Virus genome (UHGV): UHGV-1828797 | Length of the DNA: 12,136 nucleotides | Reading direction: 5' to 3' (one strand) | Origin: a virus | Shown here: positions 1 through 12,136 of the stretch, in pieces | Numbering within the stretch: position 1 is the stretch's first letter | Layout of the letters: the number at the start of each line of letters is the position of its first letter | Made by a program: the position numbers and the translations under genes | The notes under the pieces: generated by a model | Database searches by the model: none | What the model saw: the letters and a program-made list of their open reading frames with translations, nothing else | What the model was told of the DNA's origin: nothing

Positions 1-438
1 CAGGAAAATATCAAAGAATTTCAATATATCAAAGAATTAAAAGAGAAGGGCTATCAGCTCAAAGCCATAAAAATGATCGTACATAATGGTGATATGGAGC
101 AGAGACTTCCGGAACTTACCGGAAATGAGGCAGATAAGCCTGGTGGCGTAAAAAATCATCAGGTTTATTTTAAAAACCCGGAGACCTTAGCTTTGGCAGA
201 GGCAAAGCAGAGCATATTGGACAATACGGACCGCATGGCGCAATTCACAGAACTCATGACAGATATTGTGGGCAAGGCGATCGCAGCAAACAATGAAAAT
301 TTAAGCAGGACGATCAGCGAAGATGTGGGGGAACAGGTACTCAAGGAGATGAATTATCTGATGCGGGAGCGTGAGGAACTGGAAGAGGAACGTTTCAACC
401 AGACGGTAAGTGAGGTAAGGCAGCTGGCAGGGGAATAA
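1..438 (+). CDS. Hypothetical protein, 5'-partial (3' end of a gene that runs off the window start); MerR-like HTH/wing motif in the first visible residues
   Basis: Frame 1 is open from base 1 with no stop until TAA at 436-438, so the ORF-track start at 73 is only the first in-window Met. Upstream translation QENIKEFQYIKELKEKGYQLKAIKMI resembles the end of a MerR-family HTH (pattern like 'FIKrakelGFsLeEIkell'). The first ~200 nt are clearly more AT-rich than the rest of the window. The C-terminal part is acidic and looks helical. Confidence 0.5.
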   Translation, partial: QENIKEFQYIKELKEKGYQLKAIKMIVHNGDMEQRLPELTGNEADKPGGVKNHQVYFKNPETLALAEAKQSILDNTDRMAQFTELMTDIVGKAIAANNENLSRTISEDVGEQVLKEMNYLMREREELEEERFNQTVSEVRQLAGE

Positions 439-444
439 AAGCTT

Positions 445-470
445 GGGTCGCTATCGCGGCCCTTTTTATT
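445..470 (+). terminator. Putative rho-independent terminator after the upstream gene
   Basis: GGGTCGC (445-451), loop TATC, GCGGCCC (456-462; 7 bp stem with one G-U pair), followed by TTTTTATT, 7 nt after the stop codon. Confidence 0.6.
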
Positions 471-508
471 ACCTCAACTGGACACCCGCAACGTAGCGAG
501 GTGAGAGC

Positions 509-724
509 ATGTATCGAATGGAAAAAATCACGACGGGTATTGCATACGGCGCATCGGGTGGGGGGACCGGATACTGGTTGCTTCAGCTCCTCGATAAAGT
601 CTCCCCATCACAATGGGCGGCCATTGGTGTGCTCGGTAGCCTCATGTTTGGTTTGCTGACGTGGTTAACGAGTCTGTACTTCCAAATCAAAGCGGATCGC
701 CGCAAAGCTGCGCGGGGTGAATGA
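509..724 (+). CDS. S: Class II holin (phage 21 S-type pinholin) with dual-start motif
   Basis: 71 aa with two hydrophobic segments ([21 protein letters not shown] and [23 protein letters not shown]) and a basic C-terminus ([11 protein letters not shown]), as in S21. Met1 and Met4 (M-Y-R-M) would give 71- and 68-aa products. GAGGTGA Shine-Dalgarno 6 nt upstream. The stop overlaps the endolysin start (ATGA). Confidence 0.85.
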
Positions 725-1260
725 TGTCGAACAAAGCAAAGCTCAGTGCAGCAGTGCTGGCGCTAATCGCGTCAGGGGCATCTGCTCCACTCATTTTCGA
801 CCAATTCATCAGCGAGAAAGAAGGCAATGCGCTGGTGGCCGTTGTTGATCCGGGTGGGGTCTGGTCTTTATGTCACGGCGTGACCGTTATCGATGGCAGG
901 CGTGTTGTTAAAGGCATGACGGCCACTGAGGAACAATGCCGGAAGGTTAACGCTATTGAACGCGATAAGGCATTAGCCTGGGTTGATCGCAATATCAAAG
1001 TGCCTCTGACAGAACCGCAGAAGGCCGGGATCGCATCTTTCTGCCCGTACAACATCGGGCCGGGTAAGTGCTTCCCTTCCACGTTCTACAAGCGCATCAA
1101 TGCCGGTGACCGCCACGGGGCATGCGAGGCGATTCGCTGGTGGATTAAGGACGGTGGACGTGATTGCCGCCTGACAAAAGGCCAGAAGAATGGCTGTTAT
1201 GGGCAGGTCGAGCGGCGCGATCAGGAAAGTGCGCTGGCGTGCTGGGGGATAGACCAATGA
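721..1260 (+). CDS. R: SAR endolysin (phage 21 R-type lysozyme with N-terminal signal-anchor-release domain)
   Basis: 179 aa. The N-terminus is a Gly/Ala-rich weakly hydrophobic segment ([20 protein letters not shown]) typical of SAR domains, followed by an E...D...T lysozyme catalytic region ([15 protein letters not shown]...HGVT). It sits immediately after the pinholin with an ATGA overlap. Confidence 0.88.
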
Positions 1261-1358
1261 GCCCAAGCAGCATTTGTTTCATTGTGGCGGGAATACTGAC
1301 GTGTCTCTGTATGTCTGGTTGGGGATGGTTTGTCTTTGTTGGAGTAATCCTCCTATGA
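1257..1358 (+). CDS. Candidate 33-aa single-pass hydrophobic peptide nested between endolysin and Rz (hypothetical)
   Basis: ATG at 1257 overlaps the endolysin stop (ATGA, 1257-1260); the stop TGA at 1356-1358 overlaps the Rz start (ATGA, 1355-1358). GGGGGA at 1244-1249 gives a 7-nt Shine-Dalgarno spacing. Product [33 protein letters not shown] is almost entirely hydrophobic. It fills an otherwise unexplained 94-nt spacer inside the lysis cassette. Confidence 0.35.
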
Positions 1359-1819
1359 GTCGAATTGTTGGAGTTACCTGTGCGGTAACTATCGTGGTAA
1401 TCAGCGCTATGGGTTGGGCCATCAACCACTATCGCGACAACGCCATCACCTACAAAGACCAGCGCGATAAAGCCACAAAGAACCTCCGCCTGGCTAATGC
1501 CACCATCAAAGATATGCAGACCCGCCAGCGTGATGTCGCTGCACTGGATGCCAAATACACGAAGGAATTGTCCGATGCGAAAAAGACCATTAACGATTTG
1601 CGTCGTGATGTCGATTCTGGCGCTAAACGGCTGCGCATCGCCGCAACCTGCCCTGGAGTGCCAAAAGCCACCTCCTCCACCGGCGTGGATGATGCAGGAG
1701 CCCCCGAACTTACTCCAGACGCTCGACGGAATTATTTCGATCACCGGGACGGAATCGCAACCGCTGACAAAATGATTCGCGGCATGCAGGACTACATCAA
1801 AGAGCAGTGTCTTAAGTGA
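1355..1819 (+). CDS. Rz: Rz i-spanin (inner-membrane spanin subunit)
   Basis: N-terminal TM helix ([17 protein letters not shown]) followed by the conserved [27 protein letters not shown] motif and a C-terminal QDYIKEQC, closely matching lambda Rz from memory. Start taken at ATG 1355 (protein MSRIVG...), not the upstream in-frame ATG at 1274. Confidence 0.9.
1575..1775 (+). CDS. Rz1: Rz1 o-spanin (outer-membrane lipoprotein), embedded in the +1 frame of Rz
   Basis: Lies entirely inside Rz in another frame. [20 protein letters not shown] has a signal peptide with a lipobox-like LNGC, followed by the proline-rich PPPPPAW motif characteristic of lambda Rz1. Confidence 0.8.
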
Positions 1820-1837
1820 TTCGTCACCCAAATAACA

Positions 1838-1866
1838 GAGCCTGACTTCGGTCGGGCTTTTTTATT
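1838..1866 (+). terminator. Putative rho-independent terminator after the lysis cassette
   Basis: AGCCTGAC (1839-1846), loop TTCG, GTCGGGCT (1851-1858; 8 bp stem with one G-U pair), then TTTTTTATT, about 20 nt after the Rz stop. Confidence 0.7.
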
Positions 1867-1890
1867 CCCAGAAGAAGCAGGAGAAGAAGC

Positions 1891-2091
1891 ATGTTAACAG
1901 TAAAAGTAATGTCGCCAGGTGGCGGTGAAGAGATTCATTGCGGGTTGAGTGTAGGGTTCAATCCGGGGCAGCAGAGCATCGCGGTATCGGGAATGGACAA
2001 AAATGTATTCCTGAAACCTGGCGAGGTCGCCTACGTGATGAACCAGAACGGGAAGACGGTATCTCGTTACGAGCATAATGACCGCCAGTAG
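1891..2091 (+). CDS. Hypothetical small protein (66 aa), moron region
   Basis: AGGAGA Shine-Dalgarno about 7 nt upstream of the ATG. Gly/Val-rich sequence, predicted soluble. No family recognised. Confidence 0.5.
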   Translation: MLTVKVMSPGGGEEIHCGLSVGFNPGQQSIAVSGMDKNVFLKPGEVAYVMNQNGKTVSRYEHNDRQ

Positions 2092-2175
2092 CCATTCCAA
2101 AGCTCACCTGCTGGTGGGCTTGATAATGGATATCCCCCTGAGCGGATAAATCAAAAATAACCCCTGCAACGGATA

Positions 2176-2580
2176 ATGACGGAGCAACAGATGGCAAAAG
2201 CCAAATGGCACAGACTTCCGGCATTCACCATTCCGCTGTTTCAAAGTGCGCATGTCTACCTCGCAACAACCAGAGAACAGTTTCAGCACGCTGATAAATT
2301 CCTTGGCGGCAGCGGGGATGAGAAGCCATTCAATCTTGGGCTTGCAAGCAACTATGAAAACACTGATACGGGTGAGCGATGCTATCTGATTGGAGTATTC
2401 GATCAGCAGATCGCTACGCTCGTTCATGAGTGCGCCCACGTCTGCTTTTACGTTTGCTCTGATGTCGGCGTGACGACAAGGCCTGAAGATGCCAACGAGA
2501 CGTACTGTTACATGCTGGACAGGATGGTTAATCACTTCCTGCCATTCATTCAGGAGAAACAAGATGTATCACTGGAATAA
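2176..2580 (+). CDS. Hypothetical protein with HExxH motif (putative minimal Zn-metallopeptidase-like), moron region
   Basis: 134 aa containing LVHECAHVCFYV followed about 20 residues later by EDANETYCYML. This HExxH...E(x)AN spacing resembles ImmA/IrrE (COG2856) zincins. The start may instead be ATG 2191 (M6), which has ACGGAG 7 nt upstream. Size and position resemble ybcV-type genes of E. coli cryptic lambdoid prophages, but this is unverified. Confidence 0.6.
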   Translation: MTEQQMAKAKWHRLPAFTIPLFQSAHVYLATTREQFQHADKFLGGSGDEKPFNLGLASNYENTDTGERCYLIGVFDQQIATLVHECAHVCFYVCSDVGVTTRPEDANETYCYMLDRMVNHFLPFIQEKQDVSLE

Positions 2581-2758
2581 TCAATCCCCTTATTGCCAAT
2601 GCCAACGCTGCCCGTGCTGCGGGAAGATTGTTAACCAATTTACTGGCAACAATTTCTTCAAGACTGGTTATGGATATGGTGTTGCGGGTAGCGTTAATTG
2701 CTCTGGGGCTGCTGCTGAAACGACATCAAACACAGGCAAGCAGAAAGGAGCTAAGTAA
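2564..2758 (+). CDS. Hypothetical small Cys-rich protein (64 aa), overlapping the 3' end of the previous ORF
   Basis: ATG 2564 is preceded by AGGAGA (2552-2557) at 6-nt spacing. The N-terminus has a CxCxxCxCC cluster (YCQCQRCPCCGK) and the C-terminus is Gly/Ala/Thr-rich and low-complexity. Overlaps the upstream ORF by 17 nt in another frame. Confidence 0.35.
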   Translation: MYHWNNQSPYCQCQRCPCCGKIVNQFTGNNFFKTGYGYGVAGSVNCSGAAAETTSNTGKQKGAK

Positions 2759-2852
2759 TGGTAATCAAAGTTTGTTCAGGCTCTCAGGGCTTCGACAACC
2801 CATCCAAATTCCGCGATGAATGGGATAAGCAAGCAGAAGGGAAATAATCAAT

Positions 2853-3341
2853 ATGGCAGCACCAAAGGGCAACCGATTTTGGGAGGCCCGCAGTAGTCAT
2901 GGGCGAAATCCTAAATTCGAATCGCCTGAGGCGCTGTGGGCTGCTTGTTGTGAATACTTCGAGTGGGCTGATGATAACCCACTATGGGAGGGTAAGGTAT
3001 TTTCATATCAGGGAGAAATAATTAAGGCTAATGTCCCTAAGATGCGAGCCATGACTATTTCAGGATTGTGTACCTTCCTTGATATCACCAGGCAAACGTG
3101 GGGAACCTTCCGGTCAATGGAAGGTTTTTCTGACGTCACATCACGAGCGGAAGACATCATCTACGACCAGAAATTCTCTGGCGCAGCCGCTGACCTTCTC
3201 AACGCTAACATCATCGCCCGTGATTTGGGCCTCAAAGAGCAGTCGCAAGTTGAAGACGTGACACCTGATAAGGGAGATCGCGATAAGCGGCGCTCTCGTA
3301 TCAAGGAGCTATTCAACCGTGGAACTGGACGCGATTCTTGA
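2853..3341 (+). CDS. terS: Terminase small subunit (P22 gp3-like)
   Basis: 162 aa starting [22 protein letters not shown], recognised as the P22-type small terminase family. It sits immediately upstream of, and overlaps, the large terminase gene. It contains a pac-like sequence (next feature). Confidence 0.85.
3120..3141 (+). other. Candidate pac (packaging initiation) site inside terS
   Basis: GAAGGTTTTTCTGACGTCACAT matches about 16 of 22 positions of the P22 pac site (GAAGATTTATCTGAAGTCGTTA, from memory) and lies at the equivalent position in the gene, about nt 268 of terS. Confidence 0.4.
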
Positions 3342-4815
3342 TAACCTGAGCGACGAAGAGCAAATCGAATTGCTCGAGCTACTCGAAGAAGAAGAGAACT
3401 ACCGGAACACACACCTGCTATATGAATTTACGCCATACAGCAAACAGCGTGAGTTCATCGACGCCGGGCATGACTATCCAGAGCGCTGTTTTATGGCTGG
3501 TAACCAGCTTGGTAAGTCATTTACTGGTGCTGCTGAAGTCGCGTTTCACCTTACCGGGCGTTATCCGGGCACAAAAGGCTATCCTGCTGATGGTAAATAT
3601 GGCGGGGAGTGGAAAGGTAAGCGTTTCTATGAGCCTGTTGTCTTCTGGATTGGCGGCGAGACAAACGAGACGGTAACCAAAACGACTCAACGCATCCTGT
3701 GCGGTCGTATTGAAGAGAATGATGAACCGGGCTACGGTTCAATACCGAAAGATGACATCATTAGCTGGAAGAAGTCTCCTTTCTTTCCGAACCTTGTTGA
3801 TCACCTTCTGGTTAAGCATCACACGGCTGATGGCGTTGAAGATGGCATTTCAATCTGCTACTTCAAACCATACTCGCAAGGCCGTGCTCGCTGGCAGGGT
3901 GACACAATCCACGGCGTGTGGTTTGACGAAGAGCCACCATACAGCATTTATGGCGAAGGTCTTACCCGTACCAACAAATACGGGCAATTCTCAATTCTGA
4001 CGTTTACCCCGCTGATGGGGATGTCTGACGTTGTTACCAAGTTCCTGAAGAATCCCAGCAAGTCGCAGAAAGTGGTCAACATGACCATCTATGACGCTGA
4101 GCACTATACCGACGAGCAGAAAGAGCAAATCATCGCATCCTATCCTGAGCATGAGAGAGAGGCGCGTGCTCGCGGTATTCCTACGATGGGTAGCGGTCGA
4201 ATCTTCCAGATACCGGAAGAGACGATTAAGTGTCAGCCGTTCGAGTGTCCTGATCACTTCTACGTCATCAATGCAATGGACTTCGGATGGGATCACCCAC
4301 AGGCACACATCCAGCTTTGGTGGGATAAAGACGAGGACGTGATTTATCTTTCTCGCGTCTGGAAGGCCAAACAGAAGAAGGCGACAGAGGCATGGAGTGC
4401 TGTTAAAGCATGGAGCAAAAACACCCCTACGGCTTGGCCTCATGACGGGCATCAGCACGAAAAGGGAGGCGGCGCTCAGCTCAAGGAACAATACGCCGAC
4501 GCTGGGTTCGATATGTTGCCAGATCATGCAACATGGCCTGATGGAGGTAATGCGGTCGAACCCGGGATAGCAGAGATACGCGACATGATGCTCGACGGTC
4601 GTTTCAAGGTATTTAACACCTGCGAGCCATTCTTTGAAGAGTTTCGCCTGTATCACCGCGATGAGAACGGGAAGATCGTCAAGCTAAATGACGACATCCT
4701 TTCTGCTGTTCGCTATGGCTACATGATGAGGCGTTTTGCAATACAGATGCGAGACATCAAAGATCCTAAAGAGATTGATTACTCAAGCTACAACATACCT
4801 TGCGGAGTTGGATGA
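3319..4815 (+). CDS. terL: Terminase large subunit (ATPase/nuclease)
   Basis: 498 aa with a GTG start overlapping the terS 3' end. Walker A-like motif AGNQLGKSF near the N-terminus; size and position match P22 gp2-type TerL. The stop TGA (4813-4815) overlaps the portal start. Confidence 0.9.
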
Positions 4816-7016
4816 TGGCTGATGATAGAAAGATGACTGACTGGCATCGCAAGGTGCTGTGCAACTTTGATAATGCCTGGTCAGCAACGCAGGATATGCG
4901 TGAGCAGATTATTGAGGCTCAACGTTTCGTTCGGGTATCCGGCGCACAGTGGGAAGGCAGCACAAACGCTGGTTACTCATTTGATGAAGGCAGGTTTGAG
5001 CATTACCCGCGCTTTGAACTGAATAAGATTGCCCGTGAATGTGATCGCATCATTGGCGAGTATCGACAGAATCGCATCAGCGTTAAATTCAGGCCGAAGG
5101 ACGATAAGGCATCGGAAGCGTTAGCCGAAAAGATGAATGGTAAATTCCGCGCTGACTATCAGGAAACATCCGGTGGCGAAGCGTGTGATAACGCATTTGA
5201 TGATGCTGTAACGGGCGGATTCGGTTGTTTCCGCATGTGTGCCGATTACGAAGATGAAATGGATCCGAGTAACGAGCAGCGACGCATCAGCCTTCTTCCT
5301 GTTTACGACCCAGCGACATGCGTCTTCTTCGATCAGGACAGCAAGCAATATGACCGCTCTGATGCTATGTGGGCTATGGAAATGTTCTCCATGACGCCTA
5401 AAGCGTTCGAGGCTGAATACCCTGATTCCATCGCGGCAAGCCTTTCTAGTGATGACACTGGCACTCAATATGACTGGTCAACGCCAGATGCCATCTATGT
5501 TGGTCGCTACTACGAAGTTCGCATAGAGAAGGTGAAGCTCACGGCATGGCGTAACCCTGTTAGCGGAGAAACGGCAATCTATGATGAAGAGCAAATCAAA
5601 GATATTGTCGACGAGCTGACCGATGGCGCATTCGAACTGATTGGCGAGCGGACAGTGAAGAAACGCCGCGTTTATTGCGGCCTTCTGTCTGGCGCTGAAT
5701 GGCTGGAAGAACCGAAGCGTATTCCGGGCGAACATATTCCTCTCATCCCGGTATATGGGCGTCGTTCATTTGTTGATAATCAGGAGCGAATAGAAGGCCA
5801 CGCAGCAAAAGCGATGGATGCACAGCGTCTTGAGAACCTGATGGTTTCCATGATTGCAGATAACGCTACTCAGGCTGGCGGTGATGGCATTCCTATCGTG
5901 GATGTTGATTTCATTCCAGGTACATTAATGAATCACTGGGCAGAGAGGAATAAGAAAAGACCTGCAGTTCTTCCTATGACCAGCAAGAAGGACAAAAACG
6001 GAACAGTCATTTCAGAAGCTCAGGTTGCTGGCTGGACACCACCGACACAAATGCCTCCTGCTCTTGCCGGGCTATTGCAGTACACCGGAACTGCTATTCA
6101 GCAAATTACAGGCGCGTCGCAGCTTGAGAACATGCCGAGCAACGTCGCTACTGATACCGTTGATAGCATCTTTAACCGGATGGATACGCAGTCCTATATC
6201 TACATGGACAACATGGCTAAATCCATGCGTCGCGCTGGCGTTGTGTGGCTTTCTATGGCGCGTGAAGTCTATGGCAGCGATACGCCGATGCGTATCGTTA
6301 ATGAGGACGGCAGCGATGACGTGGCGCTGATGACTGGTGAAGTGGTTGACCGTCAGACAGGGCAGGTTATCGCGCTTAACGACCTTTCGCAGGGTAACTA
6401 TGAAGTGACTGTCGATGTCGGTCAGTCGTTCGCTACTCGCCGTGATGCAACGGTTAAGTCGTTACTTTCCATGCTGGCACTTATCCCGCCAGGAACGCCG
6501 AAGCATGACCTTGTATCGTCGATGATTCTCGACAATATGGACGGCGAAGGGATGGACGACCTTAAAGAATACAACCGCAATCAGTTGCTTCTGTCTGGCG
6601 TTATTAAGCCGAGAACACCAGAAGAACAGCAGATGGTTGAGCAGGCGAAACAACAACAGGCCAGTCAGCCAGATCCGGCTATGGTTGCAGCGCAAGGTCA
6701 GCTTCTTGCTGGTCAGGCTGAATTGCAGAAAGCGCAGAACGAACAGGCAGCCATTCAGGTTAAAGCATTCCAGGCACAGACTGATGCTCAGGTTGCTGCG
6801 GCAAATGTTGTGAAAATCCTCGCATCTGCCGATAGCCAGCAGAAATCTGATATCCGCGAGGCTCTGAAACTGCTCGGACAGTTCCAGCAACAGCAAGGAG
6901 ATAATGCCCGTGCTGATGCAGAGCTTGTCCTGAAAAGTCAGGCACAGGGCCATGCGCAGCGCATGGACATCAGCAGCATCCTGCAAAAATCAACTCAGCA
7001 ACAACCACAGCAGTAA
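4812..7016 (+). CDS. Portal protein (P22 gp1-like)
   Basis: Conserved portal motifs recalled from P22 gp1 (RRRVYCGLLSG, EHIPLIPVYG) and a long C-terminal Gln/Ala-rich helical extension (PEEQQMVEQAKQQQASQPDPAMVAAQGQLLAGQAELQKAQ...) like the P22 portal barrel. Start taken at ATG 4812 (ATGA overlap with terL); ATG 4815 is equally possible. The ORF track starts at TTG 4800. Confidence 0.9.
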   Translation: MMADDRKMTDWHRKVLCNFDNAWSATQDMREQIIEAQRFVRVSGAQWEGSTNAGYSFDEGRFEHYPRFELNKIARECDRIIGEYRQNRISVKFRPKDDKASEALAEKMNGKFRADYQETSGGEACDNAFDDAVTGGFGCFRMCADYEDEMDPSNEQRRISLLPVYDPATCVFFDQDSKQYDRSDAMWAMEMFSMTPKAFEAEYPDSIAASLSSDDTGTQYDWSTPDAIYVGRYYEVRIEKVKLTAWRNPVSGETAIYDEEQIKDIVDELTDGAFELIGERTVKKRRVYCGLLSGAEWLEEPKRIPGEHIPLIPVYGRRSFVDNQERIEGHAAKAMDAQRLENLMVSMIADNATQAGGDGIPIVDVDFIPGTLMNHWAERNKKRPAVLPMTSKKDKNGTVISEAQVAGWTPPTQMPPALAGLLQYTGTAIQQITGASQLENMPSNVATDTVDSIFNRMDTQSYIYMDNMAKSMRRAGVVWLSMAREVYGSDTPMRIVNEDGSDDVALMTGEVVDRQTGQVIALNDLSQGNYEVTVDVGQSFATRRDATVKSLLSMLALIPPGTPKHDLVSSMILDNMDGEGMDDLKEYNRNQLLLSGVIKPRTPEEQQMVEQAKQQQASQPDPAMVAAQGQLLAGQAELQKAQNEQAAIQVKAFQAQTDAQVAAANVVKILASADSQQKSDIREALKLLGQFQQQQGDNARADAELVLKSQAQGHAQRMDISSILQKSTQQQPQQ

Positions 7017-7106
7017 TTAACCCATAACGTGCAATGGCTGTCTTTATGAGGCCTGGCACCCTATTGCCTTCCGATGGGCTGAACATCGAGTAAACAGGGG
7101 TAACAA

Positions 7107-8000
7107 ATGGACCAGATGGCAGAAAACACACCAGAAGTTGAAATCGAAACCGACGCGTCAGAGCAGATTCCTGATGATGTCGAACTGGCTGAAGAAGTCG
7201 AAACAGAAGATGGCAGTGAGTCCTCCGGCAATGATGCAGAGGAAGCTACTGAAACTGATGACGACGAATCAGAACAGGAATTCTACTTTGGTGACGAAAA
7301 GCTGGATTCGCCAACCAGCGAAGATGGCGCAGAGCATGGACTGGTAAAACACCTGCGCAAGACGATTAAAGAGAAAGACCGCGAGCTGAAAGAGCTGATG
7401 CGTCAGTCTCAGAAACCCGTCGAGCAGCAGCCGGTAATCACTCAACCACCGCGAATGCCAAAACTGGATGATGAGGACATCGGTTTCGATGAAGAAATCT
7501 ATCAGCAACGCATGGCTAAGTGGGCAGAGGATAACGGCAAGTACCAGCAACAGGAGATGGCTCGCAAGCAGAAGGAGCAGGAGCTTCAGGCTGCCTATCA
7601 AGAGCGATTATCCAAATATCAGCAACGTGTTAAGGCTCTCAAGGTTCCTGGCTATCAGGAAGCAGAACAGGCCGTACTCGAGGAAATCCCCATCGAGACA
7701 CAAAACGCGATCCTGTTTGAGTCAGAGAAGCCGGAAATCGTTGTTCTGGCACTCGGTCGCAACGCTGAACTGCGCAAGCAACTGGCAGAAGCTACCAACC
7801 CCGTAGCAATTGGTCGTCTGCTGGAACGTATCGAATCGAAGGCCAGAATCATGCCAAAAGCAAAAACCACGGCAGCCACAACCCCGACAGTTAAGGGGAG
7901 CAACGGCGCAGTAATCAATAACCTCGACAAACTGAAAGCCAAGGCGCTGGAAACTGGTGACTGGACGCCGTATTTCGCCGCTAAAAAGGCAAAAAAATAA
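7107..8000 (+). CDS. Scaffolding protein (putative)
   Basis: Sits between portal and coat, as P22 gene 8 does. 297 aa with an extremely acidic N-terminal ~70 residues, a central charged helical/coiled-coil-like region, and a basic C-terminus (..DKLKAKALETGDWTPYFAAKKAKK) of the kind that binds coat protein. Call is by position and composition, not strong sequence recognition. Confidence 0.65.
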   Translation: MDQMAENTPEVEIETDASEQIPDDVELAEEVETEDGSESSGNDAEEATETDDDESEQEFYFGDEKLDSPTSEDGAEHGLVKHLRKTIKEKDRELKELMRQSQKPVEQQPVITQPPRMPKLDDEDIGFDEEIYQQRMAKWAEDNGKYQQQEMARKQKEQELQAAYQERLSKYQQRVKALKVPGYQEAEQAVLEEIPIETQNAILFESEKPEIVVLALGRNAELRKQLAEATNPVAIGRLLERIESKARIMPKAKTTAATTPTVKGSNGAVINNLDKLKAKALETGDWTPYFAAKKAKK

Positions 8001-8018
8001 CCTATCGGAGCATTAAGC

Positions 8019-9272
8019 ATGGTTAACCAATTAGCAAAAGACCTTGAAATCATGTTCGAAAACTACGTTGAAGGCTTTGAGGCCGCCTGCGTAGTTTCCC
8101 GTAACGCTAAAAAATTCCGTCCCGGTGATACAGCAATGCAGCGAGCAGGTGATGTTCTGTATCGTCCGCAGCATTACCACATGAACATTGAGGAAGGCCT
8201 AGATCTCAGCGGCAAAACGCCAACAGCACTGGTTCAGCGCCTTGTTCCTTCTGTGTTCAAGGAGCCGAAAAACATTCTGTACACTCTGGATGCGCGTGAA
8301 ATGCGTGACCCGGAACATAAAACTGAAGCTGGTCGCGCCGCAGGTATGCGCCTTGCTGCACAGATTGACTCTGACCTGATTTCCATGGTCACGCAGCGTG
8401 CTACTAACGTGATCACAATGGCTGACTCAACCACTGGTTCACAGGGCCGTGATTTGTGGAACTGTGCGGCAGGTATTGATGCCACCATGACGGCGATTGG
8501 TGTACCACAGGGTATCAACCGCCGCTCTTTCTGGAATCCCTTCAACTATAAAGACCTTGCTGGCGAGCTTGGTCACCGTGCTTATGCTCAGGGCGCAACC
8601 CTGACAGCATACGAAAAAGCGCAGATCCCTCCGGTTGCGTCCTTCGATAGCTACAAGACCGATATTTCTGGTCGTGTTCCGAAGGGTACAGCAACTCCCA
8701 TTACGCTGGCAGCAGCACCTGCGCACAAGGTTGAAGCGAAAGATGCTAACGATATGCCAGTGGATAACCGACAGGGGACCATTACGGTATCTGCTGAAGG
8801 TTTGCAGGTTGGCGATGCGTTTACCATCGCAGGGGTGAATTCTGTACACCAGATCACCAAAGATACCACCGGGCAGCCGCAGGTATTCCGCGTTCTGGCA
8901 GTAAGCGGAACGACAGTAACTATCTCCCCGAAAATTCTGCCGCCTGACAACGCGGATGTCGCCAGCCGACCATATGCAAACGTTGATGCTAATGCGGCAA
9001 GTAGCGCAGCAATCACCATTCTCAACAAAAATGCCGCACCGGCTAACCTGTTCTGGGCTGATGGTTCTGTTGAACTGATGTACGGCAAGCTGGCGTTCCC
9101 AACTGGTCAGGGTCCACAGGTAATGACAGCAACCACCGAGCAGGGCGCTACGCTGATCATGTCTTACGCCTTCGACCACATCAAAGGTGTAACCACTGCG
9201 CGTTTCACCACCCTGTACGGTTGCTCTGTACTTGTTCCTGAATATACGGGCATCGTTATTGCCGGGCAGTAA
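8019..9272 (+). CDS. Major capsid (coat) protein
   Basis: 417 aa immediately after the scaffold gene, with GGAG Shine-Dalgarno. Short stretches resemble P22 coat from memory (AKKFRPGDTAMQRAG near the N-terminus, NLFWADGSVELM near the C-terminus). Followed by a strong terminator. Confidence 0.8.
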   Translation: MVNQLAKDLEIMFENYVEGFEAACVVSRNAKKFRPGDTAMQRAGDVLYRPQHYHMNIEEGLDLSGKTPTALVQRLVPSVFKEPKNILYTLDAREMRDPEHKTEAGRAAGMRLAAQIDSDLISMVTQRATNVITMADSTTGSQGRDLWNCAAGIDATMTAIGVPQGINRRSFWNPFNYKDLAGELGHRAYAQGATLTAYEKAQIPPVASFDSYKTDISGRVPKGTATPITLAAAPAHKVEAKDANDMPVDNRQGTITVSAEGLQVGDAFTIAGVNSVHQITKDTTGQPQVFRVLAVSGTTVTISPKILPPDNADVASRPYANVDANAASSAAITILNKNAAPANLFWADGSVELMYGKLAFPTGQGPQVMTATTEQGATLIMSYAFDHIKGVTTARFTTLYGCSVLVPEYTGIVIAGQ

Positions 9273-9278
9273 TTTTGG

Positions 9279-9302
9279 TGGGGCTTCGGCCCCATTTTTA
9301 TT
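9279..9302 (+). terminator. Putative rho-independent terminator or attenuator after the coat gene
   Basis: Perfect 6-bp stem TGGGGC / GCCCCA with a TTCG tetraloop (9279-9294), followed by TTTTTATT, 7 nt after the coat stop. Confidence 0.7.
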
Positions 9303-9313
9303 GGGAGAAGACA

Positions 9314-9490
9314 ATGGCACGAACAATGCTCTATAAGCCTGGCAACATGATCACCTGTGGTCAGTTTGCTGTCGATTACATCATTGTTGATGACGAAGAA
9401 GTTAAATCTCACCTGAAAAAAGGCTGGGTAAAAACTCCTGAAGAAACCGCAACGAAGCATAAAGTGGCTAAGGCGGAAGAAGATGGCTAA
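9314..9490 (+). CDS. Hypothetical small protein (58 aa) between coat and gp4-like gene
   Basis: ATG 9314 is preceded by GGGAGAAG Shine-Dalgarno. The stop TAA 9488-9490 overlaps the start of the next gene (ATGGCTAA). The ORF-track version begins at TTG 9275 inside the terminator hairpin, which is unlikely to be the real start. Confidence 0.5.
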   Translation: MARTMLYKPGNMITCGQFAVDYIIVDDEEVKSHLKKGWVKTPEETATKHKVAKAEEDG

Positions 9491-9944
9491 AACGAAGGGT
9501 GATCTCGTTCTTAAGGCTTTACGAAAAGCCGGGCTGTATTCCAATGCCACGTTGACAGATGCTGACCCTCAGGCAATTGAAGATGCCATTAATGACCTCG
9601 AAGACATGATGGCAGCATGGCAGGCGAAAGGTATCGAGCTTGGGTATCAGTTTGCTGATACAGAAAACGGCATCATGCCGTTACCTGACGATGATTCAGG
9701 TATCCCTGCATGGGCAAATGATGGCGTCGCTTTGAAACTCGCTGTGCAAGTGTGCATGGATAACGTCATTCAGCCGTCAGACGCTCTCCTTACCGCTGCT
9801 GACAGTGCATATCAGACAATCTGTATCGCTTTAACCAAAATACCACCACTTGAGCGGCGAAATGACATGCCTCGCGGTAGTGGTAACAAAAGCGCGTTTA
9901 CGTGGAATCGGTTTTACATCGAGAAAGATGATCCGAGTACGTGA
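9483..9944 (+). CDS. Head-to-tail adaptor / head completion protein (P22 gp4-like)
   Basis: 153 aa. The N-terminus KTKGDLVLKALRKAGLYSNATLTDADPQAIEDAINDLEDMMAAWQ closely parallels P22 gp4 as recalled (KTKGDLVRAALRKLGV..ATLTD..PQ...DA.DDLEAMMAEW). Gene order matches P22. Confidence 0.85.
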   Translation: MAKTKGDLVLKALRKAGLYSNATLTDADPQAIEDAINDLEDMMAAWQAKGIELGYQFADTENGIMPLPDDDSGIPAWANDGVALKLAVQVCMDNVIQPSDALLTAADSAYQTICIALTKIPPLERRNDMPRGSGNKSAFTWNRFYIEKDDPST

Positions 9945-9953
9945 GGTGAATAA

Positions 9954-11372
9954 ATGCCGATTCAGCAACTTCCGCTTATGAAAGGTGTCGGCAAAGACTT
10001 TCGAAACGCCGACTATATCGACTATCTGCCAGTGAATATGCTGGCTACACCCAAAGAAATCCTCAACAGCAGCGGATATCTTCGCTCATTCCCGGGCATT
10101 GCCAAACGTTCTGATGTGAATGGTGTATCGCGCGGTGTCGAGTACAACATGGCGCAGAGTGCTGTTTATCGCGTGTGTGGCGGCAAGCTGTACAAAGGAG
10201 AAAGTGAAGTCGGTGATGTTGCCGGAAGTGGTCGTGTATCAATGGCGCATGGTCGAACATCACAGGCGGTAGGCGTTAATGGTCAACTGGTCGAGTATCG
10301 CTATGATGGCACGGTTAAAACCGTCTCAAACTGGCCTACAGACAGCGGATTCACGCAGTATGAGTTAGGTTCTGTTCGCGACATTACGCGCTTACGTGGG
10401 CGTTATGCGTGGTCAAAAGACGGAACTGATTCATGGTTTATCACTGACCTTGAAGACGAATCGCACCCTGACCGATACAGCGCACAATATCGCGCAGAGT
10501 CGCAGCCTGACGGCATCATCGGCATAGGTACATGGCGAGACTTCATCGTCTGCTTTGGTTCATCGACGATTGAATATTTCTCCCTGACTGGCGCAACCAC
10601 CGTTGGTGCTGCTTTGTATGTCGCACAGCCATCACTGATGGTGCAAAAAGGCATCGCCGGGACTTACTGCAAAACGCCGTTTGCTGATTCGTATGCGTTC
10701 ATCAGCAATCCGGCAACAGGTGCGCCGTCTGTGTATATCATCGGCTCCGGTCAGGTGTCACCAATCGCCAGCGCGAGCATTGAGAAAATCCTCCGCTCCT
10801 ACACTGCTGATGAACTGGCTGATGGTGTGATGGAATCGCTGCGGTTTGATGCTCATGAGTTGCTGATTATCCACCTTCCGCGCCATGTTCTCGTGTACGA
10901 CGCATCTTCAAGCGCCAATGGTCCGCAATGGTGTGTACTGAAAACAGGCCTGTATGACGATGTGTACCGCGCTATCGACTTCATTTACGAAGGCAATCAG
11001 ATAACGTGCGGCGATAAGCTGGAGTCCGTGACCGGGAAATTGCAATTCGATATCAGCAGCCAGTACGACAAGCAACAGGAACACCTGCTGTTTACTCCGT
11101 TGTTCAAAGCGGATAACGCCAGATGCTTTGATCTGGAGGTGGAATCATCCACTGGCGTAGCTCAGTACGCCGACCGCCTGTTCCTCTCTGCAACCACTGA
11201 CGGCATAAATTACGGGCGTGAGCAGATGATTGAGCAGAATGAACCGTTCGTTTACGACAAGCGTGTTTTGTGGAAGAGAGTAGGGCGCATCAGGAAAAAT
11301 GTCGGCTTCAAATTGCGCGTTATCACGAAGTCACCTGTCACTCTGTCTGGCTGCCAGATAAGGATTGAGTAA
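9954..11372 (+). CDS. Tail accessory / packaged-DNA stabilisation protein (P22 gp10-like)
   Basis: 472 aa starting [49 protein letters not shown], near-identical in my recollection to P22 gp10 and of the same length. The stop overlaps the next start (TAATG). Confidence 0.88.
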
Positions 11373-12073
11373 TGGCTGATTCGAATCTCAATACACCTGT
11401 TATTGTTCAGGCGACGCGGCTCGATACATCAATCCTTCCACGCAATATATTCAGCCAGTCTTACCTGCTTTACGTTATCGCACAGGGTACTGATGTTGGT
11501 AACGTGGCGAACAAGGCCAACGAGGCCGGACAGGGCGCTTATGACGCACAAGTCAGGAACGATGAGCAGGATGTGATTCTGGTCGATCACGAAGAAAGAA
11601 TTCGTCAGCTCCGCATTGAAGTAGATGACCATGAAATCCGTATTGCTGCGAATACTGCGGCAATTGCAGCGCTGGATGTCAGACTAACCACGGCTGAAGG
11701 AGAAATAGTCACTTTACAGGCTGACGTCAGCGCTCTTGATGGCCGGGTTACGACTGCTGAGAGCAACATTTCTGCATTACAGGACGACTATGTATCGAAA
11801 ACAGCCACTGCAACACAATCGCTGGCATCTCCCCTCAATGTAACAACATCCTATTCGGTCGGCGGCACCAAGGTTATTGGTGCTCGTCAGACAGGGTGGA
11901 CAGCGGCTACAGGTACGGCTCTTCGCGGCTCATTCAACGCTAACCAGACATACACGGTAAGTGCCACATACACACGGTCTGAGGTGTCGGCTATGGCTAC
12001 AGGATTGCAGCAGGCGCGGCAGCGTATCAAAGCTATGGAAGATGCATTACGGACGCATGGGTTGATTGACTGA
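11372..12073 (+). CDS. Tail needle / cell-envelope-penetrating protein (P22 gp26-like)
   Basis: 233 aa. The N-terminus [43 protein letters not shown] and the central heptad-repeat coiled-coil region (..[62 protein letters not shown]..) match P22 gp26, a trimeric coiled-coil fibre. Confidence 0.9.
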
Positions 12074-12136
12074 TGATTACATTCAAACCAACGCGAAACA
12101 TCGACCTGATCGAAGCAGTCGGAAATCACCCTGACA
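12073..12136 (+). CDS. Ejection (internal) protein gp14-like, 3'-partial (N-terminal 21 codons only)
   Basis: ATG 12073 overlaps the gp26-like stop (TGATG). Translation [21 protein letters not shown] runs to the window end. Identity is inferred mainly from P22 gene order (26 then 14). Confidence 0.55.
   Translation, partial: MITFKPTRNIDLIEAVGNHPD

Follow-up and report, generated by a model that had tools for sequence, protein, structure and literature searches.

The first 470 bases of the 12,136-nt stretch of viral DNA analyzed here (UHGV virus genome UHGV-1828797; hereafter, the window) are very probably an inter-species misassembly in which a piece of a Roseburia gene is joined to ordinary phage sequence, and the foreign cargo gene that they seem to contain is, on this reading, not a real feature. 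There is no new phage regulator here and no biological significance. The locus serves instead as an example of a trap, in that an in-frame inter-species misassembly mimics a foreign cargo gene exactly where lambdoid phages carry cargo. Left uncorrected, the contig would suggest gene transfer from a Firmicute to a coliphage together with a false host link, and the contig should be cut back to base 376 before it serves for host assignment, inference of gene transfer or clustering of proteins. Beyond the join, the terminator and the lysis genes are genuine and ordinary lambdoid phage sequence. The features of the left end of the window are as follows:

1..375, + strand: chromosomal fragment of Roseburia inulinivorans covering codons 45-169 of the 206 in a MerR-family gene (helix-turn-helix [HTH] wing and coiled-coil region); together with 376-396, identical to strain DSM 16841 at 396/396 positions.
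376..396, + strand: the join, GAACTGGAAGAGGAACGTTTC, 21 nt common to both parents; the Roseburia match ends at 396 and the phage match starts at 376.
397..438, + strand: 3′ end of a phage N6/N4 DNA (adenine) methyltransferase gene, identical to the ends of LLS_51 and WP_097748886.1.
445..467, + strand: intrinsic-terminator-like hairpin (445-462) and T-run (463-467, TTTTT) between the methyltransferase and holin genes, supported by its fold, by comparison with shuffled sequences and by its occurrence at the same site in relatives.
498..503, + strand: Shine-Dalgarno sequence GAGGTG of the holin gene, read from the sequence, 5 nt before the ATG at 509.
509..724, + strand: phage 21 S-type class II holin (pinholin) of 71 aa with starts at Met1 and Met4 (PF04971).

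Frame 1 has no stop codon from base 1 until the TAA at 436-438 (145 codons), and alignment of this open reading frame (ORF) to its sources indicates that it consists of two unrelated pieces joined at 376-396. Over window positions 1-396, identity to R. inulinivorans DSM 16841 (NZ_ACFY01000170.1; positions 3133-3528 of the locus that we designate L010) is complete and the first mismatch falls at 397; past 396, the Roseburia sequence continues …CGTTTCCGTCAG…. Positions 376-520 are identical at 145/145 positions to a prophage of E. coli O68:H12 strain 97.3 (locus L090), where this stretch comprises the last 20 codons of a methyltransferase gene, the terminator and the start of the pinholin gene. 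When compared base by base, the match to Escherichia phage LLS (locus L001) also begins at 376, with mismatches at 375 and before, and the methyltransferase sequence upstream of 376 in the phage parent reads …GGCGTAGAACTGG…. The two sources overlap by exactly 21 identical nt, located near the 3′ end of the gene in each parent genome. This 21-mer encodes ELEEERF in the same frame in both parent genes, and because the frame is common to both, the fused ORF stays open. Copies of the 21-mer were found in the Roseburia isolate, in the loci L002-L009, in phage LLS and in the E. coli prophage. Window positions 376-438 are the last 20 codons and the stop of the phage methyltransferase gene. The window ORF ends …REELEEERFNQTVSEVRQLAGE and the phage methyltransferase …VELEEERFNQTVSEVRQLAGE, each followed by the stop, and the ending of LLS_51 (…ELEEERFNQTVSEVRQLAGE and stop) is identical to that of the window ORF, as is the ending of WP_097748886.1 from E. 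coli 97.3.

Base composition changes at the join, where GC content steps from 42.9% (positions 1-375; 41% over 1-300) to 50.8%, and the Roseburia loci, at 43-44%, match the left arm. The 375-nt segments of the remaining 11.7 kb of the contig have a mean GC of 50.8% (sd 2.2) and a minimum of 45.6%, and all of them lie above the value for 1-375. A preliminary description of this DNA, made from the sequence alone, had remarked that the left end is more AT-rich than the downstream phage genes, and these figures bear it out. The comparison of composition and codon usage that it proposed gave a divided answer: total GC alone separates the two arms clearly, whereas third-position GC is a weak discriminator (0.50 in the left arm versus 0.49-0.61).

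The left arm can be traced to a specific MerR-family gene. Residues 2-27 of the ORF translation match profile positions 41-66 of the 69 in Pfam MerR_1 (PF13411; E = 0.0014, 19.1 bits), in agreement with the earlier reading of the first residues as the wing of a MerR-type HTH. The score is just under the 21.6-bit cut-off of the family because the HTH itself is missing. The 44 N-terminal residues that bear it fall outside the contig, the recognition helix is absent from the window, and the fragment as it stands does not amount to a winged HTH. A protein search with the 145-aa translation returned 1,209 matches, the best of which was a 206-aa MerR-family protein (here P0001) with a MerR_1 domain at residues 6-71 in its full-length form (E = 1.3e-22, 80.1 bits), and the view that a frame open to the window edge (1-438) is the tail of a larger gene was therefore correct as regards the left arm. 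P0001 agrees with the first 83% of the query at every position, with window residues 1-132 corresponding to P0001 residues 45-176, and then diverges (…EELEEERFRQLDEAIRGNLKKKK…); the C-terminal 13 residues of the ORF derive from another protein. What ties the window to the MerR family is that its left-arm residues come from P0001, which has the full domain; what sets it apart is that it holds the wing end of the domain alone, plus 13 foreign residues.

The gene for P0001 is found on many long human-gut metagenome contigs from many samples, in a fixed chromosomal setting with the order MatE, GdpP-like, rplI, dnaB, MerR, ferredoxin, aldose epimerase and Sua5, then ATP synthase genes. The left arm is 99.0-99.2% identical to gut metagenome contigs in which the gene follows rplI-dnaB. 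Among species-representative genomes, the closest copy is that of R. inulinivorans DSM 16841, and the best 80 of the 226 relatives in these genomes belong nearly all to Roseburia, Agathobacter or other Lachnospiraceae, with a few under other bin labels and none from an enterobacterium.

Several observations concern the Roseburia gene itself. It is conserved across Lachnospiraceae directly 3′ of rplI-dnaB (L002-L010; positions 6001-6621 in L002), and in its product an N-terminal MerR HTH is accompanied by an extended C-terminal portion, helical and charged, and by a tail rich in lysine. P0001 matched no metal- or drug-binding equivalog; over its whole length, it came closest to the chromosome-anchoring protein RacA, though weakly so (E = 5e-6, well short of the cut-off). 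A second protein, P0002 (228 aa, from a single 1,421-nt ENA contig), contains a second, diverged HTH-wing segment as an insertion following residue ~28 (…WEDELDLQIHRNAKGHRFYVNSDLALLQNIKELKEMGHRYYTQENIKEF…) and looks like another strain- or species-level assembly chimera inside the same gene. Some metagenome-assembled genome bins labelled Senegalimassilia, Bacteroidaceae, Acutalibacteraceae or Oscillospiraceae (L070, L071, L067 and L074) carry the gene, which is otherwise confined to Lachnospiraceae, at 50-56% identity, and at least the Senegalimassilia and Bacteroidaceae labels look like binning contamination.

The right arm belongs to a site at which lambdoid phages carry cargo. The slot between Q and the lysis genes carries stx in Stx phages, and cargo genes of this kind fall under the concept of the moron. 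A complete 350-aa methyltransferase gene precedes the same holin-proximal sequence both in LLS and in three prophages of E. coli; the full-length parent methyltransferase matches PF01555 with E = 3.8e-45. In LLS and E. coli 97.3, this gene lies 3′ of the Q antiterminator gene and directly 5′ of the hairpin and the holin gene, and in both genomes Q is followed in turn by one or two small genes, methyltransferase, hairpin, pinholin, SAR-type endolysin and spanins. The cargo of the Q-to-holin slot in the relatives consists of the methyltransferase and hypothetical genes. The slot that holds stx in Stx phages is thus occupied by a methyltransferase in these genomes. The likeness to the known cargo slot lies in the presence of the LLS/E. 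coli prophage methyltransferase gene, along with the exact hairpin, between Q and the pinholin gene; the difference is that the cargo is a methyltransferase and not a MerR protein, contrary to the proposal that this slot holds a MerR gene. Promoter-like sequences for the methyltransferase cargo were counted in the E. coli prophage and in LLS and were no more frequent than in shuffled sequence.

That proposal envisages a MerR-type regulator truly borne by the phage, an AT-rich moron gained by horizontal transfer and provided with a terminator of its own 5′ of the holin, and the MerR wing motif, the AT-rich composition and the terminator downstream are all features that such a gene would show. 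We give it next to no credence. The final 20 codons and the terminator are those of the methyltransferase gene in related phages, and the native MerR protein has an ending of its own that differs (…EERFRQLDEAIRGNLKKKK…). No MerR homologue was present at the Q-to-lysis site in related phages or E. coli prophages, and the presence in relatives by which a moron is recognized was thus not seen. A tblastn search of phages with P0001 found no enterobacterial phage relatives; its matches (33-64% identical) were confined to seven uncultured, unannotated human-faecal ‘Bacteriophage sp.’ records, among which the near-full-length matches were at most 40% identical. These seven could be Firmicute phages or bacterial contamination.

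The junction is restricted to a single assembly. In an exact look-up, the fused 145-aa product was recorded on a single contig from a single sample, ena:ERZ650794:NODE_2437_length_12136_cov_5.033027. The window is the whole of this contig from its first base, as confirmed by sequence identity, and the mean k-mer coverage given in the contig name is ~5. The Roseburia arm is therefore a stub of 396 nt that sits at the extreme end of a contig with low coverage. Exact searches with junction patterns of 65, 48 and 32 nt found none among IMG/VR viral contigs and JGI metagenomes. When 50,697 phage records were searched by megablast with positions 1-1300, matches began at 369 or 376 and none lay further left (best match, Escherichia phage LLS at 95.5%); in a search of 5,426 complete E. 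coli genomes, positions 1-520 again matched only from 369 or 376 onward, in three prophages. No match was obtained for bases 1-396 in the 50,697 phage records at blastn sensitivity, nor for bases 1-368 in the 5,426 E. coli genomes by megablast. In one respect, the earlier description of a horizontally acquired insert was apt, as the left end is foreign to the phage in composition and origin; that the phage carries it is not supported, however, the piece being Roseburia chromosome at 396/396 positions, attached through a 21-nt join, on a single contig.

The join has the properties of an assembly chimera. Each arm is ~100% identical to a different organism (396/396 and 145/145), the join lies within a short exact repeat (21 nt) that is present in isolate genomes of both parents, and the junction was not reproduced in IMG/VR, JGI metagenomes, phage records or E. 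coli genomes. A name of the form NODE_x_length_y_cov_z is that of a SPAdes contig, and the default k series starts at 21 in SPAdes/metaSPAdes as in MEGAHIT; the assembler, its settings and k = 21 were inferred here from the contig name and the SPAdes defaults. In a de Bruijn graph at k = 21, the common 21-mer would be a single vertex at which both genomes merge. The genuine phage path, which enters this vertex through the methyltransferase gene, was probably absent or pruned at ~5x coverage, in which case the Roseburia in-edge and the phage out-edge would be compacted into one unbranched path and reported as one contig, the k = 21 path presumably being carried over into the larger-k rounds. 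Since the frame is the same on both sides, the result would be an open but fictitious MerR-methyltransferase fusion ORF, from which nothing is expressed in nature. By chance alone, a 4-Mb and a 5-Mb genome should have approximately nine exact 21-mers in common, so that bridges of this kind are to be expected and are unremarkable across a whole metagenome; for the Roseburia genome against one 40-kb phage, the expectation is ~0.07.

Intergenomic misassembly is a described class of error (PMC5411777; bioRxiv 10.1101/2021.06.22.449514), and inter-species translocations were the most frequent type of misassembly in CAMI benchmark data (bioRxiv 10.1101/2021.06.22.449514). The present contig resembles inter-species de Bruijn misassemblies in having arms from two organisms, a short exact repeat between them, low coverage, a short foreign arm at the contig end and no second occurrence. 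Its sole notable difference is that the 21-mer lies in the same frame in both genes, so that the chimera resembles an intact ORF. Some points weigh against misassembly. The final SPAdes graph uses a larger k, so that either carry-over from k = 21 or a chimeric read would be needed. An in-frame fusion is what would be expected of a selected gene fusion, yet it might also arise with a chance of one in three, or better where the repeat consists of purine-rich codons. Finally, a recombinant that is real but rare would be missing elsewhere just as a misassembly is.

The artefact could also have arisen at the bench. A chimeric library molecule, formed at the same microhomology by PCR template switching or by ligation at the common 21 nt and then faithfully assembled, would give the same sequence outcome as the one observed. 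Template switching favors stretches of identity, and at ~5x coverage one chimeric read could bridge the gap. We nevertheless regard this origin as very improbable, as the overlap is exactly 21 nt, the smallest default k, which points to the graph over chemistry.

A real recombination event would require that an E. coli lambdoid phage or prophage took up R. inulinivorans chromosomal DNA at a 21-bp microhomology in one person’s gut, the body of the methyltransferase being replaced to leave a MerR-methyltransferase-tail fusion in the Q-to-lysis cargo slot. If true, the junction would represent capture of host DNA across phyla into the cargo slot of a late operon, caught before any divergence. The Q-to-holin slot is a known cargo site, the fusion is in frame and both organisms inhabit the gut, all of which this explanation accommodates. 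The identity of 396/396 to the Roseburia type strain, however, would mean zero divergence since the supposed transfer. DNA would have to pass from a strictly anaerobic Firmicute to a coliphage, the length of the overlap equals the smallest k of the assembler, and the Roseburia arm is just 396 nt long and runs into the contig end. The join rests on a single contig at ~5x and is absent from the 50,697 phage records, the 5,426 E. coli genomes, IMG/VR and the JGI metagenomes. We therefore hold such an event to be very unlikely, slightly more so than a library chimera, and retain misassembly as the explanation of the left end.

The hairpin downstream of the ORF appears, from its conserved position in the relatives, to be a genuine phage terminator of the methyltransferase gene and not of the MerR gene, to which it had been assigned as that gene’s own. 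It begins 7 nt after the stop codon and comprises seven pairs (six G-C and one G-U) and a 4-nt loop at 445-462, with a predicted fold of -13.4 kcal/mol (z = -2.97); 0 of 200 shuffled sequences folded as well. Positions 445-467 display the G+C-rich hairpin, the U-run and the location 3′ of a gene that are characteristic of an intrinsic terminator. The same hairpin is found in the same place in the E. coli 97.3 prophage (L090, 3070-3087) and in LLS (L001, 4075-4092), and as the copies are identical, covariation is uninformative. It ends ~30 nt before the Shine-Dalgarno sequence at 498-503, and a terminator just before the holin Shine-Dalgarno had indeed been noted.

The hairpin had also been likened to tR′. 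This holds insofar as it is probably a real phage terminator in the late operon 3′ of Q, a gene that falls outside the window; by analogy with lambda biology, polymerase from the late promoter would have to pass it in order to reach the lysis genes, and read-through by Q-modified polymerase is predicted. As the primary tR′ of LLS, the 445-467 hairpin was rejected, as LLS has a hairpin and T-run right after Q, at ~95 nt (L001, 2189-2208), which is the better-placed tR′ candidate. In the E. coli 97.3 prophage, a simple scan found no plus-strand terminator between Q and the methyltransferase hairpin, and with no Q-proximal alternative found by that scan, a tR′ role for the 445-467 hairpin is possible there.

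From 376 onward, the window is an ordinary mosaic E. coli lambdoid phage with P22-like structural genes. The holin matches PF04971 over residues 5-67 with E = 3e-31 and 107.6 bits (cut-off 26), which places it in the family. It is followed by a lysozyme gene (PF00959) that has an Ala/Gly-rich N-terminus and overlaps the holin gene by 4 nt. The cassette is similar to that of phage 21 (S21 pinholin, SAR endolysin R21 and Rz/Rz1) in its dual-start PF04971 holin, followed by a lysozyme and an Rz with an embedded Rz1; there is no difference of note, and it constitutes a mosaic of common enterobacterial phage modules. Positions 376-1260 resemble LLS (95%), and the spanin region resembles Klebsiella phage Chronis and phi80 (84-91%). 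The spanin module is unrelated to that of LLS, which places a mosaic boundary at ~1260. Positions 2783-12136 hold P22-type packaging and head genes (gp3, terminase, portal, scaffold, coat, gp4 and gp10) that are 95-97% identical to many E. coli prophages.

Some smaller features of the lysis region can be added. At 509-520 (+), the two in-frame holin starts, Met1 and Met4 (MYRM…), are separated by a basic residue, which is the antiholin/holin arrangement of phage 21 S, and the LLS annotation lists both anti-pinholin and pinholin starts. An Rz-type i-spanin (PF03245) is encoded at 1355-1819 (+), and an Rz1-type o-spanin is embedded in it in the +1 frame at ~1575-1775 (+), with a lipobox (…ILALNGC) and a PPPPPAW motif as in lambda Rz1. 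Between the endolysin and Rz genes, a strongly hydrophobic ORF of 33 codons at 1257-1358 (+) has ATGA start/stop overlaps at both ends; it is absent from the source’s gene calls, LLS has a different spanin module at this position, and the ORF may encode a small membrane protein accessory to lysis or may have arisen by chance. A further terminator-like hairpin, longer than that at 445-462 (10 pairs, followed by TTTTATT), lies at 1837-1867 (+), where the lysis cassette ends just 3′ of the spanin genes.

What the first reader, a model, noticed from the sequence alone, without database searches (positions are those of the whole stretch)
2176..2580. Moron protein with an HExxH...E-x-AN zincin-like motif between lysis and packaging genes
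The 134-aa ORF carries LVHECAHV followed about 20 residues later by EDANETYCYML, the spacing and consensus of ImmA/IrrE-type (COG2856) metallopeptidase active sites (HExxH plus a downstream Glu in an E-x-AN-x-F/Y context). ImmA/IrrE proteases normally cleave a partner HTH repressor. A stand-alone copy in a late-operon moron slot could be an anti-repressor or anti-defence protease, or it could be a non-catalytic fold sharing the motif. No partner HTH gene is adjacent, which would be unusual.
Basis: partly seen in the sequence, partly recalled or inferred. Interest (0 to 1): 0.58.

Follow-up and report, generated by a model that had tools for sequence, protein, structure and literature searches.

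The report
Small phage zinc-protease-like late gene
The ORF is a real gene of a P22-like phage for a very small predicted zinc metalloprotease from a large, uncharacterised phage family; it is not an ImmA/IrrE repressor-cleaving protease, and its substrate is unknown.

Summary
The ORF at 2176-2580 exists. The likely start is ATG 2191, giving 129 aa. It lies between a pinholin/endolysin/Rz/Rz1 lysis cassette and the gp3 small terminase of a P22-like phage.

HExxH (H84, E85, H88) is real and nearly invariant in 126-135 relatives that are each under 50% identical. The invariant residue is E108, 17-19 residues after the second His, at the start of the next helix. That is a gluzincin-type site.

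An AlphaFold2 model (pLDDT 83) has the order of elements of a minimal zincin. No Peptidase_M78 match was found in 165 members. There is no adjacent HTH gene. Family members also occur in virulent Autographiviridae. ImmA/IrrE membership is therefore rejected.

The family is PHROG 1365 (ST64T/L Orf-129; paralogue HkcC of HK620/P22), with about 850 clusters, no Pfam model and no solved relative. It is an accessory gene (Sf6 lacks it), read in the late operon, and usually sits next to lysis or terminase genes. In two distant relatives it sits near Tad2-like or Acb2/Tad1 genes.

Best reading: a cytoplasmic late accessory metallopeptidase, possibly counter-defence. The function itself is inferred, not shown.

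The parts
2176..2580 (+).
2191..2580 (+). Probable true CDS, 129 aa (about 14.7 kDa, pI about 5.2, no hydrophobic segment). Member of PHROG 1365.
   Evidence: All homologues start at MAK. RefSeq WP_001029634.1 is annotated from this ATG. phrog_1365 E 2.9e-37. pI and hydropathy.
2181..2184 (+). GGAG Shine-Dalgarno, 6 nt upstream of ATG 2191
   Evidence: sequence read
2425..2439 (+). Codons of H84-E85-C86-A87-H88 (HExxH), on predicted helix 79-97
   Evidence: H84 and H88 126/126, E85 125/126. Helix from the AF2 model.
2494..2499 (+). Codons of N107-E108. E108 is the predicted third metal ligand, at the start of helix 108-132.
   Evidence: E108 126/126, N107 83/126. Helix.
2485..2487 (+). It is not conserved.
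   Evidence: Glu in 4/126, gap in 50/126
1837..1867 (+). Intrinsic terminator (10-bp stem, T run) just after Rz. The accessory block lies downstream of it.
1891..2091 (+). Upstream accessory ORF, 66 aa, phrog_3909, unknown function. It alternates with DUF2560 at this position in relatives.
2564..2758 (+). Small Cys-rich ORF (64 aa, core CxCQRCPCCGK). AGGAG at 2552-2556. It overlaps the last 17 nt of the target. Probably a real gene that is rarely annotated; it is not an obligate partner.
509..1819 (+). Lysis cassette: P21-type holin (509-724), lysozyme (721-1260), Rz (1274-1819) with embedded Rz1
2853..3341 (+). gp3-type small terminase subunit; start of the packaging/head module
   Evidence: PF16677 E 8.3e-31; phrog_606

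Best explanation
The gene encodes a stand-alone, soluble, roughly 129-aa minimal zincin-type metallopeptidase. H84 and H88 of HExxH, together with E108 on the following helix, would bind a metal ion (presumably zinc), and E85 would act as the general base. It belongs to a large, uncharacterised phage family: PHROG 1365, which includes Orf-129 of ST64T and L, ORF47 of ST104, gp70 of epsilon34, and the paralogue HkcC of HK620/P22.

It is a dispensable accessory gene, transcribed with the late operon by read-through of the terminator after Rz. It most likely acts in the cytoplasm late in infection by cleaving a specific protein. I consider a host protein, such as an immune or abortive-infection factor, the most likely substrate class.

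Shown here: gene reality, family membership, motif conservation, predicted fold order, genomic position, and dispensability within P22-like phages. Inferred: metal binding, hydrolytic activity, late timing, cytoplasmic site, and the substrate class.
For: Family: phrog_1365 E 2.9e-37. HkcC, RSB3 ORF49 and Axy23_047 fall in the same PHROG. HkcC is 35% identical, E 2e-24. There are 848 clusters at 50% identity with E<=1e-3, nearly all single-domain proteins of 105-160 aa.

Active site: H84, H88 and E108 are invariant and E85 is 125/126 in an alignment with 19% mean column identity. The gap between the second His and the Glu is 17-19 residues in 120/126.

Fold: the AF2 model has pLDDT 82.7 and pTM 0.78, with strands, helix 33-42, strands, helix 79-97 carrying HExxH, and helix 108-132 starting at E108. 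This is the order that defines the zincin-like metallopeptidase core in PMC5512222. Weak zincin-only similarities recur: SprT-like in 34/126 and 27/39 members, myroilysin E 0.003, and M3, LegP and WD_0702 metalloproteases. Named BFVD neighbours are SprT-like, PolyVal metallopeptidase, Metalloprotease and IrrE.

Accessory status and timing: the gene is always between Rz and the small terminase in 80 IMG/VR loci, whatever the terminase type. Phage Sf6 has no member at all. There is a terminator upstream and no promoter. HkcC lies on the late strand between genes 16 and 9.

Cytoplasmic site: no hydrophobic segment (max KD19 1.2) and pI about 5.2. The lysis cassette has a P21-type holin; from general knowledge such holins are pinholins, which do not release folded cytoplasmic proteins.

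Counter-defence hint: a distant member directly follows a Tad2-like gene (PF11195, E 2.6e-29), and another lies three small genes after an Acb2/Tad1-hairpin gene (PF24729, E 2e-16). Several Salmonella phages carry two paralogues.
Against: No biochemical or genetic data exist for any member; literature searches found none.

No match to PADLOC, although that library holds defence-system models rather than anti-defence models.

The counter-defence role rests on two neighbourhoods out of about nine distinct distant contexts. Late expression is not typical of anti-defence genes. The recurrent position beside or inside the terminase gene pair could instead point to a packaging-related role.
Confidence: 0.5

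Rival explanations
1. ImmA/IrrE-type (Peptidase_M78, COG2856) anti-repressor protease that cleaves an HTH repressor.
For: HExxH plus a downstream Glu on the next helix, small size, phage-borne. One BFVD neighbour is named 'IrrE protein', but the match is poor (TM 0.33).
Against: No PF06114 match at E<=1 in 165 members. There is no adjacent HTH gene here or in 80 related loci. Members occur in virulent Autographiviridae. The gene sits in the late operon, downstream of the lysis genes.
Confidence: 0.04
2. A processing protease for a phage protein, linked to DNA packaging or virion assembly (for example trimming of a terminase, ejection or decoration protein).
For: The gene is always next to the packaging module. 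In two distant lineages it lies between TerS and TerL, with overlapping stop and start codons. It lies next to Dec in ST64T- and L-type phages. HkcC lies right after ejection-protein gene 16. mEp021-type members carry an acidic linker plus a basic C-terminal tail.
Against: Sf6, a complete P22-like phage, has no member. The gene occurs with at least four unrelated terminase types. Its neighbours are mosaic. In L084 and L097 it lies among accessory and anti-defence genes.
Confidence: 0.15
3. A SprT/Wss1/Spartan-like DNA-dependent protease that removes proteins stuck on phage DNA before packaging.
For: The only recurrent Pfam similarity is SprT-like (best E 1e-4). One public annotation says 'SprT-like family protein'. 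The gene is adjacent to terminase. mEp021-type members have a basic C-terminal tail.
Against: All scores are below the Pfam cut-off and cover only the HExxH helix. The third His of the SprT/Wss1 motif (HExxHx5H, from general knowledge) is absent: position 94 is Leu or Cys. The core is acidic, with pI about 5.2 here and a family median of 6.0. There is no zinc-ribbon or DNA-binding domain.
Confidence: 0.08
4. A non-hydrolytic HExxH metalloenzyme (such as the alpha-ketoglutarate/Fe HExxH peptide hydroxylases), possibly modifying the small Cys-rich peptide encoded at 2564-2758.
For: The best NCBIfam match is TIGR04267 mod_HExxH (E 0.0024, 17.9 bits), and 18/126 members give weak matches. HExxH proteins are not always hydrolases (PMC12636437). 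An overlapping small Cys-rich ORF with a good ribosome-binding site is conserved in three divergent forms.
Against: The score is far below the cut-off of 40 bits and covers only 30 residues. The small ORF is absent from most family contexts, and it recombines independently: in L046 it is 89% identical while the zincin is 62%. The protein is much smaller than the 177-position model.
Confidence: 0.04
5. A non-catalytic protein that merely keeps a zincin-like fold, acting as a binder or structural protein.
For: No activity has been shown, and there is no significant solved structural relative.
Against: All four catalytic-type residues are essentially invariant over about 850 clusters while the rest of the protein diverges to 25-35% identity. 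Pseudo-enzymes normally lose such residues.
Confidence: 0.05

Closest known systems
PHROG 1365: ST64T/L Orf-129, ST104 ORF47, epsilon34 gp70, HK620/P22 HkcC (all annotated 'unknown')
   Same: Direct sequence family. 57-60% identity to Orf-129 and 35% to HkcC. Same size, same motifs, same late-strand accessory positions.
   Different: Nothing essential. The window copy belongs to an E. coli/Citrobacter/Klebsiella subgroup and has orf66 rather than DUF2560 upstream. The family has no assigned function.
Zincin-like metallopeptidase (MPTase) superfamily, gluzincin type, as defined for phage and plasmid polyvalent proteins (Iyer et al. 2017, PMC5512222). Thermolysin- and M1-type gluzincins have a similar HExxH-x18/19-E spacing (general knowledge).
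   Same: An N-terminal helix plus a small sheet, then a helix with HExxH, then a helix with the ligand Glu. The Glu is preceded by Asn (NE), as in many gluzincins. One BFVD neighbour is named 'PolyVal metallopeptidase'.
   Different: It is stand-alone and only about 120 aa, not a domain of a giant injected protein. No significant sequence or structure match to any curated member.
ImmA/IrrE, Peptidase_M78 (PF06114, COG2856)
   Same: A small HExxH + Glu zincin, common in phages.
   Different: No profile match. The Glu is in a different position relative to 'AN'. The His-Glu gap is shorter. There is no HTH partner. The gene is in the late operon and is also found in virulent phages.
SprT-like / Wss1 / Spartan (PF10263)
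   Same: Weak, recurrent similarity over the HExxH helix; small size.
   Different: The third ligand is Glu at +18 to +20, not His at +6. The core is acidic and has no DNA-binding module. Scores are below the cut-off.
Minigluzincins (proabylysin, projannalysin; about 100-aa archaeal HExxH+E proteases). Recalled from memory, not tested by name.
   Same: Stand-alone soluble catalytic domain of about 100-130 aa with HExxH and a Glu ligand.
Astacin-like metzincin myroilysin (PDB 5zjk, 5czw, 5gwd)
   Same: Marginal family-profile match (E 0.003) running from the N-terminal 'KWP' strand to the HExxH helix.
   Different: Metzincins use HExxHxxGxxH with a third His and a Met-turn. Both are absent here.

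Membership tests
PHROG 1365 (Orf-129/HkcC family) | Significant full-length match to the family profile | tested here: met
   E 2.9e-37, residues 5-130 against profile positions 2-121 of 127. HkcC, RSB3 ORF49 and Axy23_047 hit the same PHROG.
Zincin-like metallopeptidase superfamily (gluzincin type) | HExxH on a helix, conserved across the family | tested here: met
   H84 and H88 126/126, E85 125/126. Helix 79-97 in the AF2 model.
Zincin-like metallopeptidase superfamily (gluzincin type) | Conserved Glu ligand on the helix that follows the HExxH helix | tested here: met
   E108 126/126, at the first residue of helix 108-132, 17-19 residues after H88.
Zincin-like metallopeptidase superfamily (gluzincin type) | Core fold: small beta-sheet with an N-terminal helix, followed by the two C-terminal helices | tested here: inconclusive
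Zincin-like metallopeptidase superfamily (gluzincin type) | His-His-Glu side chains converge on one metal site; zinc binding; peptide hydrolysis | not testable with these tools
   Model coordinates are not returned to the session.
ImmA/IrrE, Peptidase_M78 (PF06114 / COG2856) | Match to the family profile | tested here: not met
   No PF06114 match at E<=1 for the query or for any of 39 + 126 relatives.
ImmA/IrrE, Peptidase_M78 (PF06114 / COG2856) | Conserved Glu in an E-x-x-AN-x-F context downstream of HExxH | tested here: not met
   The Glu upstream of 'AN' (E104) is present in 4/126 and deleted in 50/126. The conserved Glu follows 'AN'.
ImmA/IrrE, Peptidase_M78 (PF06114 / COG2856) | Adjacent HTH (Xre/ImmR-type) partner gene | tested here: not met
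   The neighbours are orf66/phrog_3909, DUF2560, Dec and small terminase. The family is present in virulent Autographiviridae.
SprT-like (PF10263) | Score above the Pfam gathering threshold | tested here: not met
   12.7 bits against a cut-off of 25.6 for the query. The best E among relatives is 1e-4, and only the HExxH helix is matched.
SprT-like (PF10263) | Third His shortly after HExxH (HExxHx5H; general knowledge) | tested here: not met
   The position six residues after H88 is Leu (68) or Cys (39), and His in only 2/126.
alpha-KG HExxH peptide hydroxylases (TIGR04267) | Score above the NCBIfam cut-off (40 bits) | tested here: not met
   17.9 bits over 30 residues; 18/126 members match weakly.
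Moron (autonomous promoter-gene-terminator insert) | Own promoter and terminator flanking the gene | tested here: not met
   No sigma-70-like site on the + strand in 1700-3000. The only strong terminator lies upstream, at 1837-1860. This was a consensus scan only.

The most novel reading that the evidence does not exclude
PHROG 1365 could be a previously unrecognised class of minimal, stand-alone phage zincins, made late in infection, that proteolytically disarm host immune or abortive-infection proteins triggered by late phage products (capsid, terminase, portal). That would explain three things: why the genes cluster beside the lysis and terminase genes; why they sit near Tad2- and Acb2/Tad1-type sponge genes in other phages; and why P22-like phages often keep two diverged paralogues (Orf-129 and HkcC).
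Probability: 0.2. Interest if true: 0.7.

Novelty: new member of a known kind. Interest (0 to 1): 0.38.

Why it matters
If the prediction holds, about 850 sequence clusters of 'hypothetical' phage proteins would gain a biochemical class: minimal gluzincin-type metallopeptidase. These include genes in the classical phages P22, HK620, L, ST64T and epsilon34. It would also give a tractable model, since these are easy phages with dispensable genes, for asking what a phage protease made late in infection is for. A protease that removes a host defence protein would be a new mode of counter-defence. At present this is a well-supported family and active-site assignment with an unknown substrate, not a new mechanism.

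Tried and rejected
Searches that found nothing useful:
- Sequence and profile searches against PDB sequences: nothing for the query or for A1; only marginal astacin-type hits for the wider profile.
- The AFDB50 library was not available.
- PADLOC: no hit.
- tblastn of the small Cys-rich ORF against INPHARED: no match.

- Model coordinates are not exposed, so the metal-site geometry could not be measured.

Literature:
- Searches for Orf129, hkcC, DUF2560, SprT-like phage anti-defence, and phage metalloprotease anti-defence found no functional data.
- Two phage accessory-gene screens do not mention a metalloprotease.

Ideas rejected:
- ST64T Orf-134, downstream of Orf-129, as a partner. Its sequence appears from memory to be the phage L Dec decoration protein; I did not run a comparison.
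- DUF2560 as an obligate partner. It is absent from the window and is replaced by orf66.
- A periplasmic or cell-wall role. There is no signal peptide or TM segment, and the holin is P21-type.

Full report
**What is in the window.** The 12.1-kb window is the late region of a P22-like (Lederbergvirus-type) phage or prophage. The genes, in order, are:
- a P21-type holin (509-724), a lysozyme (721-1260), and Rz (1274-1819) with embedded Rz1;
- a strong intrinsic terminator at 1837-1860;
- a 66-aa ORF of unknown function, phrog_3909 (1891-2091);
- the target ORF (2176-2580);
- a 273-bp stretch holding a small Cys-rich ORF;
- the gp3-type small terminase (2853-3341), the large terminase, the P22 portal, and the scaffold, coat and gp4 genes.

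Nearly identical DNA occurs in E. coli prophages. There the gene is annotated as a 129-aa hypothetical protein, WP_001029634.1.

**Checking the observation.** The ORF and both sequence strings are present as described. The real start is almost certainly ATG 2191. Every homologue begins MAK, RefSeq uses that start, and GGAG lies 6 nt upstream.

HExxH is conserved: in 126 relatives with a mean column identity of 19%, H84 and H88 are invariant and E85 is 125/126. The invariant residue is E108, preceded by Asn in 83/126 and followed by [FY]-C-Y-L. It lies 17-19 residues after H88 in 120/126. So the motif is HExxH-x(17-19)-E, not the ImmA/IrrE arrangement.

**What it is.** The protein matches PHROG 1365, 'unknown function', at E 2.9e-37. 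It reaches no Pfam or NCBIfam threshold and matches no PADLOC model.

Annotated relatives are Orf-129 of ST64T and L, ORF47 of ST104, gp70 of epsilon34 and gp49 of mEp021. A second, paralogous lineage is HkcC, which lies in the 'ant moron' of HK620 and P22. HkcC is 35% identical (E 2e-24) and falls in the same PHROG. The literature describes HkcC only as a gene of unknown function (PMC2629481). Several Salmonella phages carry both paralogues.

An exhaustive HMM search finds 848 clusters at 50% identity with E<=1e-3. Nearly all are single-domain proteins of 105-160 aa.

**Fold.** An AlphaFold2 model built on 39 sequences is confident (pLDDT 82.7, pTM 0.78). Its elements run in this order: strands, helix 33-42, two more strands, helix 79-97 carrying HExxH, and helix 108-132 beginning at E108. 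This is the arrangement that defines the zincin-like metallopeptidase core, with the Glu ligand on the helix after HExxH (PMC5512222).

The weak sequence similarities are all to zincins: SprT-like, myroilysin, and M3, LegP and WD_0702. I could not get model coordinates, so the clustering of the three ligands is inferred from helix positions and was not measured.

**Why it is not ImmA/IrrE.**
- None of the 165 members scanned gives any Peptidase_M78 match.
- The M78-style Glu is not conserved.
- There is no HTH neighbour here or in 80 related loci.
- PHROG 1365 members sit at the right end of virulent Autographiviridae genomes, after the maturase and lysin genes (Ralstonia RSB3 ORF49, Achromobacter Axy23_047). 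Repressor cleavage makes no sense there.

**Genomic context.**
- In 80 IMG/VR loci the gene always lies between Rz and the small terminase, whichever of at least four terminase types follows. Its neighbours are interchangeable: DUF2560/Orf-118 on either side, orf66, or the Orf-134 gene, which I take to be Dec.
- In two distant lineages it lies between TerS and TerL, with overlapping stop and start codons.
- In one distant member it directly follows a Tad2-like gene. In another it lies three small genes after an Acb2/Tad1-hairpin gene. Both neighbours score above the Pfam thresholds.
- Phage Sf6, a complete P22-like phage, has no member at all by HMM search of its six-frame translation. The gene is therefore dispensable for P22-type assembly and packaging.
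- With a terminator upstream and no promoter-like site, the gene is a read-through passenger of the late operon rather than an autonomous moron.
- The protein is acidic and soluble. The cassette's P21-type holin argues against export, so a cytoplasmic site of action is most likely.

**Mechanism and rivals.** The best-supported reading is a late-made cytoplasmic minimal gluzincin-type metallopeptidase that cleaves a specific protein. I put the enzyme class at roughly 0.75.

The biological role is open. I favour a host-directed or counter-defence role, at roughly 0.3. The reasons are the gene's accessory nature, its diverged paralogues, its presence in both temperate and virulent phages, and the two anti-defence neighbourhoods.

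The rivals are:
- a packaging- or virion-linked processing protease, supported by terminase adjacency and weakened by Sf6 and by the variety of terminase types;
- a SprT-like DNA-dependent protease, weakened by the missing third His and the acidic core;
- a non-hydrolytic HExxH enzyme (a weak TIGR04267 match; such enzymes are documented in PMC12636437), possibly acting on the neighbouring small peptide, which however is absent from most contexts;
- a non-catalytic fold, which is unlikely given the invariant residues.

**Novelty.** The gene family has been catalogued for over twenty years as 'unknown', and some automated annotation already calls relatives 'SprT-like'. What this analysis adds is:
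- the correct ligand assignment;
- the link between Orf-129 and HkcC;
- the breadth of the family;
- the rejection of the ImmA/IrrE assignment;
- the context pattern.

It is a new, uncurated family within a known kind of enzyme. Interest is moderate.

Noticed in passing
window 2564-2758 (+): Unannotated small ORF, 64 aa: MYHWNNQSPYCQCQRCPCCGK... followed by a Gly/aromatic-rich tail. AGGAG lies 7 nt upstream, and the ORF overlaps the 3' end of the target. It is conserved as an ORF at 89-97% identity in E. coli prophages, at 64% in P0266, and at about 47% in L043 (4634-4822), all sharing the core CxCQRCPCCGK. It is not annotated in RefSeq strain H6, has no Pfam or PHROG family, and has only 6 clusters in the 5.8-billion-protein search. 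It recombines independently of the zincin: in L046 it is 89% identical while the zincin is 62%.
   Followed up: partly
window 1837-1867 (+): Strong intrinsic terminator (10-bp stem, 5 GC pairs, T7 run) directly after Rz, inside the late operon. The accessory genes and the whole packaging/head module lie downstream, so they depend on Q-type antitermination.
   Followed up: partly
window 1891-2091 (+): 66-aa ORF, phrog_3909 (E 8e-37), unknown function. It occupies the slot that DUF2560/Orf-118 occupies in most relatives, and it recurs 98-100% identical upstream of the zincin in several IMG/VR loci with different terminases (L022, L023, L026, L030-L033).
   Followed up: partly
L090 2968-3333 (HK620 hkcC); P22 NC_002371.2 13894-14205: HkcC, in the P22/HK620 'ant moron', is a paralogue of the target family (same PHROG 1365). 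In the P22 RefSeq record the matching stretch carries no annotated feature. Several Salmonella P22-like phages carry both Orf-129 and HkcC.
   Followed up: partly
L087 4493-6810; L094 4496-6790: In two distant metagenomic phages the zincin gene is inserted between the small terminase gene (PF03592 in L087; TerS-like PHROG matches in L094) and the large terminase gene (phrog_2), with overlapping stop and start codons. This is an unusual place for an accessory gene.
   Followed up: partly
L084 4729-5570; L097 3877-5286: Distant family members lie directly after a Tad2-like gene (PF11195, with a 4-nt overlap) and three small genes after an Acb2/Tad1-hairpin gene (PF24729). Both neighbours belong to known anti-Thoeris/anti-CBASS sponge families.
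   Followed up: partly
L003 3001-3585 (mEp021 gp49); P0116-P0120, P0125, P0128: A subgroup of 173-194 aa adds a long acidic, Ala/Glu-rich linker and a very basic C-terminal tail (e.g. KKGKRKPKAKEALVPRVM.FKRG) to the zincin core. This could be a DNA-binding, capsid-targeting or partner-binding tail.
   Followed up: no
window 73-438 (+) and 9275-9490 (+): Two further ORFs, of 121 aa (upstream of the holin) and 71 aa (between the coat and gp4 genes), have no Pfam match.
   Followed up: no

Follow-up and report, generated by a model that had tools for sequence, protein, structure and literature searches.

The question raised by this locus is whether a short cysteine-rich open reading frame (the Cys ORF), which begins within the last codons of a gene encoding an HExxH motif, is a genuine gene, and, if it is, whether its product is dedicated to the HExxH protein or has some other role. 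The window analyzed was the whole 12,136-nt stretch of DNA from virus genome UHGV-1828797. The features on which the coding question turns are:

2191–2580, + strand: HExxH gene, 129 aa, with HECAH at residues 79–83 of the translation; ST64T/L 'Orf129' family, phrog_1365.
2552–2557, + strand: Shine-Dalgarno sequence AGGAGA of the Cys ORF, 6 nt before ATG 2564, within the last codons of the HExxH gene.
2564–2758, + strand: Cys ORF by translation, ATG 2564–2566, 64 codons, TAA 2756–2758.
2591–2626, + strand: invariant five-cysteine knuckle core YCQCQRCPCCGK, codons 10–21 of the Cys ORF.
2628–2819, + strand: rival ORF in a third frame, 63 aa from a TTG start, rejected as a gene.

As the preliminary description had it, an ORF starts at ATG 2564 with AGGAGA 6 nt upstream, runs for 64 aa, overlaps the HExxH ORF by 17 nt (2564–2580) and carries a CxCxxCxCC pattern at residues 11–19, followed by a low-complexity tail rich in Gly, Ala and Thr, and also in Ser; the third-frame ORF from TTG 2628, with its hydrophobic stretch, is likewise present. 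The predicted product (6.9 kDa, pI 9.0) is hydrophilic, has no transmembrane segment, and is laid out as a conserved N-terminal cysteine-knuckle part and a fast-evolving Gly/aromatic/Thr tail. Its cysteines lie at residues 11, 13, 16, 18 and 19 (CQCQRCPCC); a further one, residue 46, is absent from the diverged relative L004, and no second knuckle is conserved. Predicted peptides include IVNQFTGNNFFK and TGYGYGVAGSVNCSGAAAETTSNTGK. The Shine-Dalgarno region, TTCAGGAGAAACAA, was identical in 15 of 15 distinct relatives aligned, an overlap of 14–17 nt with the HExxH ORF was kept in all relatives, and the placement of the Shine-Dalgarno sequence within the last codons of the HExxH gene is consistent with translational coupling. 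An 89-aa version beginning at the upstream in-frame ATG 2489 was considered as the true form and rejected, since this ATG is ACG in L004, where the homologous gene is called from the ATG matching 2564.

With 91 ORFs of at least 40 aa in the window, the presence of an ORF is by itself not beyond chance, and at least five cysteines within nine residues, in any of six frames, occurred in 41 of 300 first-order Markov random windows (about 14%). An ORF with such a cluster is therefore reachable by chance, and it is only comparative evidence that makes the Cys ORF real. Nei-Gojobori dN/dS in the Cys ORF frame was 0.47, 0.26 and 0.21 against the relatives L004, L008 and L020, respectively, compared with 0.86–1.84 in the other two frames. 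Variant alleles were scored in 14 intact distinct sequences, with the remnant L002 left out, and comprised 26 synonymous and 41 non-synonymous changes in this frame, a synonymous excess over the expected fraction of 0.21 (p = 0.0007); the corresponding values for the other two frames were p = 0.54 and p = 0.91. Codons 9–29 differed from L004 by 5 synonymous and 0 non-synonymous changes, the sole indel among relatives (6 nt, in the tail of L004) is in frame, and L020 has GTG replacing ATG at the same position. Full-length copies were all intact except for a frameshifted remnant in E. coli A10. All five core cysteines (C11, C13, C16, C18, C19) were present in every intact copy, and the core YCQCQRCPCCGK was unchanged in all intact variants with the sole exception of P17Q in one. 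The two checks proposed with the preliminary description, on conservation of the cysteines and on which frame is under purifying selection, thus both favored the frame opened at 2564. Among close relatives (at least 97% identity), a by-eye count from the alignments gave 8 non-synonymous and 1 synonymous change, which is about neutral, and in the closest scripted comparison (L019) 6 of 6 differences were non-synonymous in the Cys ORF frame and 5 were synonymous in the 2628 frame. Constraint on the Cys ORF is therefore visible only over longer distances.

The L019 changes, mostly synonymous in the 2628 frame, could be read as favoring a chance ORF held open by recent common ancestry, or a true gene in the TTG-2628 frame, which is open over the whole region in most copies. 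PGAP annotates nothing at 2581–2852 in the E. coli genomes examined, and the frequency of such cysteine clusters in random windows points the same way. Against this, purifying selection is specific to the Cys ORF frame in three diverged lineages, the indel is in frame and the start codon is retained, and the 12-residue core was found again in in-frame small ORFs of unrelated phages. The 2628 frame itself shows no synonymous excess, contains two stops in L004, and in L020 has its hydrophobic LIALGLLLKRH non-conservatively replaced by LIAQDPRQRQ; its product appears in the protein database solely as a frameshift fusion (P0006). The comparative sequence data largely refute the reading that there is no gene at 2564, which is extremely improbable, and identify the Cys ORF as a genuine protein-coding gene, usually unannotated. 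An RNA element was also considered for the unannotated stretch and rejected: Rfam returned nothing at E ≤ 1, and the stretch contains neither a promoter nor a terminator on the + strand.

The prophages that carry this gene are P22-like and form a rare group; the Cys ORF was found in 18 of 5426 complete E. coli genomes and annotated in 0. E. coli H6 (NZ_CP010170) is an example of a lysogen with the module. Profile searches of Pfam, PHROG, NCBIfam and PADLOC gave no match, and Pfam returned zero families even at E ≤ 10, both for the whole protein and for residues 1–29. Neither tblastn nor distant blastn matched anything in 50,697 phage records. HMMER, run exhaustively on 1.84 billion representatives, recovered only the family itself together with repeat-inflated tail matches; the latter, to long repetitive proteins, were rejected as spurious, their scores being made up of many weak repeats on the tail. 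Searching the PDB by sequence gave no significant relative, the best-scoring match being deoxycytidylate deaminase 1vq2 (E = 0.065, non-significant and mostly via the tail), and an AF2 model built from a four-sequence alignment was uninformative (pLDDT 40). Full-text literature searches, by peptide sequence and for Cys-rich proteins encoded close to terminase genes, found nothing, and the Cys ORF and neighboring small genes are not discussed in two P22-like genome papers.

That the cluster might form a metal-binding knuckle, as first suggested, is reasonable for the predicted protein, in which a CPxCG-like knuckle lies in the conserved core and this 12-residue core recurs in unrelated phage proteins. 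The protein has a cluster of five invariant cysteines, putative metal ligands, with a CPxCG-type turn, a sequence feature only. The core YCQCQRCPCCGK, within residues 1–29, would be expected to bind a metal ion, most likely zinc, and residues 30–64, fast-evolving and rich in Gly, aromatic residues and Thr, would form a flexible tail. None of the curated zinc-finger, zinc-ribbon and metallothionein families in Pfam and NCBIfam matched at or near threshold. CPxCG knuckles occur in rubredoxin-like and zinc-ribbon folds, for example ribosomal protein eS27, and a zinc ribbon consists of two CxxC knuckles with a beta-hairpin between them. The Cys ORF resembles zinc-knuckle and zinc-ribbon mini-proteins in that RCPCCGK fits C-P-x-C-G and in being small, basic and Cys-dense, and eS27 was the only PDB sequence to align over the knuckle core (RCPDCG; RCLVCGRVLAQPTGG vs QRCPCCGKIVNQFTGN), at a non-significant E = 2.3. 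It differs from a zinc ribbon in having all five cysteines within 9 residues, no second conserved knuckle and no Pfam zinc-finger match. The dense CxC, CxxC and CC spacing is also like that of metallothioneins and Cu(I)-thiolate CxC motifs. SmtA begins CxCxxCxC, and bacterial metallothioneins (SmtA/BmtA) carry at least 9 Cys plus His over about 55 residues, whereas the Cys ORF has 5–6 Cys, no Pfam match at E ≤ 10 and a setting in a late phage operon.

A shared core, [DP][YF]CxCxRCPCCGK, with a tail behind it in which aromatic residues, Pro, Gly and Asn are abundant, was found in small ORFs of about 60–110 aa (the window ORF, L285, L283, L282, L280, L284, P0134, P0135 and L166). The set was gathered by searching for the motif itself, so that invariance of the motif within it is partly by construction; scans with patterns leaving Y, R and P free recovered small ORFs that carry these residues anyway, and with a relaxed YCxCxxCPCCG, from which R and K were dropped, both remained in all real matches. 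The sole addition from this relaxed pattern (L286) was an out-of-frame chance match and was rejected, most metagenome matches to CxCxxCxCCGKI were discarded as chance matches of poly-Cys or low-complexity sequence, and the variant CxCxxRCPCCGK gave no matches in viral contigs. L285 is a diverged P22-like homologue (47% identity over 36 aa, pairwise E = 9e-10). Similarity of the other members to the Cys ORF is limited to the 12–16 residue core, and because only 12 residues are shared, homology and convergence are inseparable for the wider set. The Cys ORF is best read, from these motif matches, as the enterobacterial member of an undescribed set of small proteins scattered among phages. In 5 of 7 evaluable phage groups, terminase or portal genes are no more than two genes away from the knuckle gene, with the following neighborhoods:

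Window and L285: knuckle gene upstream of the small terminase gene.
L277: knuckle gene, then a 101-aa gene, then the large terminase gene.
L278: knuckle gene, then a 140-aa gene, then the large terminase gene (phrog_2, 9e-9), then an SU10-type portal gene.
L282: large terminase gene (phrog_2, 6e-19), then the knuckle gene, then a 114-aa gene, then the portal gene.
L284: large terminase gene (phrog_38, 2e-64), then the knuckle gene, then a 692-aa gene.

The knuckle gene of L283 lies 4.2 kb upstream of terminase genes, with a VapE-type primase between, and an aquatic group of 80-aa knuckle proteins is encoded among replication genes. Small accessory genes often gather beside terminase genes, so this position is weak evidence of function. 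In HK97-like phages, small HNH endonuclease genes lie beside the terminase genes. The knuckle genes are like these in that, across several unrelated phage groups, a small Cys-containing protein is encoded right next to terminase or portal; unlike an HNH nuclease, the Cys protein is far shorter and has neither the HNH motif nor a Pfam match. P22-like phages package DNA by a headful mechanism from pac and are not known to need a factor of this kind.

Downstream of the Cys ORF, the features are:

2745–2750, + strand: Shine-Dalgarno sequence AAGGAG of the mini-ORF, in the conserved junction AAAGGAGCTAAGTAATG.
2758–2847, + strand: coupled mini-ORF, 29 aa, starting on TAATG at the end of the Cys ORF and stopping 5 nt before the small-terminase start.
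2853–3341, + strand: small terminase subunit of the P22 gp3 type (Pfam GP3_package, E = 8e-31), the next conventional gene downstream.

The mini-ORF showed a synonymous excess in its own frame only (p = 0.0005), and an 18-nt deletion in L020 is in frame. Members of its family (23–30 aa) were found in at least 120 IMG/VR stretches, with a small terminase gene of the gp3 or Sf6 type directly downstream, and are without annotation in most isolated phages. The Cys ORF would belong to the late operon, where the lysis cassette precedes it and the terminase genes follow. Because its start and Shine-Dalgarno sequence lie inside the HExxH gene and its stop overlaps the mini-ORF start, we infer that the HExxH gene, the Cys ORF and the mini-ORF are most likely translated as a coupled chain. 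The junction AAAGGAGCTAAGTAATG doubles as coding sequence for the C-terminal ..KGAK* of the Cys ORF and is also found at the ends of Lys-rich ORFs in the same slot and of Orf129 of ST64T; on the other side, the junction ATTCAGGAGmAACAAr-ATG also precedes other small ORFs after HExxH genes. Conserved junction sequences stand on both flanks of the Cys cassette, and the lysis–terminase interval is mosaic, built from small cassettes that can replace one another (DUF2560, HExxH, Lys-rich phrog_2423, phrog_16160, Dec, a DUF1737-like gene and the mini-ORF). Treating the Cys-rich and Lys-rich slot ORFs as strict alternatives was rejected, as L285 has both in tandem. The Cys module lies upstream of gp3-type, Sf6-type and other small terminases and is therefore not tied to one terminase type.

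For the upstream gene, the ORF list gave a start at ATG 2176, and the family-conserved start is ATG 2191 (MAKAKW...). Its product matched phrog_1365 (function unknown) over residues 1–125 with E = 6.4e-37 and is 60% identical to Orf129 of ST64T, L and epsilon34. In a 63-sequence alignment of the family, M1, A2 and K3 are nearly invariant and H79, E80, H83, N102 and E103 are invariant. The AF2 model (pLDDT 85) places HExxH on helix 74–91 and N-E at the start of helix 103–128, so that sequence and model agree with the pattern of SprT-like or minimal gluzincins, HExxH with a downstream Glu on the next predicted helix. The match to PF10263 (SprT-like) was sub-threshold (best E 0.01), with such matches in 41 of 63 family members; a fold search of the model against solved structures gave no significant match, and its structural relatives among viral models were uncharacterized phage proteins, a few of them labeled SprT-like or metalloprotease. 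The HExxH protein is accordingly named here only as a putative metallopeptidase. In SprT-type proteases, a zinc-binding or basic DNA-binding module is attached to the protease. The invariant N-E 20 residues past HExxH is like that of the minimal gluzincins SprT, Wss1 and Spartan, and a separate protein with a Cys knuckle and basic tail would, by analogy, mimic the SprT domain layout in trans; unlike these systems, the Cys ORF has no Pfam zinc-ribbon similarity and the pairing is confined to one enterobacterial module.

The preliminary description had suggested that the putative protease and its small Cys-rich neighbor could be a functional pair. In favor of this, the two genes are tightly linked in enterobacterial P22-like phages: the HExxH gene was present within 2 kb upstream in 10 of 10 P22-like contexts with the knuckle vs 1 of 65 without it, and the Shine-Dalgarno sequence inside the HExxH gene, the start and the 14–17 nt overlap are kept in all copies. 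If the Cys protein were a dedicated partner, it could serve as a zinc- or DNA-binding module supplied in trans to a minimal SprT-like metalloprotease, or as its cysteine-switch-type inhibitor, held at a fixed ratio by translational coupling. The linkage fits this model as well as it fits the reading preferred below, and in the E. coli A10 copy the HExxH gene is deleted and the Cys ORF frameshifted. In L008, an ST64T-type HExxH N-terminus is recombined onto a window-type 3′ end with the Cys ORF. The Cys protein is basic, the HExxH protein, at pI 5.3, is acidic, some HExxH homologues (mEp515 type) have a fused basic C-terminal tail, and cysteine-switch regulation is reported for the SprT-family protease Wss1 (PMC4559962), which was counted in favor of the pairing. 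Against a pair, most HExxH homologues have no Cys ORF (in ST64T and L, Orf129 is followed by Dec; likewise L024, L027 and L028), unrelated Lys-rich ORFs occupy the same slot, and in L285 a DUF2560 gene separates the HExxH and knuckle genes. The stretches examined from other phage groups with knuckle genes contain no HExxH homologue, the 10 of 10 linkage is phylogenetically non-independent as it comes from one mosaic module, and, with a sub-threshold SprT-like match and no solved-structure match, the peptidase nature of the HExxH protein is itself putative. A dedicated partnership is unproven, and we consider it unlikely.

Two readings dispense with a role beside the packaging machinery. By one, the Cys ORF is an independent accessory ('moron'-type) gene, host-directed or anti-defense, unrelated to packaging or to the HExxH protein and lodged in a recombination-prone slot of the late operon. 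This would suit a lysis–terminase region made of swappable small cassettes with conserved junctions flanking this one, the rarity of the gene (18 of 5426 E. coli genomes), the near-neutral variation in close relatives (8 non-synonymous to 1 synonymous, counted manually) and the two motif-sharing groups among early or replication genes; it is nevertheless quite improbable, as no promoter-like + strand site lies upstream to permit prophage expression, PADLOC gave no match, and the reading does not predict that the gene should recur near terminase or portal in five unrelated groups. By the other, the Cys-rich peptide is a RiPP-like precursor, processed or modified by the HExxH protein as leader peptidase or hydroxylase. 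A small Cys-rich peptide does adjoin the HExxH gene, and the HExxH protein weakly matches TIGR04267 (aKG-HExxH-type peptide beta-hydroxylase; E = 0.002), but at 18 bits against a 40-bit cut-off and over 30 residues around HExxH only. RiPP precursors usually have a conserved N-terminal leader and a variable C-terminal core, and the conserved Cys-bearing N-terminus and variable C-terminus of the Cys ORF are the reverse of this pattern. Neither a signal sequence nor a double-glycine leader is present in the Cys ORF, the neighbors are lysis and terminase genes only, with no other maturation, export or immunity genes nearby, and a RiPP-like precursor is very unlikely.

The reading we prefer, and hold to be probable, is that 2564–2758 is a real gene of P22-like (pro)phages for a late-expressed, metal-binding mini-protein belonging to the scattered knuckle set and possibly related to packaging. 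Tentatively, the protein may act late in infection as a metal-stabilized adaptor at or near DNA packaging or head assembly; with low confidence, such an adaptor role is taken to be likelier than that of a dedicated subunit of the HExxH protein. The broader proposal, that an undescribed family of mini zinc-knuckle proteins spans unrelated tailed phages beside terminase and portal genes and contributes to packaging of DNA or to the first steps of head assembly, for instance as an adaptor that depends on metal and binds terminase, portal or DNA, is doubtful. Small phage genes are routinely overlooked, and the NCBI pipeline leaves this 270-nt stretch blank in every E. coli genome examined, although it holds two conserved, translated-looking genes, for the 64-aa Cys protein and the 29-aa mini-ORF product. 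Should knuckle proteins indeed work alongside the packaging machinery, one of virology's most thoroughly studied molecular motors would gain a new accessory component, and this could be tested in P22-like model phages by one silent point mutation. If they do not, the locus would still be a clean example of conserved short junctions that let coupled cassettes swap in a late operon.

The rival ORF at 2628 resembles the Rz1-in-Rz overlap in being an out-of-frame ORF in a phage late region; unlike Rz1, it has no lipobox or signal peptide, its protein is not conserved, and it is interrupted in L004. A genuine Rz1 with a lipobox, embedded in Rz, is present in the same window.

The small Cys-rich ORF at 2564-2758 (+; the Cys ORF) is a genuine gene: small, coupled and located in the late operon. 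Its Cys5 core is invariant, its tail evolves fast and its distribution is narrow. The elements listed for it in the preliminary description are all in the sequence. It begins at ATG 2564, six nucleotides after AGGAGA (2552-2557), runs for 64 codons to TAA 2756-2758 and shares 17 nt with the HExxH ORF; residues 11-19 form CxCxxCxCC, the tail is Gly/Ala/Thr-rich, and an ORF that starts at TTG 2628 competes with it. Taken alone, the ORF and its Cys cluster are not improbable; ORFs of 40 aa or more number 91 in the window, and five Cys within nine residues are found in 14% of Markov-1 random windows.

NCBI annotation is empty at 2581-2852 in the E. coli genomes examined; the Cys ORF was predicted by gene callers on other assemblies, and six database proteins match it, including a GenBank entry named 'hypothetical protein'. 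Informative comparisons came from the diverged relatives:

L004, a Logan assembly, 81% DNA identity
L008/L021, Atlantibacter subterraneus, 84% DNA identity
L020, 84% DNA identity

In the 2564 frame, dN/dS (Nei-Gojobori) was 0.47, 0.26 and 0.21 against L004, L008 and L020, respectively, and in the two other frames 0.86-1.84. Variant alleles were each counted once over 14 intact distinct sequences, excluding the frameshifted remnant of E. coli A10, giving 26 synonymous versus 41 non-synonymous in the 2564 frame (21% synonymous expected; p = 0.0007); p values for a synonymous excess in the other two frames were 0.54 and 0.91. The preliminary description had chosen the 2564 frame, and this is the frame under purifying selection. 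The TTG-2628 frame was rejected as a gene: it has no excess of synonymous changes, contains two stops in L004, and its hydrophobic LIALGLLLKRH becomes LIAQDPRQRQ in L020. Among relatives of at least 97% identity, eight changes were non-synonymous and one synonymous (counted by eye from alignments), and at L019 six of six differences are non-synonymous in the 2564 frame, five of them being synonymous in the 2628 frame; since changes between near relatives are mostly non-synonymous, constraint on the Cys ORF is visible only at greater divergence.

All five cysteines are kept in every intact variant, codons 9-29 differ from L004 by five synonymous and no non-synonymous changes, and the tail is ~3x as variable as the N-terminal part. 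The sole indel within the ORF among relatives is 6 nt. GTG replaces ATG at the identical position in L020, and the upstream ATG 2489 is ACG in L004, which places the start at 2564. The only broken copy is in E. coli A10 (NZ_CP028764, 2501-2838), where a decayed module, equivalent to window 2518-2857, comes after a truncated Rz pseudogene and lacks the HExxH gene; a 1-nt deletion joins the first 16 Cys ORF codons to the 2628 frame. Two database proteins are single-contig variants, P0006 being a fusion similar to that of A10 and P0003 the Cys ORF fused to the mini-ORF that follows it.

The Cys ORF is rare, occurring in 18 of 5426 complete E. coli genomes, 13 IMG/VR contigs and 1 of 185,579 species-representative genomes, and in none of the isolated phages of the INPHARED set. 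Its product (6.9 kDa, pI 9.0) is hydrophilic with no membrane segment, gave zero matches to Pfam, PHROGs, NCBIfam, PADLOC and PDB, and was modeled by AlphaFold with a pLDDT of 40. When 1.84 billion representatives were scanned exhaustively with HMMER, no relatives appeared outside its own cluster; the few extra matches were repeat-inflated, to the low-complexity tail, and were discarded.

The window is a P22-like (pro)phage late region, with the following features around the HExxH gene (2191-2580) and the Cys ORF:

721-1260, lysozyme
1274-1819, Rz
1497-1775, Rz1-type o-spanin embedded in Rz in another frame; its lipobox is LNGC and its mature part proline-rich
1837-1860, strong intrinsic-terminator-like hairpin (10 pairs and a T-run)
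1891-2091, 66-aa ORF (MLTVKVMSPGGGEEIHCGLSVGF...), phrog_3909 (E = 8e-37), function unknown
2758-2847, mini-ORF of 29 codons, starting on the TAATG that ends the Cys ORF and with its own AAGGAG
2853-3341, gp3-type small terminase (Pfam GP3_package, E = 8e-31)
3319-4815, ORF of large-terminase size, at a position annotated terminase large subunit in related loci
4800-7016, ORF of portal size, at a position annotated portal protein in related loci

The hairpin lies directly after Rz and ahead of the block formed by the 66-aa ORF, the HExxH gene and the Cys ORF; transcripts presumably need late antitermination to reach these genes. DUF2560 occupies the position of the 66-aa ORF in most E. coli relatives, and the combination of 66-aa ORF and Cys module has no full-length match in any complete E. 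coli genome.

The slot of the Cys ORF is bounded on both sides by short conserved junctions:

2545-2566, left junction ATTCAGGAGmAACAAr-ATG, within the last HExxH codons, giving the Shine-Dalgarno and start
2742-2760, right junction AAAGGAGCTAAGTAATG, encoding C-terminal ..KGAK*, a Shine-Dalgarno and the next gene's start

In ST64T and L, Orf129 (a HExxH homologue, 60% identical) enters the right junction directly, and the gene after it encodes the decoration protein Dec. The slot is filled by a Lys-rich ORF of 44-49 aa (phrog_2423) in Klebsiella-type phages and by a 73-aa basic ORF (phrog_16160) at L270; at L285 (12100-12280) a knuckle ORF and the Lys-rich ORF stand in tandem. The Cys, Lys-rich and 73-aa ORFs are all small and basic and end in ..KGAK or similar. 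L024 also has a slot between these two junctions (2855-3016).

Viral and metagenome contigs were scanned with CxCxxCxCCGKI, leaving Y, R and P free. Beyond the E. coli group this returned a small ORF reading YCRCHRCPCCGKII (L166) and an aquatic 80-aa protein with YCTCK[RI]C[PE]CCGKIV in three variants. A profile search and more scans added the following knuckle members:

P0134, PYCTCKRCPCCGK, 62 aa
P0135, VCRCHRCPCCGKIVSQ, 74 aa
P0136, YCTCGERCPCCGK, 106 aa
L280, L282, L283 (DYCQCQRCPCCGKL) and L284
L285, a diverged P22-like homologue, 47% identity over 36 aa

CxCxRCPCCGK has 20 matches in the viral collection versus ~0.1 expected by chance (our own estimate), and relaxing R and K yielded one further match only, out-of-frame and due to chance. 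Past the knuckle, most members have a stretch enriched in Tyr, Trp, Phe, Pro, Gly and Asn, and several carry a distal Cys. The shared stretch is 12 residues, over which common descent and convergence cannot be told apart. In the aquatic protein (L179 4686-4928, minus strand; P0130-P0133), from low-GC phage contigs, the knuckle YCTCK[RI]C[PE]CCGKIVKED is at the extreme C-terminus behind an unrelated N-terminal domain, and the neighbors are replication genes (primase/helicase-like, nuclease-like ORF), which suggests that the knuckle is a portable module.

Gene order at the knuckle loci was as follows:

Window type: Cys ORF, mini-ORF, TerS
L285: knuckle, Lys-rich ORF, 110-aa gene, Sf6-type TerS
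L277: knuckle, 101-aa gene, TerL
L278: knuckle, 140-aa gene, TerL (phrog_2, 9e-9), SU10 portal
L282: TerL (phrog_2, 6e-19), knuckle, 114-aa gene, portal
L284: TerL (phrog_38, 2e-64), knuckle, 692-aa gene

With the window type and L285 merged as one enterobacterial group, the knuckle is at most two genes from a terminase or portal gene in 5/7 evaluable groups. The exceptions are L283, where 4.2 kb, including a VapE-type primase, separate it from the downstream TerS, and the aquatic group, among replication genes. Both motif and position recur; the knuckle is an undescribed motif, common to small phage proteins whose genes tend to lie beside those for packaging. The Cys ORF product belongs with small Cys-rich phage accessory proteins; its Cys5 core, judged by the CPxCG-type knuckle and dense CxC/CC spacing, would bind metal, and the protein probably acts late in infection. 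A tie to the packaging or head-assembly stage is more likely than one to the HExxH protein specifically, and it is quite improbable that the gene is an accessory unrelated to either.

The HExxH protein (motif HECAH) belongs to phrog_1365, function unknown, a family that includes Orf129 of ST64T, L and epsilon34. Across the family alignment H79, E80 and H83 are invariant, as are N102 and E103 twenty residues downstream; N-E exactly 20 residues past the second His is thermolysin-like spacing. The model (pLDDT 85) is beta-beta-alpha-beta-beta followed by two long helices, and its structural relatives are uncharacterized phage proteins only, a few labeled SprT-like or metalloprotease. SprT-like Pfam matches fell below threshold and no solved structure matched significantly; we call it a putative minimal gluzincin, no further. 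Members of the mEp515-type subgroup (180-194 aa) have a Lys-rich C-terminal tail fused on, and P22 itself encodes a 35%-identical homologue elsewhere (~13.8-14.2 kb in its 41.7-kb record), mostly without annotation. The preliminary description had proposed a functional pair of protease and Cys-rich partner. In P22-like contexts the knuckle and HExxH genes are indeed tightly linked (10/10 versus 1/65), but these contexts are copies of a single mosaic module rather than independent events, and the non-enterobacterial knuckle loci have no HExxH homologue in the DNA examined. The partnership is unproven, and as a property of the enterobacterial module it is unlikely.

The mini-ORF, just upstream of the small terminase, is a second conserved element without annotation. 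It ends 5 nt ahead of the gp3 start. Purifying selection acts on it in its own frame only (p = 0.0005), and the 18 nt that L020 lacks are deleted in frame. It may encode a conserved micropeptide or serve the small terminase as a translational leader. A 23-aa form, almost never annotated (phages APC_JM3.2, E212 and EC.P3 included), immediately precedes small terminase genes of the gp3 or Sf6 type in at least 120 IMG/VR stretches, where the gene ahead of it is usually DUF2560.

Follow-up and report, generated by a model that had tools for sequence, protein, structure and literature searches.

Genes of the window

The window, by which we mean the whole 12.1-kb stretch of DNA that was analyzed, comes from a P22-like phage or prophage and carries its late region, with all of the genes on the + strand (Table 1). 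The gene order, from the small terminase through the large terminase, portal, scaffold, coat, gp4, and gp10 to the tail needle, is that annotated in CUS-3 and in P22. From position ~2783 or ~4829 on, the DNA is 94 to 96% identical to Escherichia phages E212, JEP4, CUS-3, Sf101, and their relatives (all Lederbergvirus). Relative to some phages of the CUS-3/E212/Sf101 group, the lysis region of the window (positions 1 to 2782) and the terminase genes are mosaic, and the joints lie at gene boundaries. In particular, similarity to E212 and EC.P3 starts at 2783, just 5' of the small terminase gene, whereas similarity to CUS-3, Sf101, and Huey starts only at 4829, at the start of the portal gene, which assigns the terminase genes to another module. 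In the left 2.8 kb we found no more than patchy similarity, to lambdoid and Stx phages, and none of the best phage-collection matches listed extends upstream of ~369.

Table 1. Genes of the window and segments of the scaffolding protein (coordinates are positions in the window).
Feature	Position	Strand	Remarks
Holin	509-724	+	
Endolysin	721-1260	+	
Rz i-spanin gene	1274-1819	+	
Rz1-type o-spanin	1575-1775	+	phrog_3198; +1 frame inside the Rz gene; lipobox LALNGC
Small ORFs, no assigned function	between Rz/Rz1 and small terminase	+	
Small terminase (terS)	2853-3341	+	
Large terminase (terL)	3319-4815	+	
Portal	4800-7016	+	PF16510 P22_portal, E = 1.5e-170; upstream neighbor of the scaffold
Scaffolding protein, CUS-3-type P22-like phage	7107-8000	+	297 aa
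Scaffold: polyanionic, sequence-variable N-loop core	7107-7271	+	aa 1-55; no secondary structure predicted, pLDDT below 50 (35-40)
Scaffold: conserved end of the N-loop	7272-7340	+	aa 56-78, EQEFYFGDEKLDSPTSE; still acidic; predicted beta-hairpin 59-66
Scaffold: helical body	7341-7841	+	aa 79-245; predicted LVKHLR helix 76-102, column helix 129-177, five-helix base 183-245
Scaffold: flexible C-loop and basic HTH "hook"	7842-7997	+	C-loop aa 246-270, hook aa 271-297; putative coat-binding domain
Coat	8019-9272	+	PF11651 P22_CoatProtein, E = 1.1e-74; downstream neighbor of the scaffold and partner of its putative hook
gp4, gp10, and tail-needle homologues	3' of coat	+	

Some observations concern genes other than the scaffold. 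First, an acidic ORF of 121 aa lies 5' of the holin gene (73 to 438, +) and had no PHROG or Pfam match. Second, a 134-aa ORF that lies 3' of the lysis cassette and 5' of the small terminase gene (2176 to 2580, +; phrog_1365) contains an HExxH motif (HECAH) and has a sub-threshold match to a SprT-like Pfam model (E = 0.12); it may encode a small metalloprotease-like protein. Third, the true start of the Rz gene is probably downstream of the one listed, which is a TTG, since the PHROG match covers the product only from residue 28 on. Similarly, the mechanically called portal ORF opens at a TTG at 4800, 6 codons ahead of the start annotated in CUS-3 (732 aa). The CUS-3 start corresponds to the ATG at 4818 (MADDRK…), which is probably the real start of the portal gene.

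Identity and domain plan of the scaffolding protein

The protein encoded between the portal and coat genes matched PHROG 648 ("head scaffolding protein") with E = 2.3e-119 over residues 6 to 297. Residues 1 to 290 are 100% identical to the scaffolds of phages E212 and EC.P3; a single residue (E30K) separates it from the scaffold of CUS-3, and it is 99% identical to the remaining members of the CUS-3 group. Its 90%-identity cluster has 2,720 member sequences, and the NCBI name of the cluster is "scaffolding protein." Against the scaffolds of CUS-3, E212, and Sf101, which belong to the same PHROG, we found the same protein in the same gene order and no substantial difference.

The relationship to the P22 scaffold (gp8) is more distant. 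The single sequence gave a marginal match to gp8 (phmmer, E = 1e-3), and a profile built from 48 family members matched it with E = 5.6e-7 (PDB 8i1v, chain H). The profile alignment runs almost end to end, from profile positions 44 to 296 and from P22 residues 30 to 300. In a Foldseek search of the PDB, the top five matches were the P22 scaffold structures of 2025 (9kyw, 9kyv, 9kyx, and 9kyy), with probabilities of 0.96 to 1.0, modest E-values (6e-3 to 0.2), and target-normalized TM scores of 0.46 to 0.69. In contrast, the Pfam model for the C-terminal part of gp8 (PF09306, Phage-scaffold) did not match the window's protein even at E ≤ 10. This model matched just 1 of the 48 family members (E = 2.5e-5), and we think that it is too narrow for the CUS-3 branch, so we do not read its silence as counter-evidence to homology. 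The other Pfam results for this protein were noise, and the acidic region did not match any Pfam family. Judging from the sequence comparisons and the gene's position, the product is a P22-family scaffolding protein of the CUS-3 branch; an earlier note, made from the DNA sequence alone, had taken it for a putative scaffolding protein.

The gene model is also sound. The scaffold gene differs from that of CUS-3 at 14 nucleotides, and because 12 of the 14 are at codon position 3, the reading frame is correct. The start codon agrees with the annotation of CUS-3 and with the conserved N-terminus of the homologues, in which M1 and A5 are invariant. We considered whether the acidic region might overlap another gene, since ORFs are open at 7138 to 7347 (+, 69 aa) and at 7061 to 7231 (-, 56 aa), and we read both as by-products of GAN-rich codons: the substitutions relative to CUS-3 respect the scaffold's frame, and the alternative frames are not consistently open among relatives, although this is a weak test. 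The noncoding gap between portal and scaffold (7017 to 7106) is unusually long, at 90 nt; it has the same length in CUS-3, as compared to 13 nt in P22. We rejected a regulatory RNA in this gap or at the 5' end of the gene, as folding there was not significant (z = 0.76) and there was no Rfam match. Promoter-like or terminator-like sites of note were not found there either.

To lay out the domains, we ran AlphaFold2 with the alignment of 48 family members (mean pLDDT of 72.8); low AlphaFold confidence is only a proxy for disorder. Residues 1 to 55 are predicted to be intrinsically disordered: besides the low confidence for this segment, it has a net charge per residue (NCPR) of -0.44, and the charge-hydropathy boundary places it among disordered sequences. 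The earlier note had suggested disorder prediction as a check, and the outcome suits a flexible tail. In the more conserved end of the N-loop, beta strands are predicted at residues 59 to 61 and 64 to 66, with pLDDT of 56 to 64. Confidence is 53 to 85 over residues 79 to 110 and 84 to 95 over residues 111 to 250, and it exceeds 90 in the five-helix bundle. The C-terminal end is predicted to form two helices (271 to 283 and 287 to 296) with a GDW turn between them, behind a linker (258 to 270) with low pLDDT.

This predicted layout of N-loop, base, column, C-loop, and hook matches the plan of P22 gp8, whose N-loop comprises residues 1 to 57 (PMC12005531; bioRxiv 10.1101/2022.12.13.520362). The homology to gp8 (PDB 8i1v, 9kyv-9kyy, and 2GP8) is near full length and agrees with it. 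Both in an alignment of ten phages and in the profile alignment, NLDKLKAKALETGDWTPYFAAKKAKK at the C-terminal end is aligned with the coat-binding hook of P22, and both hooks have a G-D turn and a K-rich last helix. This C-terminal helix-turn-helix is thus the putative coat-binding hook. The earlier note had named the lack of such a predicted element as grounds for doubting a scaffold; instead, the two helices are predicted, and they align with the P22 hook.

A family-wide acidic N-terminus

The earlier note had drawn attention to the first ~70 residues as dominated by Asp, Glu, Ser, and Thr, and this description holds. Among residues 1 to 75 (7107 to 7331) are 12 D, 19 E, 1 K, and no R, which gives a net charge of -30, and D, E, S, or T make up 59% of them; the peptide that had been quoted as an example lies at residues 10 to 58. 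The first basic residue is K65, residues 1 to 64 contain no K, R, or H, and there is no histidine before residue 77. The location given for the block (7107 to 7330) was strongly polyanionic as claimed, but its natural limit is slightly later, at about residue 78 (7340), directly before the conserved LVKHLR helix. With this limit, residues 1 to 78 have a net charge of -31, and the other 219 residues have a net charge of +7, with +8 in residues 246 to 297.

Chance is an unlikely origin for this composition. In the densest 60-residue stretch of the scaffold, 45% of the residues are D or E, as compared to a mean of 13.9% over the window's 15 ORFs and to a maximum of 28% in the next-highest ORF. 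Given that mean, at least 26 acidic residues among 60 would occur with a binomial probability of 2.8e-8, which becomes about 1e-4 once ~3,700 such stretches are corrected for. The probability of finding no K or R in 64 residues is 5.6e-4. We also considered a tandem repeat or slippage as the source of the block, and rejected it because the DNA that encodes the acidic stretch contains no tandem repeats.

We then asked how the acidic block varies across the family. In an alignment of 48 relatives that are 35 to 88% identical to the window's scaffold, the segment equivalent to residues 1 to 55 is the least conserved: its mean identity to the window is 33%, versus 45 to 75% for other regions, 41% of its columns are gaps, and its length varies from 46 to 71 aa. 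However, its fraction of D and E is held at 0.37 ± 0.05, and it contains a mean of just 0.6 K or R. Drift in sequence and length, together with fixed charge and the near-exclusion of basic residues, is the pattern that a disordered polyelectrolyte segment with a function should show. In the end of the N-loop, F59 and L66 are invariant, and E56 and S68 are nearly so, and this part aligns with GFEIVLKDDE of P22.

More broadly, when 1.84 billion cluster representatives were searched with a profile, 1,859 clusters scored at E ≤ 1e-3. From the best 150 of these we took the 143 proteins that are full length, each from a separate 50%-identity cluster, and surveyed their charge. The first 60 residues of these proteins have a net charge of -23.1 ± 5.9; the charge is -10 or below in 98.6% of them and -20 or below in 77%. 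For the 124 of the 143 with a locatable helix motif, the N-loop averages 74 residues and a charge of -27.7, and the rest of the protein is at +6.0 ± 3.0. With a charge of -26 in its first 60 residues, the window's scaffold ranks 54th of the 143 proteins drawn from those best 150 clusters. The block is thus not "unusually strong," as the earlier note had it, and "extension" is also a misnomer, as the block is a domain of the whole family and is not peculiar to this protein. The corresponding net charges are -12 for P22, -18 for Sf6, and -10 for APSE-1; compared to that of P22, the N-loop in the window is ~20 residues longer (78 versus 57) and carries more than double the charge (-31 versus ~-13). 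Judging by these sequences, the acidic block is ordinary for P22-like scaffolds, and P22 is the mild case.

The acidic run is always closed by a hydrophobic strand and then G-D-E: EFYFGDE in the window's scaffold, FEIVLKDDE in P22, and, in distant members, VVVTIGDEE. (EFYFGDE is at residues 58 to 64, or 7278 to 7298; the equivalent in P22 is just past the residues, 1 to 40, that are mobile by NMR.) The window's scaffold and P22 gp8 share this arrangement of an acidic N-loop closed by a hydrophobic strand and an acidic motif, as well as a basic C-terminal helix-turn-helix. The scaffolds of Sf6 (gp4) and APSE-1 (P23) are ~33% identical to the window's scaffold from residue ~59 on, and they share with it the acidic N-terminus, the WVKDLRK helix, and the helical body. 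However, their C-terminal end (…FNKLCPGAKIE) is without the tail with the GD-turn helix-turn-helix that is found in the window and in P22. The earlier note had proposed a comparison with the scaffolds of P22, Sf6, and CUS-3-type phages, and in all of these the N-terminus is acidic. That Sf6/APSE-1/ZP9-type scaffolds keep the acidic N-terminus with a different C-terminal end fits a role that is not tied to one hook. Across the 48-member family, the charge of the N-loop is not correlated with that of the C-terminus (rho = 0.09) and is only weakly correlated with the charge elsewhere in the protein (rho = -0.39, with no correction for phylogeny). Because N-loop charge does not track C-terminal charge, the idea that the two fold back on each other or are matched in charge gets no comparative support.

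Possible roles of the acidic N-loop

The earlier note gave the role of the block as unknown, but this is not so for the P22 homologue. The P22 scaffold is present in procapsids, leaves intact during DNA packaging, and is absent from virions (bioRxiv 10.1101/539965; PMC12005531). Residues 1 to 40 of the P22 scaffold are acidic; they are random coil when the protein is free and keep their mobility inside procapsids of 23 MDa, where the helix-turn-helix is immobile (NMR; bioRxiv 10.1101/539965). The authors of that study proposed two effects of the negative tail, competition for the hook and help with exit; they also purified the scaffold of CUS-3, examined it by CD and NMR, and found that in a pH titration it behaves similarly to that of P22 (bioRxiv 10.1101/539965). 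Deletion of residues 1 to 57 from the P22 scaffold leads to the retention of ~140 scaffold molecules, to shortened packaged DNA, and to reduced or lost gp16 (bioRxiv 10.1101/2022.12.13.520362). Taken together, these sources portray the P22 N-loop as disordered, negative, and needed for exit and complete packaging (bioRxiv 10.1101/539965; bioRxiv 10.1101/2022.12.13.520362; PMC12005531). However, the P22 deletion takes away the conserved strand motif along with the charges, so its effects may not be due to charge alone.

We propose that residues 1 to 78 are an intrinsically disordered, polyanionic N-loop that would act as an electrostatic release or anti-sticking tail on a dipolar assembly chaperone, and we put the probability of this reading at roughly 0.7. 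For the window's protein, the exit function, the folding back on the hook, and the repulsion by DNA are inferred from homology to P22. The basic hook (residues 246 to 297, +8) would bind the inner face of the coat shell, the helical column and base would oligomerize and contact the portal, and the N-loop (-31) would remain mobile in the interior of the procapsid. The acidic tail would keep the free scaffold soluble, and it could fold back on the basic hook or compete for it. As DNA enters and the coat matures, repulsion between tail and DNA, along with competition for the hook with the acidic coat surface, would weaken binding, and the intact scaffold would then leave through the hexon holes and be recycled. 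The N-loop is probably anchored by its EFYFGDE strand, either to the body or to some partner, for example the gp16-type ejection protein. The earlier note had suggested that the block excludes DNA from procapsids; the logic we favor is the opposite, with incoming DNA and maturation driving the scaffold out.

Disordered polyanionic segments attached to basic binding modules are found elsewhere, as in the C-terminal tail of T7 gp2.5, the tip of bacterial SSB, and the acidic tail of HMGB1. Tails of this type are thought to act by electrostatic competition, and they regulate the DNA binding of the same protein. The N-loop of the scaffold has no homology to them, and the scaffold's basic module would bind coat instead of DNA.

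A more specific version of the release tail is that the N-loop is a tuned module. Its charge (about -31, as compared to about -13 in P22) might set the DNA fill or ionic conditions at which the scaffold is released, and EFYFGDE might dock to the base, the portal, or a gp16-type protein and so couple release to the loading of cargo. Both the acidic charge and the closing strand with its GDE motif are conserved over ~140 divergent clusters (from the best 150 of 1,859). We consider this version to be speculative.

Another view is that the tail is mainly an auto-inhibitor or a solubility "bristle," which masks the basic hook against premature or off-pathway coat binding and aggregation, so that exit would be secondary. 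The strong dipole of the protein (-31 versus +8) favors this view, as does the weak negative correlation between the charge of the N-loop and that of the rest of the protein. In the P22 scaffold, D18 is near R303 and D181 by cross-linking and FRET (bioRxiv 10.1101/2022.12.13.520362), and the protein is classed as an "electrostatic hairpin" (bioRxiv 10.1101/539965; bioRxiv 10.1101/2022.12.13.520362). However, P22 fragments without the N-terminal region still assemble procapsids (bioRxiv 10.1101/2022.12.13.520362; PMC12005531), and the phenotype described for the deletion of residues 1 to 57 is failed exit, not failed or aberrant assembly. The lack of correlation with C-terminal charge, and the acidic N-terminus of Sf6-type scaffolds despite their different C-terminal end, also argue against masking of the hook. 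A mainly auto-inhibitory role thus seems unlikely, but auto-inhibition as such does not conflict with the data, and the tail may serve it alongside exit.

Alternatively, the N-loop could be mainly a docking platform, in which the islands AEN.PE, SEQIPD, and EFYFGDE recruit gp16 or the portal or serve translational autoregulation, and the acidity is an incidental spacer. Conserved islands do stand out within the variable region (A5 and F59 are invariant, and E19 and E56 are nearly so), and the N-terminus of the P22 scaffold has been implicated in gp16 incorporation and in translational autoregulation (bioRxiv 10.1101/2022.12.13.520362; PMC12005531). However, AEN.PE and SEQIPD are unrecognizable in P22, Sf6, and distant representatives, where the charge is still recognizable. 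The insignificant folding of the 5' intergenic RNA and its lack of an Rfam match also speak against this view. Docking is plausible for the conserved strand motif, but it leaves the family-wide conservation of charge unexplained: a charge of about -23 per 60 residues, kept over ~140 divergent clusters (from the best 150 of 1,859), argues for selection on charge itself. We therefore think it improbable that docking is the main role.

Last, apart from a high density of negative charge, no result supports the earlier note's idea of nucleic acid mimicry, whether as an Ocr- or ArdA-like decoy for host DNA-binding defense proteins or as a placeholder that occupies DNA-binding sites in the procapsid, and it is very improbable: there were no Pfam or PHROG matches of the Ocr or ArdA kind and no such structures among the Foldseek hits, the region is predicted to be disordered instead of a rigid array of carboxylates, the gene encodes a late assembly factor between portal and coat, the P22 homologue is recycled and not injected (bioRxiv 10.1101/539965), and scaffold function accounts for the conserved, family-wide architecture.

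Overall, the finding is an ordinary one, because the block is the normal, already described N-loop in a protein that is identical to annotated scaffolds. P22-family scaffolds are already known to have an acidic, disordered N-terminus, and the phenotype of its deletion in P22 has been described; the gene, a correctly annotated scaffold, occurs in thousands of sequences from E. coli prophages and phages. The finding carries little weight as a discovery. The survey makes a modest addition: strong charge is the norm for the family, and P22 is the weakly charged exception. Since typical members have about twice the N-terminal charge of P22, CUS-3-type proteins would be good material for testing whether release of the scaffold is driven by charge.
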